Part shown: positions 1 to 13,683 of the stretch, one piece after another
How the letters are laid out: the number at the start of each line of letters is the position of its first letter
How positions within the stretch are numbered: the stretch's first letter is position 1
Virus record (IMG/VR): IMGVR_UViG_2879742664_000002
From: a virus
Lineage: Duplodnaviria > Heunggongvirae > Uroviricota > Caudoviricetes
Length of the DNA stretch: 13,683 nucleotides
Reading direction: 5' to 3' (one strand)
Made by a program: the position numbers and the translations under genes
Notes under the pieces: model-generated
Database searches by the model: none
Told to the model about the DNA's origin: nothing
Seen by the model: the letters and a program-made list of their open reading frames with translations, nothing else

Positions 1-1107
1 TTAAACCCATTCCTGACCTCGAGTATCGTTATAGCGATCGGTGGTTGCCTGGACTTTATGTCCTAGTAATGTTTTTGTATCGATACCCTGTGCACGGTAC
101 AGCCGTTCTGATAGAGAGCGTTGTTCATGAAATGTTGGCGGAGTTTTTCCTGCTGGTGGAATTATCCCAGCCAGATCCCGTGCTTTGGCAAAGTAGTCGC
201 TCAGGTTGTCTTTACTCATCGGCTTCGGTTGTTTCTGGTGCCGACTATGGATTAGATATGGACTTAATATTCTGTCTCGGCACCCATCAATAACTTCTTT
301 TAACGTTATCCCAATGGCATCACAGCGTAGTGTAAGCGGTAACGCCAGACGCATTCCGGTTTTTCCCTGGGTGATATGCAAGTGTTCGTTCCACGCATCT
401 GAAAAACGCATGTGGCAAATGTCATCACGGCGCTGACCAGTAACAATCGCAAGAAGCATTGCGTTACGGATAAAGTGTTTTTCAGGCGTTGCATTGTAAA
501 TTTTTTGCCAGTCTTCCATGGTGAGCCTGGCTCTGGTTACTTTAGGGATCGGTTTACGGGTAGCCTCCGGAGGATTCCATCCAGGAGGAACTTCCCCTGC
601 ATGCTGTGCTTCTTTATAAATATCAACCCATAATCCACGATTTACTCTCGCTGTGCTGACCATGTCTTTATCCAGCCACTCATCCAGTATTAATGCAAAG
701 TCTCTTACTTCCAGTTCTTTCAATGGGTGGTTTCCCAGACGGGAAACCAGGTATGCAGCCATTCGAGTTTTTTCTTTGTGAGTTGTAGCTGCAATATCTC
801 CATTTTTCAGTCGCGTGTCCTGTATTTTCAGATATCGATCAACCCATGCCTTTAATCTGATACCCCGACGTTTTGTTGCTGACGGACTTTCATCAATTTT
901 GCGCATGAAATATTCAGCTTCTGCTGCAGCTATTCGCTGATTGGCTGTGGAAGCGATTTTTTCTGCCTTACCTTTGTCTGTTCCGAGTCCGTGAAATTTT
1001 CCAGTCACAGGATTTTTATACTGGTAGTAAACTCTGCCAGTTCTGCGATCAAACTTTTCGTAAAGACCGGCTACGTCAGTGCTGTTTTTTCGTGGCCTCG
1101 GTGACAT
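1..1107 (-). CDS. int: Phage tyrosine integrase (lambdoid Int family)
   Basis: 368-aa minus-strand ORF; stop codon is bases 1-3, ATG at 1105-1107 with AAGGAG-type RBS just upstream (plus-strand ctcctt 1118-1123). C-terminal tyrosine-recombinase signature visible in translation (TGQRRDD, HEQRSLSERLY, LLGH, terminal Y in TDRY). Confidence 0.9.
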   Translation of the reverse strand: MSPRPRKNSTDVAGLYEKFDRRTGRVYYQYKNPVTGKFHGLGTDKGKAEKIASTANQRIAAAEAEYFMRKIDESPSATKRRGIRLKAWVDRYLKIQDTRLKNGDIAATTHKEKTRMAAYLVSRLGNHPLKELEVRDFALILDEWLDKDMVSTARVNRGLWVDIYKEAQHAGEVPPGWNPPEATRKPIPKVTRARLTMEDWQKIYNATPEKHFIRNAMLLAIVTGQRRDDICHMRFSDAWNEHLHITQGKTGMRLALPLTLRCDAIGITLKEVIDGCRDRILSPYLIHSRHQKQPKPMSKDNLSDYFAKARDLAGIIPPAGKTPPTFHEQRSLSERLYRAQGIDTKTLLGHKVQATTDRYNDTRGQEWV

Positions 1108-1311
1108 GAGTTAAAATCTCCTTCAGTGCATCATCATCGCCAGTATGAATTTCCGGCGCAATTCCCGTTTCACCTGGCCCAACAAATACTGCTCGGCGAT
1201 CTATCAGCCAACGCCCACGAATTTTTTGTGGTCTTGGAACGATGTATCCTAGTTTTCCGTATTTCACCAGGGTAGTGAGACTGAACCGTTTTGGTTTCCA
1301 CTCGTCGAGCG
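1076..1311 (-). pseudogene. xis: Excisionase (Xis-like) lacking its 5' end and start codon; truncated by IS1
   Basis: Phage-derived part of ORF 1076..1486 (LDEWKPKRFSLTTLVKYGKLGYIVPRPQKIRGRWLIDRRAV...) resembles lambda Xis as recalled (N-terminal ...LTLQEW... then a basic winged-helix region). Overlaps int start by 32 bp as xis-int pairs typically do. Reading frame upstream of 1311 is IS1 sequence. Confidence 0.55.
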
Positions 1312-1366
1312 GGTAATGCTGCCAACTTACTGATTTAGTGTATGATGGTGATTTTAAGGTGCTTGC

Positions 1367-1642
1367 GTGGCTTCCATTTCCATCAGATGTCCTTCCTGCT
1401 CCGCTACTGAAGGCGTGGTGCGTAACGGCAAAAGCACTGCCGGACATCAGCGCTATCTCTGCTCTCATTGCCGTAAAACATGGCAACTACAGTTCACTTA
1501 CACCGCCTCTCAGCCCGGTACGCACCAGAAAATCATTGATATGGCCATGAATGGCGTCGGATGTCGCGCCAGTGCACGCATTATGGGCGTTGGCCTCAAC
1601 ACGGTTTTACGTCACTTAAAAAACTCAGGCCGCAGTCGGTAA
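1367..1642 (+). CDS. insA: IS1 InsA (transposition inhibitor / N-terminal part of InsAB' transposase)
   Basis: 91-aa ORF starting at GTG 1367; translation [43 protein letters not shown]... matches the IS1 InsA zinc-finger/HTH protein as recalled. Confidence 0.9.
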
Positions 1643-1668
1643 CCTCGCGCATATAACCGGGCAGTGAT

Positions 1669-2064
1669 GTGATTGTCTGCGCTGAAATGGACGAACAGTG
1701 GGGCTACGTCGGTGCTAAATCACGTCAGCGCTGGCTGTTTTACGCGTATGACAGGATACGGAGGACGGTTGTGGCGCACGTCTTCGGTGAACGCACTCTG
1801 GCCACACTGGAGCGTCTTCTGAGCCTGCTGTCGGCCTTTGAGGTCGTGGTATGGATGACGGATGGCTGGCCGCTGTATGAATCACGCCTGAAGGGAAAGC
1901 TGCACGTTATCAGCAAGCGTTACACTCAGCGCATTGAGCGACATAATCTGAATCTGAGACAACATCTGGCAAGGCTGGGACGGAAGTCACTGTCGTTCTC
2001 AAAATCGGTGGAGCTGCATGACAAGGTCATCGGGCATTATCTGAACATAAAACACTATCAGTAA
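1669..2064 (+). CDS. insB: IS1 InsB frame (expressed as InsAB' fusion by -1 frameshift)
   Basis: 131-aa ORF ([28 protein letters not shown]...[15 protein letters not shown]) matching IS1 InsB as recalled. Frame is open upstream of 1669 and overlaps the insA end, consistent with programmed frameshifting at the A6C motif. Confidence 0.85.
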
Positions 2065-2079
2065 GTTGGAGTCATTACC

Positions 2080-3097
2080 CGCCGACTGCCTGGAATTTAT
2101 CTGGTCGTTACCCGAAAATTCTGTTGACCTGATAGTCACGGACCCGCCGTACTTTAAAGTGAAGCCTGAGGGCTGGGATAACCAGTGGAAGGGCGACGAT
2201 GATTACCTGAAGTGGCTGGAGCAGTGTCTGGCGCAGTTCTGGCGGGTGCTGAAACCTGCCGGAAGTCTTTACCTGTTCTGTGGTCATCGCCTGGCATCTG
2301 ATATCGAAATCATGATGCGTGAACGCTTCAGTGTGCTGAACCATATTATCTGAGCGAAGCCGTCCGGACGCTGGAACGGATGCAACAAGGAAAGCCTGCG
2401 GGCGTATTTCCCCGCCACAGAGCGCATTCTGTTCGCGGAACATTATCAGGGGCCGTACCGCCCGAAAGATGATGGCTATGAGGCGAAGGGCAGTGCACTG
2501 AAACAGCATGTGATGGCCCCGCTGATTTCTTACTTTCGTGATGCGCGAGCTGCCCTGGGGATAACGGCAAAACAGATTGCAGATGCCACAGGAAAGAAAA
2601 ACATGGTGTCGCACTGGTTCAGTGCCAGTCAGTGGCAGTTGCCGAATGAAAGCGATTATCTGAAATTACAGGCGCTGTTTGCCCGGGTGGCAGAAGAGAA
2701 GCATCGGCGTGGTGAACTGGAAAAGCTCCACCACCAGCTGGTGGATACGTATACCTCACTGAACCGGCAGTATGCGGAGCTGCTGAGTGAATATAAACAT
2801 CTGCGGCGGTATTTTGGCGTGACGGTGCAGGTGCCGTATACCGATGTGTGGACGCATAAACCGGTGCAGTTCTATCCCGGGAAACATCCGTGCGAAAAAC
2901 CGGCAGAAATGCTGCAGCAGATAATCAGCGCTAGCAGTCGTCCGGGTGACCTGATTGCAGATTTTTTCATGGGGTCGGGTTCGACAGTGAAAGCGGCACT
3001 GGCGCTCGGGCGTCGTGCAATTGGCGTTGAGCTGGAGACTGAACGTTTTGAGCAGACGGTTCGGGAAGTACAGGATTTAGTCAGCCAGAACGGATGA
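2080..3097 (+). pseudogene. Beta-class DNA methyltransferase (DPPY type, probably N6-adenine), N-terminally truncated by IS1 and interrupted by in-frame TGA at 2351-2353
   Basis: A single frame carries motif IV (LIVTDPPY), an HPCEKP motif, and motif I (DFFMGSGST) near the C-terminus, with stop at 3095-3097. The only interruption is TGA 2351-2353 in the sequence NHII*AKPSGRWNG. No native start codon downstream of the IS1 end; first in-frame start (TTG 2066) lies inside IS1. Confidence 0.7.
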
Positions 3098-3137
3098 TAT
3101 TGAAGAATTAATTACGCGTCGTTATTATGCGGCTCCC

Positions 3138-3213
3138 GGCCCTTTAGCTCAGTGGTGAGAGCGAGCGACTCATAATCGCCAGGTCGCTGGTTCAAATCCA
3201 GCAAGGGCCACCA
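3138..3213 (+). tRNA. ileZ: tRNA with CAT anticodon, ileX/ileY-like (tRNA-Ile2, lysidine-type; tRNAscan would call it Met)
   Basis: Hand-folded cloverleaf: acceptor ggccctt/aagggcc, D arm gctc-agtggtga-gagc, anticodon stem agcga/tcgcc with loop ctCATaa, T arm gctgg-ttcaaat-ccagc, discriminator A, encoded CCA. Gene symbol follows the prophage tRNA trio of Stx phages as recalled. Confidence 0.85.
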
Positions 3214-3220
3214 TCACATA

Positions 3221-3297
3221 CCGCCATTAGCTCATCAGGAAAGAGCGCCAGCCTTCGAAGCTGGCTGCGCGGGGTTCAAGTCCCCGATGGCGGTCCA
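3221..3297 (+). tRNA. argN: tRNA-Arg, anticodon read as TCG
   Basis: Hand-folded cloverleaf: acceptor ccgccat/atggcgg, D arm gctc-atcaggaaa-gagc, anticodon stem ccagc/gctgg with loop ctTCGaa, T arm cgggg-ttcaagt-ccccg, encoded CCA. Anticodon and symbol assignment are from manual folding and memory, not a tRNA-finder run. Confidence 0.75.
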
Positions 3298-3310
3298 TTA
3301 TCTGCATCAT

Positions 3311-3387
3311 GCGTTGTTAGCTCAGCCGGACAGAGCAATTGCCTTCTAAGCAATCGGTCACTGGTTCGAATCCAGTACAACGCGCCA
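3311..3387 (+). tRNA. argO: tRNA-Arg, anticodon TCT (reads AGA)
   Basis: Hand-folded cloverleaf: acceptor gcgttgt/acaacgc, D arm gctc-agccggaca-gagc, anticodon stem attgc/gcaat with loop ctTCTaa, T arm actgg-ttcgaat-ccagt, discriminator G, encoded CCA. Confidence 0.8.
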
Positions 3388-3401
3388 CACTTATTTTCCC
3401 T

Positions 3402-3427
3402 GGCTCGCTTTTGCGGGCTTTTTTTTT
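3402..3427 (+). terminator. Rho-independent terminator after the tRNA cluster
   Basis: Stem gctcgc (3403-3408) / gcgggc (3413-3418) with one G-U pair, tttt loop, followed by a run of 9 T (3419-3427). Confidence 0.55.
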
Positions 3428-3623
3428 AAATGTCTCACAATTCAGACGGTTGACTGTTGTCTGGTTTGCGGGGAGTTTGTTAAAAGAAACTGGCATGGTG
3501 AATCCCCCTGTGCGGAGGGGCAATCAGCGAGTAGGTATATGGGATAATCGCGGATTCAGGTGCTGGTACTGAATTCACCGGGAGGCACCCGGCACCATGC
3601 AATGGCACATAGCGCCACTCTCC

Positions 3624-3650
3624 AGCCCCTCTCCGGAGGGGCTTTCTTGT
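3624..3650 (+). terminator. GC-rich hairpin with T-rich tail (candidate plus-strand terminator)
   Basis: 8-bp stem agcccctc (3624-3631) / gaggggct (3636-3643), loop tccg, then ttcttgt. Confidence 0.4.
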
Positions 3651-3653
3651 GGG

Positions 3654-3683
3654 CAAAAAAAGCCCGCGCTGGGAGACGCGGGC
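3654..3683 (-). terminator. Candidate minus-strand rho-independent terminator
   Basis: Stem gcccgcg (3662-3668) / cgcgggc (3677-3683) with 8-nt loop, preceded on the plus strand by an A7 run, i.e. hairpin followed by T7 when read on the minus strand. Confidence 0.4.
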
Positions 3684-3876
3684 GGCAAGGAATAAACAAT
3701 AAAACGTGAAGTAATATTTCAGCTGGCGAATAATACCCCATAGTAGTCACTCTGCGCAACTGCGCGGTCTTTTTCGAATTGCGGGCTGTCGTCTCTCTTC
3801 TGCCATTGTCCTGTAACTTCCGGACTTCAGCCCGCTCCTCATTTTACTCACAATATTATCCCGGCCGGGAGGATTC

Positions 3877-4956
3877 ATGGCTTTTAAACACTATGATGTT
3901 GTCAGGGCGGCGTCGCCGTCAGATCTTGCGGAAAAGCTGACACATAAACTGAAAGAGGGCTGGCAGCCGTTTGGTAGTCCGGTGGCCATAACCCCTTATA
4001 CTCTGATGCAGGCGATTGCAGCAGAAGGTGCAGTAATCAGCGCCACCAGCGACCCGGAGTATTACTTTGTTGTGGTTCTGGCAGGGCAGTCAAACGGCAT
4101 GTCGTATGGTGAAGGCCTTCCGCTGCCGGGGACATATGACCGTCCGGACCCGCGTATTAAGCAACTGGCGCGTCGCAGTACGGTGACACCGGGCGGTGCA
4201 GCATGCAAATATAACGACATCATTCTGGCGGACCATTGTCTGCATGATGTGCAGGACATGAGCCGTCTTAACCATCCGAAAGCGGACCTGTCAAAGGGGC
4301 AGTACGGAACCGTGGGGCAGGGGCTGCATATCGCCAAAAAACTGCTGCCGTTTATACCGGCGAATGCGGGCATTCTGCTGGTTCCGTGCTGTCGTGGTGG
4401 TTCAGCGTTCACCACCGGAGCTGATGGCACATACAGTGACGCGAGTGGTGCCTCGGAGAATTCAACCCGCTGGGGTGTGGACAAGCCGCTGTATAAGGAC
4501 CTTATCGGTCGAACAAAAGCGGCACTGGAGAAGAACCCGAAAAATGTGCTGTTTGCCGTGGTGTGGATGCAGGGGGAATTTGATTTTGGCGGTACGCCGG
4601 CAAATCATGCCGCACAGTTTGGTGCGCTGGTTGATAAATTCCGTGCAGACCTGGCGGATATGGCAGGCCAGTGCGTCGGTGGCTCTGCTGGCGGTGTTCC
4701 CTGGATATGCGGGGACACGACGTATTTCTGGAAGCAGAAGAACGAATCCACGTACCAGACGGTGTACGGCAGCTATAAAAATAAAACGGAAAAGAATATC
4801 CATTTCGTACCGTTCATGACCGATGAGAACGGGGTGAATGTGCCGACGAACAAACCGGAAGAAGACCCGGACATTCGGGGTATCGGTTATTACGGTTCGA
4901 AATGGCGTGACAGCTCAGCCACCTGGACGTCACAGGACAGGGCGAGCCATTTCTAG
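3877..4956 (+). CDS. Prophage NanS-p-like sialate O-acetylesterase (N-terminal DUF1737-like region plus SGNH/SASA esterase domain), probably C-terminally truncated
   Basis: ATG 3877 with GGGAGGA RBS (3866-3872). Translation begins MAFKHYDVVRAASPSDLAEKL... and contains the esterase motif VVVLAGQSNGMSYGEG. ORF ends at TAG 4954-4956, exactly where IS66-like sequence begins; relatives are recalled as roughly 600 aa or more. Confidence 0.7.
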   Translation: MAFKHYDVVRAASPSDLAEKLTHKLKEGWQPFGSPVAITPYTLMQAIAAEGAVISATSDPEYYFVVVLAGQSNGMSYGEGLPLPGTYDRPDPRIKQLARRSTVTPGGAACKYNDIILADHCLHDVQDMSRLNHPKADLSKGQYGTVGQGLHIAKKLLPFIPANAGILLVPCCRGGSAFTTGADGTYSDASGASENSTRWGVDKPLYKDLIGRTKAALEKNPKNVLFAVVWMQGEFDFGGTPANHAAQFGALVDKFRADLADMAGQCVGGSAGGVPWICGDTTYFWKQKNESTYQTVYGSYKNKTEKNIHFVPFMTDENGVNVPTNKPEEDPDIRGIGYYGSKWRDSSATWTSQDRASHF

Positions 4957-5291
4957 ACTGGCCCCCTGAATCTCCAGACAACCAGTATCACTTAAATAAG
5001 TGATAGTCTTAATACTAGTTTTTAGACTAGTCATTGGAGTACAGATGATTGATGTCTTAGGGCCGGAGAAACGCAGACGGCGTACCACACAGGAAAAGAT
5101 CGCAATTGTTCAGCAGAGCTTTGAACCGGGGATGACGGTCTCCCTCGTTGCCCGGCAACATGGTGTAGCAGCCAGCCAGTTATTTCTCTGGCGTAAGCAA
5201 TACCAGGAAGGAAGTCTTACTGCTGTGGCCGCCGGAGAACAGGTTGTTCCTGCCTCTGAACTTGCTGCCGCCATGAAGCAGATTAAAGAAC
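4957..5291 (+). mobile_element. IS66-family left-end fragment (leader plus 5' part of orf1), cut by IS629
   Basis: Contains an orf1 (HTH_Tnp_1-type, ISEc8-like as recalled) preceded by an 88-bp leader with palindromes. Right boundary is the IS629 left terminus at 5292. Left boundary is approximate; no GTAAGCG-type terminus seen at this end. Confidence 0.5.
5045..5291 (+). pseudogene. IS66-family orf1/TnpA (helix-turn-helix accessory protein), 3'-truncated by IS629
   Basis: ATG 5045 with GGAG RBS. Translation [58 protein letters not shown]...MKQIKEL runs into the IS629 terminus after about 82 codons; the tail NRPGNPGD of the ORF is IS629-encoded. Confidence 0.6.
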
Positions 5292-5345
5292 TGAACCGCC
5301 CCGGGAATCCTGGAGACTAAACTCCCTGAGAAAGAGGTAAACAGG

Positions 5346-5672
5346 ATGACTAAAAATACTCGTTTTTCCCCCGAAGTCCGTCAGAGGGCGATTCGTATGG
5401 TTCTGGAAAGTCAGGGCGAATATGACTCACAGTGGGCGGCAATTTGTTCCATTGCCCCAAAGATTGGCTGTATACCGGAGACTCTGCGTGTCTGGGTACG
5501 CCAGCATGAGCGGGATACCGGAGGCGGTGATGGCGGGCTCACCACCGCTGAACGTCAGCGTCTGAAAGAGCTGGAACGTGAAAATCGTGAACTGCGCCGC
5601 AGTAACGATATCCTTCGCCAGGCTTCCGCTTATTTTGCGAAGGCGGAGTTCGACCGCCTCTGGAAAAAGTGA
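5346..5672 (+). CDS. IS629 OrfA (HTH DNA-binding part of the transposase)
   Basis: 108-aa [45 protein letters not shown]... with leucine-zipper-like C-terminus, typical IS3-family OrfA. Confidence 0.9.
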
Positions 5673-6559
5673 TGCCACTGCTGGATAAGCTGCGTAAGCT
5701 GTACGGGGTCGGACCGGTATGCAGTGAACTACATATTGCCCCGTCAACGTATTACCACTGTCAGCAACAGCGACATCATCCTGATAAACGCAGTGCCCGT
5801 GCGCAGCGCGATGACTGGCTGAAGAAAGAGATACTGCGCGTATACGATGGGAATCATCAGGTATACGGTGTGCGTAAAGTCTGGCGTCAGTTGTTACGGG
5901 AAGGTATCAGAGTGGCCAGATGCACTGTGGCACGTCTCATGGCGGTTATGGGACTTGCCGGTGTTCTCCGGGGTAAAAAGGTCCGTACGACCATCAGCCG
6001 GAAAGCCGTTGCCGCAGGCGACCGCGTAAACCGTCAGTTCGTGGCAGAACGACCTGACCAGCTGTGGGTGGCTGATTTTACTTACGTCAGCACATGGCAG
6101 GGCTTCGTCTATGTGGCGTTCATTATTGATGTGTTTGCCGGATACATCGTGGGGTGGCGGGTCTCATCGTCCATGGAAACGACATTCGTGCTGGATGCTC
6201 TGGAGCAGGCGTTATGGGCCCGTCGACCGTCCGGCACGGTCCATCACAGTGATAAAGGTTCTCAGTATGTATCGCTGGCCTACACACAGCGGCTTAAGGA
6301 AGCCGGATTACTGGCATCAACAGGAAGTACAGGCGACTCGTATGACAACGCGATGGCGGAGAGCATCAATGGTCTTTACAAAGCGGAGGTAATACACCGT
6401 AAGAGCTGGAAAAACCGTGCAGAAGTGGAACTGGCCACACTCACGTGGGTGGACTGGTATAATAATCGACGATTGCTGGAAAGGCTGGGCCACATCCCTC
6501 CGGCAGAAGCAGAAAAAGCTTATTATGCTTCCATCGGAAACGATGATCTGGCAGCCTGA
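5669..6559 (+). CDS. IS629 OrfB (DDE catalytic domain; expressed as OrfAB by -1 frameshift)
   Basis: 296-aa ORF overlapping the orfA end in the -1 frame; DDE-type integrase-fold hallmarks ([24 protein letters not shown]). Confidence 0.9.
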
Positions 6560-6602
6560 GTTCACAGATAAAACACTCTCCAGGAAACCCGGGGCGGTTC
6601 AG

Positions 6603-6953
6603 GGTGAGGGTGGTGAAGGCCATCTGAGTTCTTTCTTTGTCCAGACAGATAAAGCCAGTATTAATGTTGCATACCATCATACAGTTAATCAACAAAAAGA
6701 ACTTGGCACGTTTGGCGCATTCGACCATGACTGGCATACGCTTGCATTTAAATTTAAGGGCAGTAACAGCATTAATGTTACTCCGGTGCTTGATGGTGTG
6801 GATGGACAGGCGTTTGACCTGGTGAAATGGGCCAATACTGCTAATGGACTCAACAGGTTTGTCATTACGGATATTACAGGTAGTGCAGAAACCTACCCTG
6901 TACTTATTGATACGGTGGAAGTTAAAGCAAACAAAGCTGGAGCAGCCGCATAA
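6603..6953 (+). pseudogene. Start-less C-terminal ORF fragment (116 codons) resuming at the IS629 right end; possibly the displaced 3' part of the nanS-p-like gene
   Basis: Reading frame is open from the first base after IS629 to TAA 6951-6953 (GEGGEGHLSSFFVQTDKASINVAYHH...VEVKANKAGAAA); no start codon outside the IS. Assignment to nanS-p is inference only. Confidence 0.4.
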
Positions 6954-6958
6954 TTGCT

Positions 6959-6995
6959 AAAAAAAGCCGCCAGCGGCAGGAATGGAAGCTGGCGG
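6959..6995 (-). terminator. Hairpin with flanking A/T run (minus-strand-oriented intrinsic terminator or bidirectional stop)
   Basis: 8-bp stem ccgccagc (6967-6974) / gctggcgg (6988-6995), 13-nt loop, A7 run at 6959-6965 on the plus strand (T7 after the hairpin on the minus strand). Confidence 0.35.
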
Positions 6996-7092
6996 AGGTA
7001 ATCCCAATGGAGAATGTAAAGAAAAGATGCTTTCGTACATTGGTTTTTTAAATGAAAACAATTCTCATTGTCAACCATAACGGTAAGAAATT

Positions 7093-7275
7093 ATGACATT
7101 TATTCATCAGGTGATGCTGTACTTCTGTACGGCGGTCTGTGTGCTGTATCTTCTTTCGGGTGGGTACAGGGCTGTGCGCGATTTCTGGTGCAGGCAGATT
7201 GATAAAAGGGCCGCTGAGAAAATCAGCGCCAGTCAGTCAGCCGGAAGCAAACCCGAAGAACCCGTTACTCCTTAA
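7093..7275 (+). CDS. Hypothetical small protein with hydrophobic N-terminus (60 aa)
   Basis: ATG 7093, weak RBS; translation MTFIHQVMLYFCTAVCVLYLLSGG... then a charged tail. Competes with an overlapping alternative frame (7139..7546); weakly supported. Confidence 0.3.
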   Translation: MTFIHQVMLYFCTAVCVLYLLSGGYRAVRDFWCRQIDKRAAEKISASQSAGSKPEEPVTP

Positions 7276-7300
7276 CAACCCCTTTCAGCGAGAAAATCCC

Positions 7301-7546
7301 ATGTCAGAAATCACATCCCTGGTCACTGCAGAGGCAGTGAAGGAAGTCCTGCGCTCTGAAGAAGTCCGGAGCGCACTGAAACAGAAACTTCGCCAGAATC
7401 TTGAGTCGCGTCTTGATGCAGAAGTGGATGCCATTCTGGATGAGCTGCTGGGCGTAGCAGCGGTTCCTGAGCCGGAAGGTATCGCGGGTGACGGGAGTGC
7501 TTCAGATGGCGGTGAACCTACACCTGACAGCGACATGATGATGTAA
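7301..7546 (+). CDS. Hypothetical acidic protein (81 aa)
   Basis: ATG 7301 after a purine-rich stretch (gagaaaa); helical-looking, strongly acidic C-terminus (...[26 protein letters not shown]). Lies immediately upstream of the holin. Confidence 0.45.
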
Positions 7547-7622
7547 GCATGCGCAAGGGACCATCGGTGTGTGCCGGTGGTCTTTATATTGTTGTGAGCT
7601 TCCGGATTGCGGGAGACGGGGT

Positions 7623-7838
7623 ATGTACCAGATGGAAAAAATCACAACAGGTGTGTCATACACCACGTCAGCGGTGGGAACGGGCTACTGGTTCCTGCAG
7701 TTGCTGGACAGGTTTTCCCCGTCTCAGTGGGCGGCAATAGGCGTGCTGGGGAGTCTGTTGTTTGGGCTGCTGACATATCTGACTAACCTGTATTTCAAAA
7801 TCAGAGAGGACCGTCGTAAGGCGGCGCGGGGAGAGTAA
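7623..7838 (+). CDS. S: Holin, phage 21 S-like (pinholin type)
   Basis: 71-aa [74 protein letters not shown] with two hydrophobic segments and a basic C-terminus. RBS GGGAGACGGGG; two in-frame ATGs (7623, 7632). Confidence 0.8.
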
Positions 7839-7842
7839 AGCG

Positions 7843-8187
7843 ATGAAGAAAAAATACGAACTGGTTGTTAAAGGGATAAATAATTACCCGAATAAGATTA
7901 CTGTTACTGTGGCACTGGAAATTGGTGGGTATCCGTCACTGTTGTTGCCAGATGTGGCGATTAGTCTTGACCGTACTGAAGATGCCACGCTGGAGTTTTA
8001 CGAAGCTGAGGCGAAAAAGCAGGCGAAGCAGTTTTTCATGGATGTTGCTGCCGGGTTATGTGAAGGGGATGGTCCGTTGCCGGAAAAGCGCCCCGTAATT
8101 TTAGAGGCGCAGGATGTGTTGATAACCTACAGAGGAAAACTACCGGGAATAATTACTGGTTCTCTGAAGACTCCACCGCTGGCCTGA
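7843..8187 (+). CDS. Hypothetical soluble protein (114 aa) between holin and endolysin
   Basis: ATG 7843 only 5 bp after the holin stop with GGAGAG RBS; no hydrophobic segment; no family recognised by eye. Confidence 0.5.
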   Translation: MKKKYELVVKGINNYPNKITVTVALEIGGYPSLLLPDVAISLDRTEDATLEFYEAEAKKQAKQFFMDVAAGLCEGDGPLPEKRPVILEAQDVLITYRGKLPGIITGSLKTPPLA

Positions 8188-8237
8188 AGACTTAACATAT
8201 CCAGGGATTTGAAATCGATAAACCCTGATAAATATCC

Positions 8238-8771
8238 ATGAACACCAAAATCAAATACGGCCTGTCGGCTGCCGTTCTGGCGCTGATTGCCGCAGGTGCG
8301 CCTGCGCCTGAAATCCTCGACCAGTTTCTGGATGAAAAGGAAGGTAACCACACCACGGCATACCGTGATGGCGCGGGTATCTGGACCATCTGCCGCGGTG
8401 CCATCCTGGTGGATAGTAAACCTGTCGTCCCGGGCATGAAGTTGTCGAAGGAAAAATGCGACCAGGTCAACGCCATTGAGCGTGATAAGGCGCTGGCATG
8501 GGTGGAGCGCAATATTAAAGTGCCGCTGACCGAACCCCAGAAAGCGGGTATCGCGTCATTTTGTCCCTATAACATTGGCCCCGGTAAGTGTTTCCCGTCG
8601 ACGTTTTACAGACGGATTAATGCTGGTGACCGCAGGGGAGCATGCGAAGCGATTCGCTGGTGGATTAAGGACGGTGGCAGAGACTGCCGTATCCGCTCAA
8701 ATAATTGCTACGGTCAGGTATCCCGGCGAGACCAGGAAAGTGCGCTGGCGTGCTGGGACATCGACAGATAA
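8238..8771 (+). CDS. R: SAR endolysin (T4-lysozyme-like GH24 muramidase with N-terminal signal-anchor-release segment)
   Basis: 177-aa ORF; N-terminal Gly/Ala-rich weakly hydrophobic segment (GLSAAVLALIAAGAPAP) followed by the catalytic E...D...T signature (EGNHTTAYRDGAGIWTICRG). Confidence 0.85.
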   Translation: MNTKIKYGLSAAVLALIAAGAPAPEILDQFLDEKEGNHTTAYRDGAGIWTICRGAILVDSKPVVPGMKLSKEKCDQVNAIERDKALAWVERNIKVPLTEPQKAGIASFCPYNIGPGKCFPSTFYRRINAGDRRGACEAIRWWIKDGGRDCRIRSNNCYGQVSRRDQESALACWDIDR

Positions 8772-8861
8772 GCAGAATATTTTGCTGAAAATAAGGCATG
8801 AGCACGCGGACGGATAACACGAAATCCTGCGAACTGGCGAAACGTAAGTGAATAAAAGTAA

Positions 8862-8900
8862 AAACCCCGTTTGTTGGCACCAGGCGGGGTTTTGTGTTTC
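8862..8900 (+). terminator. Intrinsic terminator/attenuator-like hairpin between R and the downstream small ORFs
   Basis: Stem aaaccccg (8862-8869) / cggggttt (8885-8892), extendable with G-U pairs to about 13 bp, followed by tttgtgtttc. Confidence 0.5.
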
Positions 8901-8926
8901 TGACCTTGAGTAAGGCAAGGGAGAAC

Positions 8927-9109
8927 ATGGCGAAGTATAAACGAATTCTGTTGAGGTTGACCATGAAAAACGGCCTTGAACTGAAAGCGCCTGTAACTGA
9001 TGACATCAGCAGAGCACTGGCTTTTGCCATTAAGTGGGTGGCGGTCGGTGTTGCTGTGTCCCCGATGCTGTATGGGCTGGCAAAACTGGTCATTGCGTTG
9101 AAATCGTGA
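8927..9109 (+). CDS. Hypothetical small membrane protein (60 aa)
   Basis: ATG 8927 with AAGGGAG upstream; basic N-terminal half (MAKYKRILLRLTMKNG...) and one C-terminal hydrophobic helix (WVAVGVAVSPMLYGLAKLVIAL). Confidence 0.4.
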   Translation: MAKYKRILLRLTMKNGLELKAPVTDDISRALAFAIKWVAVGVAVSPMLYGLAKLVIALKS

Positions 9110-9123
9110 AGGGAGGATTAAGC

Positions 9124-9255
9124 ATGTCAGACAAACTCATAACGCTGGCGAAGATCCTCTGTGTAATTGTCGGCATTTCATTTTCACTAATGCTGGTTGC
9201 TCTTTTTCTTTCCATGGCCTGGATGATGTTGTCTTCGTCGGGGCTGCTGGGGTGA
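9124..9255 (+). CDS. Hypothetical small hydrophobic protein (43 aa), translationally coupled to Rz
   Basis: ATG 9124 with strong GGGAGGA RBS at 6-nt spacing; almost entirely hydrophobic (ITLAKILCVIVGISFSLMLVALFLSMAWMML); stop TGA 9253-9255 overlaps the Rz GTG start (9252-9254). Confidence 0.45.
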   Translation: MSDKLITLAKILCVIVGISFSLMLVALFLSMAWMMLSSSGLLG

Positions 9256-9650
9256 ACATAAACCGAATGCTTTCCGCGTTTACCGTTATTCTGCTGGTGG
9301 TCTGTGGTGCGCTGTGGCTGGCAACAGACCATTACCGTGATAACGCCATCACCTACAAAGCGCAGCGCGATAAAAAAGCCAGAGAGCTGGAGCTGGCAAA
9401 CGCAACCATTACTGACATGCAGCAGCGCCAGCGTGATGTTGCCGCTGGTCGTAAGCGCCTGCGGATCAACGCCACCTGCTCCGGTACCGTGCGTGAAGCC
9501 ACCGGCACCTCCGGAATGGATAATGCAACCGGCCCCCGACTGGCAGACACCGCTGAACGGGATTATTTCACCCTCAGAGAGCGGTTGATGACAATGCAGA
9601 AGCAACTGGAAGGGGCGCAGGAATATATCCGCACTCAGTGTATTAACTAG
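9252..9650 (+). CDS. Rz: Rz inner-membrane spanin (i-spanin)
   Basis: 132-aa ORF (start GTG 9252 or ATG 9267) with N-terminal TM helix then HYRDNAITYKAQRDK...RLADTAERDYFTLRERLMTMQKQLEGAQEYI, closely resembling lambda Rz as recalled. Confidence 0.85.
   Translation: MNINRMLSAFTVILLVVCGALWLATDHYRDNAITYKAQRDKKARELELANATITDMQQRQRDVAAGRKRLRINATCSGTVREATGTSGMDNATGPRLADTAERDYFTLRERLMTMQKQLEGAQEYIRTQCIN
9436..9588 (+). CDS. Rz1: Rz1 outer-membrane lipoprotein spanin (o-spanin), embedded in the +1 frame of Rz
   Basis: ATG 9436 inside Rz; MLPLVVSACGSTPPAPVPCVKPPAPPEWIMQPAPDWQTPLNGIISPSESG has a lipobox (VSAC) and proline-rich body like lambda Rz1. Confidence 0.8.
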   Translation: MLPLVVSACGSTPPAPVPCVKPPAPPEWIMQPAPDWQTPLNGIISPSESG

Positions 9651-9673
9651 TATTTTTGTTATCCGGAGAATGC

Positions 9674-9898
9674 ATGAAGAAATTACTGGTAACCGTAAAG
9701 CCTTTTCAGGGAACAATTCCGTTCCGTATTTTGCAGCGTGGTCGTGTTCTTGTTGAAGGTTCGTTCAGTGGTAAATGTACGCAATTACACTCCCGGACCT
9801 TTCAGGTGAATGCCACGAATGAAGAGCTAACCGTTGAGTGTACGATGAATGCCGCTAAATGCCGCATGGTATCCGCTGCATTACAGCCAGTGTGTTGA
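9674..9898 (+). CDS. Hypothetical small protein (74 aa, four Cys)
   Basis: ATG 9674 with GGAGA RBS at 5-nt spacing, 24 bp after the Rz stop; no signal peptide or TM segment; no recognisable family. Confidence 0.45.
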   Translation: MKKLLVTVKPFQGTIPFRILQRGRVLVEGSFSGKCTQLHSRTFQVNATNEELTVECTMNAAKCRMVSAALQPVC

Positions 9899-9933
9899 GC
9901 GACCTTATTAACCATGCGCGGTATTGTCGCCGT

Positions 9934-9996
9934 ATCCCCGCATTAACAGAGACCGCAGCCCGACCGGGAGACTCCTCTGCGCGAGTGTGCGGGGAT
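9934..9996. repeat. Nested inverted-repeat element (potential long stem-loop) in a 338-bp non-coding region
   Basis: Outer 9-bp inverted repeat atccccgca (9934-9942) / tgcggggat (9988-9996) enclosing inner inverted repeat cagag (9947-9951) / ctctg (9975-9979); GC-rich, no T-tract on either side. Confidence 0.35.
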
Positions 9997-10179
9997 AATC
10001 AAAAACGATACACACCGGGGTTTACCGCGTTAACGGAGCGCGGCGTTGTCCCCTCATGGTCGCTGGTCCGGTGCGATGGTGGAAGAAACCGGACGATGTG
10101 TTACCTCGCAAGCTCTGTTATGTCATGTGTCTGATTTGTGATTTAAGTCGGATAATTGTCGTTGCCATTAAGCAGAGGA

Positions 10180-10222
10180 TTGATGACCGACAGGGTGGCA
10201 TTGTTAGAATAAGACTTATTCT
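10180..10222 (+). promoter_or_regulatory. Candidate promoter with overlapping perfect palindromic operator upstream of the TonB-C lipoprotein gene
   Basis: TTGATG (10180-10185) and TAGAAT (10205-10210) separated by 19 bp; 17-bp perfect palindrome AGAATAAG-A-CTTATTCT at 10206-10222 overlaps the -10-like hexamer, 14 bp before ATG 10237. Confidence 0.3.
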
Positions 10223-10236
10223 TATCTGTGCCGGGA

Positions 10237-10569
10237 ATGAAAATGAAAAGAAACCTTCCGTTAATTATTTTGTTGTCTTCTCTGGTTATGGGCTGTACGC
10301 AACATAAAACAGATATGCCCCGACAGTTGGTTAAGGCATTACCACAATATCCGGCCTATGCAGCGGCAAATTATATAAAGGGACGGGTTGATGTGAAGTT
10401 TGATATTGGTGCTGATGGTACTGTCACCCGAATTGAGTTTATCCGTTCAGAGCCGCACCATTTGTTTGATGAGCAGGTTGTAAAGGCGATGGCAAAATGG
10501 CGATTTGAGAAGGACAGGCCGTGTAAAGGCGTGAAGAAAACGTTTATCTTTAGTCCTTCTGCACCCTGA
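10237..10569 (+). CDS. Lipoprotein with TonB C-terminal domain (TonB_C-like), prophage accessory gene
   Basis: Signal peptide with lipobox (MKMKRNLPLIILLSSLVMGC, Thr at +2). Mature region PQYPAYAAANYIKGRVDVKFDIGADGTVTRIEFIRSEPHHLFDEQVVKAMAKWRFE aligns by eye with E. coli TonB C-terminal domain ([34 protein letters not shown]...FEREVKNAMRRWRYE). Start could be ATG 10237 or 10243. Confidence 0.75.
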   Translation: MKMKRNLPLIILLSSLVMGCTQHKTDMPRQLVKALPQYPAYAAANYIKGRVDVKFDIGADGTVTRIEFIRSEPHHLFDEQVVKAMAKWRFEKDRPCKGVKKTFIFSPSAP

Positions 10570-10700
10570 TTATTTCATCAGAAATTAATTATCACTCTGT
10601 TGTTATTCTGTACATCCCGGCAGGGTAAGTCTTGTTCCGTCGGATATGAAGATGAAATATTGTTGGAGGACAGTGGGTACCTGCTCCTGTAACCGAACGT

Positions 10701-10901
10701 TCATTTCTCGTTATTTTTCATGCTGGCCGGGCGCAGATGCGTTGCATCTGTTGCCAGCCTTCTCCTGCAGGCTTCAATAACCCACGCTGAAAAGTTTCCT
10801 GAACCTTTCAGATCAAGAGCGATGTTAATTTGTTCAATCATCTGGTTTGGAAATCGGATGTTGCGGGTTGTTGTTCTGCGGGTTCTGTTCTTTGATGACA
10901 T
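10701..10901 (-). CDS. Small ribbon-helix-helix (CopG/Arc-like) DNA-binding protein
   Basis: 66-aa minus-strand ORF, ATG at 10899-10901 with GGGGA upstream; basic N-terminal strand then two helices (TRNIRFPNQMIEQINIALDLKGSGNFSAWVIEACRRRL). Convergent with the lipoprotein gene. Confidence 0.6.
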   Translation of the reverse strand: MSSKNRTRRTTTRNIRFPNQMIEQINIALDLKGSGNFSAWVIEACRRRLATDATHLRPASMKNNEK

Positions 10902-10986
10902 AATGTTTCCCCATATTCAGTGTTGCTGATTTGTATTATCTGAAGTTGCTTTTACGTTAATTTGATGCAGATCAATCAATACGATA

Positions 10987-12415
10987 GTAAGCGTCAACGG
11001 AGCACCGTATTGACGCTTATTTATTGGTGAGTGCTACGTTCCATGGCAGGAGTTCGTCAACACGGTTGGAAGGCCATTCCGGCAGTACGCTCAGGATATA
11101 GCGCAGATACGCTTCCGGATCGATACCGTTCAGTCGGCAGGTGCCGATCAGCCCGTACAGTAGCGCACCACGCTCTCCACCGTGATCGCTGCCGAAGAAC
11201 ATAAAGTTTTTCTTTCCGAGACAGACTGCACGAAGCGCTCTTTCCGCGGCATTATTATCCGCCTCAGCCAGACCATCATCACTGAAGTTGCACAACGCAA
11301 CCCAGTGCTTCCTGATATACCGGAACGCATCTCTCAGACGGCATTTTTTCGATAACGTGTGTTCTTTCTCCTGCATCAGCTTATACAGGGAAGTCAGTAG
11401 CGGTTTACTCTGCATTTGCCTGACCGCCAGGCGTTCAGACACCGGCAACCCGCGTATTTCGTGCTCGATGGCGTACAGCTCACCGATTAGTTTCAGGGCT
11501 TCTTCCGCTGTCGCGCTTTTGGTACTGATATATACATCGTGGACTTTGCGCCGCGCATGAGCCCAGCATCCTGCTTCCGTCAACGCGCCGCCTTCTCGTT
11601 CGGCACTGAACAGCCGATCGTAACCATTAAACGCATCTGCCTGCAGGATACCCCGGAAGGGACTAAGGTGCTGCTCCGGATGTTTACCCTGATGGTCCGG
11701 TGAGTAGGCGAACCAGACCGCCGGAGGCTCTGGCGAACCGGCATTCCTGTCATCCCGGACATACGTCCAGATATATCCTGTTTTCGCCTTCTTCCTGCCC
11801 GGTGCCAGCACTTTTACTGGTGTGTCATCAGTGTGAACTTTGCGGCTGTTCATTACATAACGGTACAGAGCATCATTCAGCGGCGTCATTAACTGGCAGC
11901 ACGCGTCAACCCAGTTGGAGAGTAATGCACGGCTCAGTTCGACACCCTGACGGGCAAAAATTTCACTCTGACGATACAGTGGCAGGTGTTCGCAGTATTT
12001 TCCCGTTAACACGCGGGCAAGTAACCCCGGGCCCGCGATACCACGCTCTATCGGACGGGATGGTGCCGGTGCTTCAACGATGCAGTCACATTTTGTACAG
12101 GCTTTTTTTACCCGTTCTGTGCGGATCACTTTCAGAGCGCTGCTCACCAGTTCCAGTTGTTCTGCGCTGACTTCCCCCAGATAATCCAGCTCACCGCCAC
12201 ACTCCGGGCAACAGCTTTCTTCTGGCTCCAGGCGATTTATTTCGCGGGGCAGATGCTCCGGTAACGGGCGACGATGACGAGACTGTCGCAACTGGCGGGG
12301 AACCTGCGGATCGTCTTCCCGCCCACTGTAACGATCACTGTCCTGTTCGCGTTGTTTCAGCAGGGCCTCAGCCTGTTCAACTTCACGACGCAGTTTTTCA
12401 GAACGGGTACCGAAC
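10987..12415 (-). mobile_element. IS66-family element, right-end portion (terminal repeat plus tnpC), truncated by IS629
   Basis: GTAAGCG terminal motif at 10987-10993 (typical IS66 terminus as recalled); tnpC-type ORF on the minus strand; abuts the IS629 left terminus at 12416. Confidence 0.7.
11017..12415 (-). pseudogene. IS66-family transposase TnpC (DDE_Tnp_IS66 type), 5'-truncated by IS629
   Basis: Frame open from the IS629 junction with no ATG (FGTRSEKLRREVEQAEALLKQ... then CCPECGGEL zinc-ribbon motif, LPLYRQSEIFARQGVELSRALL, DDTPVKV, C-terminal LLPWNV); stop at 11017-11019. About the first 50 codons are missing. Confidence 0.8.
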
Positions 12416-12469
12416 TGAACCGCCCCGGGAATCCTGGAGACTAAACTCCCTGAGAAAGAGGTAAACAGG

Positions 12470-12796
12470 ATGACTAAAAATACTCGTTTTTCCCCCGAAG
12501 TCCGTCAGAGGGCGATTCGTATGGTTCTGGAAAGTCAGGGCGAATATGACTCACAGTGGGCGGCAATTTGTTCCATTGCCCCAAAGATTGGCTGTACACC
12601 GGAGACTCTGCGTGTCTGGGTACGCCAGCATGAGCGGGATACCGGAGGCGGTGATGGCGGGCTCACCACCGCTGAACGTCAGCGTCTGAAAGAGCTGGAA
12701 CGTGAAAATCGTGAACTGCGCCGCAGTAACGATATCCTTCGCCAGGCTTCCGCTTATTTTGCGAAGGCGGAGTTCGACCGCCTCTGGAAAAAGTGA
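12470..12796 (+). CDS. IS629 OrfA (copy 2)
   Basis: 108-aa ORF identical to copy 1 except Ile to Thr at residue 43 ([12 protein letters not shown]). Confidence 0.9.
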
Positions 12797-13683
12797 TGCC
12801 ACTGCTGGATAAGCTGCGTAAGCTGTACGGGGTCGGACCGGTATGCAGTGAACTACATATTGCCCCGTCAACGTATTACCACTGTCAGCAACAGCGACAT
12901 CATCCTGATAAACGCAGTGCCCGTGCGCAGCGCGATGACTGGCTGAAGAAAGAGATACTGCGCGTATACGATGGGAATCATCAGGTATACGGTGTGCGTA
13001 AAGTCTGGCGTCAGTTGTTACGGGAAGGTATCAGAGTGGCCAGATGCACTGTGGCACGTCTCATGGCGGTTATGGGACTTGCCGGTGTTCTCCGGGGTAA
13101 AAAGGTCCGTACGACCATCAGCCGGAAAGCCGTTGCCGCAGGCGACCGCGTAAACCGTCAGTTCGTGGCAGAACGACCTGACCAGCTGTGGGTGGCTGAT
13201 TTTACTTACGTCAGCACATGGCAGGGCTTCGTCTATGTGGCGTTCATTATTGATGTGTTTGCCGGATACATCGTGGGGTGGCGGGTCTCATCGTCCATGG
13301 AAACGACATTCGTGCTGGATGCTCTGGAGCAGGCGTTATGGGCCCGTCGACCGTCCGGCACGGTCCATCACAGTGATAAAGGTTCTCAGTATGTATCGCT
13401 GGCCTACACACAGCGGCTTAAGGAAGCCGGATTACTGGCATCAACAGGAAGTACAGGCGACTCGTATGACAACGCGATGGCGGAGAGCATCAATGGTCTT
13501 TACAAAGCGGAGGTAATACACCGTAAGAGCTGGAAAAACCGTGCAGAAGTGGAACTGGCCACGCTCACGTGGGTGGACTGGTATAATAATCGACGATTGC
13601 TGGAAAGGCTGGGCCACATCCCTCCGGCAGAAGCAGAAAAAGCTTATTATGCTTCCATCGGAAACGATGATCTGGCAGCCTGA
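12793..13683 (+). CDS. IS629 OrfB (copy 2; expressed as OrfAB by frameshift)
   Basis: 296-aa ORF matching copy 1 at the protein level; stop codon is the last three bases of the window. Confidence 0.9.

Follow-up and report, generated by a model that had tools for sequence, protein, structure and literature searches.

IS1-promoted adjacent deletions belong to classic IS1 genetics, and defective prophages are familiar from DLP12 and Rac, the cryptic prophages of Escherichia coli K-12, and from the insertion-sequence-flanked, defective Shiga-toxin prophage of Shigella dysenteriae 1. In Shigella, IS1 outnumbers every other insertion sequence, and such elements have been described as drivers of deletion there (PMC7373316). 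The window analysed here, a stretch of DNA of 13,683 nucleotides taken in full, is from S. flexneri serotype 6 strain 64-5500 (CP026811.1) and lies in a prophage remnant bounded by potC and potB. Both prophage ends are still present at these sites, and all structural genes are absent. The right end of the remnant was reached via a 108-aa version of a TonB_C gene; the 113-aa version matched only unrelated E. coli ED1a prophages. Within the remnant, a single IS1 joins the int-xis module to a DNA methyltransferase (methylase) gene, and this joint is very probably the product of an IS1-associated deletion, by one of two routes. The first-pass annotation had proposed that IS1-associated deletion or IS1-IS1 recombination removed the regulatory core, and it rightly left the choice between them undecided.

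IS1 alone separates int-xis from the methylase gene, as previously annotated. The element occupies exactly 768 bp (1312-2079, plus strand), and its length, terminal inverted repeats and Pfam matches identify it as an IS1; the isoform is the one common in Shigella. The 23-bp terminal inverted repeats, GGTAATGCTGCCAACTTACTGAT and GGTAATGACTCCAACTTACTGAT, match at 20 of 23 positions. Typical of the IS1 family are a length of about 768 bp, imperfect inverted repeats of about 23 bp and an insA/insB' pair with a -1 frameshift at an A6C motif, all of which are present: insA lies at 1367-1642, the A6C frameshift motif TTAAAAAAC at 1616-1624, and the insB' frame extends to 2064, with the domains Zn_ribbon_InsA (PF03811), HTH_Tnp_IS1 (PF12759) and DDE_Tnp_IS1 (PF03400). 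Ten codons past the frameshift site, T1654 creates a TAA in the insB' frame (1654-1656) where other IS1 copies read CAA, and the open InsAB' transposase frame of an autonomous copy is thus absent from this element. The IS1 on the strain's own plasmid differs from it at this one base (C for T1654). Identity is 99.9% to copies on S. boydii, S. dysenteriae and S. flexneri plasmids and 91.1% to IS1A.

The two 9-mers flanking IS1, CGTCGAGCG on the left (1303-1311) and CGCCGACTG on the right (2080-2088), are native xis and methylase-gene sequence, respectively. They are identical at only 6 of 9 positions and therefore do not form a target duplication; chance would give at least six matches with a probability of about 0.01 if all bases were equally frequent, for a single post-hoc comparison. 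The IS1 flanks were searched for a direct repeat of 8 or 9 bp and have none, in agreement with the first-pass description of the flanks as similar, non-identical and unduplicated. By comparison, a duplication of 8 bp flanks a control IS1 in a prophage of E. coli ST131, and the IS1 between potA and pepT in related strains, about 3 kb outside the prophage, carries a perfect 9-bp duplication, TAAAGCTAA; the absence of such a repeat at the prophage joint is therefore meaningful. A deletion derivative is expected to lack a target duplication. Microhomology or a degenerate duplication was considered as the origin of the 6/9 similarity and rejected, as the two 9-mers occur unaltered, as native sequence, in intact relatives.

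These relatives show what once lay between the two genes. Both genes run past the breakpoints as native sequence in all relatives, and in none of those found do xis and the methylase gene lie naturally side by side. E. coli FDAARGOS_536 carries an intact, collinear prophage at this potC/potB site, in which the breakpoints are separated by 16,752 bp and the flanks have the same orientation as in the window. This stretch holds the exonuclease gene, dicB, a RelBE pair, genes for immunity and replication, rusA and the gene for the Q antiterminator, and it provides an estimate of the original separation that the first-pass annotation had suggested seeking in intact prophages, with the early region in between as it had expected. 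The figure of 16.7 kb missing from the window was estimated from a single mosaic relative, with 95% identity in the methylase gene and about 99% in int-xis. Phage vB_EcoS-640R1, 98.8% identical over int-xis, has an identically ordered early region from xis through Q. Like the window, both relatives have this integration site and follow the order int, xis, exonuclease through Q, methylase, three tRNAs, esterase and lysis genes, except that vB_EcoS-640R1 has no methylase gene after Q; unlike the window, both retain the early region and the structural genes. An O157:H7 element at potC was rejected as a reference, being itself heavily deleted. The usual place of the methylase gene in intact relatives is just downstream of the Q antiterminator gene, and in four relatives the methylase match begins exactly at the equivalent of window position 2080. 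The region downstream of Q is further marked by three phage tRNA genes (3138-3387, plus strand; anticodons CAT, TCG and TCT), identified with ARAGORN and from the annotation of relatives, the first of which is tRNA-Ile according to the NCBI annotation of E. coli relatives. No toxin gene separates the tRNAs from the esterase gene in the 64-5500 remnant.

All three genes stranded next to IS1 are damaged. The lambda-type tyrosine integrase gene int (1-1107, minus strand; Arm-DNA-bind_1, PF09003, and Phage_integrase, PF00589) overlaps the excisionase (xis) remnant (1076-1311, minus strand) in the usual arrangement. The A-run at positions 3-5 has an additional A, which shifts the frame of the last int codons, so that WVKLVI-stop becomes WV-stop and the product has 368 rather than 372 residues. 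Apart from the loss of these last four residues (KLVI), alignment with the E. coli integrase reveals one substitution, and the tyrosine-containing motif DRYND is kept. Lambda Int requires the corresponding tail for normal recombination. The xis remnant was recognized by PHROGs (phrog_629, E = 2.8e-20) and not by Pfam, and its match starts at profile position 7, short of the N-terminus. The first-pass annotation had noted that xis lacks its first codons and the methylase gene its start; relative to FDAARGOS_536, the losses are 22 nt from xis (seven codons plus one base) and 41 nt from the methylase gene (13 codons plus two bases of the gene for a 349-aa protein). Compared with the 89-aa E. coli Xis, the first eight residues (MSEQYLIT) are missing, and a 12-bp in-frame deletion after position 1276 removes the residues PITN. 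The methylase remnant (2080-3097, plus strand) is of the N6_N4_Mtase type, with both halves matching PF01555 (E = 7.7e-14 and 2.5e-24) and a DPPY motif. A TGA at 2351-2353 replaces a Trp codon, and no intact frame with its own start codon is present. Four lesions, namely the methylase TGA, the 12-bp xis deletion, the int frameshift and the insB' TAA in IS1, had not been mentioned in the first-pass annotation. Its view that the prophage is defective and would not excise normally accords with the truncated xis and its 12-bp deletion, the lost int tail, the methylase stop and the missing structural genes, and the remnant is presumably not inducible either.

The joint was compared across 14 Shigella loci, complete or draft, among which S. 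flexneri serotype 6 strains 64-5500, 401192 and 703427 and S. boydii ATCC 8700 could be named from papers or plasmid records. Both junctions are identical in all 14, which shows vertical inheritance and rules out misassembly. Nine or more complete chromosomes have the same junctions, as do several drafts whose contigs stop at IS1 or within it, past the same left junction. Neither junction was found among 5,426 complete E. coli genomes, where matches stop exactly at the IS1 ends. The int frameshift is present in all 12 loci that reach that point. Nine of the 14 loci have the 12-bp xis deletion, every named serotype 6 strain among them, and five lack it, namely S. boydii ATCC 8700 (L023), L026, L027, L032 and L034, all with the same IS1 junction; later lesions are nested inside the junction-bearing clade. 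The scar is thus old and inherited and is not an assembly artefact.

We favour the one-step route, an IS1 'adjacent deletion', which we rate at about an even chance. In this scheme, IS1 would already have been present at one breakpoint, either of the two, of a lambda-like prophage integrated between potC and potB. By intramolecular transposition, the resident IS1 would then have inserted at the other breakpoint, retaining one original flank while its other end was joined to the new target, and the intervening DNA would have been discarded as a circle, leaving no target duplication. About 16.7 kb was lost, from the xis start through the recombination, immunity and replication genes and Q to methylase codon 14. 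The deletion occurred in a common ancestor of S. boydii and S. flexneri serotype 6 and has been inherited since, with the stranded genes decaying further afterwards. Speaking for the one-step route are the single, complete IS1 exactly at the joint and the unduplicated flanks. Against it, if the IS1 nonsense codon came first, transposase would have been needed from another copy.

The strongest competitor, a serious candidate at somewhat less than an even chance, is homologous recombination between two directly repeated IS1 copies, one at the xis start with CGTCGAGCG duplicated and the other at methylase codon 14 with CGCCGACTG duplicated; everything between them would be lost, and one IS1 would remain with half of each duplication. 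This predicts exactly the observed structure, and material for it is plentiful: Shigella has very many near-identical IS1 copies, insertion sites are 42-59% IS1, and homologous copies are described as giving rise to deletions between them (PMC7373316). In related strains, another IS1, the potA-pepT element, lies about 3 kb outside the prophage. Both 9-mers have the form C...G and share 6 of 9 positions, as if they were sites chosen by IS1, which adjacent deletion predicts equally. Both routes predict one IS1 between two unrelated native 9-mers, and sequence cannot separate them. Against the two-copy route, it needs two separate insertions in one prophage beforehand, so that on parsimony it would take two insertions and one event where adjacent deletion would take one insertion and one event. 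Nor does IS1 show the mosaic structure that would trace recombination, although this test is powerless with a one-base difference from other copies, since near-identical copies would show no mosaic anyway. The lack of intermediates tells against both routes, though not strongly. No genome with a single insertion at either site was found among the 5,426 complete E. coli genomes, and exact-pattern searches, in either IS1 orientation or isoform, for IS1 in xis with CGTCGAGCG duplicated or in the methylase gene with CGCCGACTG duplicated found none in species-representative genomes and metagenome contigs, collections in which assemblies break at IS1 and Shigella is sparse.

It is very improbable that the early region was moved rather than lost, by recombination between IS1 copies that carried it elsewhere in the chromosome through inversion or translocation. 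IS-linked rearrangements are frequent in Shigella genomes (PMC8072062), and such an event, improbable as it is, would place complementary junctions elsewhere, an IS1 end followed by TTATCAGGTACTG and GAGTTAATCAA followed by an IS1 end. The flanks nevertheless have the order and orientation of the intact prophage, with both ends at potC/potB, which a single inversion cannot yield, and translocation would take extra events. Scarcely credible is a simple IS1 insertion into a pre-existing junction (a natural adjacency or an older, IS-independent deletion), or an artefact of collapsed IS1 repeats, which can draw on the occasional unusual length of IS1 duplications and is otherwise a general possibility. 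To the extent that sequence can decide, it is already refuted by the missing duplication and the recurrence of the junctions in independent assemblies, and native sequence extends past both breakpoints in all relatives.

The joint also has a feature of its own in one strain. A TTG inside the right end of IS1 (2066-2068, plus strand), one base after the insB stop, is in frame with the methylase remnant and opens an ORF at 2066-2353 in the window. In S. flexneri serotype 6 strain 401192, the same ORF is 343 codons long, as a 199-bp patch with nine base changes removes the methylase stop codon. All nine changes match the common methylase allele of other prophages, and for this reason the patch looks like gene conversion. 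A scan for outward promoters at the IS1 right end found no promoter-like site. If transcribed from IS1 and translated, the 343-codon frame could constitute an IS1-driven orphan DNA methyltransferase that is switched among lineages by gene conversion, which we consider a long shot; were it true, DNA methylation patterns would differ between strains.

The locus offers a clean, datable example of insertion sequences grounding a Shigella prophage: one IS1 event would have taken everything needed for induction, after which int, xis and the methylase gene decayed. The scar also explains the fixation of phage tRNAs and some late genes at potC, and the junction, identical in S. boydii and S. flexneri serotype 6, offers a possible simple lineage marker of that clade. 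It leaves knowledge of IS1 and of prophage decay unchanged; it is of a familiar kind, namely ordinary, inherited prophage decay driven by an insertion sequence.

As in IS1 adjacent deletions and in IS-mediated genome reduction in Shigella, one IS1 is kept at a novel joint, no duplication is present and a contiguous block is lost; unlike laboratory IS1 deletions, this scar is fixed, inherited and inside a prophage, and its IS1 has since gained a nonsense codon. DLP12, Rac and the S. dysenteriae 1 prophage are likewise grounded, with int/xis remnants and some late genes, internal deletions and insertion sequences inside, and differ from the window in integration sites and gene sets. A parallel is the potC prophage of E. 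coli AF14 (NZ_OZ546925.1), which has the same prophage type, integration site and IS1 orientation and also lacks a target duplication. There, IS1A connects the exonuclease gene with this methylase gene, and about 15.2 kb of the early region is lost. The AF14 joint differs in its isoform (IS1A, 91% identical) and in its breakpoints, which lie in the exonuclease gene, with xis intact, and at the equivalent of window position 2774 in the methylase gene; it therefore represents an independent event, which shows that this deletion route recurs.

A 768-bp IS1 (1312-2079), with insA, the A6C frameshift motif and the insB' frame present and terminal repeats that agree at 20 of 23 positions, joins a xis remnant on the minus strand to a methylase remnant on the plus strand, as the first-pass annotation had read it. 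In the best collinear relative, the prophage of E. coli FDAARGOS_536 at the same integration site, the order is int, xis, exonuclease, dicB, a RelBE pair, regulators, replication genes, rusA, the Q antiterminator, a 349-aa DNA methyltransferase, three tRNAs, iraM, a sialate esterase and lysis genes. The two breakpoints are separated there by 16,752 bp, which bears out the expectation that int-xis and the methylase normally lie far apart. Compared with this prophage, the window xis ends 22 nt before its start codon and the methylase gene enters 41 nt inside its reading frame, so both genes lack their starts, as proposed. The xis-to-Q early-region order recurs in phage vB_EcoS-640R1, whose int-xis is 98.8% identical to that of the window. 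Methylase-gene similarity starts exactly at the equivalent of position 2080 in four different relatives, and among the ~1,500-1,850 E. coli genomes carrying each flank, matches in the best-ranked ones break off exactly where IS1 ends. Neither junction was found among 5,426 complete E. coli genomes.

The 9-mers beside IS1, CGTCGAGCG on the left (xis side) and CGCCGACTG on the right, are identical at 6/9 positions, with no 8-bp match between the flanks; they are similar without being identical, as first noted, and a target duplication is absent. A decayed duplication is rejected as the source of this similarity because both 9-mers are unaltered native gene sequence in intact relatives. The resemblance reflects either chance (probability ~0.01 for at least 6/9 matches) or a shared IS1 target preference. 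The missing duplication is meaningful because control copies keep theirs: in sister strains, the IS1 copy located between potA and pepT is flanked by a perfect 9-bp duplication, and the IS1 of an E. coli ST131 prophage has one of 8 bp.

All 14 examined Shigella loci have the same sequence at both junctions, and CP000036.1, which we take to be S. boydii Sb227, also has them. An assembly artefact is thereby dismissed. Window positions 1-3100 match exactly in CP026811.1, the chromosome of S. flexneri serotype 6 strain 64-5500 (PMC9455713), and the junctions are carried by S. flexneri 6 strains 401192 (Kenya) and 703427 (Pakistan) (PMC11708030) and by S. boydii ATCC 8700 (PMC9430107), which shows only 3 differences from the window across 279-5000. 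Since S. flexneri 6 and part of S. boydii form one clade (PMC7373316), the joint is older than their split.

The joined genes and the IS1 decayed further after the deletion. The xis remnant has a 12-bp in-frame deletion at 1276/1277 (GTTTGTTATTGG, with loss of PITN) in 9/14 loci, which include each of the four named serotype 6 strains; it is missing from the 5 other loci with the same IS1 junctions, S. boydii ATCC 8700 among them, and is thus younger than the IS1 deletion. At the int 3' end (1-5), an extra A relative to E. coli copies, present in all 12 Shigella loci reaching that point, shifts the frame four codons before the end, giving 368 rather than 372 aa with loss of KLVI. An internal TGA at 2351-2353 (Trp to stop) interrupts the methylase remnant and is found in S. 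boydii as well. Strain 401192 has TGG there, within a 199-bp patch (equivalent positions 2353-2551) that looks like a gene-conversion tract, because at all nine changed positions it agrees with the allele common among other prophage copies. This strain has a 343-codon frame from a TTG at 2066 inside the IS1 end, one base past the insB stop codon; no promoter-like site was found for it in the IS1 end, and expression of a methyltransferase is unlikely. Within IS1, T1654 creates a TAA (1654-1656) in the insB' (transposase) frame. C occupies this position in the strain's plasmid IS1, in the neighbouring potA-pepT IS1 and in the same element of 5/14 loci, including strain 703427, where it and one extra change, at 1435, suggest conversion by another IS1 copy. 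A minus-strand open frame of 136 aa (1076-1486), from a TTG within the IS1 left end in frame into the xis remnant, is annotated in some records as a gene of 123-140 aa; it probably arose incidentally from the joint.

Downstream, neither a toxin gene nor iraM lies in the interval 3388-3876, which separates three phage tRNAs from the esterase gene; Shiga-toxin genes occupy the equivalent interval in related toxin-carrying phages. The sialate esterase gene (from 3877), which encodes DUF1737 and SASA domains, breaks off at ~4957, leaving 359 aa versus 574-665 aa in full-length relatives. It is followed by an IS66-family orfA fragment (5000-5291), an IS629 copy (5292-6601) and an ORF (6417-6953) that starts inside the IS629 end, where sister loci have a DUF6645-domain gene call (esterase C-terminal domain). 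Past the lysis genes, IS66-family and IS629 sequences lead up to potB. Here a second IS629, which differs from the first by 2 bases and runs from 12416 to the window end, interrupts a truncated IS66-family transposase gene (424 aa; 11017-13683 region). These elements occupy the terminase-to-tail place of relatives, which makes this a second IS-associated loss; the structural genes are also gone.

The integrase gene adjoins potC, and potB is the far boundary in sister strains, after a tail-fibre assembly gene fragment. The window thus covers the greater part of a lambda-like prophage remnant inserted between these two genes. A 14-bp CACCTTCTTATTCA, at the potC start (in the related locus L004, 170 nt to the left of window position 1) and the potB end (14944 in S. 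boydii ATCC 8700), is probably the attachment core, in which case both att sites survive. With no repressor, early promoters, replication genes, Q or virion genes, a truncated xis and a shortened int, we infer that the remnant cannot be induced or packaged, consistent with the defective prophage first described; unaided excision is very unlikely.

A single IS1 between native, unrelated and collinear flanks is the expected product of an IS1-associated deletion, the signature initially recognized. This structure fits equally well an adjacent deletion, by intramolecular transposition of a resident IS1, and recombination between two direct IS1 copies that deletes the intervening DNA. Adjacent deletion is slightly preferred because fewer events are needed. 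No intermediates (IS1 in xis or the methylase gene with a duplication) were found in E. coli complete genomes, species-representative genomes or metagenome contigs. Translocation of the early region elsewhere is unlikely. A single inversion is ruled out, since the flanks keep their orientation and the remnant is still bounded by potC and potB.

IS1 outnumbers every other insertion sequence in these genomes (PMC7373316). The deletion is a textbook kind of event and adds no new principle; the sequence of the joint has been public in genomes for years, and we found no published description of it. A parallel is found in E. coli AF14 (NZ_OZ546925.1), where an independent IS1A (9520-10287), 91% identical to the window IS1 and without a target duplication, connects an exonuclease gene, itself truncated, with the same methylase gene at the equivalent of window position 2774. 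There, a prophage of the same type, also at potC, has undergone a deletion of ~15.2 kb with breakpoints other than those of the window.

Follow-up and report, generated by a model that had tools for sequence, protein, structure and literature searches.

M.EcoGII and M.EcoGI are non-specific N6-adenine methyltransferases encoded by prophages of E. coli O104:H4 C227-11 (Murray et al. 2018, PMC5778455). M.EcoGII acts on adenine whatever the surrounding sequence; it remains silent in lysogens, and its constitutive expression gives slow-growing and unstable clones. Phage 1720a-02 was named in the same work as the carrier of a methyltransferase very similar to it (PMC5778455). The term "nonspecific" has been assigned to homologues at about 92–93% similarity (PMC6602927). 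Class beta methyltransferases show a defined motif order, with the catalytic motif followed by the TRD and then by the FxGxG AdoMet motif (PMC7544214). In Stx-converting and other lambdoid phages, including Stx2_95 (BCI50293.1) and phiP27, a "DNA methylase" gene lies between Q and the tRNA/stx genes. The genus Shigella is known for IS expansion and pseudogene accumulation. The locus described here very probably carries a fixed TGG-to-TGA change at Trp105 of an already beheaded M.EcoGII-type prophage methyltransferase gene, in a decayed stx-less lambdoid prophage of S. flexneri serotype 6.

The window, that is, the whole stretch of 13,683 nucleotides analysed, was 100% identical over 10,956 nt to CP026811.1, the chromosome of Shigella flexneri 64-5500, serotype 6 (PMC9455713). 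A lambdoid prophage integrase gene (368 aa; 1–1107, minus strand), for which Pfam Arm-DNA-bind_1 and Phage_integrase were matched in identical loci, forms the left end of the prophage remnant and adjoins potC/potD in the source genomes (BPD_transp_1/SBP neighbours). The window is the remnant of an stx-less lambdoid prophage in S. flexneri serotype 6. Its methylase gene shares 94–95% nucleotide identity with the methylase genes of the Stx phages, and in Stx-converting and other lambdoid phages the methylase is followed, as in the window, by three tRNAs and then by the esterase, holin and lysozyme genes. In contrast to the Stx phages, the prophage in the window lacks stx, Q and the early region, and has an STnc100-type sRNA sequence in the post-tRNA spacer.

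Direct reading of the window gave TGA at 2351–2353. The translation of the frame 2066+3n runs ...MMRERFSVLNHII, then the stop, then AKPSGRWNGCNKESL..., and the hallmark motifs DPPY, HPCEKP and FFMGSGST, which the original prediction had placed in one frame, were all seen in this translation, with the coordinates exact. In the list of open reading frames, the methylase frame is split into 2066–2353 and 2510–3097 and is otherwise free of stops from 2066 to the natural stop at 3095–3097. We aligned the DNA with three intact genes, from the Stx2a phage Stx2_95, an E. coli O121 prophage and a pig E. coli prophage. Window positions 2080–3097 aligned with the Stx2_95 and O121 genes without gaps through to the stop codon, and the pig E. 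coli allele was gap-free against the window until its divergent last ~10 codons and ends earlier. At position 2353, the window has A and all three intact genes have G. The intact protein reads NHIIWAKPSG at this site, and the mutated residue is Trp105 in intact numbering. These results establish a nonsense codon, TGA for TGG, at 2351–2353 on the plus strand, produced by a G-to-A transition at 2353. The predicted change from TGG and the predicted status of this TGA as the sole interruption of the frame were both confirmed by the gap-free alignment to intact 352-aa prophage enzymes, in which the Trp codon is TGG and A occurs only in the window. The M.EcoGII-family beta-class N6-adenine DNA methyltransferase pseudogene thus annotated occupies 2080–3097 (plus strand), starts at codon 14 of a 352-codon gene and holds one nonsense codon. 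A Dcm deamination hotspot was also considered and rejected: on visual inspection of the context ATCTGGGCG, neither strand has a CCWGG site, and the change is simply a generic G:C to A:T transition.

With Trp put back, the restored product matched Pfam PF01555 (N6_N4_Mtase) at 151.3 bits against a cut-off of 26.7, over positions 1–219 of the 221 in the profile, and the methylase also matched the DNA methyltransferase profiles phrog_67, phrog_6025 and phrog_6952. The motifs follow each other in the frame as DPPY (residues 26–29 of the 95-codon ORF described below), TRD and, near the C-terminus, FMGSGS, which is the class beta order. The gene therefore belongs to the beta-class amino-methyltransferases, as had been proposed on its motifs. 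We then searched an intact homologue against 1.84 billion cluster representatives (50%-identity clusters) and aligned the 128 matches of 250–450 aa, which were 33–69% identical to the query. The residue aligned to Trp105 was W in 126 of these 128 family representatives, and K was kept two residues later in 125 of them, whereas the second Ile varied (V, R, T or I). Hence, of the I-I-W-x-K block that the original prediction had expected here, the Trp and Lys were borne out and the second Ile was not. In the solved beta-class enzymes 9c3u/8urk and in M.RsrI, "iiW" aligned at the Trp105 position. The relationship to M.RsrI (1eg2/1nw8) and 9c3u/8urk is distant: motif IV and the "iiW" strand align (E = 1e-21 to 1e-25 with the full-length query), but just these two stretches do, and the target-recognition regions differ. 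An uninterrupted coding sequence is absent from the window, the 5' end being lost to IS1 at 2079/2080 and TGA standing in frame at 2351–2353, and the gene would accordingly be classed as a pseudogene of the PF01555 family and not as a working member. Two database relatives showed rearrangements of their own, a 34-residue tandem duplication around KHLRRYFGVT...GKHPC (P0001) and a deletion in the coiled region (P0010); each is known from a single short contig and may be an assembly artefact.

The restored protein was identical to M.EcoGII at 311 of 339 residues (~92%), an approximate value, as the M.EcoGII sequence was taken from supplementary file 5 of PMC11551740, which was machine-read with visible reading errors. 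The gene of phage 1720a-02 showed 94.7% nucleotide identity to the gene in the window. The window copy resembles M.EcoGII and M.EcoGI, besides this ~92% amino acid identity, in its N-terminal DPPY, central TRD and C-terminal FxGxG and in residing on a lambdoid prophage; it differs in lacking codons 1–13 and in having a stop at Trp105, and would be unable to make the enzyme. By kinship to M.EcoGII, the intact ancestor of the window allele would be expected to have produced motif-less m6A. Since the gene is broken, the window copy is predicted not to carry out the sequence-context-independent adenine methylation of DNA and RNA that marks the M.EcoGII / M.EcoGI group.

The methylase family was matched in 2684 of the 5426 complete E. 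coli genomes searched, with up to 7 matches per genome. The window allele was absent from these complete RefSeq E. coli genomes (n = 5426), in which the best full-length match was 96.5%. The closest allele with a native N-terminus came from a Nepal/Hadza gut metagenome contig (L008; 97.7% identity, TGG at Trp105). At about 5085–5100 of that contig, an extra T in the T-run before FMGSGST results in a 330-aa product, which could be an inactivation of separate origin or a fault of the assembly. Among intact relatives, the gene order is Q antiterminator, 65-aa ORF, methylase, three tRNAs, (stx), SASA esterase, holin and lysozyme. This late-operon placement suggests that the methylase is made on prophage induction only. 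Compared with this order, the window keeps the part downstream of the methylase, whereas Q and everything upstream are deleted. The PHROG collection contains separate families for the N-half (phrog_6025; residues 1–204) and the C-half (phrog_6952; residues 171–349) of the methylase, indicating that many phage genomes carry it in two pieces, broken near residue 170–200; recurrent disruption of a toxic gene and recurrent sequencing frameshifts would both fit these split copies.

An IS1 element of 768 bp (1312–2079, plus strand) directly precedes the methylase sequence. Its terminal inverted repeats (1309–1334 and 2057–2082) are 88% complementary over 26 nt, and insA (1367–1642, 91 aa) and insB (1669–2064, 131 aa) lie on the plus strand, oriented toward the methylase; Pfam Zn_ribbon_InsA, HTH_Tnp_IS1 and DDE_Tnp_IS1 were matched in identical loci. 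Methylase homology starts at 2080, partway through the intact gene's codon 14, in agreement with the original claim that IS1 had removed the start. On the other side, an excisionase gene fragment (1076–1311, minus strand; phrog_629, E = 1.6e-20, profile positions 7–81 of 82) lacks its 5' end at the IS1 border. The 9-mers at the two IS1 ends are unequal (cgtcgagcg versus cgccgactg), so there is no target-site duplication, and the excisionase and methylase genes that flank IS1 lie about 12–14 kb apart in intact phages, the methylase of Stx2_95 being at about 14.2 kb. Because the flanking 9-mers differ and the flanks are non-contiguous phage genes, the sequence indicates that IS1 marks the product of a deletion or recombination and not a simple insertion. 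What is missing is the entire region for early functions, regulation and replication, Q and the late promoter among it, together with the methylase promoter, ribosome-binding site, start codon and residues 1–13. In an AlphaFold model of an intact homologue (P0003), residues 1–13 form part of an N-terminal beta-hairpin with pLDDT 81–90 over residues 1–20; the mean pLDDT of the model was 66, with values <50 around residues 99–144, and we used the N-terminal hairpin alone.

Carriers of the locus were retrieved through the exact sequences of the esterase fragment and of the 95-aa product of the broken methylase, which yielded 19 loci in 18 distinct assemblies. All 19 loci, from complete chromosomes and drafts of different projects, had A at the stop position, and each matched the window at 99.6% identity or more, over lengths of up to 5.3 kb. 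The IS1-methylase junction was present wherever the contig reaches; one draft contig (L013) starts just downstream of it. The TGA alleles were all identical over the methylase gene. The 95-aa product is recorded on 36 contigs under the name "MULTISPECIES [Shigella]", and one TGA carrier, CP000036.1, is presumably S. boydii Sb227. The TGA is thus fixed in the S. flexneri 6 and S. boydii carriers retrieved. These carriers differ in later IS events, for example in having a 359-aa or a 462-aa esterase remnant, and the TGA is therefore older than those insertions.

Among the results of the protein search was a 343-aa S. boydii protein (P0002) that starts with MESLPADC, from the start codon in the IS1 end, yet reads NHIIWAKPSG. 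This protein and its cluster mate P0121 led to S. boydii CDC 3083-94 (CP001063.1), which has the same IS1-methylase junction, keeps TGG and shares 99.5% identity with the window across 2.9 kb. In CDC 3083-94 (L014, 4805–6136), a second IS lies within the right end of IS1, directly upstream of the truncated methylase that retains TGG, and the GenBank CDS ACD09190.1 (391 aa) of this strain is extended upstream over the second IS into non-methylase sequence. Outgroup comparison polarised the changes: A at 2353 is derived, as are a D-to-E missense substitution at 2221 and two synonymous ones. The window differs from CDC 3083-94 at 9 positions, and 4 of these, clustered within 10 bp (2472–2481), agree with a different prophage allele, which suggests a recombination patch. 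Because CDC 3083-94 has the identical junction with TGG, the alignments place the IS1 truncation first, in the common ancestor, and the nonsense mutation second, in a sub-lineage that includes S. flexneri 6. The IS1-methylase junction had no match among GTDB species representatives or JGI metagenome contigs, and no intermediates were found there. The inactivation had been called recent; this stands insofar as the TGA is younger than the IS1 truncation, yet the TGA is already fixed in the clade of S. flexneri 6 and S. boydii.

Two open reading frames remain of the gene. A 95-codon stub (2066–2353, plus strand) begins with a TTG located in the right-hand end of IS1, a single nucleotide past the insB stop, and is annotated as a separate "DNA methyltransferase"; it consists of MESLP followed by methylase residues 15–104, including DPPY. 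Any translated product would be this 95-residue stub, and it should have no methyltransferase activity, because, despite the presence of DPPY, both the target-recognition region and the FxGxG AdoMet-binding motif are missing from it. The orphan 194-codon C-terminal ORF (2513–3097, plus strand) contains the TRD and the FxGxG AdoMet motif and is called as a gene in identical loci. It is an artefact of annotating the split gene. The first in-frame restarts, at 2510 and 2513, lie 52 codons past the stop, with no Shine-Dalgarno-like sequence read upstream of either, and would yield a half without DPPY.

Several other explanations of the stop codon were weighed against these data. A sequencing or assembly error, with TGG in the true genome, would explain why the window differs by a single base from all intact homologues. 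However, the same base occurs in 18 distinct assemblies from different projects, complete and draft, and the 95-aa and 194-aa split products have been deposited under many accessions; such an error has almost no probability, and the correction to TGG for which the original prediction had left room is excluded by these independent assemblies. Practically negligible, too, is the idea that the stop marks where a two-subunit methyltransferase is naturally divided, or that it encodes selenocysteine. The separate N-half and C-half families in PHROGs are compatible with two subunits, but they part near residues 170–204 and not at 105, and a stretch of 52 codons before the next start would stay untranslated. 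The homologues, for which the original prediction had envisaged a natural stop or separately translated halves as the contrary outcome, are single chains of 348–352 aa with Trp, and no SECIS-like hairpin was found at the window stop. UGA readthrough by tRNA-Trp, or reinitiation, might instead keep some active enzyme with a weak methylation function. UGA is the leakiest stop in E. coli, decoding by the near-cognate tRNA-Trp would reinsert the original Trp and so restore the wild-type residue, and the frame is otherwise intact 3' of the stop. Against this, the promoter, ribosome-binding site, start codon and residues 1–13 are missing, and the earlier suggestion that readthrough could yield full-length enzyme fails on this point, as the product would at best lack residues 1–13 and the native promoter and start are gone. 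The fold of 2345–2420 (76 nt), downstream of and including the stop, was no more stable than shuffled sequences (z = -0.06), and ARAGORN found no opal suppressor in the adjacent tRNA cluster (CAT, TCG, TCT). Homologues never have a stop at the Trp105 position; with TGG in the homologues and no structured element 3' of the stop, the marks of programmed UGA recoding are absent. Reinitiation would depend on the restarts at 2510/2513, without Shine-Dalgarno sequence and able to give only the half without DPPY. We regard residual enzyme by either route as highly improbable.

Another explanation, compatible with a pseudogene, is that the TGA was selected: the IS1 fusion would have leaked a harmful non-specific adenine methyltransferase, which the stop then removed. 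The slow growth and instability of constitutive M.EcoGII clones are consistent with such harm (PMC5778455). So are the orientation of insA and insB toward the methylase, with the TTG start 1 nt after the insB stop, the second IS in the IS1 right end upstream of the methylase in CDC 3083-94, the sole TGG-retaining relative found, and the frequent splitting or truncation of the family, as in the PHROG half-families and the T-run frameshift of L008. On the other hand, IS1 insertions are classically polar on downstream genes, and the truncated enzyme, without its modelled N-terminal beta-hairpin, may already have been dead. One nonsense change per about 1 kb of unconstrained DNA is the drift expectation in Shigella, and the four lineage-specific changes (1 missense, 1 nonsense, 2 synonymous) are too few for a selection test. 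We consider selection of the stop unlikely. A combined account, in which the IS1 fusion left an active non-specific methyltransferase, the TGA was selected to detoxify it and tRNA-Trp readthrough still sprinkles trace context-free m6A, is very improbable.

We therefore favour a nonsense mutation in a methylase gene that had already lost its 5' end. In the ancestor of the Shigella clade, an IS1-associated deletion removed everything from the excisionase gene to methylase codon 14, so that the gene lost its promoter and Q along with its ribosome-binding site, its start codon and the 13 N-terminal residues; a later G-to-A transition created the TGA. The data show the mutation, its polarity and fixation, the order of the two events and the family of the gene; expression and activity are probably absent at the locus, as judged from its sequence. 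No finding contradicts a pseudogene. On the other side of the balance stand the lack of a second disruption of the frame since the TGA and the position of the stub start 1 nt past the insB stop, by which IS1 transcripts could in principle reach the stub. The decay of the methylase gene is shallow, because the TGA alleles are identical over the gene.

The remainder of the prophage shows further features. A cluster of three tRNA genes with anticodons CAT, TCG and TCT (3138–3387, plus strand; ARAGORN and Rfam tRNA) follows the methylase in the same order in all relatives. The first (3138–3213, plus strand) is called Met (CAT) by ARAGORN, whereas RefSeq names its E. coli counterpart tRNA-Ile; presumably it is a lysidine-modified ileZ-type tRNA. 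A promoter-like site (3100–3128) and a terminator-like hairpin (3402–3419) border the cluster, so the tRNAs may still be expressed on their own. In the post-tRNA spacer, the place of stxAB in Stx phages, positions 3464–3654 (plus strand) gave a full-length match to the Rfam sRNA STnc100 (139 bits against a gathering score of 47), ending in a hairpin and then a T-run. The SASA/DUF1737 (nanS-p-type) esterase gene (3877–4956 and 6417–6953, plus strand) is split by an IS3-family element at about 5288–6602, with inverted repeats at 5291–5316 and 6577–6602 and an ALIL frameshift pseudoknot at 5627–5743; in related Shigella genomes the esterase is broken differently, leaving the 462-aa remnant. A second IS3-family copy starts at 12412 and continues up to the window's end. 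Between it and the lysis region lies a 424-aa ORF (11017–12291, minus strand) whose translation looks by eye like an IS66-family transposase, an apparent further sign of IS saturation of the remnant. With an IS1-associated deletion, an IS3-split esterase, an IS66-family element and a point nonsense mutation within 13.7 kb, the window is a typical instance of IS-driven prophage and gene decay in Shigella, from which it differs in no respect.

The methylase locus is nothing new in kind: it is a broken copy of a well-characterised and very common prophage gene, and reflects routine decay of a Shigella prophage. As one more documented step in that well-known decay, it matters little in itself. In annotation, a single pseudogene underlies both the 95-aa and the 194-aa "DNA methyltransferase" CDS deposited for S. 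flexneri 6 and S. boydii genomes, and surveys of methylomes and restriction-modification systems should not count either as an active methyltransferase. Given its membership in the M.EcoGII family, the gene would, if intact, be expected to produce m6A without a specific motif; because the closest characterised relative, M.EcoGII, is non-specific, the methylome signal to expect is motif-less, and not the prophage-specific motif that had been proposed as a check. As lineage markers, the IS1 junction and the derived TGA are clean and ordered, and they connect S. flexneri serotype 6 with part of S. boydii.

Follow-up and report, generated by a model that had tools for sequence, protein, structure and literature searches.

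A tRNA trio, two known small RNAs and an empty cargo junction in an IS-eroded, toxin-free lambdoid prophage remnant of Shigella flexneri serotype 6

Stx phages carry the tRNA genes ileZ-argN-argO between the antiterminator gene Q and stx. The DNA analyzed here (13,683 nt, referred to in full as the window) presents three tRNA genes in the corresponding position with neither Q before them nor stx after them, which raises the question of whether such a locus is a relative of the Stx phages that is free of the toxin by descent or a former Stx phage that has lost it, and what the module may still do. We conclude, with a probability of about 90%, that the locus represents the "moron slot" module from the late region of an ordinary lambdoid prophage without toxin, preserved in an IS-eroded remnant beside potC in S. 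flexneri serotype 6.

The window was 100% identical to the chromosome of S. flexneri serotype 6 strain 64-5500 (CP026811.1; PMC9455713; PMC4206707), and the serotype 6 genomes spanning the locus (L003-L006) were 99.96-100% identical to it, while no complete E. coli genome covered at least 80% of its length. The flanking genes are ordered lolCDE-nagK-cobB-potD-potC-int in both CP026811.1 and CP055124.1, with approximately 180 bp between the integrase gene and potC in the source chromosome. Adjacent to the integrase gene, the small reading frame in the excisionase position had no Pfam match, and its upstream reading frame enters an IS1 element; at the other side, the DNA beyond the lysis genes has been replaced by IS629-like and IS66 elements. 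The window is an IS-eroded remnant of an ordinary toxin-free lambda-like prophage adjoining potC (Table 1). It does not hold a complete, inducible prophage genome such as that of a Stx-converting phage, because the early region has been lost at IS1, both the methylase and the esterase gene are pseudogenes, and IS elements have been inserted.

Table 1. Features of the prophage remnant, in window coordinates
Feature	Position	Strand	Basis or remark
Lambda-type tyrosine integrase, 368 aa	1..1107	-	Pfam Arm-DNA-bind_1 and Phage_integrase; left end of remnant
Small ORF in excisionase position, 64 aa as called in source genomes	1076..1270	-	Position
Complete IS1, 768 bp, inverted ends GGTAATG...CATTACC	1312..2079	+	Sequence read; DDE_Tnp_IS1 match
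N6/N4 DNA methylase pseudogene	2080..3097	+	Pfam N6_N4_Mtase on both halves
Predicted sigma-70 promoter-like site, TTGAAG, 17 nt, TATTAT	3100..3128	+	Ends 9 nt before ileZ
ileZ, tRNA-Ile2 type, anticodon CAT	3138..3213	+	ARAGORN; Rfam tRNA model
argN, tRNA-Arg, anticodon TCG, CCA encoded	3221..3297	+	ARAGORN; Rfam tRNA model
argO, tRNA-Arg, anticodon TCT (AGA/AGG), CCA encoded	3311..3387	+	ARAGORN; Rfam tRNA model
Intrinsic terminator-like hairpin and T9, directly after argO	3402..3428	+	Conserved in stx-less and Stx2 loci
Empty "moron" junction	3428..3431	.	Alignment to Stx2 phages; about 2 nt in window
STnc100-family sRNA gene, equivalent of Sakai Sp4 EcOnc05	3464..3654	+	Rfam RF02076
Convergent RNA, equivalent of Sakai Sp4 EcOnc08/EcOnc21; 5' end inferred	3655..3926	-	Terminator, Hfq peaks, probe
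Third plus-strand terminator-like hairpin, upstream of esterase	3752..3775	+	Conserved in 6/6 aligned loci
NanS-p-like sialate O-acetylesterase, N-terminal 359 aa only	3877..4956	+	Pfam DUF1737 and SASA
IS fragment interrupting esterase	4954-5287		
IS629/IS1203-like element interrupting esterase	5288-6601		
DUF6645 C-terminal fragment of esterase	6417-6953		Beyond IS elements

ARAGORN found exactly three tRNAs in the window, all on the plus strand, and the Rfam tRNA model recovered them independently with 72.5, 58.0, and 70.1 bits (gathering score 29; E 1e-10 to 1e-14), which is no lower than the scores of the reference Stx phage copies. The genes follow one another in the order Ile(CAT), Arg(TCG), Arg(TCT), with spacers of 7 and 13 nt, so the tightly spaced trio and the anticodons read in the first-pass annotation, which had allowed that tRNA finders might reject the folds or assign other anticodons, were recovered unchanged. 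The trio was 96.8-100% identical to ileZ1/argN1/argO1 of Sakai prophage Sp4 and to the trio of E. coli 55989, with ileZ invariant across six aligned loci and argN identical to the 55989 copy. Order, spacing and identity to named copies all establish it as the ileZ-argN-argO cluster of lambdoid and Stx-type phages, as had been proposed; the spacer and esterase gene lie downstream as in the lambdoid cluster, whereas the upstream Q/pR' region is absent from the window and present in E. coli 55989 and in the gut metagenome contig L007. The label "tRNA-Met" that ARAGORN attached to the CAT tRNA is an artefact of naming: the identical or near-identical gene is recorded as tRNA-Ile (ileZ) by PGAP and in the entries for E. 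coli 55989, Sakai (ileZ1), and Nil3. With its isoleucine identity taken from annotation, ileZ would read AUA after lysidine modification. A preprint on Pas sRNAs takes tRNA matches near these RNAs as integration hot spots, which would make the trio host genes used as a phage attachment site. This is so improbable here that it can be set aside, given that the trio lies inside the prophage, approximately 2 kb from the integrase gene and between methylase and esterase, that sequenced phage genomes (L001, L012, and Nil3) have it at the corresponding internal site, and that the chromosomal border of the remnant is at potC.

The reported lack of Q upstream of the trio was borne out: tblastn with five antiterminators of three types gave only chance matches in the window (the best at E 0.04), and a blastn search for the Q-to-methylase interval, which contains pR'/tR', returned nothing, so that the Q and pR'/tR' that precede the tRNAs of a Stx-converting phage are missing here. 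The IS1 junction accounts for this lack. Q is missing because a complete IS1 joins the int/xis end straight to a 5'-truncated, nonsense-mutated methylase gene, the methylase remnant already recognized before the trio. Protein alignment with intact homologues showed that about 13 N-terminal codons of the methylase were lost and replaced by the IS1 end at 2079/2080, and revealed an in-frame TGG to TGA change at 2351-2353. The 9-mers flanking IS1 differ (CGTCGAGCG and CGCCGACTG) and there is therefore no target duplication; homology to intact relatives begins exactly at 2080, directly after IS1. In those relatives (E. coli 55989 and L007) a 273-aa antiterminator occupies that place. IS1 marks the site of a deletion or rearrangement by which the early region, Q, and pR' were lost, and the missing Q is a result of this IS1-associated event in this Shigella lineage rather than a trait of the phage type.

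The prophage of E. coli 55989 and contig L007 are the best models of the undamaged progenitor. Both are ordered antiterminator (273 aa), 65-aa ORF, methylase, tRNA trio, spacer, and esterase, without stx, and neither has lost the PF03589-type antiterminator or the pR' region, which IS1 removed in the window. L007 was 97.7% identical to the window over 2080-5027 and encodes an identical truncated esterase; for the 55989 prophage, identities were 95% for the methylase, 100% for the trio, and 99.5% for STnc100, with a different esterase allele (69%).

Downstream of the trio, the absence of stx was confirmed over the whole window, where both blastn (word 7) with the 1332-bp stx2 cassette and tblastn with Stx2A/B yielded chance matches only (E > 0.5); the stxA and stxB genes of a Stx-converting phage are accordingly lacking. 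Window positions 2080-3428 align to positions 3001-4350 of the phage genome L001 and 3431-4953 to its positions 5683-7282, the Stx2 phages holding at the junction 1332 bp that comprise the stx2 promoter, stx2A, and stx2B. It had been suggested that alignment to stx flanks might reveal residual promoter or gene fragments in the spacer; none were found, and no stx fragment or scar remains at the junction. The junction sequence, TTTTTTAAATGTCTCACAATTCAG, is identical in the alignment of four stx-less loci and likewise in Sakai Sp4, and the empty junction occurs in the O157 Sakai prophage Sp4, E. coli 55989, phage Nil3, and L007. Among 5426 complete E. coli genomes it was present in 1023, vs. 592 with a stx2-occupied junction.

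The gap between argO and the esterase gene is 489 bp long (3388-3876) and hairpin-rich, with six terminator-like sites in 2950-3950 vs. 1.1 ± 1.2 in shuffles. The earlier description of about 490 bp of hairpin-rich DNA therefore stands as to length and hairpins, though not as to its being plainly non-coding: the spacer is the site of two published, convergent sRNAs, EcOnc05 (of the STnc100 family) and EcOnc08/21, which PMC4104026 describes at the moron site. STnc100 is a relative of PasD, and the match to it was full length (model positions 1-206, 139.4 bits vs. a gathering score of 47, E 2.5e-31), the gene has its own terminator at 3624-3650, the Sp4 EcOnc05 copy is 99.5% identical over the STnc100 stretch, and the EcOnc05 Northern probe is perfectly complementary to window 3522-3556. 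EcOnc05 of Sp4 was reported with a Northern band of approximately 222 nt and with Hfq crosslinks (Table S2, PMC4104026), and because of that length the 5' end of the window's RNA is probably near 3430-3435.

The terminator of the minus-strand RNA, at 3683-3655 (GCCCGCGTCTCCCAGCGCGGGC followed by T7), abuts the STnc100 match, lying 1 nt past its end. The published size of about 271 nt places the start of this EcOnc08/21-type RNA near 3926, and with such a start it would be antisense to the ribosome-binding site and start codon of the esterase gene. Published Hfq peaks map to window 3657-3729 and 3735-3820, and the EcOnc08/21/42 probe corresponds to the plus strand at 3729-3763, with six mismatches in the window and none in Sp4. 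The coordinates in Table S2 run approximately 135 nt below those of NC_002695.2 at Sp5, which makes mapping of Hfq peaks by coordinates alone unsafe; at Sp4, as judged from the probe sequences, the offset is zero. We rejected a model of a ~90-nt minus-strand sRNA starting from a TATTAT -10 site at about 3731-3736, because the EcOnc08/21/42 probe covers that stretch and the published band is about 271 nt; an OmrA-B match (25 bits vs. a gathering score of 40) was likewise rejected as terminator-level resemblance. Although the geometry of AsxR, AgvB, and EcOnc03, that is a minus-strand RNA convergent with an abutting plus-strand STnc100-type sRNA at the moron site, is reproduced, no Rfam match to AsxR or AgvB appeared in 3050-3950 even at E <= 1, and the minus-strand slot lacks the ~42-nt 3' module of these 51-60-nt RNAs (GTATCTCATGC..TTGCCCGAACCCA.TCGGGC), with only a loose resemblance to their published sequences, judged by eye, in the terminator. 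In the same geometry the occupant of the slot corresponds to EcOnc08/21 in the window and to AsxR in a 933W-like phage (L012). The folding energies of the two RNAs were not significantly below those of shuffles (z -1.8 and -1.3), and both RNAs are unannotated in current genome records, where the position shows either nothing or a spurious hypothetical protein.

The NanS-p-like esterase placed after the spacer by the first-pass annotation was upheld, with DUF1737 and SASA domains and DNA 96.7% identical to that of the esterase following stx2B in the Stx2a phage 12E129. The reading frame nevertheless spans only 359 aa and covers positions 5-158 of the 226-position SASA profile. Its homology to L001 yjhS does not extend past 4953, and the architecture of a full NanS-p (DUF1737, complete SASA, and DUF6645 in one protein of ~620-650 aa) is broken up by the IS elements.

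Three further systems place the module in context. Sakai Sp4 shares with the window the order and orientation, the empty junction, the 489-nt gap, and the lack of stx, with a spacer about 97% and a trio 96.8% identical. It differs in being a near-complete prophage near yccX/tusE rather than an IS-eroded remnant at potC, in the unrelated DNA upstream of ileZ, and in its esterase homologue ECs_1088, an allele only 73% identical. Phage Nil3 (AM051322, from E. coli O157:H7), whose record is a partial 6.3-kb fragment, has Q, tR', ileZ-argN-argO, and the same spacer without stx, and aligns ungapped to window 2987-3830 at 94.9% identity; it has a 933W-type Q, separated from the nearby tRNAs by no more than the 3' end of the methylase gene. 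Stx2-converting phages (12E129/ASU11; 933W/Sp5) have the trio, the slot, an STnc100-family sRNA, a convergent minus-strand RNA, and a NanS-p esterase, the trio lying between antiterminator and cargo slot and the lysis genes after the esterase. They share flanks with the window at up to 95-99% identity, yet their STnc100 allele is another one and their slot contains the 1332-bp stx2 cassette where the window is without stx, and 933W/Sp5 has AsxR in the minus-strand slot where the window has no AsxR/AgvB-type RNA. The first-pass annotation had named, as a finding that would tell against its view, a spacer normal in non-Stx phages and without homology to stx flanks; the spacer is indeed normal in non-Stx prophages, yet it is homologous to stx flanks.

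The description of the backbone as Stx-phage-like and toxin-free is sound, and of the two origins offered for it the evidence leans clearly toward a stx-negative relative. The other origin would make the locus a former 12E129/ASU11-type Stx2 phage from which the stx2 promoter-stx2AB cassette was precisely deleted before or during decay in Shigella. The flanks are close to those of Stx2a phages such as 12E129 (methylase 94.8%, tRNA trio 95.2%, the minus-strand RNA region at 3655-3750 99%, and the esterase as given above), the difference amounts to one clean block, and the Pas-sRNA preprint mentions recurrent loss of stx among the possible explanations for loci of this kind. We nonetheless consider such a deletion quite improbable: the window has no stx scar, the junction is shared letter for letter with Sp4, 55989, Nil3, and L007, and the empty state is commoner than the stx2-occupied one. 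Moreover, the STnc100 gene to the right of the junction was 99.5-100% identical to the alleles of toxin-free loci but shared no more than ~70% identity with the allele found alongside stx2, a mismatch that a simple deletion would not produce and that therefore favors a toxin-free lineage over recent toxin loss. In the phage collection, the only full-length STnc100 match above 95% was the stx-less Nil3; a rough linkage check with mixed identity bands placed the Stx2-type allele in 794 genomes vs. stx2 in 592. A precise but ancient stx loss, with the empty allele then spreading by recombination, is conceivable on the sequence, because lambdoid prophages are highly mosaic, and the esterase allele of the window is of the Stx2-phage type (96.7%) rather than the Sp4 or 55989 type (69-73%). 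Taken together, these comparisons suggest that in this lineage the slot very probably never held stx.

In order, the module comprises a promoter-like site, ileZ-argN-argO, a terminator, the empty moron junction, a plus-strand STnc100-family sRNA, a minus-strand EcOnc08/21-type RNA, a terminator, and the esterase. In an intact phage, Q lets RNA polymerase from pR' pass the terminators of the module, and late in infection this readthrough yields the tRNAs, whatever cargo the slot contains (stx in the case of Stx phages), the esterase, and the lysis genes. The trio would decode AUA, AGA/AGG, and CGA/CGG, codons that are far commoner in phage and cargo genes than in host core genes. In a comparison of the window's own genes, neighboring core genes, and stx2AB, these rare codons numbered 14.2 per 1000 in core genes, 47.4 in the window's prophage genes, and 68.6 in stx2AB, so that with these small codon samples the cognate codons were used ~3.3-fold more in prophage than in neighboring core genes, and rare-codon supplementation by the trio is plausible. 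A literature search on ileZ/argN/argO found nothing in the library covered.

The fusion of int/xis to the truncated methylase by IS1 removed immunity, replication, Q, and pR', and further IS elements broke the esterase. Activity can persist only where a unit has signals of its own, as do the tRNA operon and the two small RNAs. The site upstream of ileZ is predicted to act as an autonomous promoter for this operon; it is not significant by itself, since one site was found and 1.0 was expected by chance, and its hexamers are kept in six relatives. Both small RNAs were experimentally detected in the near-identical Sakai Sp4 locus. The tRNAs and sRNAs are probably still expressed in Shigella. A possible but doubtful alternative holds that the module is a silent relic, its genes looking intact as the remnant is young, with no useful transcription or host benefit once Q and pR' were gone. 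The statistical weakness of the promoter prediction is in keeping with this, as are the visible decay of argN in at least one relative (L007) and the near-identity of L003-L006 to the window, owing to which there is no within-lineage signal of selection. Against it, Sakai Sp4 has TTGATT-17-TATTAT at the same distance from ileZ, so that the -10-like TATTAT is maintained despite otherwise unrelated upstream DNA, a dedicated terminator follows argO, and the tRNA scores are level with those of reference phages. In addition, the homologous sRNAs of Sp4, an uninduced prophage, are abundant enough for Hfq crosslinking and Northern detection, and STnc100 copies are expressed in EDL933. Going further, the tRNA operon and the two small RNAs might constitute a domesticated island under selection in S. 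flexneri serotype 6 while the prophage decays, an idea that we regard as unlikely. If it were true, tRNAs from their own promoter would raise AUA, AGA/AGG, and CGA decoding for AT-rich, horizontally acquired virulence genes, and the EcOnc05/EcOnc08-type RNAs would have become part of the host's Hfq networks.

The arrangement itself, with tRNAs, two known small RNAs, an esterase, and no toxin, is ordinary, already known, and common in E. coli, and the importance of the locus reaches little beyond correct annotation. A very common toxin-free lambdoid module can be mistaken for an unusual "Stx phage without its toxin." Annotation of the CAT tRNA should read tRNA-Ile (ileZ) and not tRNA-Met, the gap should carry an STnc100/EcOnc05-type sRNA and a convergent EcOnc08/21-type RNA, and the lack of Q is an artefact of IS1 in a decaying Shigella genome. 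The supply of rare-codon decoders by phage tRNAs is already a standard idea for Stx phages; if the tRNAs described here are expressed, they would be one more case of prophage remnants providing such decoders.

The first-pass annotation had placed three tightly spaced tRNA genes with anticodons CAT, TCG and TCT in this locus, and two tRNA finders agreed on their coordinates, anticodons and spacing: ARAGORN and, independently, the Rfam tRNA covariance model (gathering score 29), in which the bit scores equaled or exceeded those of the counterparts in reference Stx phages. By gene order, strand and spacing the locus likewise belongs among tRNA clusters of the ileZ-argN-argO type. ARAGORN labels the CAT gene tRNA-Met, an artefact of naming: its homologues, identical in E. 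coli 55989 and near-identical in O157 Sakai (ileZ1) and phage Nil3, are all annotated as tRNA-Ile. Across its 250 nt the trio showed no differences from that of E. coli 55989, and ileZ was invariant across the six aligned loci. The variable member is argN (4144-4220 in Stx2a phage 12E129, ~9346-9422 in the gut-metagenome contig L007). Its anticodon in 12E129 is TCT, not TCG, so that both Arg tRNAs there would read AGA/AGG, and in L007 substitutions disrupt T-stem and acceptor-stem pairs.

Features of the prophage locus, mapped by Pfam scans and direct reading of the sequence, with nucleotide identity to Stx2a phage 12E129 and to toxin-free loci
Feature	Position	Strand	Basis	Identity, 12E129	Identity, toxin-free loci
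Lambda-type integrase	1-1107	-	Pfam/sequence reading		
ORF at excisionase position	1076-1270	-	Pfam/sequence reading		
IS1, complete, 768 bp	1312-2079	+	Pfam/sequence reading		
DNA methylase pseudogene	2080-3097	+	Pfam/sequence reading	94.8%	95% (L007, 55989)
tRNA trio	3138-3387	+	ARAGORN, Rfam	95.2%	96.8-100% (L007, 55989, Sp4, Nil3)
ileZ, anticodon CAT	3138-3213	+	ARAGORN; Rfam, 72.5 bits		
argN, anticodon TCG	3221-3297	+	ARAGORN; Rfam, 58.0 bits		
argO, anticodon TCT	3311-3387	+	ARAGORN; Rfam, 70.1 bits		
Gap, 489 bp	3388-3876		Between argO and esterase		
STnc100 sRNA, full-length	3464-3654	+	Rfam, 139 bits (gathering score 47)	~70%	99.5-100%
Minus-strand RNA (EcOnc08/21 equivalent), terminator at its end	3683-3655	-	Terminator search	99% (3655-3750)	94-100% (3655-3750)
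Esterase (DUF1737 + SASA), truncated at codon 359	3877-4956	+	Pfam	96.7% (3877-4953)	100% (L007), 69-73% (55989, Sp4) (3877-4953)
IS fragment	4954-5287	+			
IS629/IS1203-like element	5288-6601	+			
Esterase C-terminal fragment (DUF6645)	6417-6953	+	Pfam		
DUF826, holin, DUF1327, lysozyme, Rz	about 7100-9650	+	Pfam		
IS66 transposase	11017-12291	-			
Second IS629-like copy	12412-13683	+			

The absence of stx downstream, also claimed earlier, was borne out, with no stx-derived DNA or peptide similarity anywhere in the window. In the alignment to the stx-flanking regions of 12E129 the flanks match and stx fragments are lacking: window 2080-3428 is 94% identical to phage positions 3001-4350 and window 3431-4953 is 86% identical to 5683-7282; between these blocks the phage has a further 1332 bp, with stx2A and stx2B and their promoter region. 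In the window, TCACAATTCAG, the motif found 3' of stx2B in Stx2 phages, comes almost directly after the T-run of the terminator behind argO, and the junction letters are identical in all toxin-free loci aligned. Of 5426 complete E. coli genomes, 1023 gave a contiguous match to a 221-nt query spanning this empty junction, among them 55989 and strains of O55:H7 and O111; the equivalent stx2-occupied junction occurs in 592.

The description of the gap as hairpin-rich non-coding DNA proved right as to hairpins, with six terminator-like sites in 2950-3950 (1.1 +/- 1.2 expected). The DNA is not anonymous, however: it contains a full-length STnc100 small RNA gene, which scores well above the gathering threshold of that family. 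In EHEC, strain EDL933 has 11 STnc100 copies, of which Northern blotting confirmed one, and an STnc100 copy also lies 75 nt 3' of stx2B; PasD, which is related to STnc100, lies directly upstream of the prophage esterase. Convergent sRNA pairs were described at the "moron" insertion site 3' of pR', where Stx2 phages hold stx2 (Tree et al., 2014; PMC4104026), both after stx2B in Sakai Sp5 and in Sp3, 4, 9, 10, 11, 15 and 17, of which Sp15 is an Stx1 prophage and the others are toxin-free. For Sp4 the tabulated RNAs are EcOnc05 (plus strand, ~222 nt) and EcOnc08/EcOnc21 (minus strand, ~271 nt) (PMC4104026). Coordinates in Table S2 of that paper match NC_002695.2 at Sp4 and run ~135 nt below it at Sp5 (1268628-1268681), so published peaks are best placed by probe sequence. 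The EcOnc05 probe is complementary to window 3522-3556 without mismatch. The EcOnc08/21/42 probe has the sequence of the Sp4 plus strand (1180010-1180044; window counterpart 3729-3763, 6 mismatches), and the RNA it detects is therefore minus-strand. From the ~271 nt size we infer a 5' end near 3926, which would make this RNA antisense to the ribosome-binding site and start codon of the esterase.

A size of ~222 nt would place the 5' end of EcOnc05 at about the empty junction (3428-3435), directly behind the T-run of the argO terminator. No sequence there makes a convincing sigma-70 promoter, and EcOnc05 might instead be processed from tRNA operon read-through, or from stx mRNA in Stx phages. 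The slot of a 933W-like phage is occupied by AsxR, and no AsxR/AgvB-type RNA was found in the window. None of the 979 complete E. coli genomes that carry the window's slot variant has it annotated; though about a fifth of complete E. coli genomes carry it, RefSeq leaves the STnc100/EcOnc05 and EcOnc08/21 genes blank or covers them with a spurious partial "hypothetical protein" (e.g., 6184-6309 of the 55989 locus).

The earlier proposal had left open whether the locus is an stx-negative relative of Stx phages or a toxin-loss derivative, and it is the STnc100 allele that favors the former. Had stx simply been deleted from a Stx2-type phage, the Stx2-type allele would have stayed; this recent loss would account for flanks so close to those of 12E129 (Table), but the window gene shares only ~70% identity with the 12E129 allele and is of the toxin-free type. 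In the phage collection only Nil3, which lacks stx, matches the window allele over its full length at more than 95%; named Stx phages have just the 3' part in common with it. In a rough linkage check, the Stx2-type allele matched 794 genomes in mixed identity bands, against 592 for stx2. Taken together, these comparisons favor a slot that would be a long-standing toxin-free allele rather than the product of recent toxin loss, a reading qualified by phage mosaicism. STnc100 alleles are themselves mosaic: the 5' stem and the 3' part are conserved, while the center varies and may be the target-recognition region (compared with 5716-5930 in 12E129 and 4034-4239 in the 933W-like phage).

No Q lies upstream of the trio, as the first-pass annotation had it: searches of the window for three antiterminator types and for the Q-to-methylase interval left no trace. 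Homology to intact relatives begins at base 2080, directly after IS1, and the methylase has lost ~13 N-terminal codons at this border and carries a TGG-to-TGA change at 2351-2353. The 9-mers on the two sides of IS1 differ, hence there is no target duplication; unlike flanks of this kind would be expected after an IS1-mediated deletion or after two IS1 copies had recombined. E. coli 55989 has the order DUF968, RusA, a 273-aa antitermination protein, a 65-aa ORF, methylase, tRNA-Ile, tRNA-Arg, tRNA-Arg, spacer, esterase and holin, and L007 (97.7% identity over window 2080-5027) has the same upstream genes. The missing Q thus goes back to an IS1 event local to this Shigella lineage and is not a trait of the phage type.

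At coverage of at least 80% the window was found in no complete E. coli genome. It is 100% identical to CP026811.1, from Shigella flexneri serotype 6 strain 64-5500, where the integrase follows lolCDE-nagK-cobB-potD-potC. The IS-truncated esterase is encoded on several NCBI chromosomes, the other records being from serotype 6 strains FDAARGOS_714, CCH060 and CDC 796-83 (PMC9455713, PMC4206707). The locus is a heavily eroded prophage remnant. An ALIL frameshift pseudoknot is present in both of its IS629/IS1203-like (IS3-family) copies, which share 99.85% identity. The first lies in the older IS fragment that truncates the esterase, and the second breaks an IS66-family element. An additional inverted copy in the DUF1327 gene of serotype 6 record JWSL02000004.1 (14165-15474, ~ window 8035-8040) indicates that IS activity in the remnant is ongoing and differs between strains. 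The lysis cassette (7623-9650) retains open reading frames despite the deletion of Q and pR', and is presumably silent behind several terminators. Downstream of Rz, a small TonB_C-domain ORF (10228-10569, 108-113 aa) is kept across serotype 6 genomes.

All parts of the locus and its whole arrangement were already known. The toxin-free, lambda-like Sakai prophage Sp4 has, like the window, ileZ1, argN1, argO1, a 489-nt gap (about 97% identical) and an esterase homologue (ECs_1088); Nil3 (O157:H7) carries the trio and window-type spacer without stx, together with tR' and the Q that the window lacks. The trio in these prophages and 55989, the moron slot, the convergent STnc100/EcOnc05 and EcOnc08/21 pair, the NanS-p-type esterase and IS-driven decay of Shigella prophages had all been described. 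Lacking stx, Q and a complete genome, the window does not qualify as a Stx-converting phage.

Q-modified RNA polymerase that starts at pR' of an intact phage would pass the plus-strand terminators at 3402-3428, 3624-3650 and 3752-3775, and this read-through would yield the tRNAs, any slot cargo, the esterase and the lysis genes; late read-through is established lambdoid regulation (restated in PMC4104026). With pR' and Q gone from the remnant, activity can come only from units that are self-contained. Ending 9 nt 5' of ileZ is a promoter-like site (TTGAAG, 17 nt, TATTAT; 3100-3128) whose hexamers are kept in six relatives, and a terminator lies directly 3' of argO. Sp4 has TTGATT-17-TATTAT at equal distance from ileZ, the -10-like hexamer standing 9-10 nt 5' of the gene in both (window 3123-3128, Sp4 locus about 1404-1409); its persistence despite otherwise unrelated upstream DNA suggests that the tRNA module carries this promoter element with it. 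The tRNAs and sRNAs are more likely than not still expressed (roughly 60%). The codons AUA, AGA, AGG, CGA and CGG together number 47 per 1000 in window prophage genes and 69 in stx2AB against 14 in neighboring core genes (small samples), and the trio fits codons favored by phage genes. That the tRNA-sRNA island has been selectively retained in Shigella, serving rare-codon-rich acquired genes, is unlikely; if true, it would be of modest interest.

Follow-up and report, generated by a model that had tools for sequence, protein, structure and literature searches.

Intact nanS-p genes encode three domains, of which DUF1737 binds the capsid, SASA/SGNH is the esterase, and the C-terminal one is lectin-like. 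In the prophage considered here, a NanS-p-like reading frame halts where insertion sequence DNA begins and a further frame opens downstream of that DNA. The locus thus raises the questions of whether the two frames are parts of one gene, which insertion sequences parted them and in what order, and whether a shortened esterase could still be produced. The window, by which we mean the whole 13,683-nucleotide stretch analyzed, is 100% identical to CP026811.1 from Shigella flexneri 6 strain 64-5500 (PMC9455713), and at least eight further assemblies show this arrangement. The prophage site in S. flexneri serotype 6 lies between potC and potB. The features of the window are as follows.

1312 to 2079, plus strand: IS1, 768 bp, joining the int/xis end of the prophage to approximately codon 14 of a late-region DNA methylase
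3138 to 3213, 3221 to 3297, and 3311 to 3387, plus strand: tRNA cluster upstream of nanS-p (Met-CAT, Arg-TCG, and Arg-TCT, respectively)
3402 to 3419, 3624 to 3643, and 3752 to 3767: three terminator-like hairpins upstream of nanS-p
3464 to 3654, plus strand: sRNA of the STnc100 family, upstream of nanS-p
3877 to 4953, plus strand: 5' fragment of nanS-p (prophage sialate O-acetylesterase), codons 1 to 359
4954 to 5291, plus strand: left end of IS2 (IS3 family), nucleotides 1 to 338 of 1331
5292 to 6601, plus strand: complete element of the IS629/IS1203 group (IS3 family), 1310 bp
5346 to 5672 and 5669 to 6559, plus strand: orfA and orfB of this IS629
6525 to 6953, plus strand: hybrid 142-codon reading frame running from the right end of IS629 in frame into the esterase 3' fragment
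6602 to 6953, plus strand: 3' fragment of nanS-p, comprising the last base of codon 520, codons 521 to 636, and TAA
10987 to 13683, minus strand: ISEc43-like element of the IS66 family (approximately 95.6% identity), with a terminal GTAAGCG at 10987
11017 to 12291, minus strand: fragment of the IS66-family tnpC
12416 to beyond the end of the window, plus strand: second IS629, inside the IS66-family tnpC, with the 3-bp duplication AAC

The upstream frame starts with an ATG at 3877, preceded directly by the strong Shine-Dalgarno sequence GGAGG, and runs for 359 codons to a TAG ending at 4956; both the frame and the Shine-Dalgarno sequence are intact. Pfam searches of the product identified DUF1737 (PF08410, residues 3-50, E 9.7e-16) and the SASA domain (PF03629, E 1.3e-11). 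All four SGNH blocks were found, namely GQSN at residues 70-73, CCRGG at 171-175, MQGE at 231-234, and RASH at 355-358, with Ser72 (in GQSN) and His358 (in RASH) as the predicted catalytic residues; the initial annotation had been right that the GQSN block is kept. As a reference we used the locus of E. coli ML35 (L001), which encodes an intact 636-residue SASA-family esterase. By blastn, positions 4054-4953 matched ML35 positions 4237-5136 with 95.8% nucleotide identity, and the 359 codons correspond to residues 1-374 of the ML35 protein, the linker being shorter in the prophage. Homology to esterase genes ended at 4953, with mobile-element DNA from 4954 on, and the TAG consists of the first three bases of that DNA, in agreement with the earlier placement of the frame's end at the start of insertion sequence. 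The possibility that homologues naturally finish at this point was also considered; among the best 120 cluster representatives none ended at RASHF, the position of 4956, and 120 of 120 continued with S[T/S/A]WARRGIISDRLATAIL past the truncation point.

Esterase homology restarts at 6602, the third base of a split Pro520 codon, with whole codons from 6603 and a TAA stop at 6951-6953. The initial annotation had proposed this frame as the displaced C-terminus of the esterase, and all 116 of its residues were indeed identical to residues 521-636 of the ML35 protein, an agreement well outside what chance could produce. Positions 6602-7846 matched ML35 positions 5574-6818 by blastn, with 100% nucleotide identity over 6602-7300. 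The fragment further matched DUF6645 in Pfam (E 1e-24) and the C-terminal domain structure of NanS-p (PDB 6YP6), placing 6602-6953 within the NanS-p family rather than with an unrelated protein. Only profile positions 42-116 of 119 in DUF6645 are covered, so that approximately the second half of the C-terminal lectin-like jelly-roll remains. The split is therefore real, the two frames representing the N-terminal and C-terminal portions of a single NanS-p-type architecture and mapping to residues 1-374 and 521-636 of the full-length homologue. The 116-codon frame resumes and stops as first described, but it is not strictly start-less, as it stays open upstream into the right end of IS629, where ATGs at 6525 and 6543 are in frame. 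The resulting 142-residue hybrid, annotated in some public assemblies as a DUF6645 or 'YjhS' protein, is probably non-functional.

The DNA that follows the 5' fragment had been taken for IS66-like sequence, but proved to be the left end of IS2. Positions 4954-5291 aligned from nucleotide 1 and without gaps to IS2 of E. coli K-12 W3110, with 335 of 338 nucleotides identical (99.1%, 3 mismatches). The stub carries the left inverted repeat of IS2, TAGACTGGCCCCC, and the start of orfA/insC (5045-5290, the first 82 of 121 codons), whose product matched the NCBIfam model NF006928 for the IS2 TnpA/InsC repressor over positions 1-82 of 121 (E 5e-54). It differs from IS2, a 1331-bp element of the IS3 family, in that only these 338 bp are present; 993 bp are missing, including the right end and with it the 5-bp target duplication, the putative target ATTTC being visible only on the left. 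IS66 was rejected as the identity of this segment. IS66 TnpA models, with E values of only 1e-12 to 1e-17, scored far below the IS2 model and below their own cut-offs, and the segment starts with TAGACTGG and has neither a GTAAGCG terminus nor tnpB or tnpC. Its likeness to the IS66 family is limited to the HTH_Tnp_1 fold, which is common to IS3-family OrfA and IS66 TnpA and probably misled the initial annotation, as probably did the genuine nest of IS629 in IS66, which in this window begins at 10987 and not at 4954.

The stub abuts a complete IS629, with a boundary that is ambiguous by 1 nucleotide, and IS629 in turn abuts esterase codon 521. In length, in having both terminal repeats, in orfA and orfB, and in the ALIL frameshift pseudoknot (5627-5743, 116 bits), this copy matches the IS629/IS1203 group, and it is approximately 95.6% identical to annotated STEC copies of IS1203. 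Its termini are identical over 14 nucleotides, and 23 of the first 25 agree. It differs from the group in lacking a target duplication, which we attribute to the replacement of one flank: AAC precedes the element and GGG follows it, whereas elsewhere in the loci retrieved, simple insertions of this element are flanked by the 3-bp duplications GTG, GAA, CAT, and AAC. Between the two esterase pieces, 437 bp of the gene (codons 375 to 520) have been lost and 1648 bp of IS DNA gained, and the second piece lies in another frame, such that an intact in-frame lectin-like C-terminal domain is absent. The loss of esterase sequence along with most of the first insertion sequence, as had been supposed, is thus borne out. 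Taken together, these observations led us to regard the locus as a nanS-p pseudogene, cut by an IS2 stub and a complete IS629, within a heavily decayed lambdoid prophage (probability approximately 0.85). This is ordinary gene decay by insertion sequences, and insertions at nanS-p are already known; IS629/IS1203 insertions in or beside the gene have been described for Stx2a phages (PMC10462455).

Related prophages provided evidence on how the junctions arose. In one ML35-type prophage (L018, 99.9% identity), the esterase gene is intact up to GGCCGGG, which is followed directly by the left inverted repeat of IS629, while in a second (L017, 100%) and in L015 the right inverted repeat is followed by GGGTGAGG. 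Combined, these junctions define an IS629 insertion at ML35 codons 520-521 with the target duplication GGG. The window has the same junction of IS629 with GGGTGAGG, which by this comparison is a canonical insertion junction. Because the ML35-type prophages have an IS629 with the GGG duplication at this very position, it is the junction between IS2 and IS629 that is the rearranged one. Two further loci (L023 and L025) hold the same prophage remnant at 99.7-100% identity in a different arrangement, which we term type L. Here nucleotide 338 of IS2 is joined to an inverted IS629, which is followed by 21 extra esterase nucleotides. Between the IS629 of L023 and that of the window there are 4 differences in 1310 positions, as against 2 substitutions and one 12-nucleotide indel in approximately 8.6 kb of flanking sequence, which suggests that type L and the window arrangement (type W) carry two different IS629 copies. 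The 21-nucleotide difference and the 4 substitutions likewise argue against in-place inversion of a single IS629. Type L points to a history with two copies.

We tentatively propose the following stepwise history, to which we give a little short of an even chance. IS2 would first have inserted into ATTTC, just 3' of the catalytic-His codon. An IS629 in the orientation opposite to that of the window copy would then have become joined to IS2 nucleotide 338, with loss of the esterase gene up to ML35 position 5552, yielding type L. A second IS629, inserting 21 nucleotides downstream at GGG, the site also used in the E. coli ML35-type prophages, would have produced two inverted copies 24 bp apart. 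Collapse of this unstable quasi-palindrome by deletion between the identical 14-nucleotide IS termini (TGAACCGCCCCGGG) could have removed the first copy and the spacer, leaving type W. It is possible, if doubtful, that types W and L represent a natural "IS flip by insertion-and-collapse", in which resolution of a 2.6-kb quasi-palindrome mimics an inversion in place.

The intermediates were sought in several collections. The two-copy inverted intermediate did not turn up in any collection searched, and scans of IMG/VR and the JGI metagenomes for the junction that a complete IS2 in nanS-p would form on its right found nothing. E. coli complete genomes contained neither the junction of IS2 nucleotide 338 with IS629 expected of a simple insertion in IS2 nor the esterase-IS2 and IS629-esterase 3' junctions. 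Exact-pattern scans of species-representative genomes returned neither the esterase-IS2 junction nor the left esterase-IS629 junction, and the esterase-IS629 junction was not seen in the JGI metagenome scans. Two apparent joint hits (L002 and L003) were set aside, being IS1203 insertions at other places in or close to nanS-p with no relation to this one.

Both junctions of the window would be primary if two IS629 copies had inserted as direct repeats, one at AAC in IS2 nucleotides 336-338 and the other at GGG in the esterase gene, and RecA recombination had then deleted approximately 1.4 kb and one copy. The flanks fit such simple insertions, the second IS629 of the window having an AAC duplication and the GGG site being documented, and IS629 is multicopy in these genomes. 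We nevertheless consider this unlikely, since type L would require an independent IS629 in the opposite orientation at the same IS2 nucleotide, and the two-copy precursor was found in no genome.

The initial annotation had instead placed an IS629 insertion in the first insertion sequence, followed by a rightward deletion into the esterase gene. With IS2 substituted for IS66, this becomes a single IS629 at IS2 nucleotides 336-338 and one rightward IS629-adjacent deletion, which would make the IS2-IS629 junction primary and the IS629-GGG junction a deletion endpoint. The AAC and GGG flanks, lacking a target duplication, are in keeping with this order, and IS629-adjacent deletions, some of them IEE-dependent, are documented in E. 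coli O157 (PMC9943667). This order also fits type L (L023 and L025) well, and better than it fits the window, for which it is not the preferred interpretation. The point at which the deletion would have ended is, to the base, the real IS629 site GGG seen in L017/L018 and L015, and the junction with GGGTGAGG is a true insertion junction rather than the end of a deletion. Type L, with the other end of IS629 at IS2 nucleotide 338 and 21 more esterase bases, is moreover not derivable from the window arrangement. We judge this course of events improbable for the window.

The two fragments might also have come from different nanS-p alleles that were brought together by recombination. Identity to ML35 steps from 95.8% (4054-4953) to the left of the IS DNA to 100% (6602-7300) to its right, and the best match to the 5' fragment among E. 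coli complete genomes did not exceed 97.1% identity; these two observations are what suggest such an origin. In its strong form, the fragments would never have belonged to one gene copy, recombination between prophages, across IS629 or the gene, having joined a 5' part to an IS629-tagged 3' part from an ML35-type allele. Consistent with this, among the best 120 cluster representatives the full-length proteins most closely related to the 5' fragment have a different type of C-terminal domain, approximately 52% identical to the 3' fragment. Shuffling of catalytic and C-terminal domains is, however, normal for nanS-p (PMC10462455), and a pre-existing mosaic explains the data equally well. With approximately 98% protein identity among all alleles, the catalytic core is non-discriminating, and type L has 21 more ML35-type bases contiguous with the 3' fragment. 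We therefore also rate a separate origin of the two pieces as improbable.

Whether the 5' fragment still yields an active esterase depends on its expression as well as on its sequence. Compared with a metagenome contig that retains Q and the methylase start (L008), the prophage lacks the whole early region, Q, and pR', with IS1 in their place, the Q/pR' late-promoter region having been deleted by IS1. No sigma-70-like promoter was found between the tRNAs and the nanS-p ATG, an interval that holds the three terminator-like hairpins. The whole catalytic core of chromosomal NanS (YjhS; PDB 3PT5) is covered by its alignment with the 5' fragment, and the intact ML35 homologue matched NanS with an E value of 3.5e-118 (residues 72-393 against chain residues 15-332). 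The catalytic residues of NanS are Ser19 and His301 (PMC9063846), and RASH is block IV in the four-block definition of the SGNH motifs of NanS-p (PMC10462455). NanS has approximately 20 residues beyond the catalytic His (FSSAARRGIISDRFVEAILQ), whereas the window frame stops one residue past His358 and leaves the catalytic domain incomplete, the segment after the catalytic His being absent. An AlphaFold2 model of P0001, the nearest full-length homologue, made from an alignment of 12 sequences, had a mean pLDDT of 34.9, and no structural argument was built on it. Domain deletions in 933Wp42 reportedly abolish activity.

Activity of the 359-residue product is unlikely, as argued from alignment and context, because it ends one residue past the catalytic His, lacking both the carbohydrate-binding domain and the last part of the catalytic one, and because Q and pR' are lost and three terminator-like hairpins precede the gene. 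The truncated frame is accordingly best described as a probable pseudogene. Given that the 3' piece amounts to about half of the jelly-roll, both pieces are most likely non-functional. As a smaller possibility, the product may still be an active esterase in Shigella. That the frame is a naturally short, functional, NanS-like single-domain esterase unrelated to the downstream fragment is highly improbable: chromosomal NanS is active without a lectin-like domain (3PT5; PMC9063846), and the start codon, Shine-Dalgarno sequence, and four SGNH blocks are present, but the stop codon is IS2 DNA, NanS and all of the best 120 homologues extend past the truncation point, and the downstream fragment is identical at every residue to an intact NanS-p C-terminus.

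The significance of these findings beyond correct annotation is small. Positions 4954-5291 should be annotated as an IS2 remnant rather than IS66, and the 359-residue 'YjhS/hypothetical' and 142-residue 'DUF6645' proteins in S. flexneri 6 and S. boydii records as the halves of one probably dead nanS-p. The locus offers a tidy example of the erosion of a lambdoid prophage in Shigella by IS2, IS629, IS1, and IS66. The type W/type L polymorphism could be used to mark lineages, and the locus could be a small natural test case for the resolution of closely spaced inverted IS copies.

The gene is the same three-domain gene (DUF1737, SASA PF03629, and DUF6645) as the nanS-p of phages 933W (Z1466/L0105) and phi24B (vb_24B_21/gp84). 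The late region shares their order of tRNAs, nanS-p, DUF1378, DUF826, holin, lysozyme, and Rz, and the catalytic blocks GQSN and RASH are likewise present. In contrast to those phages, the gene here is in two pieces with codons 375-520 gone, the prophage carries no stx and no longer has the early, Q, and morphogenesis regions, and its host is Shigella flexneri 6 rather than STEC.

The window is a lambdoid prophage remnant, and its features run in this order:

1-1107, minus strand, integrase gene
1312-2079, IS1 (768 bp)
following IS1, DNA methylase gene without its first 41 nt and with an in-frame stop at 2354-2356
3138-3387, three tRNA genes
3464-3654, plus strand, STnc100-family sRNA (Rfam RF02076, 139 bits)
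between the sRNA and the DUF1378 gene, esterase region
3' of the esterase region, in order, DUF1378, DUF826, holin, DUF1327, lysozyme and Rz genes
between Rz and the IS66-family element, TonB_C lipoprotein gene and DUF3950 gene
10987 onward, IS66-family element interrupted by a second IS629, the last feature of the window

Strain 64-5500 of Shigella flexneri serotype 6 (PMC9455713) carries the same sequence in its chromosome, CP026811.1: the match is 100% over the 12,956 bases of the fetched locus, and potC and potB flank the remnant. IS1 adjoins approximately codon 14 of the methylase, a late-region N6/N4 DNA methylase (window 1312-3097) that the in-frame stop divides into ORFs of 95 and 195 aa. 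The sRNA follows the phage tRNAs, precedes nanS-p and has a terminator-like hairpin at its end. In a related strain (GCA_001188055.2, locus L005, 12165-13474), the DUF1327 gene of the same remnant, which separates the holin gene from the lysozyme gene, contains at window ~8040 an extra, inverted IS629 with the target duplication CAT; IS629 therefore kept moving in this lineage.

The initial annotation held that an esterase ORF at 3877-4956 stops where a mobile element begins, and that the frame at 6603-6953 might be its displaced C terminus. Both points were borne out by mapping onto the intact SASA-family esterase gene (1911 bp) that E. coli ML35 carries (locus L001, 4015-5925; protein WP_000874468.1). 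Window 4054-4953 corresponds to L001 4237-5136 with 95.8% nucleotide identity, and window 6602-7846 to L001 5574-6818 with 99.4%, the first 699 nt being 100% identical. The 359 residues of the ATG ORF at 3877-4956 cover ML35 residues 1-374, the linker of the window being the shorter, and the 116 residues read from 6603 reproduce ML35 residues 521-636 without a difference. Pfam places DUF1737 and SASA on the 5' piece and DUF6645 on the 3' piece. Of the intact ML35 protein, residues 72-393 match 3PT5, the structure of NanS, and residues 426-630 match 6YP6, the NanS-p C-terminal domain. The two frames are therefore opposite ends of a single NanS-p-type gene, and the 3' fragment does not stem from an unrelated protein. 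The gene has lost 437 bp, comprising codons 375-519 plus two bases of codon 520, and 1648 bp of IS DNA stand in their place. The esterase stop codon, TAG, is formed by IS2 nt 1-3. Among the 120 best homologue clusters none ends naturally at ...RASHF; the homologues go on with S-x-WARRGIISDRLATAIL.

The identity to ML35 shifts sharply at the IS DNA, and over the lysozyme region (8273-8925) it falls to some 86%. This pattern either reflects the mosaicism usual in lambdoid phages or was left by recombination at IS629. The identical esterase/IS2 junction occurs in a far less decayed prophage on a Hadza/Nepal gut metagenome contig (ENA ERZ4567471, locus L008, 8001-9151), which is 97.7% identical to the window, carries Q, RusA, DUF968 and the full methylase start upstream, and stops 74 nt into IS2.

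The element adjoining the esterase had been named IS66, and here the initial annotation erred. Window 4954-5291 matches thousands of IS2 copies and aligns ungapped, with 3 mismatches, to nt 1-338 of a K-12 W3110 copy; its ORF is the first 82 of the 121 residues of IS2 TnpA/InsC (E 5e-54). IS66 TnpA models reached only 1e-12 to 1e-17, below cut-offs, and the left end reads TAGACTGG, whereas IS66 ends read GTAAGCG. The true IS66-family element begins at 10987, is about 95.6% identical to ISEc43-like copies, and holds in its tnpC a simple IS629 insertion with the target duplication AAC. An IS66 with a nested IS629 is therefore present in the window, but away from the esterase.

This ISEc43-like element is complete (tnpA, tnpB and tnpC), occupying 10987-13683 and continuing to about 14805 in CP026811.1 (locus L019). 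There its neighbours are ylcI-like DNA at one end and, at the other, a tail-fibre-assembly remnant and potB, with no 8-bp duplication in its outer flanks; it therefore marks the loss of morphogenesis genes by deletion. Several loci of other genomes (L020-L022) hold the same 424-aa TnpC fragment, and in at least two of them (L021 and L022) an IS3-family transposase adjoins it as in the window; the IS66::IS629 composite therefore appears to be multicopy. The ATTTC left of the IS2 stub (4949-4953) is also the 5-bp target duplication of the W3110 IS2 between yidZ and yieE (locus L012, 1509-1513 and 2845-2849), probably through coincidence or a mild IS2 target preference. GAAC precedes both IS629 copies of the window (5288-5291 in IS2 and 12412-12415 in the IS66 tnpC) and resembles the IS629 terminus TGAAC, a possible target preference.

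The IS629 at the esterase (5292-6601, 1310 bp) is complete, including the ALIL frameshift pseudoknot. Where IS629 is simply inserted in the fetched loci, its 3-bp duplications are GTG, GAA, CAT and AAC. The esterase copy is flanked by AAC on the left, where the junction reads AAAGAAC/TGAACCGCCCCGGGAATCC, and by GGG on the right, so one flank has been replaced. The exact hybrid ORF across IS629 and the esterase 3' end recurs in other backgrounds, namely L017, which is 100% ML35-type for 4.3 kb downstream, and L015, a more divergent prophage. In the IMG/VR contig L018 (99.9% ML35-type), the esterase is intact up to ...GGAATGGCCGGG and the IS629 left end follows directly. With the left junction running to L001 5576 and the right one resuming at L001 5574, this is a normal IS629 insertion with the duplication GGG; the right junction of the window is therefore the original insertion junction, and the junction of IS629 with IS2 nt 338 is the secondary one.

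Two alleles of the locus were found. Type W, that of the window, reads IS2-338/IRL...IRR/GGGTGAGG and is carried by L004-L007, L009-L011, L013 and L024. Type L reads IS2-338/IRR...IRL/CTGGCGAATAGC: IS2 nt 1-338 is followed by IS629 in the opposite orientation, CTGGCGAATAGCGGAATGGCC and GGGTGAGG, and the esterase restarts 21 nt earlier, at L001 5553. Its carriers are two IMG/VR contigs of the same remnant, L023 (IMGVR_UViG_2627853869_000011, allele at 3298-4642), whose identity to window 1-9898 is 99.7-100%, and L025 (IMGVR_UViG_2636416166_000012, allele at 6009-6043), whose identity to window 6602-12415 is 99.93%. Deriving L from W would take a donor, because type W lacks 21 nt present in type L. 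The L023 and window copies of IS629 differ at 4 of 1310 positions, whereas about 8.6 kb of flank contain 2 substitutions and a single indel, of 12 nt, which suggests that two separate IS629 copies are involved and not a single one that was inverted where it stood.

The most economical history that we could construct, to which we assign a probability of roughly 0.4-0.5, passes from type L through a second IS629 insertion to a collapse into type W. Type L would arise first, by the scheme of the initial annotation with IS2 in the place of IS66. The GGG site would then take a second IS629, giving inverted copies 24 bp apart and an intermediate predicted to contain GGTTCA-CTGGCGAATAGCGGAATGGCCGGG-TGAACC. 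Deletion between identical termini, the first 14 nt of the two IS629 termini being the same, would finally drop the first copy and the spacer. Such a history would account for the use of IS2-338 by both types with opposite IS ends, for the 21 nt by which they differ and for the canonical right junction; no two-copy inverted intermediate was found in the collections scanned. Recombination between two direct IS629 copies is a less probable route to the same structure. That the 5' and 3' fragments stem from different alleles, as the jump in ML35 identity from 95.8% to 100% suggests, seems more doubtful still. The coordinates given initially are correct. The split gene, the nested IS DNA and the deletion proposed initially all stand, and the order of events proposed with them probably does not hold for type W.

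A truncated esterase had also been thought possible. The 359-codon ORF has GGAGG upstream of its ATG and keeps all four SGNH blocks, of which RASH is block IV (PMC10462455), and it has counterparts of the NanS catalytic residues Ser19 and His301 (PMC9063846). The catalytic His358 is the penultimate residue of the product, which lacks about 20 catalytic-domain residues seen in 3PT5 and the entire lectin-like domain. Compared with L008, which has the same esterase/IS2 junction and retains Q and the methylase start, the window lacks the whole early region, Q and pR', IS1 having replaced the Q-bearing region. In lambdoid phages the late promoter is located in the Q region. A consensus scan found no promoter between the tRNAs and the esterase ATG, an interval with three terminator-like hairpins on the plus strand. 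Judged from sequence, activity of the 359-aa product would be very improbable. The 3' fragment amounts to about half a jelly-roll, and the 142-codon hybrid ORF from the ATG at 6525 is most likely an annotation artefact.

Public records of S. flexneri and S. boydii already contain this exact 359-aa product, named 'YjhS' or 'hypothetical protein'. NanS-p genes with their three domains are well characterised, and it is also known that IS629/IS1203 often interrupts them and that an IS66-family element once did so (PMC10462455; PMC8065619). DUF1737 was lately proposed as a capsid-decoration domain (bioRxiv 10.64898/2026.04.10.717836), and IS629-associated deletions are documented (PMC9943667). The finding is an ordinary one, its sole mildly unusual aspect being the polymorphism between types W and L, and it adds to the known IS decay of nanS-p another instance, in a Shigella cryptic prophage.

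Follow-up and report, generated by a model that had tools for sequence, protein, structure and literature searches.

The question raised by this locus is how two IS629-type elements in direct orientation came to bracket a phage lysis block, with each left end joined to part of another insertion sequence (IS) through the same junction, GAAC followed by TGAACC. The first-pass annotation took both adjoining pieces for IS66, in opposite orientations, and held that the geometry implied inversion or deletion. The window, meaning here the whole 13,683-nt stretch of DNA analysed, is an exact substring of the chromosome of Shigella flexneri serotype 6 strain 64-5500 (CP026811.1); in this serotype the prophage remnant adjoins potC/potD. 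The region is very probably a late-gene remnant of a Stx-phage-like lambdoid prophage without stx, struck independently by four kinds of IS, in which the two IS629 copies are independent insertions and no inversion has occurred.

In Stx-converting lambdoid phages the late region runs from a methyltransferase gene through tRNAs, stx, and nanS-p to the S-R-Rz lysis genes, and the same gene order is found here (Table 1). DNA identity of the window to Stx1a, Stx2a, and Stx2c phages and to E. coli prophages is 90–97%, and the phage records searched gave mosaic matches only. Unlike the Stx-converting phages, the window has no stx, early region, Q, or morphogenesis genes; tRNAs lie at 3138–3387 and nanS-p begins at 3877, with no stx genes in between. 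On the other side, an IS1 connects the integrase/excisionase end of the prophage straight to a truncated DNA methyltransferase gene, and homology to related phages picks up again at 2080, directly after it. The IS1 flanks are unlike (CGTCGAGCG vs. CGCCGACTG) and the 9-bp duplication is missing, so the early region and Q are deleted. This IS1-associated deletion has also deprived the lysis block of its late promoter along with the Q region.

Table 1. Features of the window. Genes within the lysis/accessory block were located on L005 (window coordinate = L005 coordinate − 6124).
Feature	Position	Strand	Remarks
IS1	1312–2079 (768 bp)	+	inverted repeats; InsA/InsB ORFs
nanS-p 5' part (phage esterase, SASA/DUF1737)	3877–4953	+	cut by IS2
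Left 338 bp of IS2	4954–5291	+	left terminal repeat and first 82 codons of orfA/insC
IS629-type element, copy 1	5292–6601 (1310 bp)	+	orfA 5346–5672, orfB 5669–6559
nanS-p 3' remainder (DUF6645 part)	6602–6953	+	residues 521–637, 100% in protein alignment
Lysis/accessory block	7093–10901	.	gene calls and Pfam matches on L005; synteny with annotated E. coli prophages
DUF1378	7093–7275		
DUF826	7199–7546		
Class II holin	7623–7838		
DUF1327/YdfR	7843–8187		
Lysozyme	8238–8771		
Rz-type lysis protein	9252–9650		
TonB_C protein	10243–10569		
YlcI/YnfO	10701–10901	-	YlcI_YnfO_N match
IS66-family element, right-hand 1,429 bp	10987–12415	-	tnpC 3' 466 codons plus right terminal repeat, with its end at 10987
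AAC, left half of copy 2 target duplication	12413–12415	.	right half at window-equivalent 13726–13728, outside window
IS629-type element, copy 2	12416–13683	+	first 1,268 of 1,310 bp in window; window stops at orfB stop codon

The first-pass annotation was accurate about the IS629 copies themselves. They are in direct orientation on either side of the lysis block, copy 2 extending to position 13725 in the source genome (as seen in L005), and the "two or more" base differences between them are exactly two, at 5473 (T/C) and 6439 (A/G). Both are 1310 bp long with 25/26-nt terminal repeats starting TGAACCGCCCCGGG, the size and termini of IS629. Its orfA/orfB pair (108 and 296 aa, in −1 frame with a 4-nt overlap) is likewise intact in both. 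There is a match to NCBIfam transpos_IS3 (E 2.3e-92; DDE, rve transposase), and the Rfam ALIL frameshift pseudoknot is found in each copy at 116 bits (5627–5743 in copy 1, 12751–12867 in copy 2). The best E. coli matches, at 98.7–99.3% identity, are labeled just "IS3 family transposase," and one further record labels its copy as IS1203 family, IS1203 being, like IS3411, an isoform of IS629. The 3-bp target duplication typical of IS629 is present at copy 2 (AAC/AAC) and, as had been noted, absent from copy 1, which has AAC on the left and GGG on the right. A third copy, carried in inverted orientation by strain JWSL02 (L004), shows an ATG/ATG duplication. One base separates it from copy 1 and one from copy 2, in keeping with independent insertions that drew on a common sequence type. 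In O157 genomes, 21 of 47 IS629 sites had a matching 3–4 bp duplication and 26 did not, and 62% of the copies were located in prophages (PMC3271280).

The identity of the two adjoining fragments is decisive for the possible histories. The one to the left of copy 1 proved to be IS2 and not IS66 orf1. It is 98–99% identical in DNA to annotated IS2 copies; compared with the one in K-12 W3110, identity is 98.6% over 351 bp with the same first base, and the start of the element (TAGACTGG) and its left flank (ATTTC) are both identical. This is the only IS2 flank present, the right end of the element having been deleted. The best protein family is NCBIfam "IS2 repressor TnpA" (E 9.6e-56, 187.5 bits, profile positions 1–85 of 121), with a score that, owing to truncation of the protein, does not reach the cut-off for the full length. 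Assignment to IS66 tnpA/orf1 was rejected, since the IS66 TnpA models give 62.5 and 47.9 bits (E 5e-17), under their cut-offs of 74 and 150, and so was assignment to an IS66 left end, the terminus being that of IS2 and not GTAAGCG. Pfam HTH_Tnp_1 is recorded for IS2 OrfA and IS66 TnpA products alike, and this common helix-turn-helix domain explains the misreading; a practical lesson is that the two are readily confused by eye.

At copy 2 the identification of IS66 was sound. The minus-strand tnpC that its left end abuts matches NCBIfam transpos_IS66 (E 1.5e-134) and is 99.6% identical to an IS66 tnpC in E. coli FDAARGOS_943, 95.6% to ISEc43-family copies, and 87.7% to ISEc23. When the right flank was followed beyond the window, as had been suggested, the AAC duplication was found and then contiguous IS66: a 78-aa N-terminal piece of TnpC, TnpB_IS66, the element's own TnpA (encoded on the minus strand, 1 kb past the window's right edge), and finally its left terminal repeat; the element reaches window-equivalent position 14805. 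With IS629 removed in silico, the element is 2,506 bp long, has open tnpA, tnpB, and tnpC (139, 116, and 530 aa), and carries GTAAGCGT at both ends (terminus GTAAGCG), the three genes and terminal repeats expected of this family. Its 5' part reads AACAGCATCC. An uninterrupted relative (99.5% identical) has a single AAC, GGGTACCGAACAGCATCC. With the AAC duplicated and a whole IS66 element around it, copy 2 is, on sequence grounds, a plain insertion into tnpC of an otherwise complete IS66-family element.

The IS66 element does not itself have the 8-bp target duplication, its flanks being ATACGATA and TGTTGTTC. These unlike flanks, together with its position between ylcI (upstream) and a fragment of a tail-fibre-assembly gene, make it a deletion or recombination junction; the minus-strand element downstream of ylcI now marks the junction of a deletion reaching to the tail-fibre-assembly gene. 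An ISEc23 copy among the matches was considered as the same insertion and rejected, as it occupies another site (between the terminase and capsid genes) and is just 87.7% identical.

An inversion would call for a single IS66 into which IS629 inserted; an IS629-mediated rearrangement would afterwards have broken this element in two and turned part of it round, leaving its orf1 end at copy 1 (plus strand) and its tnpC end at copy 2 (minus strand). Such a history would account for GAAC|TGAACC at both left junctions, for the missing duplication at copy 1, and for the weak IS66 TnpA match of the fragment there (E 5e-17, under the curated cut-off). However, that fragment is IS2 by DNA, terminus, and best protein family, and around copy 2 the whole of IS66 is present in colinear order, tnpA included, so that no missing IS66 part is left that could sit at copy 1. 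The single-IS66 history is already refuted, and next to no probability attaches to it. Of the rearrangements proposed in the first-pass annotation, inversion thus falls, one "IS66" fragment being IS2, and deletion stands, at copy 1. The matching duplications that it named as evidence against any such event were found at copy 2 (AAC) and not at copy 1.

The extent of the deletion can be read from the two neighbors of copy 1, position 338 of IS2 on the left and nanS-p on the right. The 5' ORF of nanS-p ends in a TAG formed by the first three bases of IS2; its 359-aa product has Pfam DUF1737 and SASA domains and aligns to residues 1–374 of NanS-p from E. coli FORC_069, which is intact and 637 aa long. 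The 3' remainder is 99.9% identical in DNA to L015 (2601–3299). With breakpoints mapped on the intact FORC_069 gene, 437 bp of nanS-p are absent between 4953 and 6602; together with 993 bp of IS2, ~1.43 kb adjoining the right end of copy 1 is absent, and this loss accounts for its lack of a duplication. IS2 entered nanS-p after ...GAGCCATTTC, as the data show. Copy 1 would first have entered IS2 orfA at ...GAAC, and the DNA to its right would then have been lost, either by transposase-dependent adjacent deletion or by homologous recombination, the partner being another IS629 in direct orientation once present in nanS-p.

The recombination route would make copy 1 a hybrid of two earlier IS629 elements in direct orientation, the first within IS2 orfA and the second within nanS-p, with the 1.43 kb between them removed; it departs from the favored history in the deletion mechanism alone. 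Its expected product has no duplication and has flanks that were ancestrally ~1.4 kb apart, as seen here, and these strains do gain extra IS629 copies in the prophage, as in L004. On the other hand, no IS629 is found at the nanS-p site among 5,426 E. coli genomes, and in the present data a transposase- or IEE-type adjacent deletion gives the same picture. IEE-dependent excision is known to yield IS629-adjacent deletions from a few bases to >40 kb (PMC9943667). Formation of copy 1 by recombination is possible but rather unlikely.

Both copy-1 junctions are missing from all 5,426 complete E. coli genomes, which therefore supply no intermediate state; for the same reason the locus may serve as a lineage marker. 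Matches to them with 100% coverage consisted of two separate pieces 170–390 bp apart and were discarded. Searches of complete E. coli genomes with the whole window and with its two non-IS halves found this arrangement in no record, and the right junction predicted for the ancestral state (IS629 right end, AAC, then IS2 continuing) was absent from the metagenome contigs scanned. In one draft contig, L010, the sequence carries on past the copy-1 breakpoint and into IS2. The final 45 bases contain many errors relative to the IS2 sequence, and the read-through may reflect the path that the assembler took through a repeat. An origin of the AAC beside copy 1 as a spacer from a donor circle junction was rejected, GAAC being native to IS2 there in the L010 read-through; the canonical IS2 sequence presumably has GAAC at this position as well.

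The first-pass annotation had also described the 5.8-kb segment between the copies as poised for deletion or movement as a composite unit. It is indeed flanked by direct repeats, and "poised" for deletion is true of any direct-repeat pair. Four related assemblies have contigs of sufficient length to show the region, and in none of them is it deleted, inverted, or transposed. Arrival of IS629, the 5.8 kb, and IS629 in one piece, as a composite transposon, would be in keeping with the direct orientation of the copies, with intact orfA/orfB in both, and with outermost flanks that are both AAC. These flanks, however, do not belong to one target, the left being IS2 position 338 and the right IS66 tnpC, which contradicts movement of the block into its present site. 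The inner left and outer right flanks of copy 2 are contiguous in the uninterrupted IS66 relative, so the right-hand AAC stems from copy 2's own insertion. Nor is the inner DNA foreign, as it would be in a composite transposon within one duplicated 3-bp target: the nanS-p 3' part, lysis genes, and ylcI are colinear with the neighboring phage genes, in the order found in E. coli prophages. Arrival as one unit is thus extremely improbable; with two independent insertions, the lysis block would be passenger DNA.

The evidence lends no support to two further ideas, which jointly are considered improbable: that serotype 6 populations might repeatedly lose the 7.1-kb unit through the direct pair, and that GAAC might reflect a real preference of IS629 for sites resembling its own terminus (TGAAC), by which it would tend to disable rival IS. 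Copies 1 and 2 both have GAAC beside the left end, and both lie within the transposase gene of another element. For the third copy, in L004, this flank is different (CCAT), and a sequence-specific IS629 target is not reported in the published O157 data.

The locus shows IS1, IS2, IS629, and an IS66-family element dismantling a Stx-phage-like prophage in S. flexneri serotype 6. It is an ordinary case of IS-driven prophage decay as already known, one more example with no new mechanism. IS629 in E. coli O157:H7 prophages has the same 1310-bp length, orfA/orfB −1 frameshift, and 3-bp duplication, the same preference for prophages, and the same mixture of sites with and without duplications and with adjacent deletions (PMC3271280; PMC9943667). 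Unlike those cases, the host here is S. flexneri serotype 6 and not EHEC, and both targets are themselves IS (IS2 orfA and an IS66-family tnpC). In the IS-driven decay described for Shigella genomes and prophages (PMC7373316), there is no difference of substance: the same truncated genes and IS at deletion junctions are seen, with the same nesting of IS1, IS2, IS629, and the IS66 family that is found here within 14 kb.

Independent insertions of known elements, together with one adjacent deletion, account for the structure of the window. The first-pass annotation had taken oppositely oriented IS66 fragments at two IS629 copies, which bracket the lysis block, to imply inversion or deletion events; its observation is partly confirmed, its interpretation largely not. 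As it stated, there are two IS629-type copies in one orientation, found by repeat scan and base-by-base comparison to be a 1310-bp element that differs at more than one base, exactly two: window 5473 (T in copy 1, C in copy 2) and 6439 (A and G). Each copy encodes orfA (108 aa) and, in the -1 frame, orfB (296 aa), with a strong IS3-family transposase match (E 2.3e-92), an ALIL frameshift pseudoknot (116 bits) and terminal repeats starting TGAACCGCCCCGGG. The closest E. coli matches (98.7-99.3% identity) are annotated just as "IS3-family"; the name IS629 is consistent with the features of that element.

Features of the window, and of one related assembly where indicated
Feature	Position	Strand	Remarks
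IS1	1312-2079		768 bp; joins int/xis side of prophage to DNA methyltransferase gene
DNA methyltransferase gene	2066-2353 and 2510-3097		N-terminally truncated, frameshifted
Three tRNA genes, then STnc100 sRNA	within 3138-3654		CAT, TCG, TCT anticodons; STnc100 match full-length (139 bits)
IS629-type copy 1	5292-6601	+	Repeat scan, base comparison
IS66-family tnpC, left of copy 2	10987-12415	-	E 1.5e-134
IS629-type copy 2	12416-13683	+	Repeat scan, base comparison; cut at window end, the orfB stop codon
Third IS629	L004 14165-15474 (JWSL02000004.1)	inverted	Inserted at window 8038-8040, inside DUF1327/ydfR gene, holin-lysozyme interval

The arrangement was not found in complete E. coli genomes or phage records. 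A search for proteins identical to the truncated 359-aa NanS-p (3877-4956), product of a phage esterase gene, located it in several NCBI assemblies. The window occurs base for base in CP026811.1 (L005; L005 coordinate = window coordinate + 6124), from Shigella flexneri strain 64-5500, serotype 6 (PMC9455713), and assemblies L003, L004 and L006 have the locus at >99.9% identity; L003 (CP055124.1) is FDAARGOS_714, also serotype 6 (PMC9455713). The third IS629, in L004, has an ATG duplication, with C at IS position 182 and A at position 1148, so that a single base separates it from copy 1 and likewise from copy 2. These bases fit two independent insertions of one shared sequence type, each with a private change; they do not fit one copy as parent of the other.

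Copy 2 is a simple insertion into an IS66-family tnpC, which abuts its left end on the minus strand, as first annotated. This tnpC shares 99.6% identity with an unnamed IS66 in E. coli FDAARGOS_943, 95.6% with ISEc43-family copies and 87.7% with ISEc23. The right flank, which the annotation suggested inspecting, was read in L005, which reaches 1,273 bp past the window end: the left flank ends ...GGGTACCGAAC, and AACAGCATCC... comes directly after the right end of IS629. The uninterrupted FDAARGOS_943 relative reads GGGTACCGAACAGCATCC, with a single AAC, which makes the AAC at copy 2 a true 3-bp target duplication. Beyond copy 2 lie the first 78 tnpC codons, tnpB and tnpA, and the left terminal repeat closes the element at window-equivalent 14805. 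Minus IS629 and one AAC, the element is 2,506 bp, with GTAAGCGT at both ends and ORFs of 139, 116 and 530 aa; no part of it is missing, so none could sit at copy 1. It has no 8-bp duplication (window 10979-10986 ATACGATA versus L005 20930-20937, window-equivalent 14806-14813, TGTTGTTC). Its far flank is a fragment of a Caudo_TAP (tail-fibre-assembly) gene, so the terminase-to-tail (morphogenesis) genes have been lost at this junction. The ~84 bp from ylcI to the end of the IS66 element (10903-10986) have no counterpart in the compared E. coli prophages, in which ylcI is followed by an HNH endonuclease gene. A draft contig (AERO01000124.1, L008 4820-5647) follows copy 1 to its position 989 (window 6280) and then enters an IS66-family left end in plus orientation, which reflects either misjoined repeats or, in that strain, insertion of an IS66 into IS629.

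The fragment left of copy 1, first annotated as IS66 orf1, proved to be IS2. The ORF running into copy 1 matches the NCBIfam 'IS2 repressor TnpA' profile (E 9.6e-56, positions 1-85 of 121), with matches to IS66 TnpA models under cut-offs (E 5e-17 and 1e-12), and thousands of annotated IS2 copies match the DNA at 4940-5291 with 98-99% identity. In alignment it begins TAGACTGG at window 4954, the same start base as the K-12 W3110 copy, so 4954-5291 corresponds to IS2 positions 1-338. ATTTC lies directly left of IS2 both here (window 4949-4953) and in the W3110 yidZ-yieE copy (L014 1316-1320), possibly from target preference or coincidence. An identical nanS-p/IS2 junction occurs in a phage just 97.7% identical, on gut metagenome contig ERZ4567471 (L007 8204-11151); either IS2 therefore entered long ago or the site is a hot spot.

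Copy 1 lacks a 3-bp target duplication, as had been noted, with AAC (IS2) on its left and GGG on its right; from 6602 the sequence is the 3' part of nanS-p. Relative to the intact nanS-p of E. coli FORC_069 (L015), IS2 enters after ...GAGCCATTTC at 2163 and the copy 1 right end meets nanS-p at 2601; therefore 437 bp of nanS-p (residues 375-520 of 637) are absent, as are IS2 positions 339-1331. The mapped breakpoints place copy 1 at a deletion. Of the inversion or deletion previously read from this geometry, the deletion stands; inversion of a split IS66 does not, the fragment being IS2 and the IS66 element whole. In the simplest history, we infer, IS629 would have entered IS2 orfA at ...GAAC, and ~1.43 kb to its right would then have been lost, through a deletion next to the element or through recombination with a further direct copy of IS629. 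No intermediate state was found in the E. coli genomes or metagenome contigs searched. Only draft contig L010 reads through the copy 1 breakpoint into IS2; its end appears error-rich against the IS2 sequence, and the contig may be an assembler path through a repeat. IS629 copies that lack a duplication are common enough: of 47 sites in O157 genomes, just 21 have one (PMC3271280), and IS629-adjacent deletions from a few bases to >40 kb are documented (PMC9943667).

Both left junctions are indeed preceded by GAAC. At copy 2 its final three bases are the target duplication; at copy 1 it is native IS2 sequence, L010 reading ...AAAGAACTCCAGCG... through the site, as does canonical IS2. Two independent 4-mers agree by chance in ~1/256 trials, but this agreement was picked out in hindsight. 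The third IS629 has CCAT instead, and a survey of O157 IS629 found no sequence-specific target (PMC3271280). We take the common GAAC to be chance or, at the very most, a weak preference.

The 5.8-kb segment enclosed by the copies shows the colinear layout of an ordinary lambdoid late region (nanS-p 3' end, DUF1378, DUF826, holin, DUF1327, lysozyme, Rz, TonB_C protein, ylcI). The suggestion that this block is poised for deletion or movement holds as far as its direct-repeat flanks go: recombination between the copies could delete it, as for any direct repeat. Transposition of an IS629-block-IS629 unit into the site is ruled out by the outer flanks, IS2 and IS66 sequence, which are mutually non-contiguous. 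Comparison for a deleted arrangement found the block in place in all four assemblies with sufficiently long contigs (L003-L006), with the extra IS629 in L004.

The prophage is a wreck, and the structure of the window follows the usual pattern of IS-driven decay in Shigella (PMC7373316) and of the way IS629 behaves in prophages (PMC3271280); the biology of the locus is already known. Related phages carry stx1 or stx2 between the tRNA genes and nanS-p, whereas here there are no stx genes between the tRNA/STnc100 segment and nanS-p. IS1 is without its 9-bp duplication (flanks CGTCGAGCG and CGCCGACTG), and the whole early region, Q and the late promoter appear to have been lost at its junction. 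The phage on the gut metagenome contig retains replication genes, rusA and a Q-type antiterminator.

Follow-up and report, generated by a model that had tools for sequence, protein, structure and literature searches.

Is the small gene situated between the holin and endolysin genes of this prophage a part of the lysis machinery, and if not, what might its product do? The open reading frame is at positions 7843–8187 (+ strand) of the window, i.e. the whole 13,683 nt stretch of DNA that was analyzed. It starts with ATG and consists of 114 codons followed by a stop codon, as stated in a first-pass annotation of this DNA. It is a ydfR-family gene on the basis of matches to PF07041 and phrog_406, and is referred to here as ydfR.

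The gene upstream of ydfR encodes a phage-21-type class II holin (pinholin) at positions 7623–7838 (+ strand), with matches to PF04971 (E-value = 1.5e-32) and to phrog_9876/phrog_20, annotated as ‘holin’. There are two candidate start codons, ATG at 7623 (71 codons) and ATG at 7632 (68 codons), and the 216 nt form is listed as ‘class II holin family protein’ in RefSeq (loci L001 and L003). The holin gene terminates with TAA at 7836–7838 and the ydfR ATG follows after 4 nt. A Shine-Dalgarno sequence, GGGGAGAG, is found at positions 7828–7835 (+ strand), 7–9 nt upstream of the ydfR ATG and embedded in the final holin codons. The first-pass annotation had assigned the open reading frame its own ribosome binding site, which proves correct, and had placed it 5 bp after the S stop codon and 50 bp before R; the second distance stands and the first is 4 nt.

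The two possible holin starts lie in a region (positions 7623–7634) that encodes M-Y-Q-M. In phage 21 the dual start is M-K-S-M, where the extra lysine is thought to make the long form an antiholin. Because the two start regions differ in this way, the long holin product of the window would be without the antiholin lysine.

Downstream of ydfR is a 50 nt spacer (positions 8188–8237, + strand) which ends with ...cctgATAAATATCC-ATG, a sequence block that is kept before R in every cassette with ydfR. A Shine-Dalgarno-like run was not found in these 50 nt. The endolysin gene R, which encodes a T4-type lysozyme, occupies positions 8238–8771 (+ strand) and matches PF00959 (E-value = 2.8e-24) and phrog_7 (‘endolysin’). 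The N-terminal region of the endolysin is weakly hydrophobic and rich in Gly and Ala, and looks, from its sequence and in the light of phage 21 R, like a signal-anchor-release (SAR) segment.

No promoter-like site was seen on the + strand at positions 6900–9700, where the counts of such sites do not exceed those in shuffled sequence. An own promoter for ydfR, or a terminator that isolates it, was rejected because of this result, and for the same reason ydfR is probably transcribed together with the late lysis genes. A search of Rfam with positions 7000–9300 found no RNA elements.

The predicted YdfR protein shows neither a membrane segment nor a signal peptide in a hydropathy scan. The highest Kyte-Doolittle mean over 19 residues is 1.18, compared with 1.70 for the holin, which bears out the first-pass annotation on the lack of a transmembrane segment. 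YdfR is mildly acidic (pI 5.5) and the holin is basic overall (pI 9.6).

The first-pass annotation also had the protein belonging to no recognizable family, and this is refuted by the database searches. The aa sequence scores 153.1 bits with Pfam DUF1327 (PF07041), for which the gathering cut-off is 25 (E-value = 2.4e-45), over profile positions 1–92 of 93, and it matches phrog_406 with an E-value of 4e-64 across 113 of the 114 positions. The translation is identical to WP_000731267.1, ‘YdfR family protein’, as encoded in the complete E. coli chromosomes NZ_AP045820.1 and NZ_CP033762.1; the DNA identity to the NZ_CP033762.1 copy is 100%, and 192 records have a DNA identity to the window ydfR of 99% or more. 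The core motifs of the YdfR/DUF1327 family are YELVVKG..N...K.V and DR.EGA.LEFYEA.A. Core residues Y5, E6, L7, V9, K10, G11, N14, K18, V21, R44, E46, L50–E54 and A57 are kept in the window protein, but G47, which is nearly invariant in the family, is replaced by Asp (alignments A1 and A4). That the gene is an intact YdfR/DUF1327 member is nearly certain from the family matches and the identical RefSeq translation. Neither the gene nor its family or position is new: all three entered the databases with the K-12 genome and the H-19B sequence.

The first-pass annotation had raised the prospect that homology searches would reveal a common annotated lysis cassette component of known function. The gene is a common annotated component, but the families returned for it by Pfam and PHROGs are all of unknown function and none is a lysis regulator. 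A search of NCBIfam gave no match to YdfR, nor did the 5027 defence models of PADLOC-DB at E-values up to 0.1, and a profile search of all PDB chain sequences gave zero matches even at an E-value of 10.

The protein consists of two parts. The DUF1327 core domain is encoded by codons 1–72 (positions 7843–8058, + strand), as delimited by an AlphaFold2 model, dN/dS values and alignments. For residues 1–76 the model has a mean pLDDT of 87.7 and a pTM of 0.77, and the five models agree. Predicted antiparallel strands are at residues 5–14, 18–27 and 38–43 and are followed by a long helix at residues 50–74. Residues that are nearly invariant in the core include Y5, E6, L7, K10, G11, R44, E46, G47 and L50–E54. 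When compared with diverged alleles, the core displays a dN/dS of 0.20–0.27, with dN about 0.44 and dS saturated (1.6–2.2 or not computable). Because dN/dS is this low at saturated dS, the codon changes indicate that the core is translated as a protein under purifying selection. Phage Evi has the core domain alone, with a chain length of 72 aa.

The remaining C-terminal tail, codons 73–114 (positions 8059–8184, + strand), has pLDDT values below 50 at residues 74–114 and is exchangeable. Among other YdfR members, the tail may be unrelated or missing, the same tail may follow a different N-terminus, or the chain may be extended by a coiled coil of about 70 residues. The tail DNA is nearly identical (dS about 0.09, dN/dS 0.6–1.0, with few changes) between alleles whose N-domains are saturated (dS 1.6–2.2). 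Since the tails are this close while the N-domains are saturated, tail conservation is explained by recent mosaic exchange, and the tail was rejected as a conserved functional motif.

A structure-based search had been recommended with the first-pass annotation, and it gave a confident N-domain fold with no significant structural match. In Foldseek the N-domain model had a best E-value of 0.14 against the PDB, and the best value against viral structures was 0.026; neither is significant. A double-stranded RNA-binding domain (dsRBD) was taken to need a helix, three strands and a helix, together with a significant structural or sequence match. The model is without the first helix and the recurrent structural matches to dsRBDs fall below any threshold, and this candidate was rejected as insignificant and kept as no more than a lead. 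HicB-like and Rv1738-like resemblances were rejected as insignificant.

Some database variants of YdfR depart from the usual chain length. One set (proteins P0001, P0002, P0010, P0067 and P0039) includes internal tandem duplications of 169 and 196 aa, holin-YdfR fusions of 184–187 aa, and one YdfR variant joined to an ANT/KilAC-type fragment. These duplications and fusions may be assembly or frameshift artefacts, or true recombinants.

Of 5426 complete E. coli genomes, 3159 have ydfR-like DNA, with as many as 8 copies in one genome. The holin-ydfR-endolysin block is matched in 4400 genomes and is covered over at least 80% of its length in 2164. Gene order is the same in all 18 other ydfR loci that were fetched, which come from E. 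coli, E. ruysiae, E. albertii, Shigella and several phages. The holin/ydfR junction of the GGGGAGAG type is kept in these 18 further loci, and the distance from the holin stop codon to the ydfR ATG is 4 nt in 17 of them and 3 nt in L010. A gene between S and R had been considered unusual in the first-pass annotation; the arrangement is in fact widespread where the holin is of the phage 21 type.

An exhaustive HMMER scan of 1.84 billion protein representatives detected only 51 family proteins, counted as representatives at 50% identity, and a scan of 185,579 species genomes detected 8 ydfR loci, all in Escherichia/Shigella except for two metagenome bins that are probably mis-binned. YdfR is a narrow family, seen only in lambdoid prophages of Escherichia and Shigella.

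Among phage records, a YdfR relative is encoded by 101, including H-19B (where the open reading frame is unannotated), BP-4795 and Stx2 phage 86, and the same holin type by 427. About three quarters of the phage records with this holin are without ydfR. The relatives are found in 41 Stx1a-converting and 15 Stx2c-converting phage records but in only 2 Stx2a-converting records, compared with 47, 17 and 124 records, respectively, for the holin. Because of these proportions, ydfR is regarded as optional and tied to phage lineage. The recommended survey of related cassettes therefore gives a fixed slot in 18/18 loci and a majority of holin-bearing phages without the gene, and it upholds the first-pass view of a well-formed accessory gene in the lysis cassette (101 vs. 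427 phage records).

Close relatives of the window gene are in Stx phages. The unannotated S-R open reading frame of H-19B (AF034975) and the genes in BP-4795, Stx1a/Stx2c phages and Stx2 phage 86 encode proteins that are 93%–97% identical to the window YdfR and of the same length, and have the same place. The name is ‘hypothetical protein’ or ‘YdfR family protein’ in BP-4795, the Stx1a/Stx2c phages and Stx2 phage 86, and H-19B has the same 50 nt spacer as the window. The H-19B-type YdfR differs from the window protein by two or three amino acids; those phages are inducible, whereas the window copy is in a degraded prophage.

The E. coli K-12 YdfR (P76160, b1555) is encoded in Qin between essQ and rrrQ and has the same DUF1327 family and slot. 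In K-12-type loci (L008 and L015–L019) a phage-21-type holin gene is followed by ydfR and then by a lysozyme gene, as in the window. There are two differences. The C-terminal tails are unrelated (SEKVESYLQHQYSFKIENPANKHERPHHKYL against CEGDGPLPEKRPVILEAQ...), and in K-12-type loci the end of ydfR and the start of the endolysin gene share 4 nt, in place of the 50 nt gap of the window.

The S-R-Rz cassettes of phage 21, VT2-Sakai and the 933W type have the same holin family but are without ydfR, and the endolysin gene is at the ydfR position. ydfR is dispensable for lysis of this kind because these cassettes do without it. The VT2-Sakai holin and endolysin are 97% and 93% identical, respectively, to those of the window, and the junction has the same Shine-Dalgarno sequence and 4 nt.

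The only experimental lead to function that was found for the family comes from the K-12 protein. With RNase G as the bait, K-12 YdfR came up three times in the bacterial two-hybrid screen of Göpel et al. (RNA Biol 2026; PMC13232886). Residues 1–72 of YdfR were positive with RNase G and RNase E constructs, and the full-length protein was positive only with Rne 1–597 (PMC13232886). Rne 1–598 co-purified with Strep-YdfR from cells, a result that does not demonstrate direct binding by YdfR, and DNase-resistant nucleic acid also co-purified with YdfR, for which the authors could not exclude a contaminating RNA binder (PMC13232886). Overproduction of K-12 YdfR altered few transcripts, and K-12 ydfR is almost without reads in standard growth (PMC13232886). 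The window YdfR is 47% identical to the K-12-type protein P0146 across residues 1–74 (E-value = 8e-22), a stretch that coincides with the interacting region (residues 1–72) of K-12 YdfR.

By homology with the K-12 protein, the best explanation, tentatively, is that YdfR takes no part in lysis and that its N-domain modulates RNA decay through RNase E late in infection; this is possible, and short of an even chance. The N-domain would have its target in the RNA metabolism of the cytoplasm. RNase G and the catalytic N-terminal half of RNase E would be its binding partners, either directly or via RNA, and in this way it may modulate host RNA decay. The gene would be translated from the Shine-Dalgarno sequence within the last holin codons and transcribed with the lysis genes, and would be an optional accessory that travels with the cassette but stands outside of the holin/endolysin/spanin machinery.

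Several points count against a role in RNA decay. The interaction with RNase E is reported only for the K-12 protein and not for the window allele; the data concern an allele that is 47% identical, and consist of two-hybrid results and in vivo co-purification. An acidic protein (pI 5.5) is unusual as a direct RNA binder. The constant slot between holin and endolysin is not explained by action on RNA decay.

Phage proteins that act on RNase E include T7 gp0.7, T4 Srd and phiKZ Dip. These are made earlier in infection, and they have other degradosome parts as their targets or work as a kinase. Should the K-12 result hold for the window allele, YdfR would resemble them by functional analogy, as a small phage-encoded protein in contact with RNase E; no relation in sequence or fold was detected.

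The constant slot is the starting point for another explanation, that YdfR is a cytoplasmic regulator of lysis timing which binds the basic C-terminal tail of the pinholin or tunes triggering. The analogy is with the small soluble protein RIII of T4, whose target is the cytoplasmic domain of holin T. YdfR resembles the antiholin cofactor RIII in being small, soluble, cytoplasmic and in a lysis context, and no homology between the two was detected; the T4 holin differs from that of the window, and ydfR is missing from most cassettes with the window holin type. In favor of such a regulator, ydfR is always directly after the holin gene with its Shine-Dalgarno sequence inside holin codons, and the protein is acidic (pI 5.3–5.5) opposite a holin that is basic overall (pI 9.6). 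In addition, the Keio ydfR deletion is a hit in a CPRG screen for envelope leakiness (PMC3879167, supplement), but this could stem from polarity of the resistance cassette on rrrQ, the endolysin gene that follows. Also against a timing regulator, about three quarters of the holin-bearing phage records have the endolysin paired directly with the holin, and Pfam, PHROGs and NCBIfam matched no lysis regulator. Furthermore, holins that are 97%–99% identical to that of the window are paired with YdfR alleles whose identity to the window protein is 100%, 67% and 58%. Holin and YdfR alleles are shuffled independently and do not co-vary. A search of the literature for a lysis role of YdfR found none. 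YdfR was not assigned to the holin-associated lysis regulators (S21-71, lambda S107; T4 RI, RIII), as it has no membrane or signal segment, no homology to them and no regular co-occurrence with a holin. Neither of the roles proposed in the first-pass annotation, a lysis regulator or a cargo protein released at lysis, gained support from the analysis, and the family's experimental lead is to RNase E and RNA in the cytoplasm. A role in lysis timing is considered unlikely.

The DNA downstream of ydfR bears on a further explanation, that ydfR is a cargo gene unrelated to lysis or RNA decay, e.g. a host-benefit or anti-phage gene, in a slot of the late operon that is permissive for recombination. 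A three-way DNA alignment shows one conserved block that extends to about codon 112 of ydfR and another of about 45 nt just before the endolysin gene. The two blocks enclose a variable cargo slot, which is nearly empty in the window (positions 8176–8192, about 13 nt), and the final two codons and stop codon of the window ydfR come from the slot junction. Strain TW10722 has about 300 nt in the slot and phage 2H10 about 480 nt, with reverse-strand genes among them. In the fetched loci the slot is located at 1988–2260 (L006), 1660–1974 (L007), 1744–2040 (L009), 1958–2218 (L010) and 1840–2330 (L011), and contains small reverse-strand genes, one with DUF1823, or a coiled-coil extension of YdfR that gives 176 aa and 183 aa forms.

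The variable contents of the holin-endolysin gap in these prophages agree with a cargo gene, as does the presence of an intact ydfR in cryptic prophages, e.g. Qin and the degraded prophage of the window. One screen also reported a 3-fold higher streptomycin MIC with multicopy ydfR (PMC12924614). Opposed to this are the lack of a match to the 5027 PADLOC defence models, the lack of a promoter-like site on the + strand at 6900–9700 and the near absence of K-12 ydfR reads in standard growth. A cargo function of this type is quite unlikely.

The sequence before R suggests an effect of ydfR in cis. In all 19 ydfR cassettes R is preceded by ATAAATAT(C/A)(C/T), and in 17 of the 19 by ATAAATATC(C/T); a purine-rich or Shine-Dalgarno-like run was not found in the R leader of these 19 cassettes. 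In VT2-Sakai, which has no ydfR, the endolysin gene comes directly after GGGGAGAG-TAA-4 nt, at the point where ydfR starts in the window. Because R is without a Shine-Dalgarno sequence when ydfR is present and has the one embedded in the holin gene when it is absent, insertion of ydfR probably also alters endolysin translation and the endolysin-to-holin ratio. The R leaders of the 19 cassettes and the VT2-Sakai junction are both consistent with a stronger version, in which ydfR takes the strong holin-linked start, the weak leader of R lowers the endolysin-to-holin ratio, and little function in trans is left for the protein. The purifying selection on the core (dN/dS 0.2–0.27 at saturated dS) and its well-defined fold argue instead for a function of the protein, and a mainly cis effect is improbable.

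That ydfR is a spurious or decaying open reading frame that is untranslated is hardly credible, as the degradation of the surrounding prophage by insertion sequences and deletions is outweighed by an intact frame, an allele that is 100% identical in other genomes (192 records at 99% or above), a Shine-Dalgarno sequence, purifying selection and a strong match to a known family.

The prophage of the window is degraded by IS elements and deletions. A lambda-type integrase gene is at positions 1–1107 (− strand), about 6.5 kb upstream of the holin gene and unusually close to the late region. IS1 is found at 1309–2082, with inverted ends at 1309–1334 and 2057–2082 and a transposase open reading frame at 1669–2064. 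It splits a DNA methylase gene, fragments of which are located downstream at 2066–2353 and 2510–3097. These are followed by three tRNA genes (3138–3384), where relatives are annotated with tRNA-Ile, Arg and Arg, and then by a full-length match to the STnc100 sRNA (3464–3654, 139 bits).

An IS3-family element is present in two copies, at 5288–6602 and 12412–13683, which display an identical 300 nt repeat, 26 nt inverted ends and an ALIL frameshift pseudoknot. The ends of the copies resemble those of IS629. At 3877–4956 is a nanS-p-type SASA esterase gene that is split by the first copy and whose C-terminal part runs to 6953. An IS66-family transposase gene is at 11017–12291 (− strand). It is preceded by an open reading frame of 113 aa (10228–10569), in a place where one would expect terminase genes. 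The predicted product starts like a lipoprotein (...LVMGC) and ends in a TonB C-terminal domain (TIGR01352, 54 bits, with the cut-off at 27).

A strong terminator-like hairpin is at positions 8861–8893, between R and Rz. It is followed by two small overlapping open reading frames, 8894–9109 (phrog_1115) and 9034–9255 (phrog_4906), with hydrophobic C-terminal halves. VT2-Sakai has an antirepressor-like ‘ant’ gene where the R-Rz gap of the window (8861–9255) has these small open reading frames, and the gap looks like a second cargo slot.

The Rz i-spanin gene (positions 9252–9650, + strand) matches PF03245 in two stretches. Compared with Rz of L001 (9558–10025) and L003 (9228–9695) it has a 75 bp in-frame deletion. 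The missing nt sequence holds the start codon of Rz1 (o-spanin) and the first part of its signal peptide. Since the deletion removes the Rz1 start, the spanin pair is probably inactive. The lysis cassette around the intact ydfR is probably non-functional, and with the prophage degraded and the spanin damaged, ydfR itself may be inactive in the window.

In H-19B, ydfR, stx and the lysis genes all point in the same direction of transcription. It is conceivable, if doubtful, that YdfR, as a modulator of RNase E and RNase G made late in infection, tunes the stability of late stx and lysis messages and in this way toxin yield or lysis timing, or that it is the first soluble cytoplasmic regulator of a pinholin/SAR-endolysin pair. 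What gives the gene its remaining interest is that it is found in most E. coli genomes and in many Stx-phage lysis cassettes without an established function, and the reported binding to RNase E makes that function testable. If YdfR alters RNA decay or lysis timing on induction, toxin release from Stx1/Stx2c lysogens could change.

Follow-up and report, generated by a model that had tools for sequence, protein, structure and literature searches.

Two small membrane-protein genes and a terminator-like hairpin inserted between the endolysin and spanin genes of a phage-21-type lysis cassette

In phage lambda and phage 21 the spanin gene Rz stands directly after the endolysin gene R. Transcription of lambdoid late operons starts at pR' and is carried out by a Q-modified polymerase, which reads through terminators and largely ignores those of the intrinsic type. 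In phage P2 the membrane protein gene lysA is located between the endolysin gene K and the spanin genes lysB/lysC, and its product affects the timing of lysis. Other antiholins and lysis-timing accessories are S21-71, LydB of P1 and gp25 (releasin) of Mu.

The locus considered here lies in a window of 13,683 nucleotides (the whole stretch of DNA analyzed, IMG/VR record IMGVR_UViG_2879742664_000002, Caudoviricetes) and comprises a hairpin with a T-rich tail and two small ORFs, smORF-A and smORF-B (hereafter A and B), between R and Rz. Like lysA of P2, A and B are small membrane-protein genes placed between endolysin and spanin genes of a late operon; unlike LysA and the other accessories listed above, their products are much smaller, possess one transmembrane (TM) segment each and display no sequence similarity to them that we could find, while A occurs with four endolysin types and hence is not tied to the release of SAR endolysins. 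With morons (in the concept of Hendrix and Juhala; e.g., bor and lom of lambda and the gene of HK97 gp15) both ORFs share the character of small extra genes patchily distributed in mosaic phages, and they resemble the ant insert of Stx phages, which occupies the same R–Rz slot between conserved late genes. However, a textbook moron has a promoter upstream and a terminator downstream, whereas no promoter was found for A and B and the terminator stands at the 5' edge of A. Type I systems (hok/mok/sok) offer a further parallel: a small hydrophobic membrane protein (60 aa in A and 43 aa in B, one TM segment each), a coupled leader ORF in some variants of A and a candidate cis-antisense RNA that would end at the terminator hairpin. 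In contrast to these systems, the locus has no promoter for a toxin mRNA and no similarity to Rfam antitoxin RNAs or known toxin families.

The phage-21-type lysis cassette occupies positions 7623–9650 of the window in the order holin, YdfR ORF, R, small-gene segment and Rz. It opens with a class II (pin)holin gene of the phage-21 type (7623–7838, plus strand; PF04971, 1.7e-32), which has a dual start, MYQMEK, at 7623 and 7632 in the ORF list. A YdfR/DUF1327 ORF (7843–8187, plus strand; PF07041, 2.4e-45), which bears the YdfR family annotation in a relative, is inserted between the holin and endolysin genes. The R lysozyme gene follows (8238–8771, plus strand; PF00959, 2.8e-24; phrog_7), its product having a weakly hydrophobic, signal-anchor-like segment at the N-terminus (KD19 1.74). 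The 3' flank of R (8772–8860, plus strand) is non-coding according to the comparison of the window with two related loci (L003 and L162); it is also present in Stx phages, where a different hairpin comes after it. A 17-codon ORF inside this flank (8799–8852) was rejected as a gene, being not conserved and, in Stx phages, cut short by a stop codon near its beginning.

At the other end of the segment, the Rz i-spanin gene (9252–9650, plus strand; PF03245, 8.5e-33) starts at GTG 9252 or ATG 9267. The stop codon of B (9253–9255) overlaps this GTG, which is in frame with Rz, just as the initial annotation had stated, and the NCBI pipeline starts Rz of a relative elsewhere, at the ATG equivalent to 9267. 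The GTG start would add MNINR and thereby the sole N-terminal basic residue (Arg), absent with the ATG start. Alignment with relatives revealed a deletion of 75 nt between the RDVAA and ADVAAG repeats, by which Rz of the window has lost 25 aa internally and in frame; the embedded Rz1 o-spanin gene (9436–9588, plus strand) is a remnant with the signal peptide shortened to MLPLVVSAC. Since the deletion hits both Rz and the Rz1 signal peptide, the spanin of the window is probably dead. The prophage as a whole is also a remnant: it contains an integrase gene, an IS1 fragment, a split methylase gene, three tRNA genes, STnc100 and an esterase gene broken by IS3-family elements, its late region is disrupted by IS elements, and neither a Q gene nor a terminase gene was found in it. 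Considering the lack of Q and the disrupted late region, the module is probably silent here, i.e., A and B, though intact in the window, are unlikely to be expressed from the late promoter in this genome.

smORF-A runs from ATG 8927 to TGA 9109 (8927–9109, plus strand) and encodes 60 aa; it is preceded at a short distance of 3 nt by the Shine-Dalgarno sequence AAGGGAG (8917–8923, plus strand), which is kept in relatives. The N-terminus of the protein is basic, with K or R at positions 3, 5, 6, 10, 14 and 20, and the motif MKNGLExxAPVT is present. A hydrophobic stretch at approximately residues 30–58 (KD19 1.88) corresponds to a C-terminal TM helix, which is Ala/Gly-rich and weakly hydrophobic, similarly to the signal-anchor segment of R; thus, hydropathy predicts a protein anchored in the membrane via its C-terminal helix. 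The AlphaFold2 model consists of a helix at residues 2–14, a linker and a helix at residues 25–59 (mean pLDDT 76). Among PHROG families, A belongs with phrog_1115 (2.6e-42 over residues 1–60), phrog_4493 and phrog_3246, the function of all three being unannotated, and its RefSeq relative at the same position in the related locus L001 is a hypothetical protein of 60 aa (WP_001151823.1). Distant relatives keep the motif xYKRIxxRLxMKNGLExDAPV, encoded by different codons and followed by a hydrophobic C-terminus, and some of them end in RWW. The family is narrow, as a profile search among 1.84 billion representatives retrieved 21 relatives only; no relative was detected in a one-genome-per-species scan.

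smORF-B (ATG 9124 to TGA 9255; 9124–9255, plus strand) encodes 43 aa, and its ribosome-binding site, described as strong in the initial annotation, is indeed so: the Shine-Dalgarno sequence AGGGAGGA (9110–9117, plus strand) with a spacer of 7 nt. The earlier description of both ORFs, the one with a C-terminal TM segment and the other hydrophobic nearly throughout, is likewise correct, as are the coordinates given there. The product of B contains one very hydrophobic TM helix (KD19 2.89), and Lys residues 4 and 10 on its N-terminal side suggest an N-in orientation. It matches phrog_4906 over residues 1–43 (2.1e-23; family function unannotated) and has a RefSeq relative, WP_001280932.1 (43 aa, hypothetical protein), at the same position in L001. 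Frame, length and hydrophobic profile are kept in a divergent clade, MSDSIIKLARILCVVVGLSFSAMLVAIFISTAWRVLSLSGLIGG, of 44 aa and about 70% nucleotide identity. In approximately 6% of the sampled copies the frame is disrupted, either by loss of 11 nt or by a +1 insertion, which is expected in decaying prophages. The homolog of B in prophage Sp10 of E. coli O157 Sakai is XECs191 (now ECs_1966), which was listed as a translated novel gene on the basis of Ribo-seq (Hucker et al., 2017, PMC5597208). Its signal in uninduced LB cultures was low (30 RPKM for RNA and 12.6 RPKM for ribosome footprints) and refers to an ORF with an upstream extension (PMC5597208).

The coding status of both ORFs was assessed with 253 related loci from IMG/VR, public assemblies, phage records and E. 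coli genomes. With copies chosen by ungapped tblastn, and thus biased toward intact ones, pN/pS in the annotated frame was 0.20 for A (core codons 14–59, 39 distinct DNA versions) against 0.35–7.4 in its other five frames, and 0.37 for B (27 distinct versions) against 0.85–1.3 in four other frames and 0.40 in the antisense frame sharing the wobble positions. For the two ORFs together, most other frames gave 0.66–7.4 and the antisense wobble-sharing frame 0.35–0.40. Variable sites in A are distributed over the three codon positions as 17/9/36. The initial annotation had named comparison with related phages as a check, in which the segment might turn out to be a non-coding spacer; both frames stay open and evolve under purifying selection. 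Judging by these patterns, A and B are almost certainly real genes selected in the annotated frame.

Searches against Pfam, NCBIfam, PADLOC and PDB sequences yielded no meaningful match for A or B; the PADLOC defence models gave none at E-values up to 1, and the holin, antiholin and spanin models of Pfam, PHROG-lysis and NCBIfam, among which PF04971 matches the holin of the window, recognized neither of the two. Both proteins, each with one TM segment and encoded in a lysis cassette, lack a charged C-terminal tail (the last residues are ALKS in A and SGLLG in B). As an i-spanin, A was rejected for having its TM segment at the C-terminus, and B, in which the TM segment is N-terminal, for having only about 9 residues after it; the real spanin of the window is Rz/Rz1. 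Nor could B be regarded as a relic of the N-terminal TM segment of Rz (hhalign probability 0.4%), or A as a paralog of B (hhalign probability 4.8%, with only 13 TM residues covered). In the literature, no match to the WP accessions of the A and B relatives was found, and the ORFs are not mentioned in a survey of Stx-phage lysis cassettes. Two groups of small RNAs considered for this site are located elsewhere, namely the Pas sRNAs upstream of the holin gene and svsR in cI, and the entries listed in the EDL933 transcription start site supplements include no matching sequence. A and B are catalogued already, and we class them with the small membrane-protein genes that are inserted as accessories into late operons of phages.

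The hairpin with its T-rich tail, noticed between R and Rz in the initial annotation, proved to be real. It occupies positions 8861–8902 (unstranded), where the stem AAAACCCCGTTTG/CAGGCGGGGTTTT at 8861–8893 forms 13 pairs around a 7-nt loop and is followed by GTGTTTCTG. Taken as a single sequence, it is modestly unusual: it folds at -18.5 kcal/mol (z from -2.1 to -2.7 versus shuffled sequences, of which 1 to 5 out of 200 fold as well), and the terminator scan recorded 5 sites in 3 kb versus 3.1 expected, i.e., not above chance. The hairpin is regarded as real owing to its conservation across relatives rather than to the fold energy in the window. In 16 distinct variants 97.6% of cells pair, a value reached by 0 of 500 shuffles and opposed to at most 62% in the control with slid 3' partners; four pairs are altered on both sides, and the folding energies of the individual variants range from -18 to -23 kcal/mol (z from -2.7 to -5.1). 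A terminator-like hairpin stands directly 5' of A in every copy of A examined, in 12 different upstream contexts, which include the R 3' flank, ant, phrog_33497, a GH19 endolysin gene, tail-fibre genes and another terminator. The most distant relatives of A keep it with a different stem (GCCCG or AGCCCC instead of CCCCG). Throughout the 12 contexts the 10 nt on the 5' side of the stem are A-rich (5.5 A versus a background of 2.6) and the 10 nt on its 3' side are T-rich (4.9 versus 2.5).

The G+C-rich stem-loop of 13 bp followed by the U-rich tract UUUUGUGUUUCUG is the arrangement of an intrinsic terminator, the plus-strand U-tract being moderate and interrupted, while on the minus strand the tail reads UUUUUACUUUUAUU. 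The hairpin therefore looks like a bidirectional terminator at the left edge of the A module, and we are fairly confident in this predicted terminator role. The distance from the hairpin to the ATG of A is 34 nt, and the promoter scan found no sigma-70-like site on the plus strand in between, in agreement with the earlier remark that no room is left there for a promoter; no further terminator was found in the scan between A, B and Rz. An Rfam search with the hairpin and spacer on both strands gave nothing at the gathering score, and assignment to a known RNA family was rejected, since at E-values up to 10 the sole match was a 25-bit, rimP-leader-like one on the minus strand below the threshold. 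A conserved mRNA structure formed by the 5' UTR and codons 1–20 of A was discarded as well (RNAalifold covariation term -0.01, the stems being invariant and hence uninformative).

The modules are common in prophages of E. coli and Salmonella. Of 5426 complete E. coli genomes, 1043 (~19%) contain the hairpin together with A, counted at a coverage of at least 80%, and 1696 (~31%) contain B, with up to 11 copies per genome. Among phage records, A was found in 14 and B, often unannotated, in 276, which include most Stx phages. Most sampled copies sit within lysis cassettes, the commonest layout being S21-(YdfR)-R-A-B-Rz. In the layout R-A-Rz a 28-aa mini-paralog of A of the RWW type takes the place of B; ant-B-Rz is the layout of Stx phages, where B overlaps ant, and of Sakai Sp10; ant-A-Rz and GH19 endolysin-A-Rz were met as well. 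The notion that Rz normally follows R directly holds for lambda and phage 21, but the R–Rz junction is a common variable slot, which may contain ant and B, A and B, A alone, A and the 28-aa mini-paralog, or ant and A. B is followed within 120 nt by Rz in 76 of 115 distinct copies and by a lipoprotein gene in 32, and it is packed against the start of one or the other in 94% of distinct copies. Next to A stands B (111 of 153 distinct copies), Rz (18), a lipoprotein gene (7) or another A (6), and some relatives of A are placed after tail-fibre genes with no spanin gene nearby. A and B are thus separate, independently assorting modules, of which B is tied to the following gene and A is placed more freely. 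The presence of A with four endolysin types (R21-type lysozyme, GH19, GH108 and M15) and its occurrence outside lysis cassettes indicate that it is no partner of a particular holin or endolysin.

The picture that we propose, to which we assign about an even chance of being right, is that of two mobile late-operon inserts silenced by a terminator, expressed by Q read-through and acting in the inner membrane around the time of lysis. The first module would consist of the bidirectional terminator hairpin with A some 34 nt behind it, and the second of B, a single-pass membrane peptide packed against the start of Rz. Without promoters of their own, A and B would be made only from the late transcript, which is the simplest reading of their position in a lambdoid late operon. 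In the lysogen, ordinary polymerase arriving from upstream would halt at the hairpin and leave A, B and the spanin genes silent; after induction, the Q-modified, terminator-resistant polymerase would pass it, and A and B would be produced along with holin, endolysin and spanin, enter the inner membrane and serve there as accessory factors at the lysis step. Any such role would be accessory, as lambda and phage 21 lyse without these genes. The tight packing of B on Rz or the lipoprotein gene suggests that the two are translated together and that the role of B is connected with this partner, so that B would most likely work with the product of the following gene, while A may be a more general membrane-active accessory protein; its relatives behind tail-fibre genes fit a general moron better than a lysis-specific factor. 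We infer termination, Q read-through, late expression and any part in lysis alike; a true lysis role of A or B is possible, though on balance we consider it doubtful. Against the overall picture stand the low signal of the B homolog, obtained from uninduced cultures, the lack of matches of A and B to lysis or defence models, the ~6% of B copies with a disrupted frame, the moderate U-tract and, in the window, the missing Q gene and the disrupted late region.

Several other explanations were weighed against this one. That A and B are chance open frames in a non-coding spacer might be suggested by their shortness, by the lack of a Pfam or NCBIfam family, by the frameshifted copies and by the omission of B from many phage records; this reading, scarcely credible to us, is effectively refuted by the frame specificity of selection, by the preservation of frame and length in the divergent clade at ~70% nucleotide identity and by distant relatives at the protein level, to which ribosome-binding sites on both ORFs and the Ribo-seq report for the B homolog may be added. 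According to the initial annotation, the hairpin may be an attenuator by which spanin and small-protein levels are set, here taken relative to S and R. In favour of this, the hairpin separates R from the A-B-Rz block and no promoter comes after it; its interrupted U-tract makes partial termination plausible, and some read-through at the hairpin is possible given the modest U-tract. Nevertheless, the hairpin moves with A and not with Rz: its positions include those behind ant, behind endolysin genes of three other types and behind tail-fibre genes, where A is far from any spanin, and it is absent before B-Rz in Stx phages, in which B overlaps ant. Besides, intrinsic terminators pose little obstacle to the Q-modified polymerase. 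Within a late operon under Q antitermination, such an element is more likely to be an on/off insulator than a dosage attenuator, and the attenuator explanation was not borne out; we regard it as very unlikely. A less improbable, though still unlikely, explanation is that A, B or both are morons of the classic kind working for the lysogen, for instance by superinfection exclusion or another benefit to the host in the manner of gp15 of HK97, a small inner-membrane protein; they would be expressed by the prophage, and the lysis cassette would be no more than a tolerated insertion slot. Cassettes that are otherwise alike do differ in their content of A and B (A-B-Rz, A-Rz, ant-B-Rz, ant-A-Rz, GH19-A-Rz and A-B-lipoprotein), the slot houses ant, which is no lysis gene, some relatives of A lie after tail-fibre genes, another classic site of morons, and both ORFs are intact in a heavily degraded remnant. 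The low RNA and Ribo-seq signal of the B homolog in uninduced Sakai cultures points in the same direction, but it can also stem from spontaneous induction in a subpopulation. On the other side, the promoter and terminator scan did not recover the upstream promoter and downstream terminator of a moron, since no promoter-like site precedes A or B and the terminator stands before A and not behind it; there is no PADLOC match, and the packing of B onto the start of Rz or the lipoprotein gene in 94% of distinct copies argues for co-expression with them.

The remaining explanation, which we rate as improbable to the same degree as the moron reading, considers the hairpin and A as a self-contained cassette resembling the hok/mok/sok type I toxin-antitoxin systems and carried in late operons. 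A promoter on the minus strand within codons 3–13 of A would drive an RNA of about 70 nt ending at the bidirectional hairpin; this RNA would mask the start codon and Shine-Dalgarno sequence of A, so that toxic A would be made only when late transcription outruns it. Synonymous diversity is 0.037 in codons 4–18 of A (8936–8980) versus 0.200 in codons 19–60 (Mann-Whitney p = 5e-4), and divergence is seen on both sides of this block, in the loop of the hairpin and the 5' UTR as well as in the remainder of A, so some constraint at the nucleotide level overlaps the start of A. The suppressed stretch coincides with a hypothetical promoter-like site, TGGTCA-18-TATACT, at 8963–8934 (8934–8963, minus strand). 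By eye, the lineages L250 and L165 can be seen to keep its -10 hexamer despite their divergence, and L251, which in addition carries tandem hairpin-gene-hairpin-gene units, has hexamers resembling a -10 element at this position. The A-rich tract 5' of the hairpin, kept in 12 unrelated contexts, provides a good U-tract on the minus strand (TTTTTACTTTTATT), and in the Salmonella and L231 versions A is preceded by a leader ORF of 8 codons, the stop codon of which overlaps the A start in a mok-like geometry; the leader peptides of these two versions are unrelated in sequence. However, the promoter scan is at the chance level (4 sites versus 3.2 expected in 3 kb), the YK codons (TATAAA) yield -10-like hexamers for free, and the conserved block also contains an internal Shine-Dalgarno sequence (GAGG), Met13 and the most conserved peptide motif, which could explain the constraint. 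Moreover, an own promoter of the toxin mRNA, a defining part of known type I systems, is missing, no Rfam family matches on either strand, and the EDL933 supplements show nothing corresponding among the entries listed.

The fixed order of a terminator and then a gene is an unusual module design, the reverse of that of a textbook moron, and indicates that a membrane-active product is kept tightly silent, perhaps with the help of antisense control. If A and B tune the timing or completeness of lysis, burst size would be affected and, in Stx phages, the release of toxin as well. Both ORFs are widespread and adjoin the spanin gene in Stx phages; having been catalogued previously, they are not unseen, and together with the hairpin they merit consistent annotation. 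Rz is absent from cassettes in which the endolysin is of the GH108 or M15 type and A, either alone or together with B, precedes a gene for a 60-aa lipoprotein (phrog_7528). Such cassettes without Rz/Rz1 (e.g., in phiSTEC1575-Stx2k, where the A gene is of the RWW type) are a concrete place to seek a new factor of outer-membrane disruption: A or B with the lipoprotein might be a candidate replacement of the spanin, and if so, A/B and the lipoprotein would constitute a new outer-membrane disruption system.

Some of the related lysis cassettes (L173, L253 and L212) contained neither Rz nor Rz1, the i-spanin and embedded o-spanin genes, within the sampled region. Their endolysins belong to the GH108 or M15 type, and a gene for a 60-aa lipoprotein (phrog_7528) lies directly 3' of smORF-A, the 60-aa small membrane-protein gene, with or without smORF-B, its 43-aa neighbor (L173, 2417-3022; L253, i.e., phiSTEC1575-Stx2k, OQ243220, 2417-2837; L212), in the exact position that Rz has in the window. 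This protein displays the pattern MxRKHWTHR..LVGC followed by a 30-residue mature part bearing two further Cys, and its homolog clusters are named exclusively 'hypothetical' or 'lipoprotein' (105/105). We consider the phrog_7528 lipoprotein a candidate for a new outer-membrane disruption factor. In L212, its gene is followed by a recurrence of the 3' flank of the lysozyme gene R, a non-coding sequence of about 90 nt (GCAGAATATTTTGCTGAAAA...GGATAACACGAAATCC...; window 8772-8860, L003 2073-2158), which is kept in Stx phages and is followed there by a terminator-like hairpin differing from that of the window.

The variable R-Rz junction has other occupants as well. In the loci without smORF-B, the place before Rz is taken by a 28-aa ORF (MSAELIRAMAFAIRIVAIAVLVWAIRWW; L211, about 2697-2786, also L210 and L054), showing likeness to the C-terminal half of those smORF-A relatives that end in RWW. 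The order A-B-A in a few loci (e.g., L141, 2304-2748), together with fused B/A reading frames (e.g., protein P0093), demonstrates recombination inside this junction.

Analysis of smORF-A itself revealed that codons 4-18 (window 8936-8980) are nearly devoid of synonymous variation, at 0.037 versus 0.200 in the remaining part of the gene (p = 5e-4), the flanks of this stretch being diverged on both sides. It overlaps an antisense promoter-like site (minus strand, 8963-8934), an internal SD sequence (GAGG) and Met13. In Salmonella, and in part of the E. coli versions, smORF-A comes with an insertion of 30 nt that contains a leader ORF of 8 codons (L162, 2978-3005, with equivalents in L166/L167; L231), of which the peptide is MCREVCSL or MDMEIFRE and the stop overlaps the GTG start of smORF-A. 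The window version is devoid of this leader ORF, and its SD-to-ATG distance is 3 nt.

Rz of the window (9267-9650, plus strand) has lost 25 aa (75 nt, in frame) between its RDVAA and ADVAAG repeats, a deletion that also shortens the signal peptide of the embedded Rz1 (9436-9588, plus strand) to MLPLVVSAC; the identical junction was found in 8 IMG/VR loci. The window spanin is probably non-functional. Downstream of Rz, a 74-aa ORF (MKKLLVTVKPFQGTIPFRILQRG...; 9674-9898) with a partial match to phrog_2571, which comes after the lipoprotein in L173 too, is another conserved small late-region ORF.

The window prophage, viewed over 1-7546 and 9899-13683, is a remnant, in which neither the Q gene nor terminase is present. 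It comprises an integrase (1-1107, minus strand), an IS1 transposase fragment (1669-2064), a split N6/N4 methylase (2066-3097), a DUF1737-SASA esterase (3877-4956) interrupted by IS3-family elements (5000-6559), a TonB_C lipoprotein gene (10228-10569) and a second, identical IS copy (12470-13683), with ALIL frameshift pseudoknots at 5627 and 12751. Three tRNA genes (3138-3384), with a match to the STnc100 sRNA family (3464-3654; 139 bits) after them, are reminiscent of the segment that comes after Q in phages of the Stx type.

Follow-up and report, generated by a model that had tools for sequence, protein, structure and literature searches.

The window, by which we mean the whole 13,683-nucleotide stretch of Caudoviricetes DNA that was analysed (IMG/VR record IMGVR_UViG_2879742664_000002), encodes a lipoprotein that carries a stand-alone TonB C-terminal domain, an identification that was confirmed by sequence profiles and a structure model. 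We believe that this protein could act as a dominant-negative mimic of TonB, pairing with the TonB boxes of transporters and keeping the real TonB away from them, and we put the probability of this reading at roughly 0.4. TonB-dependent transporters are the entry route for siderophores, vitamin B12, many phages, group B colicins, microcins, and siderophore-antibiotic conjugates.

The gene is an intact open reading frame in a degraded prophage, on the + strand from 10237 or 10243 to 10569. The likelier start is the ATG at 10243, because a Shine-Dalgarno-like GGGA (10233..10236, + strand) lies 6 nt upstream and because the RefSeq start of the gene in phage JLK-2012 is the equivalent of this ATG. 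This start gives a coding sequence of 108 aa (10243..10569, + strand); the upstream ATG at 10237 would add Met-Lys to the N-terminus. Copies with 100% amino-acid identity to this protein occur in Stx1a phages and in Lys8385Vzw. Its database name is "TonB family protein". A full-text literature search found no functional study of it, and the gene is not discussed in the genome announcement of phage 21. IS elements have left the prophage in the window heavily degraded.

The match to TonB extended over the whole domain. Residues 26-103 (10318..10551, + strand) aligned with E. coli TonB residues 153-230 without a gap, with 31 of the 78 positions identical (40%). The first-pass annotation had aligned the two proteins by eye and had proposed a profile search and a structure prediction as checks, and both bore it out. 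Pfam TonB_C (PF03544) matched with E=1.3e-14 and 54.8 bits (cut-off 24.6 bits), TIGR01352 with 54.5 bits (cut-off 27.1), and the structures of the E. coli TonB C-terminal domain (1u07, 2gsk, and 2grx) with E about 1e-15 to 1e-16. The NCBIfam equivalogs for full-length TonB (PRK10819) scored 49-74 bits against cut-offs of 265-448, with only the C-terminal part of the models covered. The TonB membrane anchor and proline-rich spacer are absent, as had been annotated; the N-terminus is instead a predicted cleavable lipoprotein signal, and the mature protein consists of a tether and a single globular TonB_C domain.

The predicted fold was also that of TonB. The AF2 model made from a deep alignment (pLDDT 85.7) has a compact alpha/beta fold with a three-stranded sheet; it was used in place of the model from a shallow alignment (pLDDT 62). 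With Foldseek, it superposed on 1u07 with an rmsd of 1.0 Å over 83 columns, on TonB bound to BtuB (2gsk_B) with an rmsd of 1.1 Å and TM 0.91, and on TonB bound to FhuA (2grx_C) with an rmsd of 1.0 Å and TM 0.92. Of the 50 matches listed in the PDB fold search, 12 had E <= 0.001, and every one of these was a C-terminal domain of TonB or of a TonB homologue. A search of the BFVD viral structure library gave no meaningful match, and PADLOC gave none at its default threshold of 0.001, the best being an oligonucleotide-cyclase model (E=0.022, 11.8 bits).

The segments through which TonB contacts its transporters are largely present. The TonB segments that touch the Ton box of BtuB are 158-171 and 225-232, and the aligned residues cover both, up to TonB 230. 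The motif P-Q-Y-P at residues 34-37 (10342..10353, + strand) corresponds to P161-Q162-Y163-P164, inside the first segment. The last beta-strand of the AF2 model, CKGVKKTFIF at residues 94-103 (10522..10551, + strand), takes in the equivalent of TonB 225-230, from the second, Ton-box-pairing segment. The protein ends five residues (SPSAP) past this strand, so there is no further strand able to cover its edge. Seven residues are known to be functionally important in the TonB domain: Y163, F180, G186, F202, W213, Y215, and F230 (PMC3005593). Their counterparts are Y36, F53, G59, F75, W86, F88, and F103, with a conservative change to Phe at Y215. These seven positions are the best conserved in the stand-alone family (mean identity 0.85 versus 0.42 for the rest of the domain), and the YP motif (Y36-P37) and G59 (equivalent to G186) show little or no variation. 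The counterparts of Q160 and Q162 differ between family members. It is enteric TonB proper that the protein resembles most, and the aromatic residues specific to the enteric form, which are thought to track transporter recognition, are retained.

The N-terminus predicts a lipoprotein that is sorted to the outer membrane. The signal peptide, residues 1-17 (MKRNLPLIILLSSLVMG; 10243..10293, + strand), has K2 and R3 at its start and a hydrophobic maximum at residues 4-20. It leads into the lipobox L-V-M-G-C (10282..10296, + strand), with Cys18 as the predicted lipidated residue, followed by Thr19 and Gln20 at +2 and +3. The sequence IILLSSLVMGC conforms to the lipoprotein rule (PROSITE PS51257-type), and the lipoprotein signal with Thr at +2 that had been annotated was thus read correctly. 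Both E. coli alleles keep the lipobox, as do 25 relatives, whose +2 residue is T, S, A, or V and never Asp. Outer-membrane sorting is predicted because the +2 residue is not Asp, that is, there is no Lol-avoidance signal. The mature part has no hydrophobic stretch (maximum Kyte-Doolittle 0.53). By the alignment to TonB, the lipid anchor is joined to the domain by a tether of only seven residues, TQHKTDM (residues 19-25; 10297..10317, + strand). Across the stand-alone family, 14-23 residues separate the Cys from the PxYP motif, versus approximately 128 residues in TonB.

These features suggest how the protein might work. A tether of approximately seven residues would hold a complete TonB C-terminal domain at the periplasmic face of the outer membrane. 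Energy transduction would be impossible, because the protein lacks both a membrane anchor and a spacer and is not linked to ExbB/ExbD. When a TonB-dependent transporter (FhuA, FepA, CirA, BtuB, or another) is loaded with its ligand, the exposed last beta-strand and the PxYP segment could pair with its TonB box and so keep genuine TonB off. The expected gain would be tolerance to TonB-dependent phages (T1 and phi80), group B colicins, and microcins, and the expected price lower uptake of siderophores and B12. The idea from the first-pass annotation, that occupied TonB boxes would shut out TonB-dependent phages and colicins, is plausible by analogy with TonB fragments. Koedding et al. in 2004 reportedly found that C-terminal TonB fragments of as few as 86 residues bind FhuA, inhibit ferrichrome uptake, and protect against phi80. 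Periplasmic TonB fragments 33-239, 103-239, and 122-239 abolish TonB-dependent transport (bioRxiv 10.1101/2020.01.05.895219).

The engineered fragments are a direct functional precedent, in that they too place a TonB C-terminal domain in the periplasm with no energy source. Unlike the phage protein, which is natural, 60% diverged, and predicted to be lipid-anchored, they are artificial, soluble, and overexpressed. E. coli TonB itself (C-terminal domain approximately 153-233; 1u07, 2gsk chain B, and 2grx chain C) shares with the phage protein the Pfam domain, 40% ungapped identity, a predicted fold within approximately 1 Å rmsd, the YP motif, and the seven important residues, with Phe for Y215. 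It differs in having the N-terminal anchor, the proline-rich spacer, and coupling to ExbB/ExbD, whereas the phage-encoded protein is predicted to be anchored by lipid in the opposite membrane on its short tether and is without the last 6-9 residues of TonB. The virulence of ExPEC depends on TonB-dependent iron uptake. A global or constitutive blockade of TonB would be costly to TonB-dependent hosts, which is a point against the proposed mimicry.

If TonB mimicry is correct, the phage and colicin sensitivity and the iron acquisition of EHEC and ExPEC lysogens would have to be read differently, the virulence-linked iss region would gain another candidate factor, and there would be an evolved template for the design of TonB inhibitors. 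In a wider and more tentative form of the idea, lambdoid phages (including phage 21, Stx1a phages, and the iss prophage of ExPEC) would have a natural TonB mimic that shuts all TonB-dependent gates. Protection would then extend broadly, to group B colicins and microcins as well as to TonB-dependent phages, and the chromosomal homologues in Enterobacterales would be endogenous negative regulators of TonB-dependent transport. This would represent a new principle of exclusion, in which the energiser is imitated and not a single receptor plugged, and such a mimic would be present in about a quarter of sequenced E. coli genomes, if not more. Even if the mechanism is wrong, this is a very common, conserved, and apparently unstudied envelope protein of phage 21, a textbook phage.

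The relatives of the protein outside phages point to another possible partner. Orphan chromosomal homologues with 30-50% identity occur in Raoultella, Klebsiella, Serratia, Erwinia, and Pantoea, in housekeeping contexts. We found no iron-uptake, transporter, or exbBD genes near them, so the context gives no functional clue. This orphan pattern hints at a physiological role beyond phages. The protein might therefore bind something outside the TonB pathway, serving as an outer-membrane tether to peptidoglycan or another periplasmic ligand, or contributing more generally to the envelope or to fitness, with phages simply carrying it along. That homologues are found in many Enterobacterales in non-phage, non-iron contexts is consistent with this explanation, as is the ordinary signal peptide that some relatives have in place of the lipobox. 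The TonB C-terminal domain is also said to bind peptidoglycan (reported by Kaserer et al. in 2008). TonB-like domains can gain new ligands, as in FusB, a TonB paralogue of Pectobacterium that binds ferredoxin (7zc8 and 9hi3); its C-terminal domain is a close structural match to the AF2 model and demonstrates that the fold can take specialised partners. Unlike the phage protein, FusB is a full-length energy transducer anchored in the inner membrane. The similarity of the phage protein to enteric TonB proper, with the enteric-specific aromatic residues retained, argues against a partner outside the TonB pathway, as does the lack of any conserved partner gene beside the gene. On balance, we consider such a partner rather unlikely.

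The TonB-mimicry phenotype could also arise from binding to TonB itself, with the domain pairing with the C-terminal domain of host TonB or trapping TonB at the outer membrane. TonB C-termini associate in vivo via G186, F202, W213, Y215, and F230 (PMC3005593), and all five residues are conserved in the phage protein except for the Tyr-to-Phe change at Y215. A periplasmic TonB domain disturbs TonB-ExbD complexes as well, and titrating a few hundred TonB molecules would need far fewer copies than capping all of the far more numerous transporters. Against this, the phage protein is missing the residues beyond the last strand through which strands are exchanged in crystal dimers, those dimers have been argued to be absent in vivo (PMC3005593), and on so short a tether the domain is unlikely to reach ExbD at the inner membrane. 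We judge TonB to be an improbable target.

The gene has a conserved position in phage genomes, past the lysis genes. In the window, it lies downstream of genes for a P21-type holin (7569..7838, + strand; PF04971), an endolysin of the phage lysozyme type (8238..8771, + strand; PF00959), and the i-spanin Rz (9252..9650, + strand; PF03245), starting approximately 600 nt past Rz. It occupies the niche between the lysis genes and the terminase/cos end in Stx1a phages, JLK-2012, classical phage 21, and a Klebsiella phage. Across the carrier phages, the genes between Rz and it include orf9656, KilA-N, Rha, and bor. The downstream neighbour, a YlcI/YnfO (DUF3950) gene identified by profile match (10701..10901, - strand), is on the opposite strand, as it is in 75 of 80 viral contigs.

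It is very improbable that the protein is a spanin or some other accessory of the lysis cassette. That reading is suggested by a full-length match (E=5.7e-43) to PHROG 1267, a lysis/spanin family labelled "Rz-like spanin", and by the location of a lipoprotein gene just past the lysis genes. However, an Rz-type i-spanin is already present in the window, phage 21, and JLK-2012. Because an Rz1-like lipoprotein ORF is embedded in Rz (about 9436-9588, + strand, from the ORF list), the lysis cassette of the window already has its own spanins, and a separate o-spanin is annotated in phage 21. Other genes intervene between Rz and our gene, and lysis genes are absent from the surroundings of most chromosomal homologues. 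The protein has no C-terminal transmembrane segment, as a u-spanin would, and differs from an o-spanin in that it is not proline-rich like Rz1, is encoded approximately 600 nt past Rz, and has a globular domain. We conclude that the PHROG label is wrong.

The position matches that of the lysogenic-conversion gene bor. The first-pass annotation had likened it to bor because it follows the lysis cassette, and in phage 21 and APEC O1 the gene directly adjoins bor/iss. Like Bor and Iss, which are small outer-membrane lipoproteins (a location that is predicted for the TonB_C protein), it occupies the niche between the spanins and cos/terminase. It is unrelated to them in sequence, and whereas bor/iss run opposite to the late operon, as genes expressed in the lysogen typically do, the TonB_C lipoprotein gene is co-oriented with the late operon. 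From this orientation, production of the protein is likely during lytic growth at the very least, a stage at which the price of blocking transport has ceased to matter; the lysogen may express it too. The annotation as a lysogenic-conversion moron thus holds for position and is weakened by the late-operon strand, by the lack of a conserved promoter of its own, and by the cost of a constitutive blockade.

We found nothing upstream of the gene that behaves like a dedicated promoter or operator. A weak sigma-70-like candidate (ATGACC-16-TAGAAT with a TG extension; 10183..10210, + strand) came from a site scan in which such sites around the gene were no more numerous than expected by chance. Only its -10-like part is conserved in phage 21, which has no promoter-like site on the + strand upstream of the gene, and the Klebsiella phage has one different weak site (9/12), no better than chance. 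A perfect 17-bp palindrome, AGAATAAGACTTATTCT (10206..10222), overlaps the -10-like hexamer, and its right half is missing from the phage 21 allele. We therefore rejected the candidate promoter and palindrome. The best upstream matches to a Fur box, inspected by eye, were 10-12 of 19 positions and were not convincing.

The parallel with Cor (phi80, N15, and HK022) and Llp (T5) that had been drawn is a functional one. Cor and Llp, which inactivate FhuA for superinfection exclusion, are also small lipoproteins encoded by phages; they sit in the outer membrane's inner leaflet, as is predicted for the TonB_C protein, and are proposed to act from the periplasm on a TonB-dependent transporter (PMC9586334, for Llp). 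No relationship to them in sequence or fold emerged from the profile and fold searches, in that Pfam and PHROGs gave only TonB_C families and the PDB search gave TonB structures. The action of Cor and Llp is confined to FhuA and guards the receptor that the carrier phage itself uses, whereas the predicted target here is the TonB box common to many transporters. Self-exclusion at the carrier's own receptor is not indicated, because the carrier phages have lambda-J-type tail tips, a weak argument from the J tail-tip sequence. The C-terminus of phage 21 J is lambda-J-like, common to other lambda-type J proteins, and no phi80, N15, or HK022 record was among 60 sampled matches to it.

The gene is widespread in E. 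coli and is under purifying selection. Two alleles matched 417 and 1225 of the 5426 complete E. coli genomes, the larger group being the phage 21-type allele, which includes APEC O1. Between the two phage alleles, dN/dS was 0.13 at a dS of 1.37. A decaying, non-functional fragment of a captured tonB, as the names "partial tonB-like" and "TonB fragment" in some records and the IS-degraded prophage might suggest, is effectively refuted by the dN/dS and by a lipoprotein signal that was gained and conserved, and the family spans Enterobacterales. Almost all of the matching E. coli genomes have an intact reading frame.

The gene encodes a lipoprotein of the outer-membrane type that bears a TonB C-terminal domain, an identity that we regard as nearly certain. 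Its ORF is uninterrupted on the + strand and has two in-frame ATGs (10237 or 10243 to 10569). The product is most likely the 108-amino-acid protein that starts at 10243, because GGGA lies 6 nt 5' of this second ATG and the RefSeq annotation of the same gene in Escherichia phage JLK-2012 uses the equivalent start. The protein consists of MKRNLPLIILLSSLVMGC, then TQHKTDM, then PRQLVKALPQYPAY...TFIFSPSAP. It conforms to the bacterial lipoprotein rule, with a hydrophobic core behind the basic residues 2 and 3 and the lipobox LVMGC with Cys18, followed by Thr-Gln. No hydrophobic segment was found in the mature part.

The mature protein is a stand-alone TonB head. It scored 54.8 bits against the Pfam TonB_C profile (cut-off 24.6) and 54.5 bits against TIGR01352 (cut-off 27.1). 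The full-length NCBIfam TonB models matched through their C-terminal ends only, with scores far under their cut-offs. The top matches among solved structures were the TonB C-terminal domains of E. coli and Salmonella (E ~1e-16). In a pairwise alignment with E. coli TonB, in a numbering that fits the structure matches and PMC3005593, residues 26-103 aligned with TonB 153-230 with 31 of 78 positions identical and no gaps. AF2 gave a poor model from a shallow alignment (pLDDT 62) and a pLDDT of 85.7, with 79 residues at 90 or above, when 24 diverse relatives were in the alignment. The deeper model superimposed on the TonB C-terminal domain 1u07 with an rmsd of 1.0 Å, and on TonB bound to BtuB (2gsk_B) and to FhuA (2grx_C) with TM scores of 0.91 and 0.92. 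The first-pass annotation had described a TonB C-terminal domain on a lipoprotein signal peptide with Thr at +2, lacking the TonB anchor and spacer, and had proposed the Pfam search and structure prediction as checks. This observation is confirmed, and the structural description was correct in every respect.

The residues that matter in TonB are retained. Cys-scanning of the TonB C-terminus identified seven functionally important residues, Y163, F180, G186, F202, W213, Y215, and F230, and segments 158-171 and 225-232 are contacted by the BtuB Ton box (PMC3005593). The equivalents of the seven in the phage protein are Y36, F53, G59, F75, W86, F88, and F103, and these are the best conserved positions of the stand-alone family (mean identity of 0.85 versus 0.42 for the remaining domain). 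The positions equivalent to Q160 and Q162 vary across the family. In the AF2 model the protein ends with SPSAP, five residues beyond the last strand, and we infer that no further strand could cover its edge, the one that takes part in Ton-box pairing in TonB. The lipidated Cys is 15 residues from the PxYP motif (14-23 in 25 relatives, none of which has Asp at +2), in contrast to the ~128 residues between the membrane helix and this motif in TonB. The short spacer and the lack of Asp at +2 indicate that the conserved design is probably a TonB head held tight against the inner face of the outer membrane.

The gene is widespread in lambdoid phages and in E. coli chromosomes. The window-type gene is present at 99-100% identity in JLK-2012, Lys8385Vzw, and four Stx1a-converting phages. 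A second allele, 72% identical, is carried by phage 21, ev017, Perceval, and several PhiR phages, and a Klebsiella prophage has a homologue that is 40% identical. Among 5426 complete E. coli genomes, 417 matched the window-type allele and 1225 the phage 21-type allele, counted separately so that the two sets may overlap; almost all matches were chromosomal and intact. In every phage case checked, the gene was flanked by lysis genes and by HNH/terminase genes or cos, and bor/iss adjoins it both in phage 21 and in the APEC O1 prophage integrated at icd, which bears out the bor-like location proposed earlier. In 77 of 80 IMG/VR contigs, Rz or one of three accessory genes (orf9656, Rha, KilA-N) was the closest marker found upstream of it, and in 75 the downstream neighbor was YlcI/YnfO (DUF3950) in the opposite orientation. 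The latter gene (10701-10901, - strand) appears by eye to encode a ribbon-helix-helix DNA-binding protein.

An exhaustive profile search and genome scan found lipoproteins of ~105-135 amino acids with the same architecture in Raoultella, Klebsiella, Serratia, Erwinia, Pantoea, Rahnella, and Sodalis. Most stand as orphans in the chromosome amid varying housekeeping genes (near lacI/lacZ, dsbB, or araA), and no transporter or exbBD genes were found near them. The existence of these orphans suggests a role that is not restricted to phages. Only in Serratia montpellierensis was a chromosomal homologue located behind a phage lysozyme gene. A sub-group from Erwinia rhapontici and relatives (P0180, P0182, P0159, P0185-P0187) carries a standard signal peptide (…LTASAQ) that lacks the lipobox Cys; its members would be soluble periplasmic TonB heads. 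A gene for a DUF1440 (YagU-like) membrane protein adjoins the chromosomal homologue in Raoultella (L086:6738-7301), and the Klebsiella phage has another ~3 kb upstream of its homologue (L004:1277-1903). The two genes may have been captured together, or their proximity may be coincidental.

The best-supported reading is that the protein is a dominant-negative TonB mimic. Judging from its signal sequence, it would be exported, lipidated, and sorted to the outer membrane by the Lol pathway, and the short tether would place the domain at the periplasmic rim of that membrane. There, given the homology and the retained contact segments, it could bind ligand-loaded transporters at their TonB boxes in the manner of TonB, by beta-augmentation. 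It lacks the anchor, and with no link to ExbB/ExbD the plug would not be pulled and the protein would compete with TonB. There is a direct precedent: with TonB fragments 33-239, 103-239, and 122-239 in the periplasm, the TonB system is inhibited and ferrichrome is no longer transported (bioRxiv 10.1101/2020.01.05.895219). Koedding and colleagues reportedly found in 2004 that fragments trimmed to as little as the C-terminal 86 residues still bind FhuA and that they inhibit uptake and give protection from phi80. Cells that make the phage protein are predicted to tolerate T1, phi80, group B colicins, and microcins and to take up less siderophore and B12. The same phenotype would result if TonB itself were titrated through contacts between C-terminal domains. 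With both decoy variants counted, we put the probability of interference with the TonB pathway at roughly 0.4 to 0.55. The earlier interpretation is partly supported.

A rival is that the domain has a diverged partner or an envelope-tethering role; FusB, the TonB paralogue of Pectobacterium, shows that a TonB-like fold can change ligands. A lysis function is suggested by the label of PHROG 1267, 'Rz-like spanin' in the lysis category, but fails every defining test. This family corresponds to the TonB_C lipoproteins, and the label is apparently an annotation error that has been passed on and will misdirect phage annotation pipelines. A decaying tonB or dead gene fragment is refuted by the dN/dS of 0.13 between the two alleles (0.10 inside the domain; dS 1.37): the gene is under purifying selection.

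The parallel with Cor and Llp drawn in the first-pass annotation holds as a possible mode of action and not as family membership, as profile and fold searches found no similarity to either. At its C-terminus the phage 21 tail tip belongs to the lambda J type, with 57% identity to lambda J, and Stx phages and JLK-2012 share this C-terminus, so nothing indicates that the carriers use a TonB-dependent receptor. Any exclusion would be aimed at other phages and toxins and not at the carrier itself.

Annotators noticed the homology long ago, with names such as "TonB family protein" and, in phage 21, "TonB C-terminal domain protein". Open-access and bioRxiv full text contained no functional study or statement of the decoy idea that we could find, an older study in a subscription journal being possible, and the phage 21 genome announcement has neither. 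What is new is the conserved architecture in which a known domain is placed; the exclusion mechanism, which would also be new, is plausible.

Permanent blockade of TonB would be costly to TonB-dependent hosts, which argues for late, low, or conditional expression. Matches to the phage 21-type allele include APEC O1, and the virulence of ExPEC strains of this kind relies on TonB-dependent iron uptake. The phage 21 genome also has an iron/manganese ABC importer locus, sitBCD, presumably sitABCD (L005:13968-16001; record 21967-24502). Metal uptake by this system is TonB-independent and might offset an iron cost of the putative TonB-blocking lipoprotein encoded alongside it.

The gene should be transcribed late in lytic growth, since it shares its strand with the genes for holin, endolysin, Rz, and terminase and, by analogy, lambda late genes are transcribed under Q antitermination. 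Evidence for a dedicated promoter is weak. A 9/12 promoter-like site with an extended -10 (10183-10210, + strand) belongs to a class no more numerous than chance, no + strand promoter-like site was found upstream of the phage 21 gene, and in the Klebsiella phage the only candidate is another 9/12 site, at chance level. Immediately 5' of the gene, the -10-like hexamer is overlapped by a perfect 17-bp palindrome, AGAATAAGACTTATTCT (10206-10222). Phage 21 lacks the right arm of the palindrome, which makes an operator role doubtful. No convincing Fur box was seen near the gene. Production in the lysogen is possible. On the - strand inside the coding sequence is a strong 11/12 promoter-like site, TTCACA-16-TATAAT (10370-10397), which is 10/12 plus TG in the phage 21 allele (L003 5128-5155, - strand). 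It lies on the conserved A-N-Y-I-K codons and so may be a by-product of coding.

The prophage is heavily degraded by IS elements and fragments (1367-2064, 5288-6560, 12412-13683, 5000-5288, and 11017-12291). An IS1-like element adjoins a split DNA methyltransferase gene, and an IS3-family element is present in two direct copies, each with an ALIL frameshift pseudoknot and each abutted by an IS66-family fragment, the two fragments being oppositely oriented. A nanS-p-like SASA esterase gene is in two parts (3877-4956 and about 6600-6953). None of the complete E. coli genomes has this arrangement, which makes a Shigella-like source possible. The esterase gene is preceded by the tRNA genes Met-CAT, Arg-TCG, and Arg-TCT and the sRNA STnc100 (3138-3654), a layout that resembles the late region of Stx phages; the window has no toxin genes. 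The orf9656 product (9656-9898; 80 amino acids, MKKLLVTVKPFQG...) had no Pfam or PADLOC match, and in 30 of the 80 viral contigs its gene is directly upstream of the one for the TonB_C lipoprotein. Rz (9252-9650) has 132 amino acids versus 155 in JLK-2012 and appears to have an internal in-frame deletion relative to lambda Rz; the embedded Rz1-like ORF (about 9436-9588) still has its lipobox.
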